Source: Candidatus Helarchaeota archaeon (GTDB lineage Archaea > Asgardarchaeota > Lokiarchaeia > Helarchaeales > RDOG01). Taken from it: 64,000 bases of DNA. Positions 1-64,000 of this stretch are shown one piece after another. The position numbers and the translations under genes are program-made. The notes under the pieces were generated by a model, which was given only the letters and a program-made list of their open reading frames with translations, was not told where the DNA came from and searched no databases. The first letter of the stretch is position 1; the number at the start of each line of letters is the position of its first letter. The stretch covers positions 64,001 through 128,000 of the forward strand of contig JAHPZH010000007.1 of NCBI GenBank assembly GCA_019058315.1. Reading direction: 5' to 3'.

Positions 1-3000
1 CTACATATGGAAAGCGAAGAATAAATATCCGCTTGGGGTGGATTAATAAATCCATTAAACGATGATTTATTTGCGTATGCACCCGCAAGAAAGTCTGGTG
101 TCCAAAAAAAAGTATTAATAAAAAATGAAATATTTTCTGCCATAATATAGTGCGTATAGTTATTTGAAAAATCATAAAGATCTGAAAAAGCTAAAATTGC
201 AAAGCTGTTATCTTTTAATGTTTTATTAGTATTAATAATGCCAAAAGTACCATTATAATATGAATAAAATCCTAAAAATCTCGAATCCCATAAATAATTC
301 AACATAAAATCTGAAGTTTGATTTATTGTGGTATAATAAGTATCATTATTTACATCATTAGGATACTGTTTGAGATATTCTAATATGGTAAGAATTGCTA
401 AAGAATTAATTAATGTTGATTTTTCATCTATTTCATGTAAAGGTTGCCAAGTATAATTGAATCTTGAGTAAAAGCCATAATTAATTGAATCCCAAAGCTT
501 ATCTATAGTCTCATTTAATGTATAATTCGCCAAATTTAAAGCTTGAGTTCTGATTGTTTGATTTATTTGGTCATTACTTGCAATTCCTAAATTTGCTAAA
601 ATAGCTAATAAATTATCATATAAATTCTTTGTATTATCAGTTGAGGAATTAGTTGAATTATATCCACCATTTACACTATCCCAAAATGTAAAATTCAAAT
701 ATTTCCAAGTTGCATTAGCCAGTTCCAGATAACTAGTATCATTTGTGATATCATATAATTTTAGGAATGTAATAATTGCCCATGCATTATCTTTACATAA
801 TGTAAGATTTGAAATTTGAGTTCCATTTACATCGGTTTCTGAAATAAAACCCAATGAAGTCATATTTCCAACTTTAAAATTATTAATGAGAAAATCTGTA
901 GAATTTAAAGAATAATTTAACATTATTTGATCAATTGCAATTTTTGACCAATCAATAGCAGTATTCAACCCTGTAGATTCAATAAAATCTAAAATTGTAT
1001 AAATTGCATAAAAATTTTCTTCGGCAGATTTATTTAAATTGGTCCCATTAGTATTATAAAATCCAGAATTTAAAGAATCATAAAAACCTAATGTAAGTGA
1101 ACTTAAAGTAGTAAATAATCTTGACTCATAGGTTGAAAATGTTCTATTAGATAATATCAAATTCCATGATGCACCATATGATTCATTTAAAATAAGGTGA
1201 TTTAAATATATTTTTGCATAATATGGCGAGAAATCCAAATTGAAATTATAAATATTCGAATTTTTAGAGGTAAAATTAAATTTCTGACCTAAACCAAAAA
1301 TAGGACTTAACCCAGTATTATCTACAAATCCACTCAGAAAGATCATTGCATCTGCGTTTTCTAATTTATTTCCATCTGTATCATAAACAACGAGATTTGC
1401 ATCGAAATACCTTCCTAATGAGTTTAATTTTGAATTATTGACTTTTATATTTACTAAGGGAGAAAGAGATAATTTATCTTGACTTTGGGATACAGCTATT
1501 AATGCTCTAATCGCCATAAATTCAGAAAATGGGGTTTTTAATTCTCTAATATCAACTTCTTGCTTATAATAACCAGTAAAATACCCTCCAGTTTCATAAT
1601 CCCACAAGTAAAGATTAAGAAAATTCAATATTTCTTCAGATTTACTATAATATGTATAATTATTAGTATCTTCAAATAATTTACTATATGCTAAAATTGC
1701 CCAACTATTGTCTGATGTGGATTTATTCAATCCAATAATAGTTCCATTATGATTGGAATAATCAAAGAATCCTCCTAAATCGTTATCCCATAGAGAATTT
1801 TGGATGAAAATCAATGTTTTATTAATTCTGTCATAGTAAGTTGAATTATATATATCATCAGGAAAAAGCTCAAGATATCGTGAATGGACTAAAATTGATA
1901 AGCTATTTGAATCAAGCCTTTTTGCATCAATTCTATTTTGATGACCTGAAGAAATTCCCCATGACTCATTGGCTGAAGTATAAAATCCCCAAGAATCATT
2001 ATCCCACGTATTATTATTAATTAACTGTAGTGTAATATTCGCCATCTTTGTAGCATTACCTTGAAGTGATGGGTAAATGCTACTTATATTCGCTACCTCT
2101 AAATTTGCAAGAATTGTTAGGAAATGATCAAAGGTATAACGATTGATTTGGTTATTGAATGGTGAAGATTTATTATAATATCCTCCAGTAGCGTTATACC
2201 ATAATGTATTATTAATATAATGCCAAGTTTTGTTAATTTCTTGCAAATAAATTGTATCATTTGTTATTTTATAAAGTTCTGATAATGCAAGAAGTGCATA
2301 GGTATTTTCAATTAATGAGCTTGAATTTATTAAATCTCCATTTTTATCCGTTCCAATATAATAATAGCTTTCAGTAGAATTATTAAATGTTGAATTATAA
2401 AACGTTGAATTAATACGATTATAAATCTCAATAGAATTATTATAAATATAATTAGTCAGATTTGTCTCTGCACCCAATTCAAATAATGTTAGCATTGCTA
2501 GAAAATTATCTATAACCGTTTCATATTCCGAACCTTGGTATTGATCGTGATCACGGGTCAAAGACGTGTAAAAACCAATATCCTCTGGCCTTATATGCTC
2601 TAATAGAAGTCTCATTGTAGTATTAGCTCGTGTTAAATAAATATCAGGAAAACGAAATTCTAACAATCCTAAGATCGCAATAGAATTTGCTCTTGTACTT
2701 TTTTTAGTAGAGTTTTGAGCACTTGCACCAGAATCCATAGAATAATTATATATCTTATTATTGACGTCCCACAAATGATTATTAAGGAAATAAGAAATAT
2801 TTCGCCCCTGAAGATAATAAGTTATATTATTAGTTTTTTCATAAAGTTTTAAAAACGCTTGCATCGCCCATGAATTAGTTTCTAAATATTTAGTTGTGTC
2901 AGTAATCGAATAATTTAATCCTTGTAATACTATATCATAAAAATTATTCCATAGGAAATTAGAGATGTTTTCAGCTATTCTAACATAAGTTTCATTAAGT

Positions 3001-4001
3001 GTGGACTGGGATAATTCTAATAAAGAAAGAATACCAAGTGAATTTACATGAGTTTGATTTCCAAAATTCTTTATACTCCAATTTCTACTATAATTTAGGA
3101 CTAAACCGTTTGAAATGTTAAAATCCTCTAAAATCTTACTCATTATGGTCTCGGACCTTCTTAATGCATTTATTTGATATTCGTAATCGTATTCATAAGT
3201 CCGATATACCTCTAGATTCATTAAAATTGAAATTAAATTGTCTATTGTGTATTTAGAAAGATCATTAGTATCATTACTTTTAAAATAACCATAATATTCC
3301 GAATCCCAAAGTTCCTCATTCATATAAGTTAAAGTTTGATTGGCAATCTCCAGTAATGTAATATTCTCTGTAACTTCATATAACTTTAGTAGTGCCAAAA
3401 TTGCCATAGCATTGTCTGAACTATAGGTTTCATTTGAATAATTTGTTTCATTATCAAAATAATTAATAAAACCTGTTAAACCACCAGTTGAAACATTAAA
3501 ATAACAATTATTTAACAAGAAATCCATAGTTTGATTAGCTATTTGCAAATAATTCACAGATTTATTACTTAAATAAACATCAACAAGGTTAATTATCATT
3601 AATGCATTAGTTAAAGTATACTTTCTTGTGTTATTTTGGCTACCATTTAAATATACATACTCATAAAAACTCCCTTCACTCGAATTCAACAAATTTCTAA
3701 AAATGAAGTCGAATGAATTGTTAATATTATCAAAAACAAATTCCTTGTAGCGATAATAATAATTTGATAAATAAATATCTTCTTGACTCTCTATGTCGCT
3801 AGGTTCTTCGGGATATGGTTCTTGGGCTGAAGTTCCTAAAGGGGGAAGTTCATCAAGAACTGGTAAATCATCTGGCATAATTCCTGCATTATTTTCAGTA
3901 TAATTCGAATCTGGGGGAATATACTGATTTTGGGCAGTTATGAAAAAATTCATAATTATAACTGAACAAACGACTAAAATCGCTAGCGATTTTCTTCTCA
4001 T
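1..4001 (-). CDS. Large secreted/surface glycoprotein with tandem six-hairpin (alpha/alpha)6 glycosidase-like (AGE/GH76/YyaL-like) repeats; 3' end runs off the window
   Basis: Not in ORF track. ATG at 4001, frame open to window edge (>1333 aa). Signal peptide MRRKSLAILVVCSVIIMNFFITA; about 18 repeats of LWD..GF/Y...K...DN..AILA...LY..T.N..Y; many N-x-S/T sequons. Confidence 0.85.
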   Translation of the reverse strand, partial: MRRKSLAILVVCSVIIMNFFITAQNQYIPPDSNYTENNAGIMPDDLPVLDELPPLGTSAQEPYPEEPSDIESQEDIYLSNYYYRYKEFVFDNINNSFDFIFRNLLNSSEGSFYEYVYLNGSQNNTRKYTLTNALMIINLVDVYLSNKSVNYLQIANQTMDFLLNNCYFNVSTGGLTGFINYFDNETNYSNETYSSDNAMAILALLKLYEVTENITLLEIANQTLTYMNEELWDSEYYGYFKSNDTNDLSKYTIDNLISILMNLEVYRTYEYDYEYQINALRRSETIMSKILEDFNISNGLVLNYSRNWSIKNFGNQTHVNSLGILSLLELSQSTLNETYVRIAENISNFLWNNFYDIVLQGLNYSITDTTKYLETNSWAMQAFLKLYEKTNNITYYLQGRNISYFLNNHLWDVNNKIYNYSMDSGASAQNSTKKSTRANSIAILGLLEFRFPDIYLTRANTTMRLLLEHIRPEDIGFYTSLTRDHDQYQGSEYETVIDNFLAMLTLFELGAETNLTNYIYNNSIEIYNRINSTFYNSTFNNSTESYYYIGTDKNGDLINSSSLIENTYALLALSELYKITNDTIYLQEINKTWHYINNTLWYNATGGYYNKSSPFNNQINRYTFDHFLTILANLEVANISSIYPSLQGNATKMANITLQLINNNTWDNDSWGFYTSANESWGISSGHQNRIDAKRLDSNSLSILVHSRYLELFPDDIYNSTYYDRINKTLIFIQNSLWDNDLGGFFDYSNHNGTIIGLNKSTSDNSWAILAYSKLFEDTNNYTYYSKSEEILNFLNLYLWDYETGGYFTGYYKQEVDIRELKTPFSEFMAIRALIAVSQSQDKLSLSPLVNIKVNNSKLNSLGRYFDANLVVYDTDGNKLENADAMIFLSGFVDNTGLSPIFGLGQKFNFTSKNSNIYNFNLDFSPYYAKIYLNHLILNESYGASWNLILSNRTFSTYESRLFTTLSSLTLGFYDSLNSGFYNTNGTNLNKSAEENFYAIYTILDFIESTGLNTAIDWSKIAIDQIMLNYSLNSTDFLINNFKVGNMTSLGFISETDVNGTQISNLTLCKDNAWAIITFLKLYDITNDTSYLELANATWKYLNFTFWDSVNGGYNSTNSSTDNTKNLYDNLLAILANLGIASNDQINQTIRTQALNLANYTLNETIDKLWDSINYGFYSRFNYTWQPLHEIDEKSTLINSLAILTILEYLKQYPNDVNNDTYYTTINQTSDFMLNYLWDSRFLGFYSYYNGTFGIINTNKTLKDNSFAILAFSDLYDFSNNYTHYIMAENISFFINTFFWTPDFLAGAYANKSSFNGFINPPQADIYSSLSIC

Positions 4002-4187
4002 CTATTAGAATTCTCCAGAAACTTAAACTATAGTAGTTTTACTTTTTAGGTTTTAAAATGTTATTAATAAAAATAATTTAATTCTAAATGAAATAAATAA
4101 GATTTGGTATTTTTAATTCAATAAAAGATACCGTTGTTTTTCTTAAAAAACACAAATTAAATATGAAATTGACTCTAATTATTAGTA

Positions 4188-5351
4188 TTATTCATCTCTA
4201 AACTTAGTATTTCTACCAATTCCTGTTGAAATAATATTAGATGGCTCTAATCTTTCGTTTATCTGAGTTTGATGATTAATATTTAAAAAAACACCGTCAA
4301 ACAGTTCATCAAGAGATAAATTAAGCTCTTCAATAGGATTAATCCATTTTCCTTTTGGATAATTTTGTTGAAACCGGTTCTCAGGGTCGGATTTATTTTT
4401 TATATTTGGTAACTCTGTATTTAAAGTTTGAATCGGATAGGGTATTCCTCTTTTTATAACTCGATTTACAAACCAATCCCAAATCTCTGCATGGATGTTT
4501 TTGAACATTTCTCTATTTTTTTCTTCAAATGGTTGTAGATACATCATATGCTCTGTTGTGAGTCCTGTGACTTTAACTGTGAAATCCGAACGACCCATAT
4601 GCATGAAAGTGTTCAACATTGACGGCCATGGTGCTTGGGCAAATATATAGTCAGGAAGTTTATAAATTTCCTTTGCTCCCCAACCATCCCATCCCATAGC
4701 AACTGATTCATAATTTGAAGGTTCAAATAGTAAATTAAGTGCAAAAGTTTCATAGGCGTTAATACAATAGTAATCTGCTAAAGCCCATTGTGGAGTCCTT
4801 TCATTTCGAATATCTTTTAAAATGTCGATTAAGCGTAAACTGGATTTTTTAATCTCTTTAATTTTTTTAGGAAGTTCTCTTATTTTATATCCTAATTTCA
4901 TATGCCTTCTATCTAATAATTCATCTTCAGGGTGCACAAACCACCAATCTACCGGAAGTCCATCCTCTAAGTGTCCGTTAAGCAGTCCAAAAACTTCTTT
5001 TGTGTCATGTTTTAAAATAATATATGTAACATCCGCAGAATCCCCACTAAATAGTTTTTGAGTACCTTGAAGCAAATCTGCTCGTATTGAGACATTAGGT
5101 AATATAATAGTATATGAAAGGATTTTCTCAGGATTAGTCATTTCTTGGGTAATAACACTTTTTGAGGTCTTTATCGATTCATTAAATCGAGTTTCAAAAA
5201 AATCATAACAGGTGTCCTGACTATCTTTCGAAAATTTTGAAAATCTTTCAAAACCAAACTCTTTAAAAAGCTCCCACATATTATGAATTAAAGGTAAATA
5301 TGGTTTAATAGAAATTTCTTCGGGAATATCACCATATGTATATTTTGACAT
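4188..5351 (-). CDS. Hypothetical protein (387 aa)
   Basis: Long ORF with GGAG SD; no family recognised. Confidence 0.8.
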   Translation of the reverse strand: MSKYTYGDIPEEISIKPYLPLIHNMWELFKEFGFERFSKFSKDSQDTCYDFFETRFNESIKTSKSVITQEMTNPEKILSYTIILPNVSIRADLLQGTQKLFSGDSADVTYIILKHDTKEVFGLLNGHLEDGLPVDWWFVHPEDELLDRRHMKLGYKIRELPKKIKEIKKSSLRLIDILKDIRNERTPQWALADYYCINAYETFALNLLFEPSNYESVAMGWDGWGAKEIYKLPDYIFAQAPWPSMLNTFMHMGRSDFTVKVTGLTTEHMMYLQPFEEKNREMFKNIHAEIWDWFVNRVIKRGIPYPIQTLNTELPNIKNKSDPENRFQQNYPKGKWINPIEELNLSLDELFDGVFLNINHQTQINERLEPSNIISTGIGRNTKFRDE

Positions 5352-5553
5352 ATTAGAAACTCCTAAATCTAAAATTCACTTTTTTTGAATTTATCTTCTT
5401 CAATAAGGCAAATTTATTTATCAAAACATTTTTGTCTCTTATAGTTAATTTTTTCCTTTTAATTAAACCAAAACTTATTTAAAATTGGTAATAAAGGAAA
5501 TATTTTGAAATAGTAAAGCATAAAATTGGACTTCAAAAAAAGGAGAATATGAA

Positions 5554-6501
5554 TTGCCCAAGGGTTTGGCTTTGTTTGGTTGGACTAATAAAGAAGGCTT
5601 TTTTCTCATTGACTGTGTACCAAATGACATTAGACGCTTATTAGATGACGAAACAGTAATGAGAATAGGGTCATTACATAGACTACGTAAATTAGACCCA
5701 AATTTTCTAACTTTAAATTTACCTAATTTTAAGATAGCTAGCTTTTTTTCAGGAATGAAGACTGCTAGATTTATAATTACTCCAAACTTTACTCTAACAT
5801 TAATTTTAGATTTAGAGGAAAATCCACATAAATTTTCAGCAATTCTCCCTACTGCTGCAAAAGCAGTTTTAAATACTTTAAGCGGAGAAAAACAACGATT
5901 TGATACAAGAACTGCGAGAATGGGGGATGTTTTAGCCGCTATCGGTAAAGAATACAAAGATGTATTGCCTAGAATTTTTGATGATATTTGTAATGATCGC
6001 GTTCAACATGCAATGAGTGTAGAAGACTTATTAGATGAAGCTGGATATGTTGAAGAAGAAATTTCTGAAGCTGAAAAACAACTACAACAATTAAGAGATA
6101 TTATTGAAGAAAGGGATGGGATGATTAAAATGTTACAAAAAATGCTTTCAGAACAAGAAAAATCTGCTGGCGATACTTTTGGACCGTCCGTTTCCGATTA
6201 TACTTCAATGATTCAAGATTTACAAAACAAATTAACTGAAGAGAAACGAATTAACAAAGATTTATTAGATAAAAAACAAAAACTTGAAGCTCAAATTGAA
6301 CGATCCCCTTTGATGGAAAATAAATTACGTTCTTTACAAGCAGATTTAAGAGAAAGAGAGGGAATAATTCAAGAACAAAAAGATAAAATTCGGGAACTAG
6401 AAGAAGCTTTAAAAGGTGGAGGAGCTGTAAGTTCAACATCAACTACAACATCTTCCACTTCAAGTACGTCGGGGGGTAAAAGTCGCTATATACCACTTTA
6501 A
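5554..6501 (+). CDS. Longin/uDENN-like N-terminal domain plus coiled-coil protein
   Basis: N-term MPKGLALFGWTNKEGFFLIDCVP resembles Asgard longin/uDENN-like starts; heptad-rich C-half; Ser/Thr-rich tail; AGGAG SD. Confidence 0.6.
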   Translation: MPKGLALFGWTNKEGFFLIDCVPNDIRRLLDDETVMRIGSLHRLRKLDPNFLTLNLPNFKIASFFSGMKTARFIITPNFTLTLILDLEENPHKFSAILPTAAKAVLNTLSGEKQRFDTRTARMGDVLAAIGKEYKDVLPRIFDDICNDRVQHAMSVEDLLDEAGYVEEEISEAEKQLQQLRDIIEERDGMIKMLQKMLSEQEKSAGDTFGPSVSDYTSMIQDLQNKLTEEKRINKDLLDKKQKLEAQIERSPLMENKLRSLQADLREREGIIQEQKDKIRELEEALKGGGAVSSTSTTTSSTSSTSGGKSRYIPL

Positions 6502-6535
6502 AATTAATAATTTTGTTCAAACACTTTTTAATTAA

Positions 6536-7780
6536 ATGTATTTAAAGGCATCTTTCATGAAAGAAATAAATCTTGACGATTTGTCAGAATGGTTCGAAAA
6601 TAAAACTAAAAAACAAATTGAACCTATAAAAAAAGAAGCACAAAAAAAAATATCTAAATGTGAATCAATATTTAATGAGCTTAGAGTTGCATGTCATACT
6701 CTTGAAGAACAACCTCCAACAAGTTCAGATGAATTAATAACAAAGTCAGCAAAACGTTTTTCTGAAAAACTGGTAAAAAGTCTAGATGATTTTGAATTCC
6801 CAGAAAAAATAACTTATGAAAAAGTTGATAATTTTAAAGATAGGCTAGCAAATCTATTAAGAACAATTGCGCAATATGCTAATAGGTGGGTTTCAAAATT
6901 AGGAAGGGATAAATCGTATTTACAAATTATCCGTAATATTAATTACTTACTAAGAGACATTCAGAACCTCTTTAGAAAATTAAATACTTTCCTTGAAAAG
7001 AAATATCGTAGAGTCATGAATATAGAAAATATTGAGGAGTTAATCGAAAAACTGGAAGAATTAATACAAAATGCAAAAGATATAAAGGTCTTTGAATCAG
7101 AAATTGAAAATGAACTAAAAGAAAATGAATTGGAATTAAATAAAATTAAAGAAAAAATTCAAACTTTAGAAAAAAATGACATTATAAACCAAATAAATTT
7201 ACTTGATAACGAATTAGAAAAAATAAATGGAAAAATAAGGAATTTAATAGGTCCAATTCGAAAATCCTTAAAAAAATTTTTGAAATTAATAGATGATGGT
7301 GATTATAATCCAAGACCTGATTCAGTTTCATTTATTTCTTTGTATATTAACGATCCAATAAACACATTTCTGTCAGAAAATAATGAGTTTTTACATTTAA
7401 AATCAATATTTTTAGATTTATTAGATGCAATTAATACAAACAAATTGAAATTAAAAACAAGTTCCGAAAAAAAAATTAAAATAAAAATTAAAAATATTGA
7501 AAAAAGAGATTTAAAATCATTAAAATTGCGATTTGATCAATTATATGATAAAAAACAATCAATTCTTTCAAATCCAGATTATAAAAGAAAACTTGAAGAA
7601 TTAGCTGAAATCCTAGAAAAAAAAGAGATCATAACGAGAGAAAATGAAGAAATAAAATTAAAATTTGATAAAAATAATGAAGATTATAATAGGGCATTGA
7701 CTAAACTCGGAGATTATAAATCTAAAATAGAAAATTCAGTATTAGAAATCACTAATACTCAAATTAAACTCCTTTTATAA
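6536..7780 (+). CDS. Coiled-coil hypothetical protein
   Basis: 414-aa ORF, K/E/L-rich heptads, no Walker motif seen; start may be the second Met. Confidence 0.75.
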   Translation: MYLKASFMKEINLDDLSEWFENKTKKQIEPIKKEAQKKISKCESIFNELRVACHTLEEQPPTSSDELITKSAKRFSEKLVKSLDDFEFPEKITYEKVDNFKDRLANLLRTIAQYANRWVSKLGRDKSYLQIIRNINYLLRDIQNLFRKLNTFLEKKYRRVMNIENIEELIEKLEELIQNAKDIKVFESEIENELKENELELNKIKEKIQTLEKNDIINQINLLDNELEKINGKIRNLIGPIRKSLKKFLKLIDDGDYNPRPDSVSFISLYINDPINTFLSENNEFLHLKSIFLDLLDAINTNKLKLKTSSEKKIKIKIKNIEKRDLKSLKLRFDQLYDKKQSILSNPDYKRKLEELAEILEKKEIITRENEEIKLKFDKNNEDYNRALTKLGDYKSKIENSVLEITNTQIKLLL

Positions 7781-7793
7781 TGAAGTTATCTGA

Positions 7794-8459
7794 ATGATGA
7801 TAAAAAAATTAAATGATAATTTAAAAAAAATTCAATCTAAACTAGAGATAATATTTAATCTCTTAAAAATCCCATTTTTACAAAAAATTGACACAATAAA
7901 TCCGATAACAGAAGAAATACTTAACCCTCACAAATCTAAAATATTAAATAATCTCAAAGAAGTCCTCATTATTTTTAAGGAGATTCAATCTGATAAATTA
8001 GTCCAAATTACAGATTTCAAAGCATTTTCAGAAAAGATGATTCCAATTATTGAAGATATTAAGGTAAAAATTGAAAAATCACAAAGTAATGAATATAATA
8101 ACTTATATATTATGATAAAACTATATTGGTTTATTGAATATTTTATCAAACATGAATTAGAACTTAAAAATAACGAGTTTTTTAATGAAGGGTGTCATTA
8201 TAAATGGATTATTGATGATATTTGTCTAGATTTTTTAATTAATCTTGAGAATAACCCAAATTCATCAATTAATGTTTTAGCTGAAATTGATGATAAGCGG
8301 AGAGGAACTATAAGAAATACGAAATTGATAGAAATTAAGGATAAAACGGTAGGTTTAACATCATTAGGACAAATACTTTGCGATATAGCAAAAATTGGAG
8401 ATATATACTGCTATTATCTAGATGAATTTGATGAAATATTGGAAGAATCAGAAGAATAA
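7794..8459 (+). CDS. Hypothetical protein, possible C-terminal winged helix
   Basis: 221-aa ORF; LIEIKDKTVGLTSLGQIL resembles a wHTH wing plus helix. Confidence 0.6.
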   Translation: MMIKKLNDNLKKIQSKLEIIFNLLKIPFLQKIDTINPITEEILNPHKSKILNNLKEVLIIFKEIQSDKLVQITDFKAFSEKMIPIIEDIKVKIEKSQSNEYNNLYIMIKLYWFIEYFIKHELELKNNEFFNEGCHYKWIIDDICLDFLINLENNPNSSINVLAEIDDKRRGTIRNTKLIEIKDKTVGLTSLGQILCDIAKIGDIYCYYLDEFDEILEESEE

Positions 8460-8491
8460 ATATAATTAAAACAAATTATTTAATTATTAAA

Positions 8492-8650
8492 TTATTTAAT
8501 AATTTGCCTATGGGCACAACCTCTAGCTGTACATTGATTTTTTGATTGAATTGATTTACAACATTCATCACATATAATTTTCATACTCTTGAACTCACAA
8601 AGATGTATATGCTTTTTATTTTTTTCACAAATAATACAAATCATTCCCAA
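8492..8650 (-). CDS. Small Cys/His-rich putative zinc-finger protein
   Basis: Not in ORF track. (TTG GGA) MICIICEKNKKHIHLCEFKSMKIICDECCKSIQSKNQCTARGCAHRQIIK*; GAAGGA upstream; ATG at 8644 is the alternative start. Confidence 0.65.
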   Translation of the reverse strand: MGMICIICEKNKKHIHLCEFKSMKIICDECCKSIQSKNQCTARGCAHRQIIK

Positions 8651-8970
8651 AATTATTTCCTTCTTTTATAATGTTTGATTTTAATGATTCATACATTTAA
8701 AACACGGTATATTAGGATTTTATAAATAAATTCTTATAATTAAGATTAAAGATTAATTGGTTTTTGTACCAGTTGAAATTAAATTAAAATTAAATATTTT
8801 TGAATATTCCATTTAATTATTGGATATTTTAAGCATATTTATTTCATTCAATAAACCCCTACTATAACTCTTAAATCAATGACAATTAATTTTATATCTT
8901 TTTTCTTTTTTATTAATGTGAATTAAGAAATTAGAATAAACTAATTTTTATTATATAAATGGTGTAAAAT

Positions 8971-11226
8971 TTGGAAAGAATGGTGTTTCCCTTCACAGCA
9001 ATGGTTGGACAAGAGAAAATGAGGCTAGCTTTGATATTAAATGTCATTAATCCACTTATTGGGGGAGTTCTGATTCGAGGGGAACGTGGTACTGGCAAAA
9101 GCACTGCTATCCGTGCCTTAGCTCAATTATTACCGGATATTGAGATAGTAAAAGGCTGTTGTTTTAATTGTGATCCATATGATACTGATCATTTATGTGT
9201 TGAATGTGCAGATAAATATGGGAATAATGCATTAATTACCGAAAAAAAGAAGCAAACTGTAGTAGAAATTCCATTAAGCGCAACAGAGGATAAAGTTGTA
9301 GGTTCTCTTGATATTGAACGTGCAATAAAAGACGGTATAAAAGCCTTAGAACCCGGAATACTGGCTAATGCAAATCGTAATATTCTTTATGTTGATGAAA
9401 TAAATTTATTAAGTGATCATATTATTGATGATCTTCTAGATTGCGCAGCTATGGGTGTCAATCTTATCGAAAGAGAAGGAATCTCGGTTAGTCACCCTTC
9501 AAAGTTTGTTTTAGTCGGATCTATGAATCCCGAGGAAGGAGAACTGAGACCTCAAATTCTAGACCGTCTTGGATTATCTGTAGATGTCGAATCTATAAAG
9601 GATTTTGACCTTAGATTACAAATCTTAGAAAGGGTAGAAGATTTTGATAAAAACCCTCAAAGATTTATCGATTTGTATAAGAAAAGTGATTTCGAATTAC
9701 AAGAAAAAATAGTAAAAGCAATGGGGATCATGGAACAGGGTGTTTTAATTCCAGATTATTTAATGCAGACAATTGTCACTATATGCATTGATCTGCGAGT
9801 TCCAACACATCGTGGAGAAATTACTATAGCGAGATGTGCCAAAGCATTAGCGGCATTTGACGGACGAAGTGAAGTTAATGAAGCTGATGTTTTAACTGCC
9901 GCACAATTAACTCTTCATCATCGCTTAGCTGATATGGGAGCAACTCAGGAAGAAATCGAGAAAAAAATTAATGAGAGTTTTAAAAAAGCATTATCACAAG
10001 CTAAAGAAGATGAACAAAAAAAAATAGATGAAATGGGGCAGGATAAAAAAAAAAGCCCAGTAGATGAAGAAACAGCGCAAGAAAAAAAAATTCCTCAAAC
10101 AGGTATGTCTGAACAATTAAAAACTGAGTATGGAAAATTAGATCAACAGCAAATGGACAATCCTGATGAACAAGAATTTAAAAACATCGACGATCAAAAA
10201 CAAAATTATGAATTTGGTCAAGATGGCAGACCATTTAAAAAAGAAAAACTAAATCCAAAGCAAAATATTAAGGATAATTTAAATACTTTTAAAAAATTCC
10301 CAGAAGTCGCGAAAGTATTTAATTTTGATAAAAAAAGAGTTAATGAACCAAATAAAATGCCATTAATGGGGAAGCGATTTAAGAAAAAGGGACCGATAAA
10401 TAAAGGAAAATATATTACTTTTAAACTACCTAGAGAAAAAACTAGAAGTATTGCACTTGATGCTACTATAAGAGCCGCCGCTCCTTATCAAAAAAGACGA
10501 AAAAATAGAGGGCTAGCAGTAAATCTCGAAATGCAAGATATTCGAGAAAGGATATTTGAATATCAAGCACCACTTTCGATTGTATTTGTTCTGGATGCCT
10601 CTGGTTCAATGTTTAGAATGTTAAAGCAAATGAAAGATGTAATTATGAACCTTCATGAAGATGCATATAAACATAGGGACCGTGTGGGATTAGTTACCTT
10701 TCAAGGATATGATGCTATAGTCATACAACAACCAACGGTTAATTTAGACCTTGTTATTAATCGATTATCCTACGTTCAATCAGATTCATGGACTCCGCTT
10801 GCAAGTGGCCTTCAAATGGGCGCAGAAGTATTGAAGCATGAAAAACAAAGGAATAAAGAAATTATCCCAGTGCTTGTAGTACTAACTGATGGTGGGGCAA
10901 ACGTTCCTATTAGTTCTATCCCACCACCACCGTTTCATAATTTTCAATATTATCAAATGCTGGAGGAAGAGATTCAGCAAATTTCCTTAGTATTGAAAAA
11001 AGAAAATATACACACCATAGTACTTTGGCCAGAAAATGCATCGATGAGAGGCCCTAGACACAAAAGGATTGCTTTGTCAATAGCGAAATATTCTGAAGGT
11101 GTATTTTATCAAATCAAAGCAGGTGCAAAATTAGGCCAAATATTTTCTAGAGATACTTTTAGACCTCAAAGATTAGGAATGGTTTCGAAGAATAAAAATT
11201 ATATCCGTACGTATTTTAATAGTTAA
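8971..11226 (+). CDS. Mg/Co-chelatase ChlI/ChlD-like AAA+ ATPase fused to vWA domain
   Basis: FPFTAMVGQ, Walker [34 protein letters not shown]; MIDAS DASGSM, TPLASGL, VLTDG. Confidence 0.9.
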
Positions 11227-11227
11227 T

Positions 11228-12193
11228 TTAACCATATTTCGTGAACTTCTTTCTTTTTCTTTTAAAATCTTTTAATCTTGTTTCAACTGAAGCAAGGATT
11301 ATTGGTAATGCAATAGTAGCATCACAAATCACATCAACTACATACTCACTCTCGGGATTCACTTTTTTCCAAGATTTAGCTTCTTGCAGGCTTGCTCCAG
11401 ACACACCACCTGGTTCTGGACGATCTGTTGTAATTTGAATTGCATAATCCAATCCTTGAGAAGTCACTTGCATAGTTAATGCTATAAAATGCTTAGGTAC
11501 GCTACCTCCTATTATTAATGCACCCCGTTTCTTAGAATCATAAGCTATATCCATCATGATTCTCTGATCATCAAAAATATCGATTAATAGATTATGTGTC
11601 TGGCTAAACATCCAAATTTGAAATCCTAAAATCGAATCTAACAGTCCAGGGCAAAAAATTGGAATTCCTTTTTTAGCAGCTGAAGTGATAATAGAATCTT
11701 TATTTAACTTTAAACCTAATTCATGTAAAAACTCATTCGCACTGATTTTTTCCGTCTTAATTTCGTTCAAAATTGATTGAATATTATCTTCGAAGTTCTC
11801 ATAGGCTTCATTTGGTAATAAAACATTATATATTCGATTCAAATTCTTTTCAGCAAGAATCTTATCATCAACATGAGCTGATCCATGAATATGTTGAAAG
11901 CCATAAGCTTCGATAATATCATGAGTCAATGTGGCTCCTGTGCAAATTAAAACATCTATATAATCTAATTCTATTAAATCTATGATTACTTGTCTCATTC
12001 CACCTGGAACCATCGCACCTGCGACTCCTAGAAAAATTGTACAGTCATTATCTTTAATCATCTCACAAGAAATATCAACAGATTTAGCTAAATTTCTCGC
12101 TCCAAAACCAGCACCATAGCGCATTTGTTGAATAAGTTCATCAACTTTCATATCAGGCTTTACTTTTACATGTGATATTTTTTTAAATTCCAA
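11228..12193 (-). CDS. dys: Deoxyhypusine synthase
   Basis: GFGARNL, TGATLTHD, GGSVPKH, DRPEPGGVSGASLQEAKSWKK. Confidence 0.92.
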   Translation of the reverse strand: MEFKKISHVKVKPDMKVDELIQQMRYGAGFGARNLAKSVDISCEMIKDNDCTIFLGVAGAMVPGGMRQVIIDLIELDYIDVLICTGATLTHDIIEAYGFQHIHGSAHVDDKILAEKNLNRIYNVLLPNEAYENFEDNIQSILNEIKTEKISANEFLHELGLKLNKDSIITSAAKKGIPIFCPGLLDSILGFQIWMFSQTHNLLIDIFDDQRIMMDIAYDSKKRGALIIGGSVPKHFIALTMQVTSQGLDYAIQITTDRPEPGGVSGASLQEAKSWKKVNPESEYVVDVICDATIALPIILASVETRLKDFKRKRKKFTKYG

Positions 12194-12382
12194 ATTCTTT
12201 CATCTCAGATTTTGAAAATGATAATCGTATAATTATAAATTGTATTAAAATAAATTAATCTAAAACGTTATGTTAATAAGATAGGGTGCCTTTTTTACTT
12301 ATACAATATATTTTGAATCATTAAAATATGAAATTATTCCATTTCTATAAAAGAATAGGATAAAAAAAACAGGTTTGATACG

Positions 12383-12892
12383 ATGACAGCAGTAAAAAAT
12401 GTTTATACAGTTATAAAAATAATAGCCTTAATCTATGGTCTAAGTGTTTCTGGTCTCTCCTTTATGATTGGCTATGATGCTTCTCAATTAAGCTTTCCCC
12501 CTTCAACTATTCCTCATCCTCAATTGTTGGAGAATTCTACACAATACTACCTTAGAGGTACTCCAGAACAAATATATTTGATGTCAAATAATGGAATCCT
12601 TTACAAATTTATCGTACCTACTCTAATTATTATTCATAATGGCTCGTTTGGAAAAGATATGCAAATTCTCGTTCCCGAGATATACAATTTGACTATAGGA
12701 CCTATAATATTACCACCAAAATCCTCTATGTTTTTCACAGTTCATCCACCAGCAAATATATCAAATCCATTATTTCAGTTTATTGTTATGCCCCAAGTAT
12801 GGCTAGGCGGTATTAAAATAATGGAATTCCAAATAAATACGTTCACATTTCCAACATTTGAAATATATAGACAAAATCAATCCCTCTATTAA
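12383..12892 (+). CDS. Membrane-anchored hypothetical protein
   Basis: N-terminal hydrophobic helix followed by a beta-rich domain. Confidence 0.65.
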   Translation: MTAVKNVYTVIKIIALIYGLSVSGLSFMIGYDASQLSFPPSTIPHPQLLENSTQYYLRGTPEQIYLMSNNGILYKFIVPTLIIIHNGSFGKDMQILVPEIYNLTIGPIILPPKSSMFFTVHPPANISNPLFQFIVMPQVWLGGIKIMEFQINTFTFPTFEIYRQNQSLY

Positions 12893-12920
12893 TGTAAGAT
12901 TTATATAAATGTGAGTTAAA

Positions 12921-13415
12921 ATGAAAGCAAAAACAGTGATAAAAGCAATTTTTTATGGCTTGATATATTTTTTCATTTCTGGATTAGTGCCATTGATATC
13001 ACAAGCTGTAACCCAACTATTTGGTGCTGCATTAGACTTTGAACCTAGAACAGTAAATTGGTTGCTCATGGTAGGGATTTTTATTGGGATTTTTGTCTTT
13101 TGTGAAAAATTGCTAGAAGAAAATCATCCAACTGGATCGGGAGTTTTCGGTATTGCACGTTACGTAACAGGTTTAATCGATGTAACCTTATATTATAATT
13201 TATTACTCCATGTTGGCTTTGTTGTTCCTACAATTTTTCCTAATATGGGCTTTGAATTTCCCGATATTGTTTTTACTCTTAATTTAGTGTTTAACAACGT
13301 GTTCTTTGCGCTTTATCTTGTAACTTTGGGATTACTAATTTATGGTGGTTATATAATTAACTTTTTCCGCTATATCTATCAAATGGCTGCAGGTTTCAGA
13401 TTAACAGAAGAATAA
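12921..13415 (+). CDS. Integral membrane protein (about 4 TM)
   Basis: Four hydrophobic segments. Confidence 0.7.
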   Translation: MKAKTVIKAIFYGLIYFFISGLVPLISQAVTQLFGAALDFEPRTVNWLLMVGIFIGIFVFCEKLLEENHPTGSGVFGIARYVTGLIDVTLYYNLLLHVGFVVPTIFPNMGFEFPDIVFTLNLVFNNVFFALYLVTLGLLIYGGYIINFFRYIYQMAAGFRLTEE

Positions 13416-13427
13416 GAGCTCTTAAAT

Positions 13428-14429
13428 TCAAATTTTTTTTTCTTTTGTCTTATTAATTATGATCTTACCCTCTTTATTAATTATTTCATCTACTTTATGA
13501 CGCTTCACTCCGTTTGTTGTTCCTATAGCATTTATACATGCGGCACTAGCTGCTTGACTTCTCATTAGAATTTCTTTTAGTTGATTACAATACAGATTTT
13601 TAATTTCTGAAGTAATAATATTTTTCACCGCTTCTCTTGAAAATTCGTATATAATATTTGCACAAAATGCATCCCCCGCACCGGTAGGGTCTATAATTTG
13701 AATTTTAAATGGAGGTTGAGATATTATTTTATTTTTAAAAAAGGCTATAACACCTTTCTCTCCAAGGGTGATAATTGGAAGTTTAACACCTTTATCTGCT
13801 ATTTTTTTGATTGAATTTTCTAAATTGTCCATTTCTAGAATTCTTTTAAGTTCATAATCATTACAATGAAATATATCTATATATTTCAAAGCAGGAATTA
13901 TAAAATTCCAATTTCTTTTGTAGGGAGCAACAATATCGAGAAAAATTAACCAATTATGCTTCTTTGCTTCTGCACAAATTTCTTCTAATTCATCATCAAA
14001 TTTTCCCAATAAGCCGGCTCCACCTATGTAAAAAATGAATGGTTTTTCAGTTCTGATGAATTTTTTAACAAAATTCACGTCTAAGAATAGATTTGCACCT
14101 GGCTCTGCGTGATATCGTCTATCTTGATTTTCCAAAATAATAATAATATCTTTTGAGGTTCTAGTGTTTATTTTTTGTAAATTAATATTTTTTAAATAGA
14201 ATCTTAAAGTTTTTTCTATAAATTCACCAAAAAAATCATTTCCAACAGGTCCAATCACTATAATTTCATCATTTGACAATCCTAATTTTACTAAATTAAT
14301 TGAAACATTAGCCGCATGCCCACCAATATGCAAATCTGATTCACAATATATTAATTCACCCGGATCTGCAATTTTATTCAAACTATGAACAATAATATCT
14401 GCAACCATTATTCCAGAAATTAATATCAT
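13428..14429 (-). CDS. PfkB/ribokinase family carbohydrate kinase
   Basis: GGHAANVS, VGNDFFG, ITLGEKG, DPTGAGDAF. Confidence 0.92.
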   Translation of the reverse strand: MILISGIMVADIIVHSLNKIADPGELIYCESDLHIGGHAANVSINLVKLGLSNDEIIVIGPVGNDFFGEFIEKTLRFYLKNINLQKINTRTSKDIIIILENQDRRYHAEPGANLFLDVNFVKKFIRTEKPFIFYIGGAGLLGKFDDELEEICAEAKKHNWLIFLDIVAPYKRNWNFIIPALKYIDIFHCNDYELKRILEMDNLENSIKKIADKGVKLPIITLGEKGVIAFFKNKIISQPPFKIQIIDPTGAGDAFCANIIYEFSREAVKNIITSEIKNLYCNQLKEILMRSQAASAACINAIGTTNGVKRHKVDEIINKEGKIIINKTKEKKI

Positions 14430-14589
14430 GATAATTTTTCCCCGTTACTTTCAAGTTTCTTTAATTTTTCTTGAAAATTGCTCAAAACTATTATAATTTC
14501 AAATAATTTTAATTCCTAATTAATACATAATAAAAAAATAGTGGAATATTCAAATTAATATCATTAGTAAAACAAGGAGTAAAATTATT

Positions 14590-15234
14590 TTGCCTTATTT
14601 AACAGATGAAGAGGGTAAATTTCTCCATAAACTTGCAAGAAAAACTGTTGAGGAATGTGTAAAAACAGGAAAACCTATAAAAATAGCAATCCCAGAAGAT
14701 ACTCCTAAAAAATTGTTAGAAAAGGCTGGAATTTTTGTTACATTAAACACAAAAAGAGGGGTTGTAGAGAAACAATTACGAGGGTGTATAGGTCGAGTTC
14801 TACCTAATGTTTCTTTAGCACAAGCCACAATTGATTCCGCTATTGACTCAGCTTTACATGATCCAAGATTTTCTACTGTTAAACCCAATGAATTAGAAAA
14901 TATTGTAGTAGAAATTTCGGTATTAACTCCTCCTGAATTAATTAAAGTTGACAACGTAAAAAACTATCCTAAAATGATTAAAGTCGGTAGGGATGGATTA
15001 ATAATTGAAAAAGGTTGGAATAGGGGACTTTTACTACCTCAAGTGCCAATAGAGCAAGATCCACCTTGGGATGAAGAACAATTTCTCGGTTGGACTTGTT
15101 GGAAAGCAAATCTTACTATGGATCAATGGCTCGATTCAAAAACGAAAATATTTAAATTTCAAGCGGAGATTTTTGAAGAAGAAGAACCTAATGGTAAGAT
15201 AAAAAGAAAAGATATTAGTGAAGAAACTAAATAA
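14590..15234 (+). CDS. AMMECR1 domain protein
   Basis: FVTL...LRGCIG, DPRF, EISVLTPP, GRDGLII, LLPQV. Confidence 0.93.
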   Translation: MPYLTDEEGKFLHKLARKTVEECVKTGKPIKIAIPEDTPKKLLEKAGIFVTLNTKRGVVEKQLRGCIGRVLPNVSLAQATIDSAIDSALHDPRFSTVKPNELENIVVEISVLTPPELIKVDNVKNYPKMIKVGRDGLIIEKGWNRGLLLPQVPIEQDPPWDEEQFLGWTCWKANLTMDQWLDSKTKIFKFQAEIFEEEEPNGKIKRKDISEETK

Positions 15235-15387
15235 AAAAGTAGATTATTAAAAAACATTAAAATTTTTTGCTTATTTTAAAAAAAAATTCGAATTTCACTA
15301 AAATTTATATCTAAAAATACAAATACAAAATTAAATTCAATAAAAATTAGTGTTTATTAAACTCAAAATATTGGTGAGGGCAAAAAT

Positions 15388-16479
15388 TTGAAAACTCGAA
15401 TAACGGAAATGTTCGACATTAAATACCCGATATTATCTGCTGGTATGGGACCATTTTCAACCACCAAGCTTGCTACTGCCGTAACTAATGCGGGTGGTCT
15501 TGGCTTACTCAGTCAGTGGGGAAGCGGTTTGAAAATCGATCCTGATACTTTGGAATATATTGATGACCCAAAAAGAGCAAAAACATTTATGTCTTGGGAA
15601 AAATTAGAGATGGATATTAATTATATAATGGAACATAGTAAGGGTCCATTTGGATGTAATATTAGAGTCGCAAGAGTTCAAGTAGATTATCCTAAATGTC
15701 TAGAAACTATCATAAAGATGCGTAATGAAAATCCTGAAGTTAAGGAACGCCTTAAGATTGTTGTGACTAGTGCAGGAAACCCCGCACCACCAGACAAACA
15801 ATTAAAAAAAGGCGCTCCCGATCTTAAACATTTTCATGTTTCCCCTTCTCTTAGATTGGTCCATAATACATTCAAAGCAGGATGTGATGGTGTTGTAGCT
15901 GTTGGTTATGAAGGGGGCGGGCACCAATCTTATGAAAAAGTCCATACGTTAGTATTAATACCTGAAGTTCGAAAACACTATCCCGATAAAGCTATTATTG
16001 CAGGTGGCGGATTTTATGATGGATCAGGATTGGCTGCAGCATTTTCCATGGGCGCAGATGGAATACAAATGGGATCTCGCTTAATAGCAACAAAAGATTG
16101 CGAATTTCACCCAAATTATAAACAGATGGTAGTAGATGGTAAGGACGAAAGTACACAAGTCTGTCAAGGTGCATTCGGTCCTATAAGGCTTCATAAAAAC
16201 AAATATACTGAGAGTCATGATCAAATATTGAGTAAAGAAGAGAAAATGAAGCAAGAGAAAGAAGAAGGATTATTGGACCCAAAAAAGTTAATGGAAAGAC
16301 AAGCAAGAAAAGAAGCAAAAGCTTATGCTTTAGTATATATGGGTGATATAGAACATGGCGCCGTTCTCTTGGGTCAATCAATTGGCGGTGTCGATGATAT
16401 TCCTACGGTAAAAGAATTATTGGATCGAATGGTTTCCGATGCAGAAAAACGAATAAAAGAAGTTACTAAAATGTTTTAA
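15388..16479 (+). CDS. Nitronate monooxygenase / FabK-like FMN oxidoreductase
   Basis: MKTRITEMFDIKYPI, NAGGLG, GYEGGGH, IAGGGFYDG, GADGIQMGSR. Confidence 0.9.
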   Translation: MKTRITEMFDIKYPILSAGMGPFSTTKLATAVTNAGGLGLLSQWGSGLKIDPDTLEYIDDPKRAKTFMSWEKLEMDINYIMEHSKGPFGCNIRVARVQVDYPKCLETIIKMRNENPEVKERLKIVVTSAGNPAPPDKQLKKGAPDLKHFHVSPSLRLVHNTFKAGCDGVVAVGYEGGGHQSYEKVHTLVLIPEVRKHYPDKAIIAGGGFYDGSGLAAAFSMGADGIQMGSRLIATKDCEFHPNYKQMVVDGKDESTQVCQGAFGPIRLHKNKYTESHDQILSKEEKMKQEKEEGLLDPKKLMERQARKEAKAYALVYMGDIEHGAVLLGQSIGGVDDIPTVKELLDRMVSDAEKRIKEVTKMF

Positions 16480-16503
16480 ACTTTTTTTTATTTTTTTAAT
16501 TTT

Positions 16504-17130
16504 CTACATTCCCCATGAAGAAACCTGTTTTGCGAATTGATATGACATTTTAACATGTTTATTTCCATTTTTTACAGCATCCATATGCCCTGGACATAAA
16601 ACTTCTATATCTAATTTAAGCAACTTTTCTATACTGTTAATTAATGCGTGGATATCTCCACCAATATCTGTTCTGCCTATATTTCCATGACTAAAGATTG
16701 TGTCTCCAGAAAATAAAATTTTATTTTTCTCATCATATAAACAAATACCTCCTCTACTATGTCCTGGAGTAAAAATTACTTGAAGTTTTAAATCTTCATT
16801 GACTTTTAATACATCTCCTTCAGTTAAAATCAATAATTTGTCCTTTAAATATCCATATCGTTTCGCCAATTTTTCATGAACACAAACTACTGCATTAAAT
16901 TCCTTTTGAAAAATATCCACATTAGAACTATGGTCTGGATGATTATGAGTAAGTACAATTTTCTCAATCTTTATATCATAAGATTTTAGATGTTTTATAA
17001 TATCTTCAGCATAATTGCTACTATGACCTGTATCAATGAGAATTTTTTTCCCATAGATGTAAATATTTGAGTTGAAAGTTTGACTCGCTATATAATATAC
17101 GTCTGGGGTTATGTATGAAAATTTAAACAC
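16504..17130 (-). CDS. Metallo-beta-lactamase fold hydrolase (glyoxalase II-like)
   Basis: THNHPDH, TPGHS, FSGD, PGH. Confidence 0.9.
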   Translation of the reverse strand: MFKFSYITPDVYYIASQTFNSNIYIYGKKILIDTGHSSNYAEDIIKHLKSYDIKIEKIVLTHNHPDHSSNVDIFQKEFNAVVCVHEKLAKRYGYLKDKLLILTEGDVLKVNEDLKLQVIFTPGHSRGGICLYDEKNKILFSGDTIFSHGNIGRTDIGGDIHALINSIEKLLKLDIEVLCPGHMDAVKNGNKHVKMSYQFAKQVSSWGM

Positions 17131-17488
17131 CTCTAAATTGCCATTTATTTTTTTTCCAAATCTGATAAAAGTTAAAGCAAATTTAATTCAATATATAATG
17201 TTTTTTAAAAAATATTACTAACTTTTTCCTTTTTTTCTACTTTTAATGATTTTGTTTACATTTTTTTTCAAATAGTAATTTCAAATTATGTCATGGTTCT
17301 ACCGTAATGTTTTTATTTAATTATATTGTATTTTTGTTAAGGTGAAAAATAGTGTGGGATTGCGTTCTCTGTCCCGGTTCGACAAAATAAAACAAGAAGA
17401 CTACTTTTTATAACCCAAGAGTACGGGATAGAAGCAAAAACACCGAAAATATCTATATTTTTAAACAATTTAAAAGAGATGATTAGTT

Positions 17489-19120
17489 TTGAGTGAAGAA
17501 TCTAAAAAGATATTCGTTTCTCCGCATATCGGAAAAATTGCTAAGGACCTAGATCTTCCGGAGAGAGTTTATATGTTTGATACGACTCTACGAGATGGCG
17601 AGCAAACTCCCGGTATATCGTTTACACTACAAGAAAAAATTCAAATAGCCACTCAATTGGATAAGCTAGGTATCGATATAATTGAAGCAGGAATGCCAGT
17701 AGTTTCTAAAGGTGATTATGAGGCATGCAAAAAAATTTCGAAACTAGGTTTAAATGCAGAAATAACCGGATTAGCTAGAATAAATCGTGTAGATATTGAT
17801 AAAGTTATTGAATGCGATATGAACTCAATTCATGTGTTCATAGCAACCTCTGATCTTCATTTAAAAGAAAAATTAAAAATGACAAGAGATGAAGTATTGG
17901 AAGCTATAACTAAAGAGACCGAATACGCTAAAGAACATTATTCAACTGTAGAATTCTCAGCAGAAGATGCTACACGAACTGATTTAGACTATTTAATAAA
18001 AGCAAACAATACAGCCGTTGAAGCAGGGGCTACTCGAATAAATATTCCTGATACTGTAGGAACCATCACTCCTCAAGGGTACGCTTATATCATTAGAGAG
18101 CATAAAAAAGTGCTACCTAAAAATGTTCGCATCTCAGTTCATTGCCATGATGATTTTGGATTGAGTACTGCGAATAGTATCGCTGGAGTAGAAGCTGGTG
18201 CAAGTCAAATCCATTCTACAATTCTGGGAATTGGAGAAAGAGCCGGTAATGTCTCTATGGAAGAAGTGGTAATGTCCTTATATGCATTATATGGAATCAA
18301 AGGTAATATGAAAATCAAATATCTTTACGAAACTGCAAAAATGCTTGAAAGAATGACGGGTTTTGAGATATCTCCAAATTTTCCACTAGTTGGTTCAAAT
18401 GCATTTAAACATGAATCTGGTATCCATGCCCATGCTGTCATTATGAACCCGCGCACTTATGAACCTTTGACTCCTGAATTAATCGGAGTACCACGTACTG
18501 ATAAACTTTCAGACATTATTGAAAAGTCGATATCAATAGGAAAACATACTGGAGGACATAGTCTAGGGGCTAAGCTTGAAGAATTTGGATTTTCAAATCT
18601 GTCTAAATCCCAATTCAATGAGATAAGAACTGAAATTAAGGAAATCGGAGATAAAGGGAAGCAAATATCAGATGCCGATTTGTTCGCGATCGCCACATCT
18701 GTTATTGGAGAAGTACCAGAGGAAGAAAAAACGATGAATTTGGAAGAACTGTCTGTTATGTGTGGTATAAATGTAACACCAACAGCAACAATTCGACTCC
18801 AAATAAAAACTAATGGTGAATGGATAGAACAAGTAGGATCTGCAATCGGAGTAGGACCAGTAGATGCAGCTTGTAATGCCTTACAAGAAGTTTATAATAA
18901 ATTTGGCTATGGAATAATTAAATTAAAAGAATATAACATTGAAGCAATAACAGGAGGAACTGACGCACTAGGACAAGTAAAAGTTTTGCTTGAAGATCAC
19001 AAAGGAGAACAATTAAAAGCCAGAGCAGTAGATCCTGATATTGTAAATGCCAGCATAAAAGCAATGATTAACGGTATGAATCGATATCTTGCCAAAAGAC
19101 GAATAGAAAACAGGAAATAA
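17489..19120 (+). CDS. leuA: 2-isopropylmalate synthase / (R)-citramalate synthase family
   Basis: DTTLRDGEQTPG, HCHDDFG, GIGERAGN, HESGIH, C-terminal regulatory domain GVGPVDA; cimA cannot be excluded. Confidence 0.85.
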   Translation: MSEESKKIFVSPHIGKIAKDLDLPERVYMFDTTLRDGEQTPGISFTLQEKIQIATQLDKLGIDIIEAGMPVVSKGDYEACKKISKLGLNAEITGLARINRVDIDKVIECDMNSIHVFIATSDLHLKEKLKMTRDEVLEAITKETEYAKEHYSTVEFSAEDATRTDLDYLIKANNTAVEAGATRINIPDTVGTITPQGYAYIIREHKKVLPKNVRISVHCHDDFGLSTANSIAGVEAGASQIHSTILGIGERAGNVSMEEVVMSLYALYGIKGNMKIKYLYETAKMLERMTGFEISPNFPLVGSNAFKHESGIHAHAVIMNPRTYEPLTPELIGVPRTDKLSDIIEKSISIGKHTGGHSLGAKLEEFGFSNLSKSQFNEIRTEIKEIGDKGKQISDADLFAIATSVIGEVPEEEKTMNLEELSVMCGINVTPTATIRLQIKTNGEWIEQVGSAIGVGPVDAACNALQEVYNKFGYGIIKLKEYNIEAITGGTDALGQVKVLLEDHKGEQLKARAVDPDIVNASIKAMINGMNRYLAKRRIENRK

Positions 19121-19122
19121 AA

Positions 19123-20274
19123 TTAGAAGGATTTAATTCGACTAGCTATAGCATCTCCGACCTCTGAAGTCTTAGAACTACCTCCTAAATCATAGGTCTT
19201 TATTTTTCCTTCTTTTAATATCTCTTCTATTGCACGTTCTACTTGTTTTGCCCCATTTTTTAAATTTATATCATTATTTCTATTTCCAAGCCAATCTAAT
19301 AACATGTGAGCAGAGAGGATTGCCGCCATAGGATTAGCCTCATTTTTTCCAGCGTGTCGAGGAGCTGATCCATGAATTGGTTCAAACATACCTTTTTCAT
19401 CCCCAACATTACCACTAGCTGCCATTCCCATACTACCTTGTAAAACCGCAGCAAGATCTGTCGCGATATCACCAAACATATTTGGAACCACGCCAACATC
19501 ATACCATTCAGGATTTCTAATTATCCATTGAGTGAATGCATCTATAAATGCATAATCTTGTTCTATTTCAGGATAATGTTTGGCAATTTCTTGATATATT
19601 TGTCTGAATAATTTACAGCCTGCTGTGACATTACTTTTATCAATACAGGTAACTCTTAATTTACCATCGCTAGGAGACCCCTTATTTCTTTGAGTACAAT
19701 AATCGAATGCGAAATTAATTACTCGTTCTGACCCTTTTCTAGTAATTAATCTCGTATCCGTTGCAATCTCCACTTTTCCGCCCCTATCTAACTTTCCATG
19801 TGTATCTGAATACAACCCTTCTGTATTTTCCCTGATAACTACGAAATCAACATTTTCTGGTTTCCAAATCTGTCTAAATTCTCCTGAGATTTTATGTGGA
19901 ACTCCTTCATATAATTTAGTTGGACGAATATTTGCATAGAGATCTAAACCAAAACGCAATCCAAACAGAATATTTAATCCAACCATTTTTCCATCAGGAT
20001 ATGAAACAGTAGTTCCATCAGGATTTGTCCACCCAATTGCTCCTAATAAAATTGCGTCCGATTCTTTTTGACAAACTTCATAAGTTTCTGCAGGCCATTC
20101 TTCTTTTTTTCCATTTTTTAGCCAATATTGTCCGCCACAAGGATATTCAATAAATTCAAAATTAATACCTTTATTTTTTTCTTCTACAGCTTTTAAAGCC
20201 TTCAAAGCTTGGGGAACTACTTCTTGTCCTATTCCATCTCCTGGTAAAACAACTATCTTATATTTTTTTGTCAT
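19123..20274 (-). CDS. leuB: Isopropylmalate/isocitrate/tartrate dehydrogenase family (LeuB-like)
   Basis: [35 protein letters not shown]. Confidence 0.8.
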
Positions 20275-20332
20275 AATAAATCACTCAATATATTACACAA
20301 AGTATAAATATTCAATTTCATGATTATTTTAA

Positions 20333-20351
20333 AATAATATCTTAATCGGGA
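20333..20351 (-). promoter_or_regulatory. Putative BRE/TATA promoter or operator for the leuB-like gene
   Basis: TCCCGATTAAGATATTATT on minus strand, 17/19 identical to the motif upstream of trpB, at a similar distance from the start. Confidence 0.45.
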
Positions 20352-20591
20352 AGATTGAGAATTGGACTGGAATTAACTTTATTAAGTCTGGAACGCCGCA
20401 TGCAAAGGTTTGGCGGCGTTCAAAATCAAAATAGAGATACTCTAGCCCAAATTCTGTTTTTAAATTTTAAATTTCTAAATTTGAAATTAAGATTTACTCA
20501 TATTACTGCAACTTTTTCACTATTTTTCTGGTGCTGGCAGTAAGAAAATCTTAAATTTTCAAAGGAAATTTTTATATTTATTTGTTTTTTA

Positions 20592-20612
20592 TCCCGAATA
20601 AGATTTTATTAA
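20592..20612 (+). promoter_or_regulatory. Putative BRE/TATA promoter for trpB2
   Basis: TCCCGAATAAGATTTTATTAA, about 55 nt before the ATG. Confidence 0.5.
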
Positions 20613-20664
20613 TAAAAAATAATTATGGATAAAAAAAAAAATTAAAACAAACGGAGGTTAATAT

Positions 20665-21975
20665 ATGAAGGAACCAATTAAAATAATACTCGACCCCGAA
20701 GAACTTCCGAAACAATGGTATAATATGTTATCTGACACACCAGCACCCTTTCCCCCATATCTTCACCCAGGAACAAAAGAACCAATAACAGATCCGTCAT
20801 TCTTAATGGCATTATTCCCTAACGAATGCGTCAAACAAGAAGTGAGTCCAGAACGATATATAGATATCCCAGAAGATATAAGAGAAGCTTATTATCGTAT
20901 TGGGCGTCCCTCACCATTATATAGAGCAAAAAGACTTGAGGAAGCATTAAAAACTCCAGCAAAAATCTTTTTAAAAAGAGAAGATTTATCCCCTCCAGGA
21001 TCCCATAAACCTAACACAGCAATAGCACAAGCTTATTATGCAAAAAAAGAAGGGATTGAAAGACTCACCACTGAAACCGGAGCGGGACAATGGGGAAGTG
21101 CTTTGGCCTATTCTTGTGCATTAATGGGTCTGGGATGTAAAGTCTTCATGGTAAGAATTTCATACCAGCAAAAACCTTATAGAAAATATTTAATGAGTAT
21201 CTACGGTGCTGATATTTACCCAAGTCCATCGGATCAAACAGATTTTGGTAAAAAATTAATGGCAAAAGATAAAAACCATCCCGGAAGTCTAGGAATTGCT
21301 ATTTCGGAAGCTGTAGAGGCTGCAATGAAAGATGATGGCGCAAAATATACCCTTGGTAGCGTTTTAAACCATGTAATACTTCATCAAACAGTTGTTGGTC
21401 AAGAACTTATTAAACAATTTGAAAAAATTAATCTTGTACCAGATATATTAATTGGCTGCGTCGGTGGAGGAAGCAATTTTTCTGGTTTTGCATTCCCCTA
21501 TGCAGGTAAAAAATTACGTGGTGAATTAGATAAGGACCTAAAAATAATTACAGTTGAAGCTTCTGCTTGCCCACATATCACTGAGGGTGAATATAAATAC
21601 GATTATGGTGATACTGCTATGACGGCCCCTTTAGCTAAAATGTATACATTAGGTCATGATTTTGTTCCTCCACCAATTCACGCAGGAGGTTTACGTTATC
21701 ATGGCATGTCTCCAATGGTCAGTTTATTAGTAAAAGAAGGCGTGTTTGAGCCAAGAGCATATCCACAAGAACAAATTTTTGCCTCAGCTAAATTGCTAGC
21801 AGAAACCGAGGGATTAGTAACAGCTCCTGAAACCGCACATGCATTACATGCAACAATACTAGAAGCTAAAAAATGTAAGGAAACAGGCGAAGCAAAGGTT
21901 ATATGCTATAATCATTCGGGTCATGGTATGTTCGATTTGGAAGGATACAAAGAGATACTAAAATTACCCATCTAA
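20665..21975 (+). CDS. trpB: Tryptophan synthase beta chain 2 (TrpB2)
   Basis: ELPKQWYN, GSHKPNTA, TETGAGQWG, HAGGLRYHG, APETAH; GGAGG SD. Confidence 0.95.
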   Translation: MKEPIKIILDPEELPKQWYNMLSDTPAPFPPYLHPGTKEPITDPSFLMALFPNECVKQEVSPERYIDIPEDIREAYYRIGRPSPLYRAKRLEEALKTPAKIFLKREDLSPPGSHKPNTAIAQAYYAKKEGIERLTTETGAGQWGSALAYSCALMGLGCKVFMVRISYQQKPYRKYLMSIYGADIYPSPSDQTDFGKKLMAKDKNHPGSLGIAISEAVEAAMKDDGAKYTLGSVLNHVILHQTVVGQELIKQFEKINLVPDILIGCVGGGSNFSGFAFPYAGKKLRGELDKDLKIITVEASACPHITEGEYKYDYGDTAMTAPLAKMYTLGHDFVPPPIHAGGLRYHGMSPMVSLLVKEGVFEPRAYPQEQIFASAKLLAETEGLVTAPETAHALHATILEAKKCKETGEAKVICYNHSGHGMFDLEGYKEILKLPI

Positions 21976-21976
21976 A

Positions 21977-21992
21977 CCCCTTTTTTATTTTT
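21977..21992 (+). terminator. Oligo-T archaeal terminator after trpB2
   Basis: CCCCTTTTTTATTTTT directly after the stop. Confidence 0.4.
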
Positions 21993-22068
21993 ACAACAAT
22001 TAAAATTCCTTTTTTTTGTATTGAATATTATTATAATATGTCATTGTAGAATTAATTGGTGAAATTTT

Positions 22069-22215
22069 TTGGTAAAAAAATGTTGTGTTAGTAATTGCCA
22101 AAAAGTGGTTAAAGAGGGAGAATATAAAGAAATTGGAGGAAAAATTTATTGTATTCAATGTGCAGTTCTTTTATATAGGGAGGTATTAGGTAATATGGGT
22201 GTTCAAATCGATTAG
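22069..22215 (+). CDS. Small LIM/TRASH-like zinc-finger protein (48 aa)
   Basis: Not in ORF track. GGTGA SD, TTG start; MVKKCCVSNCQKVVKEGEYKEIGGKIYCIQCAVLLYREVLGNMGVQID*. Confidence 0.75.
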   Translation: MVKKCCVSNCQKVVKEGEYKEIGGKIYCIQCAVLLYREVLGNMGVQID

Positions 22216-22219
22216 TTCT

Positions 22220-23104
22220 TCAACTTCTTAGGAAATATAACACTTTCCCCTTTGTTTCATCGTCTCCTAATTTGATTTGTCCTTGAACGTCTATTTTTGC
22301 ATTTTTACTTTTCACAGTGGACCAAGCTCCTAATTTACTTAATCCCTCAAAATTAAATAATATTTCTTGGCGTGATCTTAAATCTTCCATACCTTCTACT
22401 ACATTAGGTCCTTCTACTGTAATACGTTCTACTCCACTAAATCCACCCATTTCACGTGGACATGATACTACTAGTTTTTCAATCGGTTTCATTTGTTGTA
22501 TAAAATCTCTAATTACATAAGAGTAAATAGGAACACCTTCAATTTTAGTTTCTAATAATTCTTCTAGTAGTTTAAGACATAAATTTATTCTTATTTTAGA
22601 AACCCCTGATATTTGGATGTAACCATTATTACCTATCAAACACCTTATCCGTTCAATTGAATGATAAACATGAAATTTAAAACCGAGCTCTTCAGTAATT
22701 CTCGGAGATCCTTCAAAATCAAAAACAATATAAAGTCCCAACCCCTCAAATTTATCAAGAGTTAAATTAAAATCACTTTGGATTTTTTTATTCAATTCTT
22801 GAGTTATTTCTTCTTTAAATTCAACTAGATCTGCGATTTTTTCTATTTTTGAAGAATCATATCGATATAATATCCAATTTCTATTTTTAAGGTAGTTCTT
22901 CTCTTTTAATAACCATAAATCTTGAAACTGTTCAGTTGTTAATGTATTTCCTACTGTACTTTTAATAAGTTCAAATTTAGAAAGATTAGTTTCCTTAATC
23001 TTAAATTTCCAATCTTCTAGTAAATTAATTAAATCTTGGCGGTTGATTAGTTTAACTAAATGTCTTACCAATTCGTCTTTTAACTGTATTTTTGTTGATG
23101 ACAA
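22220..23104 (-). CDS. Hypothetical protein resembling kinetochore protein CENP-N/Chl4
   Basis: 294-aa ORF with AAGGTGG SD; colinear motif similarity to human CENP-N and fungal Chl4 (see findings). CDS is well supported; family is inferred by eye. Confidence 0.6.
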   Translation of the reverse strand: MSSTKIQLKDELVRHLVKLINRQDLINLLEDWKFKIKETNLSKFELIKSTVGNTLTTEQFQDLWLLKEKNYLKNRNWILYRYDSSKIEKIADLVEFKEEITQELNKKIQSDFNLTLDKFEGLGLYIVFDFEGSPRITEELGFKFHVYHSIERIRCLIGNNGYIQISGVSKIRINLCLKLLEELLETKIEGVPIYSYVIRDFIQQMKPIEKLVVSCPREMGGFSGVERITVEGPNVVEGMEDLRSRQEILFNFEGLSKLGAWSTVKSKNAKIDVQGQIKLGDDETKGKVLYFLRS

Positions 23105-23447
23105 TTAAACCACCTTATTTTTGAAATTTATAAATTATATGAGTTTGTAAATTTATTCTTCGAAATTATGTAAATAATTTTGTCGATATGTTAAAAAATT
23201 TAGTATTATCCTCATCCTTATAGTTTAAATTATTCTTAGCATCTTTTCTTAATTCATGAACTCTTATTAGTTTTTAAAATAAGTAATAATAAAATCATTA
23301 GAAAAAGATAAAATATGAAAAAATAATTTCAAATAAAACGAAACAAAATTAATTAGTTATAAATAATTAATGTTTTTAGAAGATCGATATCATTATAAAA
23401 TACCATAAAAATATTTCATATAACCAATTCACAAATAGGTATTAAAA

Positions 23448-23984
23448 ATGGGAACATACAAACTGAAGATGTTGCTTATTGGTGATGCTGCTGTTGGAAA
23501 AACATCACTGATAAAGAAATTCATCAAAGGTGCTTTCCAGAAAGATTACAAAATGACAATTGGTTGTGATATCTTTACAAAAGATGTTGAGTTGAATGAT
23601 GGTCAAGATCTCGTAACTCTATCTATTTGGGATATTGCAGGTCAAGATCGCTTTAAATTTTTCCGATCTTCATTCTATCGAGGTTCTGCAGGAGCTATGG
23701 TTGTATTTGATTTAACTCGTTATACTACATTCAACCCAAACGTTGTGAATTGGTTAAAGGAATTATGGTCATTTACTGGGCGAATTCCGATAGTAATTCT
23801 AGGTAATAAAGTAGATTTAATTAATATGAGGGCAGTACGTGCAAGTGACGCACAAGCTTTTGCAGATCAAGTTCCTTGTAATTATATAGAAACTTCCGCA
23901 AAAGAAGGACAATATGTGGATCAATCATTTGCAGCTTTAGCCATGAACATGTTACAAAATATGAAAAATAGAATGACCCCTTAA
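23448..23984 (+). CDS. Rab-like small GTPase (Ras superfamily)
   Basis: GDAAVGKTS, YKMTIGCD, WDIAGQDRF, GNKVD, ETSAK; no C-terminal prenylation Cys. Confidence 0.95.
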   Translation: MGTYKLKMLLIGDAAVGKTSLIKKFIKGAFQKDYKMTIGCDIFTKDVELNDGQDLVTLSIWDIAGQDRFKFFRSSFYRGSAGAMVVFDLTRYTTFNPNVVNWLKELWSFTGRIPIVILGNKVDLINMRAVRASDAQAFADQVPCNYIETSAKEGQYVDQSFAALAMNMLQNMKNRMTP

Positions 23985-24416
23985 TTATTCATTTTCTTCC
24001 TTTAACTTTTTAGATAATTCAACCGGTTTCTCATCCCCTTGAAACTTTACTTTTATTGTAGGTCCTATCCCTAAAATTTTTCGTTGTAAAACTATGAGAT
24101 CATTTCTTGAAAGTTTACTTCTTAATTGATTTTGAGAAATTAAATAGATCAAAGTTTCAGTAATTCTTTCTGCCACTTTTGGATATTTTGGTTTAAGTTC
24201 GTTTATATAATAAATATAAGCATCTGATTCTAAAACAGCTTTCATTATTTTTAGTTTCGCTTCTTCAGTTTCCCCCTCTTTCTTTTTTCTTTCTTCTTCA
24301 AGTAATTTTTGTTTTGATTCCTCTTCTTTAGCATTTACTAAACGTTTTTGAAATTGTTCTAGCCGTTTTTTACGAATTTTTTCTAATTCGTCATCATCTG
24401 TCATTTTAGTTACCAA
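23985..24416 (-). CDS. PDCD5-like DNA-binding protein
   Basis: DDELEKIRKKRLEQFQ... IMKAVLESDA... P.VAERI...LIYL. Confidence 0.75.
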   Translation of the reverse strand: MVTKMTDDDELEKIRKKRLEQFQKRLVNAKEEESKQKLLEEERKKKEGETEEAKLKIMKAVLESDAYIYYINELKPKYPKVAERITETLIYLISQNQLRSKLSRNDLIVLQRKILGIGPTIKVKFQGDEKPVELSKKLKEENE

Positions 24417-24563
24417 TTGTAAATTTTCATTTCTTCTAAATATTCAATTTAAATATAGTAATTTAAAGAATTTTATTTGAAATTTTTCTGTTTGAATGAA
24501 AAAGAAATTTTCAGATAAATAATGTAATTTATTATTAAAAAATGCTTATAGGATGGAGATTTA

Positions 24564-25862
24564 TTGTCCCAAAATGAAAAAATTATCGGCTCGGAAAGTC
24601 AAAGAGCCTTGATTAAAATGTATTCTGCTTATGTTAATAAATATAAGGCATCCTTTTTTAAAGATGTTCGGTTGGATATTGTTCAAGGTGAAAGATCCCG
24701 TTTACATATAAAGATGTTAGAAGGAAGAAAAAAAGGGGAAGCTCCCTTAGATTTAATTGATTGCAGAACTAGTGGAGGAGTATTTAATCTTGGACATGGA
24801 CATCCTGAAATAATAAAGACATTAAAAAAAGGAATAGATGCAGGTTTGGATATTGGTGATCATCATGTTATTAGTGAACAAAGGGCTCTTCTTGCAAAGG
24901 AGCTAGCTGAATTACTTCCTGGAGATATCTCAAAAACCCAATATTGTGTTGGTGGCGGAGAAGCTATAGATTTAGCAATAAAATTAGCAAGGGGAATAAC
25001 TAAAAGAAAAAAAATCATATCAGCAGAAGGAGGATATCATGGAGTGACAGGTTTTGCACTTGGTGCAGGAGATCCAAAATTCAAAGACACTTTTCTCTGG
25101 AATCTTCCCGATTTTCAACAAGTTCCATTTGGTGATATTGAAAGTATTAAGAAAGTAATTAATAATGATGTTGCTTGCGTAATTATGGAGACAATACAGG
25201 CAACTGGAGGTATTAAAATACCTTCTGAAGGATATTTCGCTACTATTAGGGAAATATGCGATGATATGGGAGTTATAATGATTGCAGATGAGGTCCAAAC
25301 TGGCCTTGGTAGAACAGGTGCAATGTGGGCTATTCATGGAGGTTTATATGAAACTGAAAAAGTAGTTCCCGATATTATTGTACTTGCTAAAGGGATGAGT
25401 GCTGGTTATTACCCGATGGCGACTTGTAGTTATAAACCATTTATAGAGGAAGTCTTTAAAGATGACCCTTTTTTACATATTAGTACAACTGGTGGCTCTG
25501 AACTTGGCTGTTATGTTACCAGAAAAATGCTGAAAATTATCTCTCAACAAAAATTTCTGAATCATGTAAAAGAAATGGGTATTTTATTTGGTAAAGGTTT
25601 GAACGAATTAATGGAAAAATATTCAGATTTAGTTGTAGATGTAAGGGGACGTGGTTTGATGTGGGGTGTTGAGTTTATTAATGAAATTTATGGACAATTC
25701 TTTACTCTAAATATGATAAAGAGCGGGGTTTTTGCTGATTATTGCGGAAATGATAAGGCTACAAATAAATTAATGCCCCCGTTAATTATTGAACCTGAGG
25801 ATGTTAACGAAATAATGAGCCGTCTTGATAAGGCTCTGAGTTTGTTCCCTAAAAAGAAATAA
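24564..25862 (+). CDS. Class III PLP aminotransferase
   Basis: NLGHGHP, GGEAIDLAIK, YHG, DEVQTGLGRTG, AKG, RGRGLMWG. Confidence 0.92.
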   Translation: MSQNEKIIGSESQRALIKMYSAYVNKYKASFFKDVRLDIVQGERSRLHIKMLEGRKKGEAPLDLIDCRTSGGVFNLGHGHPEIIKTLKKGIDAGLDIGDHHVISEQRALLAKELAELLPGDISKTQYCVGGGEAIDLAIKLARGITKRKKIISAEGGYHGVTGFALGAGDPKFKDTFLWNLPDFQQVPFGDIESIKKVINNDVACVIMETIQATGGIKIPSEGYFATIREICDDMGVIMIADEVQTGLGRTGAMWAIHGGLYETEKVVPDIIVLAKGMSAGYYPMATCSYKPFIEEVFKDDPFLHISTTGGSELGCYVTRKMLKIISQQKFLNHVKEMGILFGKGLNELMEKYSDLVVDVRGRGLMWGVEFINEIYGQFFTLNMIKSGVFADYCGNDKATNKLMPPLIIEPEDVNEIMSRLDKALSLFPKKK

Positions 25863-25874
25863 TGAGAGGATCAA

Positions 25875-26837
25875 ATGAAAATTAATTCTGATCTAATAAA
25901 AAAATTAGAATATACCATTGATACTATCCATCCAGAAAGAGGAAAAGTCCCAATTAAAGTCCTTGGCTTCGGAGAGATAAGCCTAGTTTTTGAACTTATT
26001 GATGATCCTCAAAATATTGCTTATAAGAGACTTCCAATTTTTGATTCAGAAAGACAAGTAAAAAGGCACATTAAGGCATATAAAGAATACCATAGAATTT
26101 TAAAGGACGAAATTGGAATTAATGTTCCAGATTATGACGCAATATGGATAAAAAATCCAAAGGGAATAATTACATTATACTGTGCGCAAGAAAAAGTTCC
26201 TCCTAATTCAATTGGTAATAAAATTATTCATGAACTCCCAAATAAAGATGTAAAAAAATTAGTTCTGCTTGTTATGAATGAAATGAATAAAATTTGGCAA
26301 TATAATAAACAAAATAATAAGATAGAAGTAGGATTTGACGGGCAAATCTCTAATTTTGCTTTAATTGGCTACGATCCAAGTAATCCTAGTATTCCCAAAA
26401 ACCCTAAATTAGTTTATTTAGACACAAGCACACCGCTATATAGAAAAAATGGAATTGAAGCAATGGATGCGGAATTGTTTTTAAAAAGTGCTCCTTTTTT
26501 TCTGAAATGGCTTCTAAAAGCTCTATTTCTTCAAGAAGTTTTAGACCGTTATTATGATTGGCGATTAGTTACAATAGATTTAATTGCTAATTTCTTTAAA
26601 GAACAGAGATCCGAGCTAATTCCTGGATTAATTAAAGCAATTAACAATTTTTTTGCTCATAATGCAAAAGAATTTGATATTAATCCTATAACTTTGAAAG
26701 AAGTCTCAGATTATTATAAAGGTGATAAACAGATTTGGGAAATATTCCAATTTACGAGAAGGATTGATCGTTTTATTAAAGTAAAATTACTAAGGAAGCA
26801 ATATGACTTTTATTTACCAGAGAAAATTAAGAGGTAA
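25875..26837 (+). CDS. DUF6206-like protein, kinase-like motifs
   Basis: LGFGEISLVF, AYKR, GFDGQISNF, YLDTSTP. Confidence 0.7.
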   Translation: MKINSDLIKKLEYTIDTIHPERGKVPIKVLGFGEISLVFELIDDPQNIAYKRLPIFDSERQVKRHIKAYKEYHRILKDEIGINVPDYDAIWIKNPKGIITLYCAQEKVPPNSIGNKIIHELPNKDVKKLVLLVMNEMNKIWQYNKQNNKIEVGFDGQISNFALIGYDPSNPSIPKNPKLVYLDTSTPLYRKNGIEAMDAELFLKSAPFFLKWLLKALFLQEVLDRYYDWRLVTIDLIANFFKEQRSELIPGLIKAINNFFAHNAKEFDINPITLKEVSDYYKGDKQIWEIFQFTRRIDRFIKVKLLRKQYDFYLPEKIKR

Positions 26838-26889
26838 TCCAGTTCGGTAATAGAATGGAAAATATTAAAAAAAATGAAAGTTTTTTTAT

Positions 26890-27444
26890 TCAAACTCTTT
26901 CACGTAAGGTAATCTTCTTTTTTTGGACAATATCTAATATTTCGTGTCCCCATTTCTCAAAATTCTCTTTCTTGGACGTATACCATTTCTGTTTCGATAG
27001 TAATTCATATAATTTGAGACAATTTTCCACCCCCTTCAGTTCTAGCCGAAGATTCTTACCCTTATTTGTCTCGTAAGGACCATACATGTTAATTCCATTT
27101 TTTTTAAAGAAAATCTTTATTTGATTTACAACTCGAAGGTCATTTTCGTTAAAAGTCAAGAAAAAAGTAGGTCGAGGAAAATAATATGAAATTTTTGGTG
27201 AACGAAGCTTAATTTGGATTAATAAATTTCTAAGTTCTTCTAATGATAATTCTTTTATCTTTTCACTTGTAATATAGTCAAGCTTACCATCATGTATGAT
27301 TTCACGGATGATATCATTTTTCTCCAAACTGTTGATATATGCTAAAGTATATTTCTTTCTAGATGTCGAGATTTTTTGAAGTGGAATGGAAAAACATCCC
27401 TTAGCTTCTACAAAACCTATTAACCATATAATTTCAATATCCAA
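26890..27444 (-). CDS. Single-motif LAGLIDADG-family protein, probably catalytically degenerate
   Basis: WLIGFVEAKGCFSI, PTFFLTF...D..V...IK.FF, KKENFEKW. Confidence 0.7.
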   Translation of the reverse strand: MDIEIIWLIGFVEAKGCFSIPLQKISTSRKKYTLAYINSLEKNDIIREIIHDGKLDYITSEKIKELSLEELRNLLIQIKLRSPKISYYFPRPTFFLTFNENDLRVVNQIKIFFKKNGINMYGPYETNKGKNLRLELKGVENCLKLYELLSKQKWYTSKKENFEKWGHEILDIVQKKKITLRERV

Positions 27445-27587
27445 ATCGCATTATTCCTTATTTTATAAATTTTATAATTATTTTTTTGTCTATGATTATA
27501 GACAAAACAAGTCTTATATAGATCTCCCCTCAAAAATCAAACAAGAAGAATTACTTATTGAATATTAATAACTTTAAGGTAATTTAA

Positions 27588-29732
27588 ATGCAAACTGGTA
27601 GAAAAGCAAAATGGCTAAGATTGCCTTGTATTAGATGTGCAACAGAAATTCCAGAGTTAATTGAGGGTGTAACCCTTCGATGTTTGCAGTGTGGTTCTGA
27701 CAATACTTTTACAGAGTCGTCTAAATTCTTAGAAAAGCTTTCAAAAGATCATTTAGGCTCAGTTCCAAGTATTGATTTCATCAAAGATCCGGATAAGAGA
27801 GGTACTGCTATACAGACAAGAATGCAAAAATTACAAACTTATTACAATACAATGGATAAAGATTTCGAAGATCTCCAAAAACATGCAATTGTTGCAACCC
27901 CATTAGAGAAATATGGTGTAAGCGGAAGAAAAATTCTTGGATTAACTCAAGGATATAATACAGTTGCAACTTTAATTAGAAATTATGTATTACCCCTAGC
28001 TTTGACTCAAGAAGAATTGGTCCCAGCTCAAGAATTATACTTCAATTCTGCTTATAGAGCATCCCTTAATTTAGGAACATTTCACACAATTGAAGCAAGA
28101 AGAGCTGAATCCAACAAAGATGCAACTAAAAAATACGATAATGCGTCACGAAATTTTAACAAAGCTTCAGAAACAGCACAACATGCTATCGATGCCGGAT
28201 TTGAAGAATTTAGGGCAAAAAAAGCGGTTTCAGATGCTTCATCTAACTATTCCACCGGATTATCAAGTATTACACGTGGTAATCCTGATTATGGCACTCG
28301 GAAATTCAAACAAGTAAGATCTCTATTAGAAGATGTTTTGAGTAGAGAACCCCGTTCTAAGATTGACCATGTTAGAGTAGGAATGATTGTTTCATTACAA
28401 CCATCAGTGAAAATGATCCTTAAACAGCTAAAAGAAGGTAAAAAAGTACGAGAAGCTTCAAAAGTTAGGCTATATCCATTAGATAAATCAAAAGAAATCG
28501 TGGATACTGTTCGTGAAACTAAAGAATGGATTGTAAAACAGAAAGACAGATTTGATGGTATTTTAAAATTTTATTATGATTTAAATTACGGTGAGAAATT
28601 AGACTATACTGATCGATATATTGAAAGGTTTGATGAATTTTTTAAGAACGCACAGACTGTTTTTGATGAAACTGTTCGCGATATCATTACTAATCTCTCA
28701 GATGAATATAATTTCAAGGTAGGTCAATTATACCGGAGGTTAGAAGCAGCTGCAAGAGCAGCGGTATTGCCTGGTGAATCTACTCGTGAACAATTTGAAG
28801 AAGGAAGGCGGGAACTCGAGGCAATTGATGACTTATACAAATCTGTTATGGCAACATTAATTGATGCAACTTATTCTGTCAAAAAAACCGAATTTGCAGG
28901 AACTGCAGACCTCTCCATTAAAAAAGCACACGCTCAATTTGATGACTTAGTTAGAATGGCAATCACGCAACTAATTTTAGATTTTGATGAAAGTACTCAA
29001 CGTGTTTTTGACCGATTGGTACCAATTGCTGATGGAGCAAAGATGCCTGGTGATGAAACAGTTGAATACGTTCGTGATGCACGCGCAGAAGTTGATTCAT
29101 TAGGTTTTACTATATCATCTCTTGTAGATGTTTCCTATACTGTCAAGAGAAAAGAATTCATGGAGAGAATTAAAGCGGTTCAGAAGAAACAAAGAGAACG
29201 ATTCGATACTGTAGTTCGTCGAGCAATACACTCTTTAATTGGAGATTATTATCTCTCAGGTAAAAAAATAGTAGTAACCGCAACACCTATTGCCAGAGCA
29301 GCAGGAGCTCTTGGTGAACGTGCTATAGAGGAACTTACAGAAGCAAAAAAAGATATTGATTCAATTGATGACTCATTAGAAGATTCAATCAATCAACTCA
29401 TTTCATCTGGTTATAATGTGAAACGATATGAATTCCATGAAGATATAATGTTATCACAAATGAATAGAGATCGTGATTTCACAGATTCTATTAGAACTGC
29501 CGTCGAGAGCTTGTTAACATTTACTGCAATGCCTCGATGGAAGATGATTCGCATACGAAAAGACCTAATCTCAAAAGGCGAAACTGCCATGGCAAGAGGA
29601 AAATACGCACTCGCATCTCGTTATTTTGCCGATGCTGCCAAATTATCCTCTGAACTTGGCGAAGTAGACAAAGCAAAAGAGCTAGAAGAACGTGCTCGTG
29701 GTATGGAAAGACTTGCATCTATGATTGGCTAA
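27588..29732 (+). CDS. Zn-ribbon plus alpha-helical repeat protein (714 aa)
   Basis: CxxC..CxxC N-terminus; TPR-like helices; three tandem ~90-aa repeats; C-terminal helical hairpin. Confidence 0.8.
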   Translation: MQTGRKAKWLRLPCIRCATEIPELIEGVTLRCLQCGSDNTFTESSKFLEKLSKDHLGSVPSIDFIKDPDKRGTAIQTRMQKLQTYYNTMDKDFEDLQKHAIVATPLEKYGVSGRKILGLTQGYNTVATLIRNYVLPLALTQEELVPAQELYFNSAYRASLNLGTFHTIEARRAESNKDATKKYDNASRNFNKASETAQHAIDAGFEEFRAKKAVSDASSNYSTGLSSITRGNPDYGTRKFKQVRSLLEDVLSREPRSKIDHVRVGMIVSLQPSVKMILKQLKEGKKVREASKVRLYPLDKSKEIVDTVRETKEWIVKQKDRFDGILKFYYDLNYGEKLDYTDRYIERFDEFFKNAQTVFDETVRDIITNLSDEYNFKVGQLYRRLEAAARAAVLPGESTREQFEEGRRELEAIDDLYKSVMATLIDATYSVKKTEFAGTADLSIKKAHAQFDDLVRMAITQLILDFDESTQRVFDRLVPIADGAKMPGDETVEYVRDARAEVDSLGFTISSLVDVSYTVKRKEFMERIKAVQKKQRERFDTVVRRAIHSLIGDYYLSGKKIVVTATPIARAAGALGERAIEELTEAKKDIDSIDDSLEDSINQLISSGYNVKRYEFHEDIMLSQMNRDRDFTDSIRTAVESLLTFTAMPRWKMIRIRKDLISKGETAMARGKYALASRYFADAAKLSSELGEVDKAKELEERARGMERLASMIG

Positions 29733-29949
29733 AATTAAATTTTTCTATTTTTAATTTCTTTTTTTTAAAAATTCCTTAAATATGTTATTTTGAAGAATTT
29801 TCTTTTTTTGCTCGAATATTTCACAAATTTTAAATCCAATTTAAATATGTTTATATGCAATAATTCTAAAAGAATTAAAAACCAAAAATAATTGAATAAT
29901 TGAAATCTAAAACTAAAAAAAATTAAAATAATACCGAGACGAGCTGAAA

Positions 29950-31176
29950 ATGGCAAATTTACAAGTCCTTAAGTATAATTACACTCCAATTGAAAAACAA
30001 GAGATTGAAATAGTTGAAAGGAAAGGTAAAGGGCACCCAGATACACTTTGTGATGCAAGTGTTGAGAATTTAAGTCGGAAATTATCCCAATACTATTTGG
30101 ATCATTATGGAGTTATTTTACATCATAATGTAGATAAATGTTCTTTAGCGGGAGGAAGATCTGAACCAGTATTTGCAAATGTTGACCCAAATGGTGGAGA
30201 AATTATAACACCAATCTATATTTGTGTAATTGGTCGGGCTACTGCTGATATTTTAAAGGAAGGAAAGTTAGATAGAATTCCAATTGACGTATTATCCCGA
30301 GAAGCAGTTTTAGAAAATGTTAAAGAGTCTGTTAGGAATTTAGATACCGCAAAACATTTACAAATTGACTCGAAAGTCTTTCAAGGAAGTGGAGATTTAG
30401 TTACGCTTTTCGGTCATAAAGATCAAATTCCTCTAAGTAACGATACTTCATTCGGTGTCGGATTTGCTCCTTTTTCTGAAACGGAAAATTTAGTATTTGA
30501 TGTGGAACAATTTTTAAATTCTCCAAGTACTCATAAGAGAATTCCAGCCATTGGGGAAGATATTAAAGTTATGGGACTACGCCAACGCGATAAGATTCAT
30601 CTTACAGTAGCTATAGCAATGGTTGCAAAAGAATGCGATGATGTAGATGCATATATGAATATAAAAAATCAAATAAAGAATGAAATTTTAGACCTCGCCG
30701 CAAAATCAACGAAATATGAGGTTGCTTGTGATGTTAATAGAGCCGATATCCCGGAAAAAGGAAGTGTATATATAACGGTTACAGGAACATCCTCTGAAAG
30801 CGGTGATGATGGACAAGTAGGACGTGGAAATCGAGTAAATGGAATAATTACACCATGTCGTCCAATGAGTCTTGAGGCTAGTGCTGGAAAAAACCCCGTA
30901 AACCATGTGGGTAAATTATATAATGTATTGGCTAACGAGATTGCTGATGAAATTGTGTGCAAGGTAAAAGGTGTGAATGAAGCTTATCTAAGATTATTAA
31001 GTCAAATTGGCAAACCCATATCTGAACCTCTAGTAGCATTCGCGTCCCTTTTAACAGAAGAAGGTAGCGCATGGAACGTGATTAAAAGTGAATCAGAAGC
31101 AATAATAAATCAAGAACTACAAAGTATTACAGATCTTACAAGAAAATTCTTAGAAAAGAAAGTTACAGTCTGCTAA
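29950..31176 (+). CDS. mat: Archaeal-type methionine adenosyltransferase
   Basis: EIVERKGKGHPD, NDTSFGVG, GEDIKVMG, GRGNRVNG, AGKNPVNHVGK. Confidence 0.96.
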   Translation: MANLQVLKYNYTPIEKQEIEIVERKGKGHPDTLCDASVENLSRKLSQYYLDHYGVILHHNVDKCSLAGGRSEPVFANVDPNGGEIITPIYICVIGRATADILKEGKLDRIPIDVLSREAVLENVKESVRNLDTAKHLQIDSKVFQGSGDLVTLFGHKDQIPLSNDTSFGVGFAPFSETENLVFDVEQFLNSPSTHKRIPAIGEDIKVMGLRQRDKIHLTVAIAMVAKECDDVDAYMNIKNQIKNEILDLAAKSTKYEVACDVNRADIPEKGSVYITVTGTSSESGDDGQVGRGNRVNGIITPCRPMSLEASAGKNPVNHVGKLYNVLANEIADEIVCKVKGVNEAYLRLLSQIGKPISEPLVAFASLLTEEGSAWNVIKSESEAIINQELQSITDLTRKFLEKKVTVC

Positions 31177-31292
31177 ATTTTTATATTATTTATTCTTACC
31201 CTATTTTTTAAAAATAAAACTAAAAAATTAAGGGGAATTTAGATCAGATTTGATATTATATTTTCTTTTTCAAATTTTAGGTTTAAATAATT

Positions 31293-32051
31293 ATGGGAAA
31301 AGAAAGAAAAATCAAAAAAATTGCGAAAAAATTCTTTGAAACTGTATATGAAAAGTATGGTGACATTGTTCCACCAGGAATACAAGAATTAGATAGTTTG
31401 GAATTTTTTTTTGATAAATTGAAAAATAAAAGAGTATCTAATATTTTGGATGTCGCTTGTGGTCTTGGGTTCTTAACAAAATATCTTAATGAAAGATTTC
31501 ATCCTATTAATATAATAGGTGTTGACATTTCTGACAAACTCATTGATAAAGCACAAATATTGAATAAATCCAAAAATATTAAATTTGAAACAGCAGATAG
31601 TGAGGTTCTTACTTTTCCTGACAAAAATTTTGATTTAATAACGTGTAGATATGCTTTTCATCATTTTCCTTCTCCGATAAAAGTACTTAGAGAGATGAAA
31701 AGAGTATTAAATGATGATGGTGAAATTGTAATAATTGATCCTTCTTTTAAAAAAATAAATAATGATATTCTAATTAATAATATATTTACAAAATTGGAAA
31801 AAGATATCGCTGGTCACATCAAATTTTATAATAAATCCGAATTTGAACAATTTGCAAAAAAAGTAAAATTGGAATTAGTAGAAATTGTGTATATGGACTT
31901 AAATTTCATTCTAGGTTTACCGGGATTTTGTGAAGAATTTCAATCATTTCCAGATAATATTAAAGAAGAGTTTTCAGTTTCTATCCAAGGATCTTCAGTT
32001 CATGTAAAATTTCCAGTTGCAGCAACTTTTTTACAAAAAAATAAAGATTAA
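31293..32051 (+). CDS. Class I SAM-dependent methyltransferase
   Basis: ILDVACGLG, GVDIS, FDLITC, EMKRVL. Confidence 0.88.
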   Translation: MGKERKIKKIAKKFFETVYEKYGDIVPPGIQELDSLEFFFDKLKNKRVSNILDVACGLGFLTKYLNERFHPINIIGVDISDKLIDKAQILNKSKNIKFETADSEVLTFPDKNFDLITCRYAFHHFPSPIKVLREMKRVLNDDGEIVIIDPSFKKINNDILINNIFTKLEKDIAGHIKFYNKSEFEQFAKKVKLELVEIVYMDLNFILGLPGFCEEFQSFPDNIKEEFSVSIQGSSVHVKFPVAATFLQKNKD

Positions 32052-32067
32052 ATACTAACTAATAAAA

Positions 32068-33687
32068 TTGGGTTTAATTATGAATAGTAATCAATCTAAA
32101 GGAACTATATATTTTGGTGGTTCAATTATCACCATGAATGATAACCATCCTTTTGTAGAGGCCATTGGTATTGAGGGAGAGAAAATTGTTAGCATTGGTA
32201 AACTCGAAGAAGTTAAAAATAAAATGGATCAAAATTGTAATTTAATAGATTTAAAAGGAAATACGCTTCTTCCAGGATTTTTTGATTGTCATATTCATCC
32301 AATACCTTATCTTTTAACCTTTATTTATCTTGATCTTAGAAATGTTAATAGTTTTAAAGAACTCCAGAATCTCTTAAAAGAAACAGCTAAAGGAAAAAAG
32401 AAAAATGAATTTATCTTTGGAATGAATTTAGGAGAAGAAAAATTCGAAAATCCAGTTCTACCAACGCGTTGGGATTTGGATGAGGTCTGTCCTGAAAATC
32501 CTGTTTTTCTTATTAAAAATGATGGTCATTCAGGGGTTGTTAATAGTAAAGCATTAGAGTTGGCTCGAATAAATCGTAATACAATTCCTCCTGAGGATGG
32601 TGAAATACTGAAAGACGAAAACGGTGAACCTACAGGTATTTTAAAAGAAAGAATGCTTAATTCTTTAATGAGATATGTTCCACTTCCAGAAAGAAAAGTA
32701 GTTTTGGATGCCGCTTCAAAAGTTTTTAATATATTAGCAGAAAATGGAATAACATCTATTCATGGAATTTTTGAATTAGATAATGGACCAGGAAATCTTG
32801 GTAGTTTTGCTGTTCCAATTCTTAAAAGTATCACTGATAGAATTCATCAAAATTTATATAGTATATTTTTTACGACAAATCCAAAAAAATTAAATCGTAT
32901 AAAGAAACCTCCCTTGGATGATAATAAAATAGACGGCAAATTTAAAGTTGGTGGAATAAAAGAATGGTTTGATGGCTCTTATGATTCATTAACAGCTTAC
33001 ATGCACGAGCCTTATACAGACTATCCTAAAAAAAATGGTTTTTGTGTAATTGATGAAGATATTTTATATGACCGAATGGTAAAAGCGCATAATCTAGGCT
33101 TCCAAATTGCAATACATGCTATAGGTGATAAGGCAAATAGGATTGTTGTTGATCTTTATAAAAAGTTATTAACTGAATTTCCAAGAAAAGACCATCGACA
33201 TCGAATTGAACATGCTTCCATTTTGACAGATGATGTGATAAAAGATATAAAAGAATTGGGATTAATAACCTCGTGTCAACCCGGTTTTGTCAACTATGAA
33301 TGTGATTGGGTGGAAAATAGATTAGGAAAAGAAAGAATCAAATATACTTACCCCTATAAATCCTTATTAGACGCAGGAATAGTCATCGCTTCTGGTTCTG
33401 ATGCCCCTGTTGACTATCCTAATGTGATTTTAGGACTTTATGCGTATGTAACTCGAAGTGGTTTTATTCCAGAACAATGCATATCAATCGAGGAAGCACT
33501 TAAGACATATACTATAAATGCTGCTTACGCTTCTTTTGAAGAAGATATAAAAGGAAGTATAGAAGAAGGAAAACTTGCTGATCTAGTGATTTTAAATAGG
33601 AATCCACTTAAAGTTTCCAAAGATAAAATAAAAGAAATCCGAGTAATTGAAACAATAATTAGAGGAAAAACTGTTTATAAAAAATAA
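32068..33687 (+). CDS. Amidohydrolase 3 family (YtcJ-like)
   Basis: PGFFDCHIH, HAIGD, RIEH, GSDAP, GKLADLVIL. Confidence 0.92.
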   Translation: MGLIMNSNQSKGTIYFGGSIITMNDNHPFVEAIGIEGEKIVSIGKLEEVKNKMDQNCNLIDLKGNTLLPGFFDCHIHPIPYLLTFIYLDLRNVNSFKELQNLLKETAKGKKKNEFIFGMNLGEEKFENPVLPTRWDLDEVCPENPVFLIKNDGHSGVVNSKALELARINRNTIPPEDGEILKDENGEPTGILKERMLNSLMRYVPLPERKVVLDAASKVFNILAENGITSIHGIFELDNGPGNLGSFAVPILKSITDRIHQNLYSIFFTTNPKKLNRIKKPPLDDNKIDGKFKVGGIKEWFDGSYDSLTAYMHEPYTDYPKKNGFCVIDEDILYDRMVKAHNLGFQIAIHAIGDKANRIVVDLYKKLLTEFPRKDHRHRIEHASILTDDVIKDIKELGLITSCQPGFVNYECDWVENRLGKERIKYTYPYKSLLDAGIVIASGSDAPVDYPNVILGLYAYVTRSGFIPEQCISIEEALKTYTINAAYASFEEDIKGSIEEGKLADLVILNRNPLKVSKDKIKEIRVIETIIRGKTVYKK

Positions 33688-33768
33688 TGTTTTAATATTA
33701 CATCAACTTTTTTTTTACAAAAAATAAAGACCTAAATAATCAAATATAAAGTTACATTACTAATTTTC

Positions 33769-34290
33769 ATGTCAGAACTGTTTTTTAATATTCAAAAATA
33801 TAAAAAGATAGGGGACTTTGAACTCTCTTCTGGTAAAAAAACAAAAATATATTGGGATTTTCGACCTTTATTAGTCAATTATAAAGAACTTAATCTCTTA
33901 ATGGAACTTTATTTTGAAAATCTTTGGAATAAAATAGATTCGAACGAAAAAGGTCTAAATCTTATCGGTTTAGAATTTTGGGGGGCTGTTTTAGTTCCAA
34001 TGTTAAATTTTCTTTCGCCAAATCAAAAAATAAATTATAATCCTCTAATTTTAAGGAAAAAAAAGGATTATGGAATAAAAGAAAGATTATTGGGAAAAAT
34101 AAATCCAAATTTTAGGACTGTTTTATTGGATGATATTGTCTTTACTGGAAATACACTAATTAGTGCAATTAAATATCTAGAAAAAAGCAATATCAAAGTA
34201 GACAAGATTCTAGTCTTGATAAACAATTCAAAATTCAAAGAAATAAACTCGACCCCATTAGATTCAGTCTTTAAAATACCACGAATTTAA
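33769..34290 (+). CDS. pyrE: Orotate phosphoribosyltransferase-like
   Basis: GDFELSSGKKT.IY.D, RKKKDYG, VLLDDIVFTGNT. Confidence 0.75.
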   Translation: MSELFFNIQKYKKIGDFELSSGKKTKIYWDFRPLLVNYKELNLLMELYFENLWNKIDSNEKGLNLIGLEFWGAVLVPMLNFLSPNQKINYNPLILRKKKDYGIKERLLGKINPNFRTVLLDDIVFTGNTLISAIKYLEKSNIKVDKILVLINNSKFKEINSTPLDSVFKIPRI

Positions 34291-34317
34291 TTGTTATTAT
34301 CAGTTTTCATTCCAAAT

Positions 34318-34638
34318 TTATTCTGTAGGTAAATTTGCATCTTTCCACTCTTGCCAACCACCTTTATATCGTAATATATTAGTAAATCCTAAGTTTGATA
34401 TCGTTTCTGCAGCAATACCACTTGCAGGACAATTTAGATCCTTAGAATAAGTGATTATTAAATCATCTTTATCAGCCATTGAGTCAATTCTGTTTTCAAT
34501 TTGTGAGATTAGAAGGTGTCTTGCAGCTTTGATATGCTCTTTATTATAATCTGGAGTATCTCTGACATCTAATAATAAAAATTTCTGCTTTTTTTTAATA
34601 ATTTCCAATAATTCTTGTTTATCAATAATCCTAACCAT
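34318..34638 (-). CDS. Rhodanese-like domain protein
   Basis: LLDVR..DY..EHIKAA, YKGGWQEW; likely ATG at 34638 (ORF track extends to 34689). Confidence 0.85.
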   Translation of the reverse strand: MVRIIDKQELLEIIKKKQKFLLLDVRDTPDYNKEHIKAARHLLISQIENRIDSMADKDDLIITYSKDLNCPASGIAAETISNLGFTNILRYKGGWQEWKDANLPTE

Positions 34639-35132
34639 ATTTTCAAATCCAAGTAACTTTGAATTTTTATCTATTTTCTTAAATATCAATTAAAACTAAA
34701 AAAAATCGATTCCAAGCTGGATTTAGATTAATTGATAACTATTTAGAATAACCATTATCTAGTTACAAAAATTTAATTATAAAAAATTTATTTAAATCAA
34801 TTATATCAAAATAGATCATAAACCAAACCCTAATGCTTCTATGCCATCTACCTAAGAAGCGTATGTGATTGCTTTTTTAATTATATAACCATTTTCATTA
34901 GTATTGATTATTTGACTGGTCATATTTTTAATTATTCTCTTAATTCTTCTTCCTAAGTAAAGTTCATAGTGTTCGATTGATTAGCCATCCAGATGTCTCT
35001 CCAAATTTTGCATTTTAAAATCTAAACTTCAATAACCCCTAATTTTTTGGATCTTTATAAGTAAAACTCAATTTACTTTATAATTTAAAATAAGTGGTGA
35101 ATTCTACATTAAAAAAATAAAAGGTAAGAAAA

Positions 35133-35849
35133 ATGTTTACATCTACCCCTAATTATACTTCTATATTTTATATTATAGCAATAATTTGGTTTATATTAGT
35201 TGTAATTTTGATCAATTTAATTATTAAAAATAAATTAACCTATGTCGATGAATTTAGACAGAAGTTCGTTTCAGGAATTTTCTTTTTAATAATAACTCTG
35301 ACTATTATGTTAATTGCTCAAATTGCTCTTCAAATACCACAAGAAATCATGAGTATATTAATTGGGTCTATTATTTTTACGCTTATTGGGTTCGAAACAT
35401 TAACACTTATTGGAATATCCCAATTAATTGATTATATTTCCTCGATAATTGATTTTGAAATAAAAAATAAAAAAAGGAATGCTATTTTAAGTTCTATTCT
35501 CATAACCATAATTCTTACTATTATATATGCAATAAATAATTTACATAATGTTGCTCAGATAAATTATGTATTTGTAGTTCCAATAGGGATTTTCTGTTTC
35601 TATTTTGCTACTATATATACTTTTTTATTACATCAAGAGATGAAAAAAATCAATCTAAATATTCTCCTATATATAGCACTGGTTTTTTTAACTATTACTA
35701 CAGTTTCAACTTCCATACCATTTGTAAATTTCATATCTGACCCTTTTTTTTATGTTATTGTTTTCTTTTGCTTTATTGGATTTGACATAATTTTAATTAT
35801 TGGATATTTAGATTTTAAAAACAAAATAAATAAGGGATTAGCAAAATAA
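35133..35849 (+). CDS. Seven-TM integral membrane protein
   Basis: Seven hydrophobic segments, no soluble domain. Confidence 0.7.
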   Translation: MFTSTPNYTSIFYIIAIIWFILVVILINLIIKNKLTYVDEFRQKFVSGIFFLIITLTIMLIAQIALQIPQEIMSILIGSIIFTLIGFETLTLIGISQLIDYISSIIDFEIKNKKRNAILSSILITIILTIIYAINNLHNVAQINYVFVVPIGIFCFYFATIYTFLLHQEMKKINLNILLYIALVFLTITTVSTSIPFVNFISDPFFYVIVFFCFIGFDIILIIGYLDFKNKINKGLAK

Positions 35850-36034
35850 GTAATGATTTAATAAAAGCGTTTAAACTATTACTTGATAATATTTTTTCTA
35901 GAAGTGGAGAAATACTTGGTGAAAATATTATCATAAAGTTAATCAAATAAAATAATTTTGTATATTTTTTATTAGTTACTTTAAACTATCTTTTATTCCT
36001 TCTGAAATGTAGAAAATCAAATCAGTGATTAGGT

Positions 36035-37123
36035 TTGAGTATTTTGGCAGAATATCGTGAAGCATTAATAAGAATTGCCAAAAAAATATCTAAATCCAGT
36101 ATGAGCATTCCAATGGATGCAAATGGAGAGCCAACAAATACATATATTGAGTATTTAAGTTTATTATTTGATCCAAACGATGCAAAAATTGTTCAAGAAC
36201 TCGAAGTTTTTCCTAAAAACATGTCTTTAACTAAATTATCAAAACATCTGGGAAAAGATAAGCAAGAGTTAATGGACTTATTAGATCCACTAAGTAAAAA
36301 AGGTGTGGTTTTTAAAATGGGAAAAACTTATGCTATTCCTGTTCCATTAGAAATTTTTGATATGCCATTCATGATAAAAGAAGTTTATGGAGGTAAAAAT
36401 GCTAAAAAATTGGCTGAATTAAGTAGAAAATTCTTTGAGGAGGAAGGATATTATAAAATTTGGGAAACTACAGAAGATGGAATTCCTAGAACTAGAATTT
36501 TAACTGTTAGTGAAAAAATTGTACCTGGCCATGAAATAATACCTCTTGATGAAGTTTATACTATTATTGAACAAAATACAAGTTTTGCCTTAGTACCTTG
36601 TCCCTGCCGAAATCGTTTCGAAATTGAAGGAAATAGAAAATGTAAGAATAAATACCCAATTCATAATTGTATATTACTTGGGGCTTTTGCAGAAAAAGTT
36701 ATCAGCATGGGTGATCCTGTAGCAAGGAGAGCCAGTAAAGTCGAAGTTACACGGTTAACGCAAGATACTGCTAAACGTGGATTAATACATACCACAGATA
36801 ATTTTATTCGTAGTAATATTCTCTGTTCTTGTTGCGAATGTTGTTGTGTAATGCTGGCAGGTCTAACGCGACCTGGGTTGGATAATCCTAGAGCAATTGC
36901 AAAAGCAAATTATATAGCACGCGTAGATAAAAGAGCATGCACAGCTTGTGAATTGTGTTTAACTAGATGTAAATTTAATGCAATTTCAATTGAAAAAACT
37001 TCAATTATCGACGAAAATAAATGTTTGGGTTGCGGGTTATGTGCTGTAACTTGTCCAAATAATGCGATTAAAATGCATAGATTAGAGAGAGAAAAAATGC
37101 CTGAAGAACAAATTTACCTTTAA
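36035..37123 (+). CDS. 4Fe-4S dicluster-binding protein
   Basis: CPCR, CSCCECCC and two CxxCxxCxxxC ferredoxin motifs. Confidence 0.88.
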   Translation: MSILAEYREALIRIAKKISKSSMSIPMDANGEPTNTYIEYLSLLFDPNDAKIVQELEVFPKNMSLTKLSKHLGKDKQELMDLLDPLSKKGVVFKMGKTYAIPVPLEIFDMPFMIKEVYGGKNAKKLAELSRKFFEEEGYYKIWETTEDGIPRTRILTVSEKIVPGHEIIPLDEVYTIIEQNTSFALVPCPCRNRFEIEGNRKCKNKYPIHNCILLGAFAEKVISMGDPVARRASKVEVTRLTQDTAKRGLIHTTDNFIRSNILCSCCECCCVMLAGLTRPGLDNPRAIAKANYIARVDKRACTACELCLTRCKFNAISIEKTSIIDENKCLGCGLCAVTCPNNAIKMHRLEREKMPEEQIYL

Positions 37124-37135
37124 ATTTAGATATCT

Positions 37136-37342
37136 TTATAATGCCGTTGCAAAATACATCAAGAAGAAGTGAATACTAAAACCAAATAATAATGAAATGA
37201 TCGGTACTGCAATAAACGCTCTTTTTCTAGAATATCTTGCTCCAGCAGAAACATGAACCATAAACCATATGAGGTAAGTAACTCCAATTACTAGAAAAAC
37301 AATGGCAAGTATAAGTATAATTACTAGAACCCATTCATACAT
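37136..37342 (-). CDS. Small 2-TM membrane protein
   Basis: 68 aa, two hydrophobic helices, GTGA SD. Confidence 0.65.
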   Translation of the reverse strand: MYEWVLVIILILAIVFLVIGVTYLIWFMVHVSAGARYSRKRAFIAVPIISLLFGFSIHFFLMYFATAL

Positions 37343-37717
37343 CGATAAATCACGAATTTATTACTTTTAAAAATATATTTCCAAAAGAAAATTAATAAGA
37401 TTTTGGTGCTTTTTATTTAATAGTATTTTGCATACCAGATAAGTTCTCATTTGAGGTTAGGATTCTTTAATCAAAATGATTGCATTTAATGCTTATTTTT
37501 TCTAATCTTGAAATGTCTTATGATAATATTAAGTAAAAAATCATTAATAATTATCCAAAATATTCCAATATGGTTTTAATCTTAATTAAATCATTCTTAT
37601 CCTATTAAATAATACTAAATTATATTTAAAAATGTTCAATATTTGTTGTTCTTATTTTTTTTTTAAAAAGAGTTATATTTATTTAAAATCAAATTTTTAA
37701 AAGAATTTAAATTTTGG

Positions 37718-39397
37718 ATGTCTAGAATGGACGAAGAAAAAACTACAAATATCGAATCTATGAAAAAATTTTCAAAGGAAGAAAGAAAAAAGATTAGAGA
37801 AAAACGCAGAGCGGAACAAGGTGCTCCGACAAAGATGAATAGATATTTATATTTCGTACTTTTCTTTGCATCAATCGTTAATTTTTTTGATAACTGGTGC
37901 ACTCTTGCCATTACTATTGCAATGGGGAATTTTTCAGGAGCAATAGATATATTAGGAATATTATTAAAAGAAGATCTTTTCTCCTACTTCGGCATCACTG
38001 GATCACCAATTACAATGGGGATTATTCTCTCAATTGCGGGTACTGGAGTAGTTGCTGCTGTTTCCTTTAGGTATTTGGGTGATAAATATGGGAGACGACC
38101 CTTGGTTCTCTGGACTTCTGTGTTTTTTATATTATTTTCAATTTTGACTGGGCTTTCACCACCAAGTTCTCAAGGGTTAATTATGTTCCTTATTTTTAGG
38201 ATAGCATCCAATTATTTTCTCTCTGCGGACATTGTCATAGTTATTATGGCAGAAGAAGCCCCAGATAGCATCCGGGGGCGTTTGATTGGGACAGTGCTTG
38301 CTTTAGGAACGATGGGAGGATCTGTTTGTGGAATAATTCAATCAATGAGCATTCATATTGATCTCGGAGGAGTTATATTAAAAACGTGGCAAAGCATGTT
38401 TTTCCTAACCATTATAGGATATATATTTGTGATTCCTCTGTATTTCTTTTTAAAGGAGACTAATAGATTCAAATCCATGAAAAAATATGAAGATTGGAGG
38501 AAAAAAAAGGGATTAAAGCCAAAAATTGGTTGGTTAGCCCCACTAAAAAGGCAATACATACGCGGGATGGTCGCAGGTTGTGTTATTGGGTTCTTAGGAA
38601 ATTTAATTTATTTTGCTCAAATAACTTTTTTCGCTTTATTTTACAATAAGGAATTGGGAATGTCGCCAGAAATGGTTGGATTAGCGTCGCTGCCATCAAC
38701 ACTTGGAGCGGCATTGGGATATTTTCTAGGAGGTCCTATCGTTGATCGATGGGGACGTATACCAACTATTCATCGTTTCGGTACAATTGCTATGGTTTCT
38801 ACCTTCTTTTTCACAGTTCCAGCGATATTCGTCATTCCTGGGTTGTCGAACCCATTGGCCATTTTATTCATATTAATTGGTGCAGTTGCTGGTATTTTTT
38901 GCTTGACCATAACAGTCACTGCTGGAGCAGTAGTTGGAATGGAGTTATTTCCCACTCACATTAGAAGTACTGCTGCAGGTTGGGTGGGGGCTATTTCTAG
39001 AGGAGCAGTAATTGTAGCTCCTTTATTAACGATGTGGGGAGCCGAAAAAATTGGCGGTTTAGGATTATCGTACATGTTCATGTTCTTTTTAACAGCGTAC
39101 ACTTCAATTAGCATCATGTTTTCGGTATATTTATTAATTCCGGAAAGTAAAGGTCGTCAGCTTGAAGAAATTGTTGCTACTGAGATTTATACCAAAATGA
39201 AGAGAAGTAAGGATTATAATAAACCATATATCTTCTATACCTTGGGATTTGTGACATTAACCGCATGTTCTATAATATTTGGACTGACAACTGGTGCACC
39301 AATTTTAAATGTAATAATCATGGTTGGAATTTTTGCTACATTATCTGGCAGTTGTTTCCTAATAGTTGTAAAAGCAAGAAGTATGATTACTGAATGA
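37718..39397 (+). CDS. MFS transporter
   Basis: LGDKYGRR, DRWGR, ELFPTHIRSTA, PESKG. Confidence 0.9.
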   Translation: MSRMDEEKTTNIESMKKFSKEERKKIREKRRAEQGAPTKMNRYLYFVLFFASIVNFFDNWCTLAITIAMGNFSGAIDILGILLKEDLFSYFGITGSPITMGIILSIAGTGVVAAVSFRYLGDKYGRRPLVLWTSVFFILFSILTGLSPPSSQGLIMFLIFRIASNYFLSADIVIVIMAEEAPDSIRGRLIGTVLALGTMGGSVCGIIQSMSIHIDLGGVILKTWQSMFFLTIIGYIFVIPLYFFLKETNRFKSMKKYEDWRKKKGLKPKIGWLAPLKRQYIRGMVAGCVIGFLGNLIYFAQITFFALFYNKELGMSPEMVGLASLPSTLGAALGYFLGGPIVDRWGRIPTIHRFGTIAMVSTFFFTVPAIFVIPGLSNPLAILFILIGAVAGIFCLTITVTAGAVVGMELFPTHIRSTAAGWVGAISRGAVIVAPLLTMWGAEKIGGLGLSYMFMFFLTAYTSISIMFSVYLLIPESKGRQLEEIVATEIYTKMKRSKDYNKPYIFYTLGFVTLTACSIIFGLTTGAPILNVIIMVGIFATLSGSCFLIVVKARSMITE

Positions 39398-39733
39398 TTA
39401 TAAAAAAATTTTAGATTATCTAGTAAAATTGAAAAAAAATAAATTGCTTAGAAATTTTATTAGACTCGAGAAATACATTAATTAAACCATTATAAAAATA
39501 AAAAACATACAATTCTTAATTTCCATTGCTTAAATAATTAATAATAATCTTAAAATTTCAAATCTTTATTTTAAACTTGTACATTTTAAATTATTCAAAT
39601 AATTTTAATATTAGCAATTATTAACAATATTGCGAAACCAGTGCTACCCATAAAGGAACAATTTTACGATTCCTATTTAAGTTCCAATAAGGGTGCCAAA
39701 GGATGCCGCTCAACTGAAATAAGATGTGATCTT

Positions 39734-40597
39734 TTGCATTTTCTCAATAAAATAATTAAAGGACAAATAGATGATACGGTGCATAGGAGATTTATAAAAT
39801 TCTCGAAGGGTTTGTTTATGAATGGAGGCCCTGTTTTATTAGCAAAAAAAGCTAAAAATAATGTACTATCTCTTAATGCTAGTTTTGATTACGAGGATTT
39901 AATTGGGGAATTTACAACGAACCATTTACCTGATGGTAATTATAAATTAACTGGTCTAATTTATACTCAACCAAGGGTTCCATTAACTGAATGTGAAACT
40001 TTGGCAAATTCAATAGGCTTAAATAGCAACTGGGAGCAGGGAAAACGTGATTTGAGAAAACTTTACCTATTAAATATAAATGAAGATAAAAAAAATTCGG
40101 AAATTAAAGAAATATATTCTAAATTAAATGAGATCTGCACATTATTATTGAATATTACTCCAAAATCGGGTAAGGTATGGAAACTCACTACTAAAGATAA
40201 AATTCCAAGCCTTAAAAAACTACAAGACACTCCTATGCCCAATTGTAAACCAGATAAAGCAGAAAAATGTAATTATCTTAAATTTTGTGAAAAAAATGGC
40301 ATTTGTGTTAACAGTAGAATTGGTTTTGTTAAAGTAAAAACTGATAAGCTTGATGAAAAAAGTATCAAGGATTTCATCGATTTATTTACGCCCGATTTCA
40401 ATGGGAAAGTTCCAACTGATTTTACTGAATTAGTTCTAGCAAATCAATATATGATTGAAGATTTTGAAGATCCACCCAATAAAGATAAATTAAAACCTAA
40501 AGAATTACGTGAAAAAATTATTAAAAAGGGATTTATTAATCGAATTCTTCTGATAGATAAAAAAGAGATAGTAAATAAAGTCGAATTTAAGGTCTAA
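39734..40597 (+). CDS. Conserved archaeal hypothetical protein
   Basis: MHFLNKIIKGQIDDTVHRRFIKFSKG-type N-terminus; likely TTG start at 39734 after GTGAT (ORF track start 39641). Confidence 0.7.
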   Translation: MHFLNKIIKGQIDDTVHRRFIKFSKGLFMNGGPVLLAKKAKNNVLSLNASFDYEDLIGEFTTNHLPDGNYKLTGLIYTQPRVPLTECETLANSIGLNSNWEQGKRDLRKLYLLNINEDKKNSEIKEIYSKLNEICTLLLNITPKSGKVWKLTTKDKIPSLKKLQDTPMPNCKPDKAEKCNYLKFCEKNGICVNSRIGFVKVKTDKLDEKSIKDFIDLFTPDFNGKVPTDFTELVLANQYMIEDFEDPPNKDKLKPKELREKIIKKGFINRILLIDKKEIVNKVEFKV

Positions 40598-40629
40598 CGG
40601 TTAAGTTTTTTTTAGAATCTTTATTTTTT

Positions 40630-41928
40630 TTAACCCTCAATCCCTGGTAATGTTTCTTTTATTCTCATAAAAAGTGGGAGCGAAATAATGAAGAATATAG
40701 GCGCAAAAGCAAATATTACGGGCAAACCAAAGACAGTTGCAACTATTCCACCTATTAACGAGCCTATGACTTGAGAAAGAGTATTAGTTATATTTAATAT
40801 TCCTAAAAATTTCCCTCTTTTTTCTTCTGGTAATAAATCTTGATTCCAAGCATTAAGAGGCGTAAGAACTCCAAGTAATACTGTTAAAATTAATGAAAAG
40901 GCAAAAACATATAAAATAAGAATTGGTTCGGTAGTAGATAAAAAAGGAACGATAAAGAATCCAAGGCTAGATATCATTATTACTGGAGTTATGAATTTCT
41001 TACGGCCATATTTATCAGCATATTTTCCTAATAAATACATCATTATGAAAGTGAATGGAGCGGCTACTCCAAGTATAATAACCATTGTAATTGTAGAAAA
41101 CCCCAGATCAAAAATGTATATGAATAAAAATGGCAGAATGATATAGACGCCTGAATTAAAAACTGTAAAGGCTAAAACAAATTTATAAAATTCGCGATTC
41201 TTTTTAAACTCTTCAATATTAAATATTTCTTTAAATTCTTGAAAAAATGGTTTCTTCGGTGGTAATTCTGAAACTGGTTTTTCTTTAATGAATAAGAAAC
41301 CTATAAAAGAAGCTATAAAAAATACTATTCCTCCTATTGAAAGTATGAAAATATATCCTTCTCTAGTTATAATAGTTCTTGGCCACCTAAAAATATCTGG
41401 AATCCCAAAAATTGCATTAAGTATCAAAGTAGATGCGACTCCAACAACTAAACCGATATTTCCAAGTATATTAACGATTCCGTTTGCTCTACCACGATAT
41501 TCAATATCCATTAAATCTGGGATAAGAGCTCTTTGTGCAACATAATATGAGTTAGATGCAATTCCGATAGCAATAACATCAATTATCACTGCCGTTATGT
41601 AATTTTGCGAAAATGGATATATAATCATTGAAATCCCCGCTAATAAACCACCGAATAATAGAAATGGTCTTCTTCTTCCATACTTCGATCGCGAGTTATC
41701 ACTTAATATCCCTAAAAATAGATGAGATAAAAGACCTGCAAGGGCAGAAAAAGTCACCATGATTGAAATAAATATGTATTGTAAGTTGAGAACATAGTCC
41801 AAGAAAGTATTAAATATTTGTGCTTCGAGATAACCAAAAATTTGAGCTGCCGCATATAAAATTCCAATTATCATAATTTGAGAGATAAGGAAACGGCTTA
41901 ATTTTTTTTCTCCATCTTTTAATTCCAT
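40630..41928 (-). CDS. MFS transporter (SLC45/maltose-like)
   Basis: LSDNSRSKYGRRRPF, ADKYGRK; ATG at 41928 abuts the nreA stop. Confidence 0.88.
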   Translation of the reverse strand: MELKDGEKKLSRFLISQIMIIGILYAAAQIFGYLEAQIFNTFLDYVLNLQYIFISIMVTFSALAGLLSHLFLGILSDNSRSKYGRRRPFLLFGGLLAGISMIIYPFSQNYITAVIIDVIAIGIASNSYYVAQRALIPDLMDIEYRGRANGIVNILGNIGLVVGVASTLILNAIFGIPDIFRWPRTIITREGYIFILSIGGIVFFIASFIGFLFIKEKPVSELPPKKPFFQEFKEIFNIEEFKKNREFYKFVLAFTVFNSGVYIILPFLFIYIFDLGFSTITMVIILGVAAPFTFIMMYLLGKYADKYGRKKFITPVIMISSLGFFIVPFLSTTEPILILYVFAFSLILTVLLGVLTPLNAWNQDLLPEEKRGKFLGILNITNTLSQVIGSLIGGIVATVFGLPVIFAFAPIFFIISLPLFMRIKETLPGIEG

Positions 41929-41929
41929 T

Positions 41930-43204
41930 CTAATAAACCTTCTTCCTTTGAACATAATCAAAAAGAGTTTTTTGGTATTTGACTTGTTCGATTATTTTGC
42001 TATTGTTAATCCAATGTTTTAATGAAACTTGAAAAGCTTTACCTATTTCTTTTAAAGCTGAATTTACATCACTAAAGACTTTAGGTTGGTTTTTAAAAGC
42101 TTTCCTTACAGTTTCTCGAATAACCCAGACTCCTAATGGAACTATATAACCAGAAGATACTTCTCGAAATACGATACACGTTGCTTGTCTTCTAATTTTA
42201 TTTAAAAATTCTGCGACTCCTAATCTTGCAGCATAGTATGCACCTGTAACATTCGAGGCATAGTTCTTTCGACCTTGATAGAATTCATAATCATCCATTA
42301 TCACTGGTGAGCTGCTTGGATTAAAAGAAGATTTGGGATTCCAAGTTTCTAACATCTCAAATGACCATTCTTTAGGTATAAGGAGGATTTGAAAATGATT
42401 ATCAAAATGTCTTCCTGTGAAAAGAAAATATTGAGAAATTTGGGGATAATCTTTGATCTTGTCAATTACTCGCTTCGAAATTGTATCATCTGTGGCAGTT
42501 ATAGCCCATCTTGTAGGAACTAATTTTCTATTATCCTTTATTCCAAGTAGACCTGCTGATAAGATACGCATAACTTGGGTTACTGTTAAATTGTGGTCAT
42601 AAAGATAATTTACTGCATTAACTGCTTTAAAATCTGTATCTGATACTGCTTTATCAACGGGACGGTCAATTACTGGATTTTCAGCAACTCGAATTTTTTT
42701 TAATGTACCTGAAGGACCAATAGGGGGTGAATGTGAATCATACATCATTCTAAATGATGGTTCTTTTTCTAATTGAACTTCTGTGTCAACTTTTTTTGAA
42801 GATTGAATTATTTCTTGAGAAATATCAAGCAATTTACTGTCTGTGATTTTATTTACATTCATACGGAAAGAAGTTCTTAATAATGAGGTTCTAAATTTTA
42901 CTAGATCTTCAATTCTTTGATCAATCCACCCTAGTTCTGGTTCATCTAAAATTTTTATTGAATCTGTTTCAATAGTCATAGGATTTATCATAGGTCCAAT
43001 CAAGACATTTGGATATGACTGTCGACCAACAAAGAATGAGGGTGGACTAGCTCCTTCAAAATCCTTCTTTATTGAAATTCGTTTTAAGGGAATTATGGCT
43101 TGCTGCTTTAGAATTATTGGACATTGTGTTTTACCACATAACATTCTGGAGCCTTTACATCTTGCACAAAGTCCCGCCTTAGATGCATCTGGTGGACGAA
43201 CCAT
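41930..43204 (-). CDS. nreA: Archaeal DNA repair protein NreA
   Basis: C..CKG.R.LCG...CP, SPPSFFVGR..YP, RKLVPTRWAITA.D, GAYYAARL, C-terminal PIP box QKTLFDY. Confidence 0.92.
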   Translation of the reverse strand: MVRPPDASKAGLCARCKGSRMLCGKTQCPIILKQQAIIPLKRISIKKDFEGASPPSFFVGRQSYPNVLIGPMINPMTIETDSIKILDEPELGWIDQRIEDLVKFRTSLLRTSFRMNVNKITDSKLLDISQEIIQSSKKVDTEVQLEKEPSFRMMYDSHSPPIGPSGTLKKIRVAENPVIDRPVDKAVSDTDFKAVNAVNYLYDHNLTVTQVMRILSAGLLGIKDNRKLVPTRWAITATDDTISKRVIDKIKDYPQISQYFLFTGRHFDNHFQILLIPKEWSFEMLETWNPKSSFNPSSSPVIMDDYEFYQGRKNYASNVTGAYYAARLGVAEFLNKIRRQATCIVFREVSSGYIVPLGVWVIRETVRKAFKNQPKVFSDVNSALKEIGKAFQVSLKHWINNSKIIEQVKYQKTLFDYVQRKKVY

Positions 43205-43429
43205 TGTGTAAATCTCATTTTTTGTAAATTAATCTTCAAATTTATTAATTAAAAATGAATTTTAAATATATATTATATAATACTCCATTAGATAATTAAG
43301 ATTTAAATATTTTTTTTTGTCAAGTCTCCAATTCTTCATAGTTTTCACAAACATCTTTCTAATTCTCTATTAATTTGCATTAATTTTCTATATTTTTATT
43401 TTATTTTGGTACTGATCATAATGTTTATA

Positions 43430-43476
43430 TAGTGTGTATTACACAGTACGTACTAGATAGTGTGTCATACACACTA
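43430..43476. promoter_or_regulatory. Tandem palindromic operators upstream of PadR regulator
   Basis: TAGTGTGTATTACACAGTA (imperfect) and perfect TAGTGTGT-CAT-ACACACTA. Confidence 0.7.
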
Positions 43477-43491
43477 AAATAAAAATGCATT

Positions 43492-43860
43492 GTGAGTGAA
43501 ATGTCGAAGAAAAAAGAATCAATTGAAGATATAATAGACAATTGGAAGAAACAACTTAGGAAAGGTAGCCTAGAATTAGCAATTTTATCTCATATAAAAA
43601 AGGAAGCTGGAGAAGCTTATGGATATATTCTTATTAAAAATTTTAAAGAAGCTGGTATTGAAACTGATGGAAGCACTATTTACCCATTATTGAGGAGACT
43701 TACAAATAAAGGATTAATACAGACAGTTGAAAAATCTAAGGAACAAAAAAAGCATTTTAAAATAACAAATGTAGGAATACAAGTTCTCGATGAATTATTA
43801 GAAGAATGGAAGACCTATTATGCAAAAATTAATCATTTTATAAAAAATGGAGGATTATAA
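43492..43860 (+). CDS. PadR family transcriptional regulator
   Basis: QLRKGSLELAIL, YGY.L, STIYPLLRRL...GLI, F.IT..G. Confidence 0.92.
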   Translation: MSEMSKKKESIEDIIDNWKKQLRKGSLELAILSHIKKEAGEAYGYILIKNFKEAGIETDGSTIYPLLRRLTNKGLIQTVEKSKEQKKHFKITNVGIQVLDELLEEWKTYYAKINHFIKNGGL

Positions 43861-44508
43861 ATGAAGAAACAAAGTGAAAAAATTCTAAATGATTATTTAA
43901 AACAGGTAAGAGATTCATTGGAATATATGCCTAAACCTGAAGTGGAAGATAGAATAAACACAATCAGAGCTCATATTTTAGACGCTATTGAAGATCAAAA
44001 AGGAGAACTGCCAGAAGAAGAAATTATTGGAAAAGCAATAAAGGAACTTGGCATTAAAATTAAACCAAAGCGTAGAGTAAAAGACGTAATAGGCGACTTA
44101 GTAGGATGTGGAATTTTTGGACTTATCCTATTATTCTTAGATTGGATATATTTTTATCCAACTTTTAAATACAATGTCTCAATTCCATATTTTATAATTA
44201 TATTTCCTGTTGCCTGCGCATTAGCTATTTGGGACTTTTTTGTTAAACCAAGACTAACCGATCCTCGATACAACCTAATATTTGCTTGGAGCTTTTTTCC
44301 AATATTAATAATTGAAATGATATACCTTGAGTTACCAGACCCTATTCCCTTGGTTGCCCCATTGGTTTATGGAATTTTATTGACAATTATGACTATATTA
44401 TCGCTAGTAATACCAGAGGAAATTATTGAAAAACAATGCCCTAAGTGTGGTGAAACCTTACCTAAAAAAGCAAGATTTTGTCTAATTTGTGGTGAAGAAC
44501 AAGAATAA
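43861..44508 (+). CDS. Membrane protein: HAAS/DUF1700-like N-terminus, 4 TM, C-terminal zinc ribbon
   Basis: YLKQVRDSL...E....I.AHI.DA..ELG; CPKCG......RFCLICG. Confidence 0.8.
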   Translation: MKKQSEKILNDYLKQVRDSLEYMPKPEVEDRINTIRAHILDAIEDQKGELPEEEIIGKAIKELGIKIKPKRRVKDVIGDLVGCGIFGLILLFLDWIYFYPTFKYNVSIPYFIIIFPVACALAIWDFFVKPRLTDPRYNLIFAWSFFPILIIEMIYLELPDPIPLVAPLVYGILLTIMTILSLVIPEEIIEKQCPKCGETLPKKARFCLICGEEQE

Positions 44509-44721
44509 TAATTAATAAATACACATTTTCTTTTTTTTTATGAAAATTTTTTAAGAATGAATTATAAAAATAATAGTAAATTTCCATTGGAAAAAACAAA
44601 TTATTAAGAGTTTATTCTTATATTTTTCGTAAGATTTTTAAGGGAGGAACTCTTTCTAACTTTTAAATCTTTCGATAAAGATTTAAGTAAAGTTTATTCT
44701 GTTTTTTGAGGTGTTTCTAAA

Positions 44722-45687
44722 ATTTCACACGAAAATAACTCCTTCTTAGAGAAAACAGACGATTTCAACTTAAATGACGATGAAAGTTCAATTTGTCCGG
44801 AATGTGGGAGTGTAGAAATTACTAATGATGTAACTCGTGGAGAACTTATTTGCAGAAATTGTGGAATGGTCATAAGTGAAAAGCTTATTGATCAAGGTCC
44901 TGAATGGAGAGCTTTTAACTTAGAGGAAAGGGATAAGAGAAGCCGTGTTGGATCCCCTTCAACTTATACTTTACATGATAAAGGTCTATCTACTATGATA
45001 GATTGGCATGATAAAGACTCTTTTGGAAAAAAATTAACTCCTAAAAGGCGAGCACAAATCTATAGATTGAGAAAATGGCAAATACGAACAAGAGTTCACA
45101 GTTCTATTGATAGAAATTTGGCAATAGCTATGAGTGAATTGGATAGACTCAGTAGTCAATTGGGGATACCACGTGGTGTGAAGGAAAGCTCTGCTGTAAT
45201 TTACAGGAGGGCTATTGAGAAAAAACTCATAAGAGGTAGATCTATTGAAGCTATGGTGGGTGCCTCAATTTATGCTGCCTGTCGTATGAGAAAAATTCCA
45301 CGAACTTTAGACGAAATTGGTCGACACTCAAGGGTCAATAAGAAGGAATTGGGTAGATGTTATCGATTAATTTTAAGAGAACTAGATGTTCAAATTCCTA
45401 TCGCCAGTCCAATTGATTTTATTCCCCGTTTTGGCGCAGAATTAGCCCTTTCTGGACGAACTCAACGAAGAGCTGCCGAAATAGTAAACCAAGCACGAAA
45501 AACTGGTTTAACTGCAGGAAAAGATCCTACAGGTTTAGCTGCAGCTTCGATTTATATTTCTGCTATACTAGAGGGTGAACGAAGAACTCAACGAGAAATT
45601 GCAGAAATTGTTCACGTTACGGAAGTTACAGTTAGAAATAGGTATAAGGAATTAGTAAGAGAGCTTAAACTTAGAGTTGATGTGTAG
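44722..45687 (+). CDS. tfb: Transcription initiation factor IIB (TFB)
   Basis: [34 protein letters not shown]; Zn ribbon CPECGS...CRNCG lies upstream of first ATG (44866); ATT start at 44722 inferred. Confidence 0.95.
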
Positions 45688-45719
45688 GATTAGCCTATAC
45701 TCTTTTTTATTTTCTTATT

Positions 45720-46019
45720 TTATTGAACAACAATATTTTCTTCAGCAAAACCTTCTTTTTCTAGAACATCTTTGACTATTTGTCGATGATCACCTTGTAA
45801 CACTATATATCCATTTTTATATGATCCCCCAGCAGCACAACGACTTTTTAGTCTCACGACTAAATCCTTTAAACGGTTCTGTTCAATCCCCTCAACTATA
45901 GTTACAAGTTTACCATATTTACGCTTTTCAACTTTTATCTTAATTTCTTTTTCTTCTTTGGCTATTTCTCCACACATGCACAAATCTTTAGGTAACGAAC
46001 ATTTTGGACATATTTCTAT
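45720..46019 (-). CDS. Translation initiation factor aIF1 (SUI1 family)
   Basis: RKYGKLVTIVEG, LKSRCAAGGS, LQGDHR; conserved ICPKCSLPKDLC lies upstream of the TTG; ATA start at 46019 inferred. Confidence 0.92.
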   Translation of the reverse strand: MEICPKCSLPKDLCMCGEIAKEEKEIKIKVEKRKYGKLVTIVEGIEQNRLKDLVVRLKSRCAAGGSYKNGYIVLQGDHRQIVKDVLEKEGFAEENIVVQ

Positions 46020-46291
46020 ATCTTTTCTCTCCTGGGTCGCTTTTGAAAAAACATCTTTTTGTAATTATAATAATTCTATGTTTATTTGTTCCTTATATTT
46101 TTTATTGTACTTATTGAACTCAAATTATATAATATTTGCTTGAATTTTTAACAAATATTTGATAATTCAAGTCAATAAATATTTGTATTTGAGCAAAATA
46201 AAGTAAATGGCGCCGAATTTGAAATAAATGTATTGAAATTTGATGTGTTTAAAGTACCATTTTCAAAAAAACAAAAATTGGTGAACTAAAA

Positions 46292-47878
46292 ATAGTTAAA
46301 ACATTAATTATAGATGCATTAAGGTCTGAAAAGGGAGTAAAACGTTTCACAAGGGATTTTATCGGAGCAGGACCTCGAACCATTGCGGGAATTCTTGAAG
46401 GTTATGAAATAAACTCACAAATAGTTCACCCTGAAAATTTGAAAAAGAATGAGCTTACAGACAGTGATTTCTTATTTATAAGCGCAATGACTTTAGACTT
46501 GATAGCTGTAAGTAAAATCATTAGAAAATGGAAGAAATACAATAATAAGCCAATCCTAATAGGAGGTCCGATTACATCCAATCCATTTGATTTAAAACCA
46601 CTTGAATTCGATTTAGCTTTTATGGGTGAAAGTGAAGATACACTTGAAAAAATAATCCAGATCGGATTAAAAGATGGAAATCTGCCTTCTTATTCTAAAT
46701 TAAAAGAAATTAATGGAATATTCTACCGGAAAGATAATGATTTAATGATAAATGATACCAAATCTTATATTTCAAAGGAAACTTTAAATAACTTTCAGCC
46801 TTCGGTAGAGAGAATTACAGATTATCCTTATTATTTTATAGCAAGAGTTTATGTTGAGTGTATCCGTGGCTGTTCAAATTTTTTACGTCCAACTATTAAA
46901 CTAAACGAAAATATCGAATGTAATAATTGCGGAAATTGTAATGATAGTCTTGATAAAAGATTAAATTGTCCCCAAAACATTCCACCTGGATGTGGTTTTT
47001 GTTCAGTTCCAGCAGTATATGGGCCTCCGAGGAGTCGATATGTTTCTAATATTGTAAATGAAATTAAGGGATTAATTGGTAAAAAAGTTCGAAGATTTGT
47101 TCTTGGGGGTTCTGATTTTTTGGATTATGAAAGAGATGATCTAGTAAAACCGATGCCCTTGACTGATCCTTACCAGCCCCCTCCCAATAGTGAAAAAATT
47201 GAGGAATTATTATCCGAAATTTCTTTAATTCCTGAGATTAAGAATAAGAAAGCCTATATTTTTATTGAAAATATAAAGGCTTGTTTATTCTCTAAAGAAA
47301 TTGCGAAAATTATTTCAAAATATATTCCAAATACCTCAGTTTCAATAGGATGCGAATCAGGGTCAAATGATTATCTAAAATCGATAGGAAAACCTTCAGC
47401 AGTTGAAGATATGATCCAAACAGTCCGAATTTGTAAAGAATTTGGTATAAGAACACATTGTTATTTTATTCACGGATTGCCTAACCAAAATAGTTCTGTA
47501 TTAAAAGAAACCAAGCAGCTAATGGAAAAATTAGAAAAAATTGGAACTGATAAGATTACAATTTATAAATTTAAACCGCTTCCAAAGAGTTCGTTTGAGA
47601 AATTTGATTATAAAAGTTATAAATTATCAGAACAAATAAAAAAGTTAGCAATTAAAATTAATTATAATAGGAAATTAGCTTTAATTGGTAAAAATTTTAA
47701 AGTTATCATCGCAGAACGTCATAAAAGAAATAAAAATGATGGAATTGGATATATTCTAGAGGGCGGTCCGACAGTTTTAATCAAAAATGGAGGAAAATTA
47801 ATCGGAAAAGAAGTTAATGCGAGAATCATTCGAGTACTTTCTGATAAATTTGTAGAAGGAGAAATTAATAATCAATAA
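46292..47878 (+). CDS. Radical SAM protein with C-terminal TRAM-like domain
   Basis: RGC...CGFC, GCESGS, YFIHGLP; upstream in-frame IIDAL...DFIGAGPRTIAGILE; ATA start at 46292 inferred (ORF track 46439). Confidence 0.85.
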   Translation: MVKTLIIDALRSEKGVKRFTRDFIGAGPRTIAGILEGYEINSQIVHPENLKKNELTDSDFLFISAMTLDLIAVSKIIRKWKKYNNKPILIGGPITSNPFDLKPLEFDLAFMGESEDTLEKIIQIGLKDGNLPSYSKLKEINGIFYRKDNDLMINDTKSYISKETLNNFQPSVERITDYPYYFIARVYVECIRGCSNFLRPTIKLNENIECNNCGNCNDSLDKRLNCPQNIPPGCGFCSVPAVYGPPRSRYVSNIVNEIKGLIGKKVRRFVLGGSDFLDYERDDLVKPMPLTDPYQPPPNSEKIEELLSEISLIPEIKNKKAYIFIENIKACLFSKEIAKIISKYIPNTSVSIGCESGSNDYLKSIGKPSAVEDMIQTVRICKEFGIRTHCYFIHGLPNQNSSVLKETKQLMEKLEKIGTDKITIYKFKPLPKSSFEKFDYKSYKLSEQIKKLAIKINYNRKLALIGKNFKVIIAERHKRNKNDGIGYILEGGPTVLIKNGGKLIGKEVNARIIRVLSDKFVEGEINNQ

Positions 47879-47939
47879 CTTTAAGAATAACAATTTTATT
47901 AATTAAATCATCTCATTATAATGAAGAAACAAATAGAGT

Positions 47940-48092
47940 GTGACAACTATCCCATATATTTGTGGTAAATGTGGTCGCGAGATCACTTCAAAAGGAATGG
48001 ACTCTTTGCCTGGTGTTAAGTGTCCACATTGCGGATACCGAATTTTATATAAAATTCGACCACCAGTTGTAAAAAAAATACAAGCTCGATAA
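47940..48092 (+). CDS. rpoP: RNA polymerase subunit P (Rpo12)
   Basis: Not in ORF track. MTTIPYICGKCGREITSKGMDSLPGVKCPHCGYRILYKIRPPVVKKIQAR*. Confidence 0.93.
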   Translation: MTTIPYICGKCGREITSKGMDSLPGVKCPHCGYRILYKIRPPVVKKIQAR

Positions 48093-48107
48093 ATTTTTCT
48101 AATTTTT

Positions 48108-48302
48108 TTAATATTTATCTAACTTTAGGGTAATTGCTTTCGCTGGACATTTTTCAATGCATTCAAGGCATTTTCCACATTTATTAGGGCTCACTACTAT
48201 TGGCTGATCATCAAGCCATTCTAGAACCCCATACCTACAGGTTTTATAACATTCCCCACAGCCTTGGCATTTATCATAATCAATTTTAACTTCAACAATC
48301 AA
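48108..48302 (-). CDS. 2x[4Fe-4S] ferredoxin
   Basis: CQGCGECYKTC and CGKCLECIEKCP. Confidence 0.9.
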   Translation of the reverse strand: MIVEVKIDYDKCQGCGECYKTCRYGVLEWLDDQPIVVSPNKCGKCLECIEKCPAKAITLKLDKY

Positions 48303-48433
48303 TATGTGAAACCTACAAATTATAGTTCAATACTGTATAATATGCTACCAAGACAAAGTAATATTTATTTAAATAAAACTTCTAAATGCAAGTTTTTTTA
48401 ATTAATTTTAGAAAAAAGAGGATGTTTGACTAA

Positions 48434-49318
48434 ATGAAAAGAATTATCATTGTTGGAGATGAAAGAGCAGAAGGAAATCAATGGCGTGAGGTGTTTCGAA
48501 ATCGTGATGAAAAATATCAAGTTTTTTTTGTTGAAGTCAGTAAGCTTTGTGACGTTGGGGTGAGAAGAAGAAAAAAAGAAGAGGATAATTTATATATAAC
48601 AACAAAAACAGAAGGCTTTTGGGCTCCAGATGGTTTAATTTGGCGTTGGGGTGCAGTTAAACCAAATTGGATTCATGAACCTTTCCTTGAACTACTAAAA
48701 TCATTCCCCAAATTTCCTATGGTATCTAGACCAGAAGCACATTTAATTTGTGCAAATAGATTAAGAATGCTCTCTGCATTAAGTTCAGATCCTGAAATCC
48801 CGATTGTTCCACATGTGGCATTTGTAACTAGCAGATTTCTAATAGAAAGTCGATATAAGCCAGAATATCCATGTGTTGTTAAGATTGGCTCGTTTCATCA
48901 AGGATTGATGAAAGCAAAGGTAGATAGTGATGATCAATGGCATGATTTGTTATCATTTATTTTTCCTCTAGAAATGCCCGTAGTTATTGAAGACTTTATC
49001 AAATTTAAAAGAGATTTACGCTTGATTTTTATAGGAGACGAAGTTTGGTCTTTGGTACGTGAATTTGAAGGTTGGAAAGCAAATAGATTGAAGAGACTTT
49101 ATGTTGAGAAGCCTACAGAAAAAATGTTGGATCTAACTAAAAGAGCTAGAGAAGCTATTGGAAATCCAGAATATGGAGCACTAGATCTAGTCGAAAAGGA
49201 TGATGGAAGTTTCTGCGTTTTCGAAATTAATGACACTCCAGATTTAGACCCAGATACGATTCAAGTTGAAGATTCCTATCGAAAAGTGGCAGATATGTTG
49301 ATAAAAAAAATAGGTTGA
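48434..49318 (+). CDS. Synapsin-like ATP-grasp protein (RimK superfamily)
   Basis: YPCVVKIGSFHQGLMKAKV, EDFI....DLR, WKAN, FEIND. Confidence 0.75.
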   Translation: MKRIIIVGDERAEGNQWREVFRNRDEKYQVFFVEVSKLCDVGVRRRKKEEDNLYITTKTEGFWAPDGLIWRWGAVKPNWIHEPFLELLKSFPKFPMVSRPEAHLICANRLRMLSALSSDPEIPIVPHVAFVTSRFLIESRYKPEYPCVVKIGSFHQGLMKAKVDSDDQWHDLLSFIFPLEMPVVIEDFIKFKRDLRLIFIGDEVWSLVREFEGWKANRLKRLYVEKPTEKMLDLTKRAREAIGNPEYGALDLVEKDDGSFCVFEINDTPDLDPDTIQVEDSYRKVADMLIKKIG

Positions 49319-49360
49319 TTTGGTTTTTAGATGTCTAAACGACCTTAAAGAGGAAATTTT

Positions 49361-49918
49361 ATGAATTTTGATCAAAAAGAAAAGAAAAATCTAATTGATT
49401 TTGTAAAATTAATTGGAAAATTGAAGAAATTAAAAAGAAAAGGATGGATTCAAAGAAATATTCAGGATGAAATTGAATCTGTTGCAGATCACAGCTTTCA
49501 ATTAAGTATATTATCAATGATAATAGCTGATAAAGTTGGTTTGAATAAAGACAAGTTGATAAAAATGAGTTTAATTCATGATTTTCCTGAAACTATTGTT
49601 GGAGATATTACTCCTTATGAAAAATCTGCTGAAAAAAAGCATGAGGCTGAATTTGAAGCAATGAAAAAAATCTGTTTATTGATAGATTCAGATGAATATT
49701 TGGATTTATGGCTAGAATTTGAAGAAGGAAAATCAGAAGAAGCAAAATTTTTAAAACAATTAGATAAAATTGAAATGATTTTTCAAGCATTGGAATACGA
49801 ACTATCAGGAACCGAACCAAAAAAATTAAATGAATTTTGGGATTATACTGAAAAACAATTAAATAATTCTATTTTAATCAATTTATTTGAAACTTTAAAA
49901 AAATTAAGGACTTCTTGA
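49361..49918 (+). CDS. HD-domain 5'-deoxynucleotidase (HDDC2/YfbR-like)
   Basis: LKRKGW, ESVADHSF, IHDFPE..VGDITP, LDKIEM..QA.EYE. Confidence 0.9.
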   Translation: MNFDQKEKKNLIDFVKLIGKLKKLKRKGWIQRNIQDEIESVADHSFQLSILSMIIADKVGLNKDKLIKMSLIHDFPETIVGDITPYEKSAEKKHEAEFEAMKKICLLIDSDEYLDLWLEFEEGKSEEAKFLKQLDKIEMIFQALEYELSGTEPKKLNEFWDYTEKQLNNSILINLFETLKKLRTS

Positions 49919-50028
49919 TCTAAATTGCGAAATCCTCTTTATTTATTGTTCATAATTTAAGTTTAAAGAGATTTTTAAACAACACTTCAGAAAAAATAAA
50001 TAGAAACTTAGAATATTGTGAAATAAAA

Positions 50029-50817
50029 ATGGTTAAAATTGGCGTATTACAGCTTCAAGTTAGGAAAGATAAAGAAAATTTTGAAAAAATCGAAGAATTA
50101 ATTAATGAAGCTAAAAATAAAAATATCGATATTGTCTGTCTTCCAGAAAAATGGAATGCAAAATCTCCTCTGGAACCAATTGAGAATGAGAATGGAAGCG
50201 TATTTAAATTTTTAAGTAAGATGGCTAAAAATTATAAATTATACGTAATTGGTGGTGCAATCGTAGTTAATTTAGATGAAAAAAAATATGTAATTTCTTA
50301 TATATTTGATAAAAACGGAAAATGTATTGGGGCTCAAAGAAAAATTCATTTATACTCTTATGAGAATCAATATATTACAAGTGGCTCTGAGTTAGAATTA
50401 ATTAATACTGATTTTGGACTTATAGGTGTGGCAATTTGTTTTGATCTAAATGCTTTCCCAGAGGTAGGAAGAGCTTATGCTTTAAATGGAGCAAGTATAG
50501 TATTTAATCCTTCAATGATTCCTGTAAATGGTATTGAAAATTGGCATATTTATTTAAAAGCTAGGGTATTAGAAAATAGAATGCCAGTGGTTGGGATAAA
50601 TTCAGTAGGAGGTTCTCCAGCTGGAAATGTTTTAACTGGTGAAAGCATAATTATTGGCTTTCACAAAGGTCATGAAACACCTGCAAAATTAAAGATAATT
50701 AAAGGTGAAAAAAATAAAGAACAGCTAATATTTGCTGATTTAGATTTACAATATCCTCAAAAATTAAGAGAAAAACGATTTTCCAATATTAAATCTTTCA
50801 AAATTAAAAAGTGTTAA
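50029..50817 (+). CDS. Carbon-nitrogen hydrolase (nitrilase family)
   Basis: CLPE, RKIHL, ICFD catalytic triad. Confidence 0.9.
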   Translation: MVKIGVLQLQVRKDKENFEKIEELINEAKNKNIDIVCLPEKWNAKSPLEPIENENGSVFKFLSKMAKNYKLYVIGGAIVVNLDEKKYVISYIFDKNGKCIGAQRKIHLYSYENQYITSGSELELINTDFGLIGVAICFDLNAFPEVGRAYALNGASIVFNPSMIPVNGIENWHIYLKARVLENRMPVVGINSVGGSPAGNVLTGESIIIGFHKGHETPAKLKIIKGEKNKEQLIFADLDLQYPQKLREKRFSNIKSFKIKKC

Positions 50818-50832
50818 AAGGACATTAAAATC

Positions 50833-51795
50833 GTGGAGAAAATACCATTAAATATTGTTGATTTATTAAAAAAACAAAAATATCATTTGGTTGGTCATCA
50901 TTCTGCAGTTAAAAAATGTAGATGGACACATAATAGCTTAGTACATAATCGTGTATGTTACAAGGAGAAATTTTATGGGGTAAAATCTCATCGTTGTTTA
51001 CAAATTACTCCATCTATTATCTGGTGCTCCCACACTTGCAATTTTTGTTGGCGAATTCAACCAAAGGATATTAATATTAGTTGGAATCAAACCAAAATCT
51101 CTGTTCCCTTGGATTCCCCCAAAGAAATATTAGATGGCTGTATAAGAGAATGGCGCAGAATATTAAGTGGCTATAAACCAACTTCGCATGAAAAAGTCGA
51201 TTGGAAAAAGTGGGAAGAAGCAAATCAGCCATTTAGTGTTGCTATTAGTTTATCTGGAGAACCTACATTATATCCTTATCTAGGTGATTTAATCTCTGAA
51301 TGTAGAAAAAGAAATTTAATTTCTTTTTTAGTCTCAAATGGGACGTTTCCAGAAGTTTTAAAAGATATTGAGGAACCAAATCAATTATATATTTCCGTGA
51401 TTGGTTCAAATGAAAAATTATATAAACAAATTTGCCGTCCTCTAATTCCAAATAGCTGGGAACGTTTAAATAAAACTTTCGATTTAATCCCTAGTTTTAA
51501 TTGCCCAACAGTATTTCGCTTAACTTTAATGCATGATATGAATCTAAAAAATCCAGAAGAATTTGCTAAAATAATAAATAAAGCCTCACCGACTTATGTT
51601 GAATGTAAAGGATATATGTATCTAGGGTTCTCTCGTAAACGAGGATTAATACTAGATCACATGCCACGACATGAAGAAATAAAAAAATTTTCAGAAAAAA
51701 TTTCTGAACTAACTGGATATAAAATATTAGATGAATCTTTAAAGTCTCGAGTTGTTTTATTATCTCGATTAGACAAACCAAAAAGGTTTTCTTAA
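50833..51795 (+). CDS. taw1: 4-demethylwyosine synthase (Tyw1/Taw1)
   Basis: HSAVKKCRW, CYKEKFYG..SHRC, CxxxCxFCWR, AISLSGEPT. Confidence 0.93.
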   Translation: MEKIPLNIVDLLKKQKYHLVGHHSAVKKCRWTHNSLVHNRVCYKEKFYGVKSHRCLQITPSIIWCSHTCNFCWRIQPKDINISWNQTKISVPLDSPKEILDGCIREWRRILSGYKPTSHEKVDWKKWEEANQPFSVAISLSGEPTLYPYLGDLISECRKRNLISFLVSNGTFPEVLKDIEEPNQLYISVIGSNEKLYKQICRPLIPNSWERLNKTFDLIPSFNCPTVFRLTLMHDMNLKNPEEFAKIINKASPTYVECKGYMYLGFSRKRGLILDHMPRHEEIKKFSEKISELTGYKILDESLKSRVVLLSRLDKPKRFS

Positions 51796-51827
51796 TTTAA
51801 ATTATAATTTAAAATGATGGGTTAATT

Positions 51828-52427
51828 ATGTTTGACACAATAATGGATAAAATTCGAGAAGAATTAGACAAAGAAGATACCATTAGAGAAAAAACATTAC
51901 AAGATGTTAGGAAAATAATTAGGAATTCTGGATCCGCTATAAGGGCAATACATAAAGGAAATTTTGAAAACGCTAAAAAATTAATTGATGAAGCTTCAGA
52001 TTTAATAAAAAAATTAGATGATTTAAAAAATACCTTCCCTAAAATTTATTATAAGAATTATGTAACTGACGCTCAGCAAGAATTTTGTGAAGCTCGTCTT
52101 TTTTTTGCTCTATTAACCAATGAAGATATTGAAAAACTTTATCCAGAAAATCTAGTGATTTCTGATATAGCATTTTTATTAGGCACTGCGGATTTAATTG
52201 GGGAGCTTCGTAGATATACTTTAGACTCTATAAGACGTGATGAAATTGACAAAGCAGAGATGATGTTAGAATATATGAGCGATATTTATGAAAATTTGAC
52301 ATCTTTAGATTATCCTTCTGGAATTACACCAGGATTGCGACGAAAATGTGATGTAGCTCGTGGGTTAATTGAAAAAACTCGTAGTGAACTAACTATTTCT
52401 CTACAGTTTCATAAATACGCAAAATAA
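51828..52427 (+). CDS. Translin/TRAX family protein (archaeal C3PO-like)
   Basis: RE......R...R.S..AI..IH, QEFCEA, LLG.ADL.GELRR, LRRKCD. Confidence 0.9.
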   Translation: MFDTIMDKIREELDKEDTIREKTLQDVRKIIRNSGSAIRAIHKGNFENAKKLIDEASDLIKKLDDLKNTFPKIYYKNYVTDAQQEFCEARLFFALLTNEDIEKLYPENLVISDIAFLLGTADLIGELRRYTLDSIRRDEIDKAEMMLEYMSDIYENLTSLDYPSGITPGLRRKCDVARGLIEKTRSELTISLQFHKYAK

Positions 52428-52490
52428 TATAAAAGAATTTTATATTTTAATTTCAGAATTTAATTTGTTATTAAGAAAGGTGAAGAATTT

Positions 52491-53147
52491 ATGGAAATTT
52501 GGGATCAAAGTATTGCTGTTGAAGAAGATTTAATAAAAGCTAACGAAGAGTTGGCAAATAAAAATAAGGAATTCTTTGAAAAAAATAATATAACAACATT
52601 TGAAATATTAGGAAACATAGGTTCAGGAAAAACTTCTCTAATAGAAGCTTTAGTTTCAGAACTTAAGGATAAATATAAAATATTGGTAATTAATGGGGAT
52701 TTGGCAACATCTATAGACGCTGATCGTATTAAAAAATATGGAGTGGAAGCAATTCAGATCAATACTGGCAAGGAATGTCACTTGGACGCTCTAACAATTA
52801 AGCCAGCTTTAGAAAAAATTAAAGAAAAAATAGATATTTGCCTTATCGAACAAGTAGGGAATATGATCTGTCCAGCTGATTTTCCTCTGGGCGCAAAAAA
52901 GAGAATTGTGGTATTTGAAGTTACAAATGGTCCCTATATTGTTCAAAAGCATCCTGTGATTTTCGCTACGACTGAAATCGTTTTAATTAATAAAATAGAT
53001 ATTGCAGAATATGTAGGCATGGATCAAAAAGCCTTAAATAAATTGGAAGCAGATGCAAAGAAAATTAACTCAAGACTTCAAGTAATTTTTACCAGCGCAA
53101 AAACAAAACAAGGGATTCCAGAACTAATTAAAGCTCTAGAGCTTTAG
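52491..53147 (+). CDS. hypB: Hydrogenase nickel incorporation GTPase HypB
   Basis: GSGKTSL, GDLA...DA, NTGKECHLDA, GNMICPADF, NKID. Confidence 0.92.
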   Translation: MEIWDQSIAVEEDLIKANEELANKNKEFFEKNNITTFEILGNIGSGKTSLIEALVSELKDKYKILVINGDLATSIDADRIKKYGVEAIQINTGKECHLDALTIKPALEKIKEKIDICLIEQVGNMICPADFPLGAKKRIVVFEVTNGPYIVQKHPVIFATTEIVLINKIDIAEYVGMDQKALNKLEADAKKINSRLQVIFTSAKTKQGIPELIKALEL

Positions 53148-53184
53148 ATACTTTATTTTTATTATTAAATATAGATTTAAGACA

Positions 53185-54480
53185 TTGAATAAAATATCAA
53201 TACTTACCTATGGTTGTAGTTATAATCAAGCTAGTTCAGAAATTATTAAGGGATTATTGCTAAAAAATAATTTTCAAGAATCAAAATTAGACGAATCTGA
53301 TGTTATTATTATTCTATCTTGTGTTGTAAAATCACCAACAGAAAATAAGATTATTGCTAAAATTAAAACTCTTTTTGCAGAATATCCAAAAAAGAAAATT
53401 ATTGTTGGTGGATGTCTTCCTGAAGTTATTCCAGAAAGAATAAAAGAAATTTCAAAGGATATTAATTTTTTTGGACCCCATTTCGCAACAGAAATCGTAG
53501 ATATTGTTAATAAAACAATCCAAGGAGAAAATGTGGAATTAATTGGAAAACGATATGAATGTAGATTAGGTATAACCAGGAAAAAAATAAATCCAATTAT
53601 AGGAATTATTCAAATTTCACAAGGCTGTCTATCTAATTGTGCATATTGTTGCGTAAAGATAGCTATGGGTGACTTTTTTGCTTATCCAGTTTCATTGATA
53701 ATAGAAGAAATTAAAGAAATGATAAAAAGTGGTTGCAAAGAAATCTGGATAACCGCTCAAGACACTGCTGCGTATAGATATGAAAATCTTGATCTAGCAG
53801 ATTTAATAAGCGAAATAACAAAAATCGAATCAAAATTTAATATACGGATAGGAATGATGAATCCAAAGAGTGTACTTCCAATATTAAAAAAATTAATTGA
53901 GACATATTCACATCCAAATTTATACAAGTTTTTACACTTACCTCTTCAATCTGGTGACAATGAAATTTTAGCAGCGATGAATAGAAATTACACTATTGAA
54001 GATGTCCTTAAAATAATTGAAGAATTTAGAAATAAATTCCCTCTACTAACCCTTTCAACAGATTTAATTATTGGTTTTCCAGGAGAAACCGAAGAACAAT
54101 TTCAAAATTCCCTTAAAATATTAGAAAAAATTAATCCTGATATTGTAAATATTTCACGTTTTGGTCAAAGACCAAAAACTAAGGCAAAAAAAATGAATAA
54201 CCAAATCCCCCCTGATATTATTAAAAAAAGAAGTAAAACAGCAACAGAACTGGTAAATCAATTAACACTTGAACGAAATAAAAAATGGATTAATTGGGAA
54301 GGAGAAGTGTTAGTATCAGAAAAAAGTAAATACGGGGATTGGATGGGTAGGAATTTTGCTTATAAGCCTATAGTTATTAAATCTTCTGATAATTTATTTG
54401 GGAAATTTGTAATAGTAAATATTGATAAAGTAAATCCTTTTGTACTTTTTGGGAAAATGGGTAAAATTGAAAAAAAATAA
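53185..54480 (+). CDS. tRNA methylthiotransferase (e-MtaB/CDKAL1-like, MiaB family)
   Basis: TYGCSYN, GCL, GCLSNCAYC, IGMMNP, HLPLQSG, TRAM domain. Confidence 0.88.
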   Translation: MNKISILTYGCSYNQASSEIIKGLLLKNNFQESKLDESDVIIILSCVVKSPTENKIIAKIKTLFAEYPKKKIIVGGCLPEVIPERIKEISKDINFFGPHFATEIVDIVNKTIQGENVELIGKRYECRLGITRKKINPIIGIIQISQGCLSNCAYCCVKIAMGDFFAYPVSLIIEEIKEMIKSGCKEIWITAQDTAAYRYENLDLADLISEITKIESKFNIRIGMMNPKSVLPILKKLIETYSHPNLYKFLHLPLQSGDNEILAAMNRNYTIEDVLKIIEEFRNKFPLLTLSTDLIIGFPGETEEQFQNSLKILEKINPDIVNISRFGQRPKTKAKKMNNQIPPDIIKKRSKTATELVNQLTLERNKKWINWEGEVLVSEKSKYGDWMGRNFAYKPIVIKSSDNLFGKFVIVNIDKVNPFVLFGKMGKIEKK

Positions 54481-54529
54481 TGTATATTAATAAAGTAAGA
54501 CAAAGATAGTTTTCTAAATACTCTAAGTA

Positions 54530-55576
54530 TTAGTTGGTTTCTCTATATATACTCTCTTTTACTTTTTCTTTAGTTTCTTCTATTTTACTTTCTCCCTTTT
54601 CTTTTAATTCTTCTTCTACTCGAGTTTTTATTTCCTCATCCAGATTCTCTTCTCGTAAATATATAAAGTCACCTATTTTTTCGATTTCTCCATTTTTAAT
54701 CATATCCTTAAAATTTTCCTTGTAATCACTCTTGTCTTTTGACCAACTTTCTAAGAATTCCTCTTTTATCTTAGAATCAAGAATTTTTTTTGGCAAAGGA
54801 CACTCCCTTAAAGCTTTCGCAATCTCCACCTTAAACTGAGCCTTTATTTTATCCCCATATTTAAAGAGGCATTCTGCCCCTTTCTTATAATCACCTAAAG
54901 TCATGTATTGCATACATAAAATTCCCCAAACATGAACCTCCTTAGGGTCCATTTCAATGATTTTATTAAAGCATTCATGCATCTTTTTTCTATTATTTAG
55001 TTTTCTATAAACCAATGCAATATTTAGCCATGCATTAGCAAACTCAGGTGAGATTTCGATTGCTTTCTTATAACAATAAATAGCATCATTGTATTCACCT
55101 AATTCCCGATATGTATGTCCCATGTAAAACCAAGCACTTAAAAAATCTGGTTTTGCTTCGACAGCTCTTTGATATGCAATTATTGCTTCCACGTGGTTTC
55201 TTAAACCTAAATAGTTATTGGCAATATGAAAATTAAGCCATGACATCTCCGAATCGAGTCTAATTGCCTCATTTAGACATTCATTAGATTTCTTATATTT
55301 TTTTAAGTTCTGATACGCAATTCCCATTAAAAACATAACATTAGCATTGTTAGGTTCAATTTTTAATACATTCTCCCAACTTTTTATGGCATTTTTATTA
55401 TTTTTCATAATAATATTGGTCAGACCCATTAAAGTCCAAGCTTTAAGGTGTTGAGAGTCCAGCTTCACTGCTTTATTTAAGAATTTCAAACCATCTTTGA
55501 ATTTTTTTTCATGAATTAAATCTCGACCAATTTTAAAAAAATCTTGGGCTGTTTGTCCTTCAAAATTTTTTGACAT
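54530..55576 (-). CDS. Tetratricopeptide repeat protein
   Basis: Several 34-aa TPR units (AW...G..Y..LG.Y..A...Y.KAI...P). Confidence 0.9.
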   Translation of the reverse strand: MSKNFEGQTAQDFFKIGRDLIHEKKFKDGLKFLNKAVKLDSQHLKAWTLMGLTNIIMKNNKNAIKSWENVLKIEPNNANVMFLMGIAYQNLKKYKKSNECLNEAIRLDSEMSWLNFHIANNYLGLRNHVEAIIAYQRAVEAKPDFLSAWFYMGHTYRELGEYNDAIYCYKKAIEISPEFANAWLNIALVYRKLNNRKKMHECFNKIIEMDPKEVHVWGILCMQYMTLGDYKKGAECLFKYGDKIKAQFKVEIAKALRECPLPKKILDSKIKEEFLESWSKDKSDYKENFKDMIKNGEIEKIGDFIYLREENLDEEIKTRVEEELKEKGESKIEETKEKVKESIYRETN

Positions 55577-55673
55577 TTTTGACCCCCTTTATTTTATTTT
55601 TATATTTATTAAATATGATCTCAAGGTTATGAGTTATTAAATTTTCGAAGTGATTAAATCTAGAATATGATAA

Positions 55674-56513
55674 ATGTTCATATCCAATGTGAGAAAGATG
55701 CGGGTAACATGTAAAGTTTTTTATTTAGGCGATAATTATCGAGGTTTTCAATTCCAACCAGATGTCGATACAGTAGAAGGAAGAATCAAGGAAGCTTTAA
55801 AAGAAACTAAATTAATTGAAGATGATTCAACTTCAAAATTCCAAGGTGCATCTCGAACTGATGCCTTAGTGCATGCACTTGGTAATGTAATTGCCTTCAA
55901 TACTAATGAACGTGTAATTATTCCAATGATTAATCAACATTTACCAAAAGATATAATAATCTGGGCAAAAAAAGAGGTAGAAGATGATTTTTTACCACGA
56001 TTTGCAGCTATTAAACGCCATTATAAGTATATTACGAGATATAATGATGAAAATTTCAAAAAAATGGAAAATGTAGGCGAAAAAATTATAGGATATCATG
56101 ATTTTAAGAATTTTTCAAAAAAATATGAAAATAAAAATACTTTTAGAGAAATTTATGAGCTTAATATATCTCATAAAGATCAATTCTTAATATTTGACGT
56201 AATAGGCACCGCGTTTCTTTATCAAATGGTTAGAAGAATTGTAAATTTATTATTGAATATTGGCAAGGGTAATTTTAAAGAGGAGATTGTTAATGATTAT
56301 TTTGATAAAGAAATGGATTCATCTGAAAGAATTGGACCCGCTCCCTTGGAAAATGAGGGCTCTTTAATATTATGGGAGGTGGTTTATCCATTTATATTTG
56401 AGATCGATTCTTATTCTTATGAAAAAATGCAGAGATATATTAATCATTTTTGGAAACTGCATTCATTAAGATTAGAGACTATGAAAACTTTCCAAAATTT
56501 TTTTAACAAATAG
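55674..56513 (+). CDS. truA: tRNA pseudouridine(38-40) synthase TruA
   Basis: YLGDNYRGFQ.QP...TVEG, SRTDALVHA, HDFKNF, AFLYQMVR. Confidence 0.92.
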   Translation: MFISNVRKMRVTCKVFYLGDNYRGFQFQPDVDTVEGRIKEALKETKLIEDDSTSKFQGASRTDALVHALGNVIAFNTNERVIIPMINQHLPKDIIIWAKKEVEDDFLPRFAAIKRHYKYITRYNDENFKKMENVGEKIIGYHDFKNFSKKYENKNTFREIYELNISHKDQFLIFDVIGTAFLYQMVRRIVNLLLNIGKGNFKEEIVNDYFDKEMDSSERIGPAPLENEGSLILWEVVYPFIFEIDSYSYEKMQRYINHFWKLHSLRLETMKTFQNFFNK

Positions 56514-56546
56514 AATTCTACTAATTATATAATTAACTGATAATAT

Positions 56547-57254
56547 GTGGTGTTTAAAATTAAAGGAATTATGAAAAAGGGTACTAGACCAGAGCCAAAC
56601 TGGAAAAAAATTAAATTTAACGAGCCTTATAAGAAAGCAACTGATAAATTTAAAAGGATGGTCTTAAATCATCCCGATTTTGACCCAACAAGTTTTTTCC
56701 AATTCAGCATTTTTATGGCAAAATCACTCCTTCAAATGCTAGAAGATGTAGAAGAGAATTTTGGACCCGAGGGGCAAAAAGTTTGTAATAATGCATTAGT
56801 AAAAGTAGGATATGATATGGGTAAGCAACTGTTTGAGGGCATAGAAATTCCTCCAGAGATGCCCACATTAGAATTAATGAGCTTCGTTGCAACATGGGTT
56901 AATACAGTAGCTTGGACCTCAATTGAGGATCCAAGAATTATAGATGATAATAAATGTGAGTTTGATATTATTTGGTGCCCATTACAAGATGTATATAAAG
57001 CATTTGATTGTAGAATTCAACGATATCTAGTCCAAGGCATTATGGATTATGTGAGAGAATTAAGGTCTAGCTTCGATCCAGAAGCTGATTACGATATAAA
57101 ATTTTTAACTACAATACCTGCAGGATCAAAAACCTGTAAATTTCAAATCGTAAAAAAGAAAAAAGGAACCCCAGATAAATGGGAAAATTATTCTAAAGTA
57201 CTTGAGAATAGGGCATTAAAACGTTGGAAAGCTAAACTTAGAAAAAAGGAATAA
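56547..57254 (+). CDS. Hypothetical protein, V4R/ATC-hydrolase-like fold
   Basis: EENFGPEG, CP...Y....C, IPAG...C.F pattern. Confidence 0.6.
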   Translation: MVFKIKGIMKKGTRPEPNWKKIKFNEPYKKATDKFKRMVLNHPDFDPTSFFQFSIFMAKSLLQMLEDVEENFGPEGQKVCNNALVKVGYDMGKQLFEGIEIPPEMPTLELMSFVATWVNTVAWTSIEDPRIIDDNKCEFDIIWCPLQDVYKAFDCRIQRYLVQGIMDYVRELRSSFDPEADYDIKFLTTIPAGSKTCKFQIVKKKKGTPDKWENYSKVLENRALKRWKAKLRKKE

Positions 57255-57269
57255 AAAACATCTTATTAA

Positions 57270-58511
57270 TCAAGAAAATAAATTTACCTCTATTTTTTCT
57301 CCCTCTTCGATTAATTGCACTTGTTCAGGAATGTCAATATACCCATCAGTTAAAGCCAAGGTAGAAATTGCCTCAGATCCTGTATGAATTGGCTCTGCAA
57401 ATATTTTATCATCTTCTTCAGTTATTTTAACTGGTCTTAATTCTCGTCGTCCTAATTCGGAATAAATTCTTTTTTTTGCTATTGCATTTATTATCTTTTC
57501 TTTTGGTCGGGGTAAATGAGCCCACTTTCTTATCAATGGAGCAATAAAATGATAAAAAATTGTTAAAGCACTAGTAGGATAACCTGGTAATACAATTATG
57601 GGTTTAATATATGTTTTATCTTCAACTGCTGAAAGTAAGGTCGGTTTACCGGGCTTAATTCTAATTCCATGTATGTATAAATTTAGATTTTTTAAATTCT
57701 TAATGACTTCAGGTAAATAATCCCCAGTTCCTTTGGAAGTTCCTCCTGATATAATTAAAAAATCGATTTTAGATATTTCTTCAGAAATTATCCTTTTTAA
57801 AGTTTCATAATCATCTTTAATTATCCCTTTAATAAGTGGAATTCCTCCAGATTCTTTAACAGCATTGTATATTGTTGTAGAATTGATATCATATATTTTT
57901 CCAGATGTTAATTGGACTCCTGGGGGAACTAATTCATCACCAGTGCTAAAAATTGTGACTTTTGGCTTTGAATAGACAGTTATTTTAGTAATCCCTAATG
58001 CTGAGAGTAAGCCCAAATCTCGAGTATTCAATTGCTTCTCTTTTTTTAGTGCAATTTCTCCTTTTTTTATATCTGCTCCAATTTGTATAATATATTGTTG
58101 AGGAGCAACTGATTTAAAGATTTTAACAATTTCATTTTCTTCTTCTGTATATTCAACCATCACAACAGCATCCGCTCCATTTGGAATGGGAGCACCTGTT
58201 GCAATTTGAATGCACTCTTTTTCATTTAGTACTAAATTAGAATTTATACCTGCACGAATCTCTCCCATTTTCTTTAAATTTATTGGTTTATCTTCCTCTG
58301 CACCAAATGTATCTTTTGCCTTAACTGCATAACCATCCATTCTTGATTTTGAAAATCCCGGTACATTAATAGGTGAAATAATATCTTTTGCTAAAACCCT
58401 CTCTAGTGCATTCTCTATCTTAATCTCTTCGATTTGATCATGAGAAATCAATTTATAATTTAAAATATTCTTAACTTCATCTGCAGAAAGAGTCTGATAG
58501 AATTTTGTCAT
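57270..58511 (-). CDS. moeA: Molybdopterin molybdenumtransferase MoeA
   Basis: SRMDGYAV, TGAPIP.GADAVVMVE, STGDEL, SGGTSKG, KPGKP, LPGYP. Confidence 0.94.
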   Translation of the reverse strand: MTKFYQTLSADEVKNILNYKLISHDQIEEIKIENALERVLAKDIISPINVPGFSKSRMDGYAVKAKDTFGAEEDKPINLKKMGEIRAGINSNLVLNEKECIQIATGAPIPNGADAVVMVEYTEEENEIVKIFKSVAPQQYIIQIGADIKKGEIALKKEKQLNTRDLGLLSALGITKITVYSKPKVTIFSTGDELVPPGVQLTSGKIYDINSTTIYNAVKESGGIPLIKGIIKDDYETLKRIISEEISKIDFLIISGGTSKGTGDYLPEVIKNLKNLNLYIHGIRIKPGKPTLLSAVEDKTYIKPIIVLPGYPTSALTIFYHFIAPLIRKWAHLPRPKEKIINAIAKKRIYSELGRRELRPVKITEEDDKIFAEPIHTGSEAISTLALTDGYIDIPEQVQLIEEGEKIEVNLFS

Positions 58512-58538
58512 CTTATTGCACTTTTTTATACATTTATA

Positions 58539-59789
58539 CTAAATAGAAATCGGTAAATACAAATAAACGTTCACTACTGAATTTTTTTCATAACCTTCAA
58601 TATTCTCAGGGATTTTTACAACGCCATCGGCTTTTACAAGAGAAGAAATTATACCAGATCCTGATATACGGATGGGAGTTGCAAAATAGTCACCATTAAT
58701 CCTCTCGATTTTCACACGAGCGGAATCTCTTCTACCTAATTTAGATGGAATTCCTCTGGTTAAAGTAGCTTTAATAATGGGCCTTGGATCTAAAATACTT
58801 GCTCCTTGCATTTTTCTTATAGTAGGTCCTACAAAATCTTCAAATCCAATGATAGTAGCAACTGGGAATCCCGGTAAGCAAAAAACTGGTTTATTTTTAA
58901 CTATAGCAATTGCCGTTGGGCTCCCTGGACGCATAGCAATACCATGAACTAATAATTTACCTTCTTGTTCCATAATTGGAGGAAGTAAGTCTTTTTCCCC
59001 TACGGAAGTCCCACCAGAAAAAACGATAATATCATATTCTAAAGCTTTTTTAAGAACTTCACGGATTTTATTAGGATCATCTTCCACAATACCCAATCTA
59101 ATAGGATTTCCTCCATATAGTTCAGTATATAATGATATTGAATGAGTATTAGTTTCGATTATTTCTCCAATTTTCAGCGAAGAACCTACTTCTAATAATT
59201 CAGAACCAGTTGAAATTATAGCAACAGTTGGTTGTTTAATAACTTTTATCGTATTAATATTGCAAGCAATTAAGAGTGTGATATCTTGAGGTCTAAGTTG
59301 ATGATATTTTTTAATTATAACATTGTTTTTCTTTACATCTTCTCCCTTTTTAGAAACATTTTTTTCAGGAGTTAAGGGTGTATAAACTTCAATTTTGTCA
59401 TCAATTAATTTGGTATCTTCTATCTTAACAACTGCATTAGCCCCAATGGGAACGGGTGAACCTGTTGCAACTTTAATAGCTTCTCCTTGGTTTAATTTTT
59501 TAGAAGAAATTTGATTAATTTCAATTTGATCAATTATTTTTAGTATTTTTGGTTTATGAGGACTAGCTCCAAATGTATCCTCTGCCTGAACGGCATATCC
59601 ATCCATAGCTGAGCGATCAAAATGAGGAACATCAATATTTGAAACAATATCGGTAGCTAAAAATCGCCTTAATCCATCAATTGATTTAATCTCTTCTTCA
59701 GGTAAGATTTTAATATAGGGTGAGAGATTCTTCCAGGCATTTTCGATTAGAGTCAATTTTTTAAAACCATGTTTATGAATTTCGGTCAT
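58539..59789 (-). CDS. moeA: Molybdopterin molybdenumtransferase MoeA (second paralog)
   Basis: FDRSAMDGYAV, STGSEL, SGGTSVG, MRPG, LPGFP. Confidence 0.94.
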   Translation of the reverse strand: MTEIHKHGFKKLTLIENAWKNLSPYIKILPEEEIKSIDGLRRFLATDIVSNIDVPHFDRSAMDGYAVQAEDTFGASPHKPKILKIIDQIEINQISSKKLNQGEAIKVATGSPVPIGANAVVKIEDTKLIDDKIEVYTPLTPEKNVSKKGEDVKKNNVIIKKYHQLRPQDITLLIACNINTIKVIKQPTVAIISTGSELLEVGSSLKIGEIIETNTHSISLYTELYGGNPIRLGIVEDDPNKIREVLKKALEYDIIVFSGGTSVGEKDLLPPIMEQEGKLLVHGIAMRPGSPTAIAIVKNKPVFCLPGFPVATIIGFEDFVGPTIRKMQGASILDPRPIIKATLTRGIPSKLGRRDSARVKIERINGDYFATPIRISGSGIISSLVKADGVVKIPENIEGYEKNSVVNVYLYLPISI

Positions 59790-59847
59790 AATTATTCACA
59801 TTTGGGTATGATAAACTTAAAAATATCTCAAAATCTCTATTGTTACT

Positions 59848-60375
59848 TTATTCTTTCATCATTTTTTTAATATGACCTGCCTCGGGAATTATTAAATGCT
59901 CCAAAGCAAGTTTAACTGCGTTTGGTGATCCAGGGAGGCAAAAAATAATCCTGTTATTTATAATACCTGCTGAAGCTCGTGAAAGCATCGCAGAGGAACC
60001 AATTTCTTTAAAACTTAAGTAACGAAATAACTCTCCAAAACCTTCTAAAGTCTTTTCAAAGAGTGGTTTAATGGTTTCAATAGTTATATCTCTCTTACTA
60101 ATACCCGTTCCTCCACTTGTAATTATGATATCGGTTTTATCTTTAATTAATTGTAGTAAAACTTCTTTAATTTTCAAATTCTCATCCGGGACTATTTGAA
60201 ATGAAATAAAATTTTGCTTATTTTTTTCTAAAATTTCTTTTATTACAGGGATTGTCATATCAGTTGATTTTTTTCCCTCCTCTATTTCTAAATATCTTGT
60301 GTCACTTACTATTAAAACTGAGTAATTCAGTATTTTTGGAGCACCGTGTTTATGTTTTAAATGTGTTTTTTCCAA
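59848..60375 (-). CDS. moaB: Molybdopterin adenylyltransferase MoaB/MogA
   Basis: VSD, TSGGTGIS.RD.T, GFGELFR, AMLSRA, LPGSP. Confidence 0.93.
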   Translation of the reverse strand: MEKTHLKHKHGAPKILNYSVLIVSDTRYLEIEEGKKSTDMTIPVIKEILEKNKQNFISFQIVPDENLKIKEVLLQLIKDKTDIIITSGGTGISKRDITIETIKPLFEKTLEGFGELFRYLSFKEIGSSAMLSRASAGIINNRIIFCLPGSPNAVKLALEHLIIPEAGHIKKMMKE

Positions 60376-60390
60376 GTTAATACACTCTAT

Positions 60391-60858
60391 TTATAGATTC
60401 TCTTTAATTTTCTTTAAAACAACTATATCCGAAATTCTTGTTGACGGATATTGACCCATTTCATCTTTTTCTAAATATTTTGTCATATCCCAAATAGTTA
60501 AAAGTGCAATTTGCACTCCTAAAATCGCCTCTAACTCAACTCCCGTTTTTGCTATGGATTTTACTGAAACTGTTGTTTTTATAAATGGTTTGTCTCTATC
60601 AATATCAAATTCTACATTCACATTAGAAATTGGTATGGGATGTGCTAAAAAAATTAATTCTGGAGTTTTTTTAATCGCATTTATCGCTGATAATTGTGCA
60701 TTAATTAATGCATCTCCTTTTTTAATGGTCTTATTTTTAATCTGTTCTATTGTACTCTTCTTCAAAAAGATACGACCTTCAGCTATTGCTGTTCTTTGTA
60801 TCTCTTTTTTTTCAGAAATGTCAACCATTGATATTTTTGAATTTTCCATTAATTTCAA
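60391..60858 (-). CDS. moaC: Cyclic pyranopterin monophosphate synthase MoaC
   Basis: MVDISEK, KKGD, KKT.ELI...HP, KTGVELEA, WDMTK. Confidence 0.93.
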   Translation of the reverse strand: MKLMENSKISMVDISEKKEIQRTAIAEGRIFLKKSTIEQIKNKTIKKGDALINAQLSAINAIKKTPELIFLAHPIPISNVNVEFDIDRDKPFIKTTVSVKSIAKTGVELEAILGVQIALLTIWDMTKYLEKDEMGQYPSTRISDIVVLKKIKENL

Positions 60859-60952
60859 CTTCCAACATTAAAAATTTAATAAGTAAAAAATCCCGAACTA
60901 TTTAAAGAATTAATTAATATTTATCAATAATAACCTTATTGAGGAAGTTACA

Positions 60953-62746
60953 ATGGCACAAGAAGAACCTAAAGAAGAAGAAGGAATAAAAGAAGAAAAA
61001 GTAACAGTAAAGGGGAAAGTTTTGATAAAAGCCAAAGCATATAAAGACATTGTACTACACGCTTCTAGGTTTTGTAATTCTAAAATTCCACGAAATAAGT
61101 GGAAAGAAGTGTATGGATTCTTAGTAGGCACACTACAAGATGAAAACGTAGTAGTTAACGAAGCTGTTCCTATGACCCATGGGGGGACCACAGAAGTTCA
61201 ATTTGAAGAGAGACATTATATTGAAGCTGCCGAATTGGATGGAAAACTTGCTGAAACAAGTCAAGATTTTATAATCGGTTGGTATCATAGTCATCCTGGT
61301 CTTGATTTATTTCTTTCATCGGTAGATGTTCAAAATCATATGGGCTTTCAAGGTCCAAATCCTAAATCAATCGCTTTAGTGTTTGATCCAACTAAACTTT
61401 TTGAAGGTCATCCAGGATTTGAAATTTTTAGAATTAATAAAATTGACTTAACGTCAGGATTTCATAAAGTTCCATGGACAATTTTGGATTTAGATGAAGA
61501 GTTTTTTGCTCGTTCTCTTTTCGAATTAAGTGAAAAAAGTGCCGCAAGAAGACCAGTAATTGAAGAGTATGGAGAACAAGTTACAGAAATTGAACCAATA
61601 AGTTCCACTGAAACTCTCACACCTTCTCAAATTATAAGTATTGAGTCCCAAACTCCTTTAGAAACCCCTAAACCAACCCCCTCTGATAGACCTTCATATG
61701 CACAACAAAAGCTAGAAAAAGCTTTTTCGGAGGCTGATAAAGGGCATTATAAAGAAGCTATAGATTTAGCAATAAGTTCAGGAGAGGAATATGAAAAGAA
61801 TAATCAAGTTGGTATGGCTACAGATGCATTTCAACAGATTGCTGGATTCCTCTACGAATTTTGGGAGAAAATTAATAAAGTTAGAAAAAATCTATTTACT
61901 CGCCAAAAAGTCCCGGAAGAAAAAGATGCCAAATTAATGATAGATTTTGCTAAATTACTTCATTCTACAAGTAAAAAAATAGAATTTGATAGGATTGGAT
62001 TAGAAACTGAAATCAAAGATTTAGATGGGAATATGATAAAAGTCTTAGATGAAAAAATTCAAATCGCTAATATTCTTTATGAATCATCAAATATTTACTC
62101 CATGTTAATTCAAGAGATTTCCTCAAAAAAGGATATTAAAAAACAAATTGACTTTTTAAAGAAGGCTACTTCTTGCTTAAGCACAGCCATTATTTTTGCA
62201 AGAGCTGTCGAAATTCAATCAGATTTAGCTCAAAGAATTTTTAATTTTAATAAAATTATGTACCAAATCCATCAAAATCAAGGAGAAATTCAAGAAATGT
62301 ATGGGGAAGAACAATTATTAAAAATTAATCATTTAGAAGCTGCAAAAATATTTATTGGAGGAGCAAAAGAATTAGAAGATAGTGCAAATTCTATATTAGA
62401 TCCTTCATTACAAGAGAGTTTAAAGGCTTATTCAGAAAAATTAGTAGGGAGATCTTTTTTTAGCTTGGCTGATCATCAAAATTATAACCAAAAGAAATAT
62501 TGTGCCGCTAATCCCTATTATATAAAAGCTAAAGAATATTTCAGTAAAGCTGCTAAAACATTTGCTTTAAAAAAATCCCAAGAGTTAGCAAATATAGAAG
62601 TTTATTTAAGGTTAGCAACTCAAAGGGAAGAAAAAACACGAGAAAAATGCATACAAAGTAAAGGAAAGTTAATAGACGTATTAAAAATAAAACCAACAGA
62701 ACCTAAAATCAAAGTTTCGAAGCCTGAACCTTTATTTTTTCCTTAA
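60953..62746 (+). CDS. JAB1/MPN+ (JAMM) metalloprotease fused to helical solenoid
   Basis: EVYGFLVG, IGWYHSHPGLDLFLSSVD, LVFDP; TPR-like C-terminal half. Confidence 0.85.
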   Translation: MAQEEPKEEEGIKEEKVTVKGKVLIKAKAYKDIVLHASRFCNSKIPRNKWKEVYGFLVGTLQDENVVVNEAVPMTHGGTTEVQFEERHYIEAAELDGKLAETSQDFIIGWYHSHPGLDLFLSSVDVQNHMGFQGPNPKSIALVFDPTKLFEGHPGFEIFRINKIDLTSGFHKVPWTILDLDEEFFARSLFELSEKSAARRPVIEEYGEQVTEIEPISSTETLTPSQIISIESQTPLETPKPTPSDRPSYAQQKLEKAFSEADKGHYKEAIDLAISSGEEYEKNNQVGMATDAFQQIAGFLYEFWEKINKVRKNLFTRQKVPEEKDAKLMIDFAKLLHSTSKKIEFDRIGLETEIKDLDGNMIKVLDEKIQIANILYESSNIYSMLIQEISSKKDIKKQIDFLKKATSCLSTAIIFARAVEIQSDLAQRIFNFNKIMYQIHQNQGEIQEMYGEEQLLKINHLEAAKIFIGGAKELEDSANSILDPSLQESLKAYSEKLVGRSFFSLADHQNYNQKKYCAANPYYIKAKEYFSKAAKTFALKKSQELANIEVYLRLATQREEKTREKCIQSKGKLIDVLKIKPTEPKIKVSKPEPLFFP

Positions 62747-62761
62747 AAAAGTAAAAAGAAA

Positions 62762-63205
62762 TTAAGTTTCAGTTTTTTTACTAGAAGGAGTAAGTTCCCA
62801 TATTGGATTGTCACCTAGAAACCATACAAAAATCCACTGTAAAAACATTAACACATTGGTCCAAATACCAACCGCAGCACACATACCAGTAGCAATTATA
62901 ACCATGATATCTACAGGCCATATATTTAAATTATCATTTTTAATTGGATCGAAACATATCAGATAATATAGAAGGACTCCTGCAAGAACAACACAAAGTT
63001 CAATAATATCTCGTAATCTAATTGGGTTCCCCATAAATTCTCCTATTAAATCAGGATAACTTCCTAGAACATTTAGCGGTTCGTATATACGTGGTCCAAT
63101 AAAAAAAATATATAGATATGCAAGACCTAATGAAGTTGTCGGTGCAAACCAGTTGAATGCTTTTCTCAAACTATTAGCTGGTTCCCAAACAGCCATATTA
63201 TTCAC
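62762..63205 (-). CDS. Membrane protein
   Basis: Several hydrophobic segments; AGGTGA SD. Confidence 0.7.
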   Translation of the reverse strand: MNNMAVWEPANSLRKAFNWFAPTTSLGLAYLYIFFIGPRIYEPLNVLGSYPDLIGEFMGNPIRLRDIIELCVVLAGVLLYYLICFDPIKNDNLNIWPVDIMVIIATGMCAAVGIWTNVLMFLQWIFVWFLGDNPIWELTPSSKKTET

Positions 63206-63283
63206 CTTTTTTAAGTTTATATAAAAAAAATATGGTTATAAAACCTTTAATATTATTATAAAGGAAATTTCTTTTTATTATAT

Positions 63284-63835
63284 TCACAAAAAAGTCTCTT
63301 TGATTATAGTATAAATAGGACCTTTTCTCGTCAGAACGCTTTTTTTTAACTGAAAAGATTTAATATCCATAGTTCCAAATTTAAAATCCTTAGATTCTGT
63401 TATTTTTTTTATTAACTGTTCTTTATTTTTTCCACTTCGAACTCGTCCTATTGTTGCATGCGGAGAATAATGACGCTCTTTTTTAAATCCTAATTTAACG
63501 AAATTTGGATTTAATTGATTGTATAATTGAATCATTTTATCAGCACCTTCACCAGCACCCACCCAAATTACTCTAGGAAATGAAAGCTTTGGAAAAACTC
63601 CAACTTTTTCTAAAGCTACTTTAAATGATTCTCCTTCCACTTTTTCCATAATATCAATAATTTTATCTATTATTGGCTTAGTAATATCTCCAAAAAATTT
63701 GAATGTAAAATGAATATTTTCCCTCTCTACAAATTTTATATTTGCAAATTTTAAATCATTTTGGAAATTGATTATTTTATCTAAAATAGCTTGATCTTTA
63801 ATTTCAATACACATAAAAGCTCTAATTTTTTCCAT
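63284..63835 (-). CDS. thpR: RNA 2',3'-cyclic phosphodiesterase (2H family)
   Basis: HFT and HAT 2H motifs, PRVIWVG, GPIY. Confidence 0.92.
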   Translation of the reverse strand: MEKIRAFMCIEIKDQAILDKIINFQNDLKFANIKFVERENIHFTFKFFGDITKPIIDKIIDIMEKVEGESFKVALEKVGVFPKLSFPRVIWVGAGEGADKMIQLYNQLNPNFVKLGFKKERHYSPHATIGRVRSGKNKEQLIKKITESKDFKFGTMDIKSFQLKKSVLTRKGPIYTIIKETFL

Positions 63836-63892
63836 TTTAACTCAATAATATACTCAAAATTTTGGATTTTTTTATTAGCTATAAAAAATTAG

Positions 63893-64000
63893 TTAGTGAT
63901 GATGGTCATGATGTCCACAACTTCCTCCACAAGATGCTGTGCTCATTTCTGAAAGCATGCCACAAAGAAAATCTCTCAACGCTTCTCTTACCGTTCCCAA
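63893..64000 (-). CDS. 3' end of probable NifB/NifX-family protein (partial)
   Basis: ...LGTVREALRDFLCGMLSEMSTASCGGSCGHHDHHH*; 5' part outside the window. Confidence 0.6.
   Translation of the reverse strand: MGTVREALRDFLCGMLSEMSTASCGGSCGHHDHHH

Follow-up and report, generated by a model that had tools for sequence, protein, structure and literature searches.

The closest described counterparts, by predicted structure, of the protein analysed here are two subunits of the inner kinetochore and a bacterial DNA ring. CENP-L (Iml3, Fta1; Pfam PF13092; PDB 7R5V_L, 7PKN_L, 4IT3), a subunit of the inner-kinetochore CCAN, forms, by way of the C-terminal domain, a heterodimer with its paralogue CENP-N (Chl4, Mis15; Pfam PF05238; PDB 6EQT, 6C0W, 7PKN_N, 6QLD_N), and RdgC (Pfam PF04381; PDB 2OWL, 2OWY) is a recombination-associated protein of bacteria, a homodimer that closes into a ring around DNA. 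RdgC and CENP-LN both bind DNA, and on structural grounds CENP-LN has been proposed to go back to the duplication of an RdgC-related protein that bound DNA as a homodimer (PMC9235857). RdgC-like proteins are also encoded in 'RdgC histone' operons of Bacillus and Halobacteria (Schwab et al. 2024, PMC11390915). Tromer et al. detected no relatives by sequence, and in Asgards they saw no segregation system of the eukaryotic type (PMC6601020). Our literature searches found no published description of an Asgard CENP-L/N-like or RdgC-like protein; CENP, centromere and RdgC were absent from the main text of the Asgard structure-mining and chromatin literature that we examined.

The gene in question lies in a 64,000-nt stretch of Candidatus Helarchaeota archaeon DNA (hereafter the window), where a first-pass annotation, made from the letters alone, had located its reading frame exactly and called the product a candidate homolog of CENP-N (Table 1). 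The start position, MS(S/T)TK, is common to the protein and its homologues in our alignments. The window is AT-rich (G+C about 30%) and belongs to an Asgard genome of 5.8 Mb in 12 contigs that is 94% complete, in which we found one copy of the gene and, in a search for paralogues, no second. Pfam, NCBIfam and PADLOC gave no significant match for the protein; longer, fused forms were searched for and none was found, which is weak evidence. In the one RNA run that contained any of the window, a wetland metatranscriptome, no contig fell on the gene, and two 151-nt contigs both matched the adjoining GTPase gene at 98-99% identity (window 23519-23830). Convergent on the 3' end of the gene is a 48-aa ORF (window 22069-22215, plus strand) that carries zinc-ribbon-like CC..C and C..C cysteine pairs and has no Pfam match.

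Table 1. Coordinates of the features discussed (window positions unless preceded by a locus identifier; residue numbers are those of the window protein)
Feature	Position	Strand	Details
Target ORF	22220..23104	-	294 codons plus stop (22220-22222), TTG start; from ORF list and translation
AAGGTGG, Shine-Dalgarno-like	23110..23116	-	5 nt upstream of the TTG start; read from the sequence
N-terminal four-helix domain	22880..23104	-	residues 1-75; pI 9.5
TBP-like beta-sheet domain	22529..22879	-	residues 76-192; equivalent of the CENP-L/N homology domain (LNHD)
C-terminal alpha/beta domain, predicted dimerisation domain	22223..22528	-	residues 193-294; superposes on CENP-L jointly with LNHD
Most conserved stretch	22319..22486	-	residues 207-262; P.x.KL..x.CPREMGGFSGVERITVEGP.VV.GM.DLRSRQEILFNF.GLSKLGAW; alignments A1, A2, A4
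Predicted self-pairing strand	22406..22432	-	residues 225-233 (VERITVEGP); would run antiparallel to the same strand of the other chain about the two-fold axis; lowest-error pairs 229:229, 230:228, 231:228
Long beta-hairpin tip, predicted second self-contact	22655..22720	-	residues 129-150; lowest-error pairs 148:139, 147:139, 140:129
Divergent intergenic region	23105..23447		343 bp between target and GTPase gene; from the sequence
Ras/Rab-like small GTPase	23448..23984	+	Pfam Ras, E = 2.6e-48; G1, G3 and G4 motifs intact
PDCD5-like dsDNA-binding protein	23985..24416	-	PF01984, E = 4.1e-9; third gene of the cluster
E2F/DP-type winged-helix gene	L045:10527-10970		also in L043, L044, L046
Zn-ribbon plus winged-helix genes	e.g. 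L031:7242-7667		loci L021, L022, L024-L026, L028-L032, L040, L050-L052, L055, L056
ORFs in the target's slot (176-180 aa)	L059:4028-4567, L061:2187-2714		HTH+ACT-like; between PALP gene and GTPase

Modelled with AlphaFold2 (pLDDT 80.6, pTM 0.72), the window protein divides into three parts. All the elements to which the first-pass annotation had looked, namely a helical domain at the N-terminus, a sheet like that of TBP and a dimerisation domain at the C-terminus, are in the predicted fold; as that annotation had also said, the long eukaryotic linker is absent. The middle part of the model has the curved antiparallel sheet backed by helices of the TBP-like fold, it and the predicted dimerisation domain at the C-terminus are placed rigidly to each other as in CENP-L and Iml3, and the model also displays the fold of the RdgC monomer. 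In a Foldseek search against the PDB, places 1-19 were all taken by Iml3, CENP-L, CENP-N or Chl4 (E = 6e-7 to 2e-4), with RdgC coming next (E = 2e-4); the whole-chain TM-scores of the model's matches were just 0.36-0.49. VIA-align, run on 48,161 representative chains and then on the best 1000 of Foldseek, scored CENP-L highest at 13.5-14.3 (199-211 residues aligned, chain residues 55-341), followed by Chl4 and Iml3 (each 10.7-11.1), CENP-N (10.3-10.7) and RdgC (9.6-10.0), the next, unrelated TBP-like proteins standing at 6.1-6.6.

As a replication, we independently modelled a Heimdallarchaeaceae member that is about 20% identical to the window protein (pLDDT 88.3, pTM 0.84). VIA-align gave 11.2 for CENP-L, 9.5-10.0 for CENP-N, 9.3 for Iml3, 9.0 for Chl4, 8.6 for YejK and 7.5 for RdgC; in Foldseek the top five matches were full-length CENP-N at about 2e-6, with RdgC at 1.6e-3, about a thousand-fold weaker. 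In the comparison with solved structures that the first-pass annotation had suggested, CENP-L, CENP-N, Chl4 and Iml3 are thus the best matches for two independently modelled subfamilies.

These matches cover different portions of the chain. Only the CENP-N and Chl4 alignments, which begin at the first residues of those proteins, cover the N-terminal helical domain; model residue 5 pairs with CENP-N residue 1 and the alignment continues through the TBP-like domain. Alignments with CENP-L, Iml3 and RdgC begin only at model residues 62-73, and where the Asgard protein has its helical domain, CENP-L instead has an N-terminal extension. As modelled, the architecture is a CENP-N-like front, though not necessarily with the pyrin fold of the CENP-N helical domain, on a CENP-L-like body.

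We considered whether the protein is a plain archaeal RdgC-like ring that modulates recombination (RadA/RecA), its higher CENP-L/N scores arising from slow structural drift or model bias and not from closer kinship. RdgC, however, lies 2.5-4 Z units below CENP-L in the two independent models and below CENP-N as well; nothing in it corresponds to the N-terminal helical domain, the RdgC alignments beginning at model residues 62-68, and the neighbourhoods examined hold no conserved recombination genes. We regard this explanation as unlikely. Compared by description, the RdgC-like proteins of Schwab et al. share with the Asgard protein a prokaryotic, including archaeal, RdgC fold, extra small N- and C-terminal domains and a chromatin-related setting, but at the loci examined no histone gene or transmembrane partner adjoins the Asgard gene.

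At the level of sequence, resemblance to CENP-N was not significantly above chance. A phmmer search with the protein against all PDB chain sequences, human CENP-N among them, returned no CENP-N at E <= 10, and the best CENP-N match of our family profiles was Bombyx CENP-N at E = 0.76. The Pfam CENP-N model, to which the first-pass annotation had pointed as a check, gave no significant match: one of 24 family members reached it at E = 0.19, and none of 39 further members did. The Pfam RdgC model was reached by one of 39 members, at E = 0.056, and the CENP-L model by neither the target nor the tested members. None of the three models found anything in the protein's own genome at E <= 10, although the RdgC model does recover E. 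coli RdgC among control genomes. The archaeal motifs on which the first-pass annotation had based its comparison with CENP-N are all in the translation and in the order that it gave (residues 12-34, 55-80, 92-104, 111-127, 207-213 and 228-242), and that order agrees with the structural superpositions; the similarity of the motifs themselves does not exceed chance. Sequence-search matches to other solved structures, namely Opa60 (E = 3e-4 over 53 residues), ribosomal S6, eL6 and CLIC5, were rejected as chance, being short and outside the fold evidence.

Relatives of the protein were found among Asgard archaea. HMMER found full-length relatives with 40-79% identity in Helarchaeota and Lokiarchaeota bins and remote family members in Frey-, Odin- and Heimdallarchaeota. 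Only 19 proteins were matched by an exhaustive phmmer search over 1.8 billion cluster representatives, the named sources among them being Prometh-, Frey-, Odin- and Heimdallarchaeota and one metagenome bin labelled bacterial, 'Deferrimicrobium'; a profile search added many more Heimdallarchaeaceae proteins. HMMER over the same representatives gave no relative from a well-placed named bacterium, and at this level of detection the family is restricted to Asgard archaea. In the ESM Atlas, some unnamed clusters, partly labelled 'Bacillota', reached TM 0.60-0.71, as against 0.53-0.58 for the CENP-L cluster; these may be members of the family whose taxon labels are poor, or they may be genuine relatives in bacteria.

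The family profile was positive in 107 of 400 Asgard genomes, with one match in each. Nearly every genome has it in nine GTDB families (for example 29/31, 21/22, 11/12 and 6/6 genomes), but most of the class to which the window belongs lacks it (0/14 genomes in family f5 and 0/135 in f6), so that it must be dispensable in many Asgards. A protein tree of 39 members recovered each GTDB family as monophyletic and split into two deep branches, one Heimdall-labelled and the other comprising Loki, Hel, Frey and Odin members; distribution and tree together fit vertical descent with losses.

Five residues, all in the C-terminal domain, are invariant in the alignments of all members: G221, G224, G232, R245 and G259. 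The most conserved stretch, which is nearly identical across close relatives, has the lowest pLDDT of the monomer model and lies in the predicted dimer interface. Members are mostly basic, with a median pI of 9.3 and values above 8 in 34 of 39; the window protein itself, at pI 7.6, is close to neutral, and its TBP-like domain is acidic (pI 5.2).

Prediction of a homodimer with ESMFold2 gave an ipSAE of 0.63, against 0.00 for the best control. Of proteins solved as pairs of one chain, 20 of 30 pass at that mark, as does 1 of 23 solved as single chains; these counts hold just roughly for the homodimer, since its alignment was custom-made, and its resemblance to RdgC or CENP-LN complexes of solved structure may account for part of the pass. 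Runs agreed in at least 88% of contacts, and the partner's pLDDT was at least 81. The chains are predicted to touch at two places (Table 1), of which the strand falls inside the family's most conserved motif; two self-contacts of this kind would be expected of a head-to-head, tail-to-tail ring such as RdgC.

Our preferred explanation, which we consider probable and which is built on predicted structures, is that the protein represents an Asgard-specific, newly recognised family of the RdgC/CENP-L/CENP-N structural superfamily and most likely works as a clamp of two identical chains on DNA. That it dimerises, that it binds DNA and that it is related by descent to CENP-L/N are what we infer. Two identical chains would pair at the nearly invariant C-terminal strand and at the tip of the TBP-like hairpin, and pairing at both sites would produce a two-fold symmetric clamp or ring, in which the TBP-like sheets and basic N-terminal domains might hold double-stranded DNA as the RdgC homodimer and the CENP-L/N heterodimer do. 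To our knowledge, all characterised proteins of the match group (RdgC, YejK and CENP-L/N) bind DNA. The Ras/Rab-like GTPase and PDCD5-like DNA-binding genes that travel along with the target gene in many lineages may encode proteins that regulate it or cooperate with it.

We examined the surroundings of the gene at 40 loci from 17 GTDB families, together with the window and one Lokiarchaeote contig (L002). In 11 of 42 genomes, which represent 7 of 18 families, a GTPase gene lies within 400 bp of the target homologue; the flanks, 624 kb in all, contain only five other GTPase ORFs, and about 109 of them are present in the 5.8-Mb genome of the window. The two genes are divergent in f1, f2, the Lokiarchaeote, f26 and f27, and an independent sediment contig with the same divergent layout bridges both. 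In f16 they are co-directional with gaps of 9-39 bp, and in f32 they overlap. GTPases of the divergent type form one clade (SH-aLRT 99), and those of f16 and f32 form another (90). All the groups with the divergent layout also have the PDCD5-like gene next to the GTPase; in f26 and f27 an E2F/DP-type winged-helix gene (PF02319, E = 6e-9) lies between them. One f27 genome has its adjoining GTPase split into ORFs of 95 and 84 aa (L046:8335-8873), possibly a frameshift or pseudogene; f27 takes in Odin-like genomes of 1.4 Mb.

Two f2 genomes (G123 and G125) have kept the GTPase and PDCD5-like pair while the CENP-LN-like gene is absent from the genome, so that coupling to the GTPase is not obligate. 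There a short ORF (Table 1) stands in the target's place, between PALP gene and GTPase, and we rejected it as a diverged copy of the target: hhalign gave a probability of 0.1, and its HTH and ACT Pfam matches are weak and below cut-off. The Heimdall-side families f12-f15, and f24 as well, instead have directly upstream on the same strand a gene for a 131-162-aa protein with a Zn-ribbon plus winged helix, with gaps of up to 471 bp and overlapping ORFs in L040. One of these proteins reaches Pfam PCI (E = 1.7e-5) and the rest give weak matches; the protein looks like a second conserved partner.

Several other genes were seen near these loci. On the Lokiarchaeote contig, an actin-family gene (L002:2051-3472) lies 2.5 kb from the cluster of PDCD5-like, GTPase and target genes. 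The window also holds, among ordinary genes, a free-standing ORF (26890-27444, minus strand) that matches LAGLIDADG_1, a homing endonuclease family (Pfam E = 6e-9), and a gene (27588-29732, plus strand) for a 714-aa protein with an N-terminal CxxC...CxxC, internally repetitive helical segments and no Pfam family. Loci L003 and L004 encode a 717-aa protein near the target homologue, which we liken to the 714-aa protein by length alone.

Another role considered for the target is that of a non-DNA-binding adaptor, effector or regulator of the adjoining small GTPase; adaptin and COPI appendages also have TBP-like platforms. Matches to these appendages, however, are at background level and confined to the TBP-like domain; the family is mostly basic, its other conserved neighbours are of DNA-binding types (PDCD5-like, E2F/DP winged helix, Zn-ribbon plus winged helix), and 11 of 18 families have no GTPase neighbour, all of which makes such a role improbable.

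The name 'homolog of CENP-N', under which the gene had first been annotated, is right as to fold, that of the CENP-L/N-RdgC superfamily, but too specific, because the best structural match is CENP-L, because bacterial RdgC falls in the same match group, because neither sequence nor profile-to-sequence searches gave a significant match and the Pfam models come up empty on the genome, and because the gene is single-copy, with no CENP-L-like partner and a homodimer predicted instead. The search of Asgard genomes that had been proposed alongside did yield relatives; the CENP-L-like partners that it was also to seek did not appear. A true CENP-N orthologue would read a specialised (CENP-A-like) nucleosome, as CENP-N does by way of the CENP-A L1 loop, in a pair with such a partner. 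In favour of this reading, CENP-N and Chl4 are the only proteins whose alignments take in the N-terminal helical domain, and full-length CENP-N tops the Foldseek list for the Heimdall member; against it, VIA-align places CENP-L above CENP-N for both models, the best CENP-N sequence matches (E = 0.19-0.76) are not significant, and a second family member occurs in none of the 107 positive genomes. With one copy per genome there is no pair of the CENP-L/CENP-N type, and we hold orthology with CENP-N to be very improbable. An anti-phage defence component related to fold-sharing RexA-like or GAPS4b-like proteins is harder still to credit: GAPS4b_N clusters lie close by protein-language-model features (0.91-0.92) and Foldseek weakly matches RexA (E = 0.02-0.04), but PADLOC gives no match, the neighbours are housekeeping or chromatin-type genes, and a gene that is single-copy, monophyletic per family and syntenic is unlike a mobile defence gene.

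Within our preferred explanation of a homodimeric DNA clamp, the family might be the direct, unduplicated forerunner of CENP-L and CENP-N, a clamp already coupled genetically to a small GTPase; we put this forward tentatively, as a possibility that we doubt more than we believe. In the CCAN, the pseudo-GTPase CENP-M contacts CENP-L (PMC12046508, PMC4080450), and the GTPase neighbour is for that reason noteworthy, though no proof.

How the kinetochore originated is not settled. Being single-copy, predicted to be homodimeric and more similar to CENP-L/N than to RdgC, the Asgard family fits the proposal that CENP-LN arose by duplication, and it spans many Asgard lineages, Heimdall-side groups included. 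It is a candidate stand-in for the proposed ancestor, in which dimerisation, binding to DNA or archaeal chromatin, and coupling to the GTPase could be studied at the bench. If the family is indeed the forerunner, its coupling to a GTPase would foreshadow the contact between CENP-L and CENP-M, and part of the DNA-gripping core of the inner kinetochore would be older than eukaryotes.

Follow-up and report, generated by a model that had tools for sequence, protein, structure and literature searches.

The AUU start codon of infC, which encodes the bacterial initiation factor IF3, is broadly conserved in bacteria. Previously, translational autocontrol has been reported for this AUU-initiated gene (Butler et al. 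1987, as cited in PMC4705826), and eukaryotic eIF1/SUI1 has been described to regulate itself through an AUG in poor context (Ivanov et al. 2010, as cited in PMC4705826 and PMC6237735). Start-site autoregulation of a fidelity factor is thus known in bacteria and in eukaryotes. In archaea, initiation complexes of S. solfataricus bind AUG and AUU mRNAs without aIF1 and only AUG mRNA with it (PMC4705826). Pyrococcus aIF1 prevents the initiator tRNA from being fully accommodated before it pairs with a proper codon, and its basic loop binds the 30S subunit through residues R31, Y32, and K34 (PMC6237735); the Haloferax factor is, furthermore, essential (PMC3828320). A search of the literature, mostly non-subscription papers, turned up neither a non-AUG start nor autoregulation reported for an archaeal aIF1. 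The present study concerns the aIF1 gene in a 64,000-nucleotide stretch of Candidatus Helarchaeota DNA (hereafter the window). The protein itself is known; what appears to be new is a near-cognate start at an archaeal aIF1, and the circuit that it suggests would resemble the autoregulation of infC and eIF1.

The stop-to-stop frame of aIF1 runs from 46064 to 45720 on the minus strand, and its other features are listed in Table 1. The product matches NCBIfam PRK00939 with 124.1 bits (cut-off 98) and PF01253 with 68.4 bits (cut-off 25.5), and the comparison with M. jannaschii aIF1 (PDB 4MO0) gives an E value of 4.7e-29 (residues 2-98 on 3-101). The SUI1 gene is single in the source genome (G000, 94% complete), where PF01253 has one match. 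Read in frame from the ATA, the N terminus carries the knuckle pattern C-x2-C...C-x-C, in which Ser replaces the consensus Gly and zinc binding is predicted. Such a four-cysteine knuckle is present in 64% of archaeal aIF1 proteins, about 36% being without the motif (PMC6237735). Alignment with the Pyrococcus loop indicates that the 30S-binding loop is intact, with the Tyr and the Lys retained and the Arg changed to Lys. In sum, the window encodes an ordinary, intact archaeal aIF1. Many archaeal aIF1 proteins are named 'stress response translation initiation inhibitor YciH' at NCBI, after the bacterial homologue.

Table 1. Features of the aIF1 locus and of its two neighbours, in window coordinates
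Feature	Position	Strand	Remark
aIF1/SUI1 coding sequence	45720..46019	-	99 aa counted from ATA
In-frame TAA closing the aIF1 frame upstream	46065..46067	-	from the reading frame
Codons of the N-terminal zinc knuckle (Cys4, Cys7, Cys14, Cys16)	45972..46010	-	motif form as in PMC6237735
Basic loop KRKYGK, predicted 30S-binding loop	45909..45926	-	from alignment with the Pyrococcus ARYGK loop
ATA start codon (strongly supported)	46017..46019	-	three codons 5' of the first Cys; invariant in relatives
Shine-Dalgarno AGGAG	46029..46033	-	9 nt upstream of ATA; complementary to the 16S 3' end
First canonical codon TTG (Leu13), rejected as start	45981..45983	-	codon 13, inside the knuckle
Convergent neighbour TFB, apparent ATT start	44722..45687	+	Shine-Dalgarno GAGGTG at 44708-44713; outside the proposed circuit
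Divergent neighbour, B12-binding radical SAM, apparent ATA start	46292..47878	+	Shine-Dalgarno GGTGA; outside the proposed circuit

An earlier note on this DNA had proposed the ATA start from the letters alone, and its reading of the locus was correct: the knuckle begins upstream of the first TTG, which falls in mid-knuckle, the frame holds no ATG, GTG, or TTG between the upstream TAA and this TTG, and the ATA does lie behind an AGGAG. The 16S 3' end of the genome reads GAUCACCUCCUA. GGAG placed 7 to 11 nt upstream of ATG forms the genome's Shine-Dalgarno (SD)-to-ATG peak, and the spacer of aIF1 lies within this peak. Initiation at the TTG would cost two of the four knuckle cysteines. The same note had named an ATG>ATA error, ATG in orthologues, and a true N terminus at the TTG as ways in which the proposal could fail, and none of the three held where sequence allowed a check. 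A separate assembly also reads ATA (Logan contig SRR14802573, 100% identical to the window over 3923 bp); close orthologues have ATA at this position and none has ATG; and the TTG is unconserved, being TTA in the same-family genome G001. The Logan contig perhaps stems from the genome's own sample, and therefore the relatives bear most of the weight against a sequence error.

The ATA is fixed in seven same-family sequences (72-100% DNA identity where measured). Beyond the Logan contig, six further same-family sequences, five of them distinct at the 5' end, all carry it in the same position. The SD region, AGGAGAGA, is invariant across five aligned relatives, where the flanks diverge. The G001 gene has a TAA only two codons before the ATA, which leaves no alternative start there. 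Synonymous sites of aIF1 are saturated among the relatives, and the ATA is nonetheless fixed: none of the 29 columns with an invariant residue of at least three-fold degeneracy holds a single codon in the family, and each of the six other conserved Ile positions uses more than one codon, whereas the first ATA never changes. These comparisons indicate that the first ATA is constrained as a nucleotide triplet and not as an isoleucine. Codons 2-12 hold 13 synonymous variants against 2 amino-acid variants among the relatives, which argues that the stretch upstream of the TTG is translated. In other archaea, this cysteine is preceded at a distance of three or four codons by the ATG of aIF1. The recorded gene call of one relative (GCA_048887025.1) begins at the ATA and gives 99 aa; most other database entries of the family have 85 aa and start at the Met15 codon (ATG 45977), a column in which most other families have Val or Ile. 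Taken together, the alignments strongly support the ATA as the real start of the window aIF1 and not a sequence error.

Two other candidates near the start were rejected. A second ATA (46013) is too far from the SD (15 nt) to fall within the spacing peak, and it varies among ATA, ATT, and ATC; an out-of-frame mini-ORF (ATG 46011, 7 codons), considered as a decoy, is unconserved in relatives. RNA structure across the aIF1 start does not rise above chance (z 0.54). A special initiator tRNA was not seen among the 27-37 tRNAs found, an incomplete set, and the Met-type tRNA genes found have the ordinary CAT anticodon. Outside the window, contig C3 of the source genome carries a tight one-strand array of about 17 tRNA genes, many with introns (~627500-631800), which contains a Met(CAT) gene with A1-U72 and three G-C pairs in the anticodon stem. 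On contig C5, the 16S 3' end with its following bases occurs in two copies (~370 and 5099) that differ by one base, possibly an assembly duplication.

How far the trait extends was judged by a strict test that accepts any in-frame ATG, GTG, or TTG from the upstream stop to the first conserved residue (for aIF1, within 25 codons). The Asgard set comprised 104 aIF1 genes with knuckle from related genomes, picked by match score and family and not randomly. Thirty-seven of them, in nine families, are without a canonical start; a further 19 have GTG or TTG only, and 48 have ATG. The figure of 37 is conservative, since five genes of family f4 have their sole canonical codon (GTG) inside the SD. The best start calls for the 37 are ATT (19), ATA (10), CTG (6), and ATC (2), at -3 to -9 from the cysteine and every one behind an SD-like site. 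Within Asgard, the weakness of the aIF1 start is, by these calls, retained while its codon and position shift.

None of 113 non-Asgard aIF1 genes is without a canonical codon, in a set made of the best-scoring matches of an even draw, not a random sample, which covers the Nanoarchaeota group, Thermoplasmatota, and Thermoproteota. An ATG is available in 32 of the 33 Nanoarchaeota-group genes (the other has GTG), in 26 of the 30 from Thermoplasmatota, and in 40 of the 50 from Thermoproteota. One Thermoplasmatota gene probably starts at CTG (L309), and seven similar Thermoproteota genes start at TTG behind AGGTGA (L337-L343, L346), so that weak aIF1 starts may have arisen outside Asgard too. Three Thermoproteota genes that had seemed to be without a canonical start have an ATG further upstream and were set aside. 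ATG is thus the aIF1 start in about half of the Asgard families and in nearly all other archaea sampled. The suggestion in the earlier note that this is the archaeal equivalent of the IF3 and eIF1 circuits does not survive as a pan-archaeal trait, as 48 of the 104 Asgard genes and most of the non-Asgard ones have ATG.

For comparison with other genes, 40 genomes were placed on one ribosomal-protein FastTree tree, and 21 ribosomal-operon genes served as control. A canonical start is missing from aIF1 in 16 of the 40 genomes, with nine changes on the tree, a count in which kin are not independent, deep branches are weak, three genomes have few sites, and gain and loss are not distinguished. Among the ribosomal-operon genes, which are highly expressed and favour ATG, it is missing from 9 of 659, with at most four cases and two changes for any one gene; four eL32/uS19 cases that arose from the 40-codon window are excluded from this count. 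The maximum belongs to uS14, which has ATT or ATA behind an SD-like site in four f4 genomes (L122, L123, L126, L127) and is thus a second recurrent case, confined to that family. Other initiation factors are likewise canonical, with 0 of 30 aIF2-beta and 1 of 29 aIF1A genes lacking such a start, and in the 28 genomes with an ATG-less aIF1, 390 of the 449 ribosomal-operon genes (87%) do have ATG. Furthermore, when G000 and G001 are compared over 191 orthologue pairs, aIF1 is the sole gene without a canonical start in both; four other genes lack one in one genome only.

By these comparisons, non-canonical starts set aIF1 apart from the control genes, and they do so repeatedly within Asgard, as autoregulation predicts. 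ATG in three outgroup phyla suggests repeated gains of the weak start within Asgard as the simpler reading. The pattern as a whole gives good support to selection for a weak aIF1 start. The gene thus has the two features of the IF3/eIF1 type that sequence can show, a weak start of its own and conservation of that start above the gene background.

We consider it probable, by analogy with IF3 and eIF1, that the near-cognate start puts aIF1 under its own negative feedback. The good SD would hold the 30S complex so that AUA occupies the P site, and the initiator tRNA (CAU) would pair with it leaving a third-base mismatch. On such codons, aIF1 would block full accommodation of the tRNA. With abundant aIF1, initiation on its own mRNA would be rejected; with scarce aIF1, the AUA would be accepted and more aIF1 made, and this negative feedback would keep start-codon stringency at a set point. 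In other words, aIF1 should reject an mRNA that combines a good SD with a near-cognate codon, and its own gene is so built. That the Asgard protein rejects AUA in vivo, and that this rejection closes the loop, we infer from published discrimination that concerns AUU in a crenarchaeon, the codons here being AUA or CUG and the protein an Asgard one. Among the strongly SD-led genes of this genome, ATG accounts for about 60% of starts, TTG for 31%, and GTG for 5%, and about 43 of about 1035 (~4%) appear to start at near-cognate codons (an excess over expected; loci L386-L405). With near-cognate and TTG starts at such frequencies, the policing of AUA may be weak in this genome, and the feedback would then be shallow. 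The ATG at 48 of the 104 Asgard and nearly all non-Asgard aIF1 genes further suggests that the loop is dispensable elsewhere. A broader scenario, in which several Asgard lineages independently wired aIF1 feedback, the loop sets a permissive stringency to which some tens of other near-cognate genes (TFB, metabolic enzymes) respond together, and the poor-context autoregulation of eIF1 descends from such a circuit, is conceivable but appears unlikely.

The main rival is fixed dosage tuning, in which the weak start would have been selected solely to keep aIF1 low and AUA initiation would not respond appreciably to aIF1. Sequence comparison gives the same prediction for both, namely the same conservation of the ATA and the same excess over the control genes, and low aIF1 would suit a genome with so many near-cognate and TTG starts. 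However, a weaker SD or promoter would also cut output, yet the SD is kept and it is the codon that is changed. If aIF1 rejects near-cognate codons here as it does in Sulfolobus, feedback would follow automatically. Moreover, genomes whose aIF1 lacks ATG do not use GTG and TTG more often in the ribosomal operon (51/449) than genomes whose aIF1 has it (37/210). We therefore regard pure dosage tuning as a serious though rather unlikely account, and keep feedback as the preferred reading.

Neutral drift would hold that start selection is relaxed in AT-rich Asgard, that ATG has decayed to ATA or ATT at many genes, and that aIF1 is among them by chance. The genome as such agrees with this. Ahead of the first canonical codon, SD sites are followed by ATT 43 times against 16 expected (p 1e-8), by ACG 8 times against 1 (p 7e-6), and by CTG 6 times against 1 (p 2e-4), the excess of ATA being marginal (19 against 12). 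At least eight other genes need a near-cognate start by their Pfam boundaries: 2-hydroxyacid dehydrogenase, AroD, PFOR alpha subunit, FAD oxidoreductase, a DRTGG protein, a small GTPase, a CYTH protein, and the adjacent TFB. Both neighbours of aIF1 appear to have near-cognate starts, and uS14 shows the same in its four f4 genomes. With near-cognate starts at ~4% of its SD-led genes, a lone ATA says little in this genome.

The other near-cognate starts that were followed up are, however, labile in the sequences compared, unlike the ATA of aIF1. In TFB, the Zn ribbon (PF08271, residues 24-65) begins before the first ATG (codon 49, 44866), and a start there would lose most of it. The TFB start is ATT in one relative (L245) and TTG in another (L246), and none of 29 other Asgard TFB genes is without a canonical start. 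A joint aIF1-TFB weak-start module was considered and rejected on account of this lability. The ATA of the radical SAM gene lies 49 codons 5' of the called TTG, and 26 identities with the G001 orthologue fall upstream of the first canonical codon; the G001 orthologue has a canonical start. For the 2-hydroxyacid dehydrogenase, three homologues of the same order have ATG. Further against drift, the ATA of aIF1 stays fixed despite saturated synonymous sites, the strict background is ~1% of genes whereas aIF1 is without a canonical start in 16 of 40 genomes, and five families (f7, f10, f12, f17, f18) have no ribosomal-operon starts of this kind. Drift thus seems to suit the genome at large, yet neither the fixation of the weak start at aIF1 nor its recurrence there agrees with it, and we consider it improbable as an explanation of this start. 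Least of all do we expect the ATA to be no start at all, through sequence error, RNA editing to AUG, a special initiator tRNA, or a truncated protein from TTG 45983 or ATG 45977: the 85-aa database entries and the archaeal aIF1 proteins without the knuckle would agree with this, and against it stand the identical Logan contig, the conserved ATA and SD, purifying selection on the knuckle codons, the loss of the TTG in G001, the Val or Ile at the Met15 column, and the ordinary CAT anticodon of the Met-type tRNAs in the incomplete set, which make it very improbable.

Other observations concern gene order. Between the convergent ends of TFB and aIF1, a short hairpin followed by a T run (45682-45700, plus strand) looks like a terminator. 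The window aIF1 stands alone beside TFB, and the same arrangement occurs at two Bathyarchaeia loci (L334, L335) with an ATG start. In a Methanomassiliicoccales genome (L303), the ribosomal operon includes aIF1, flanked by uL29 and Rpp29, an arrangement that was not seen in the Asgard operon regions L115-L154.

The policing of start codons by aIF1 so far rests on in vitro evidence, and the Asgard aIF1 start offers a ready test of it in vivo. There is also a practical side to this finding. Standard gene callers drop the zinc knuckle of aIF1 in these lineages (for example, by starting at ATG 45977, which gives 85 aa), and they also shorten dozens of other Asgard proteins.

In comparison with the aIF1 proteins of M. 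jannaschii, P. abyssi/P. horikoshii, and S. solfataricus (4MO0, 5ZCY, PRK00939), the window protein is alike in being full-length, with knuckle and basic loop; for those proteins, no non-canonical start or autoregulation is described in the literature examined. The likeness to infC is that a start-codon fidelity factor has, on its own mRNA, a near-cognate AUH start preceded by a Shine-Dalgarno site. The IF3 and aIF1 folds, however, are unrelated (PMC4705826), and where infC has AUU, the Asgard aIF1 codon varies by lineage (AUA, AUU, AUC, CUG). Furthermore, the aIF1 trait is patchy within one phylum and shared with other genes, and its feedback is a proposal by analogy. With eIF1, the likeness is closer in kind, as an orthologous SUI1-family protein has a weak start site on its own mRNA. 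Here too the proteins differ, aIF1 having the zinc knuckle and lacking the acidic loop 2 of eIF1 (PMC6237735). The weakness also lies in different places: eIF1 keeps its AUG and relies on a weak Kozak context during scanning, whereas Asgard aIF1 has a weak codon and keeps its SD.
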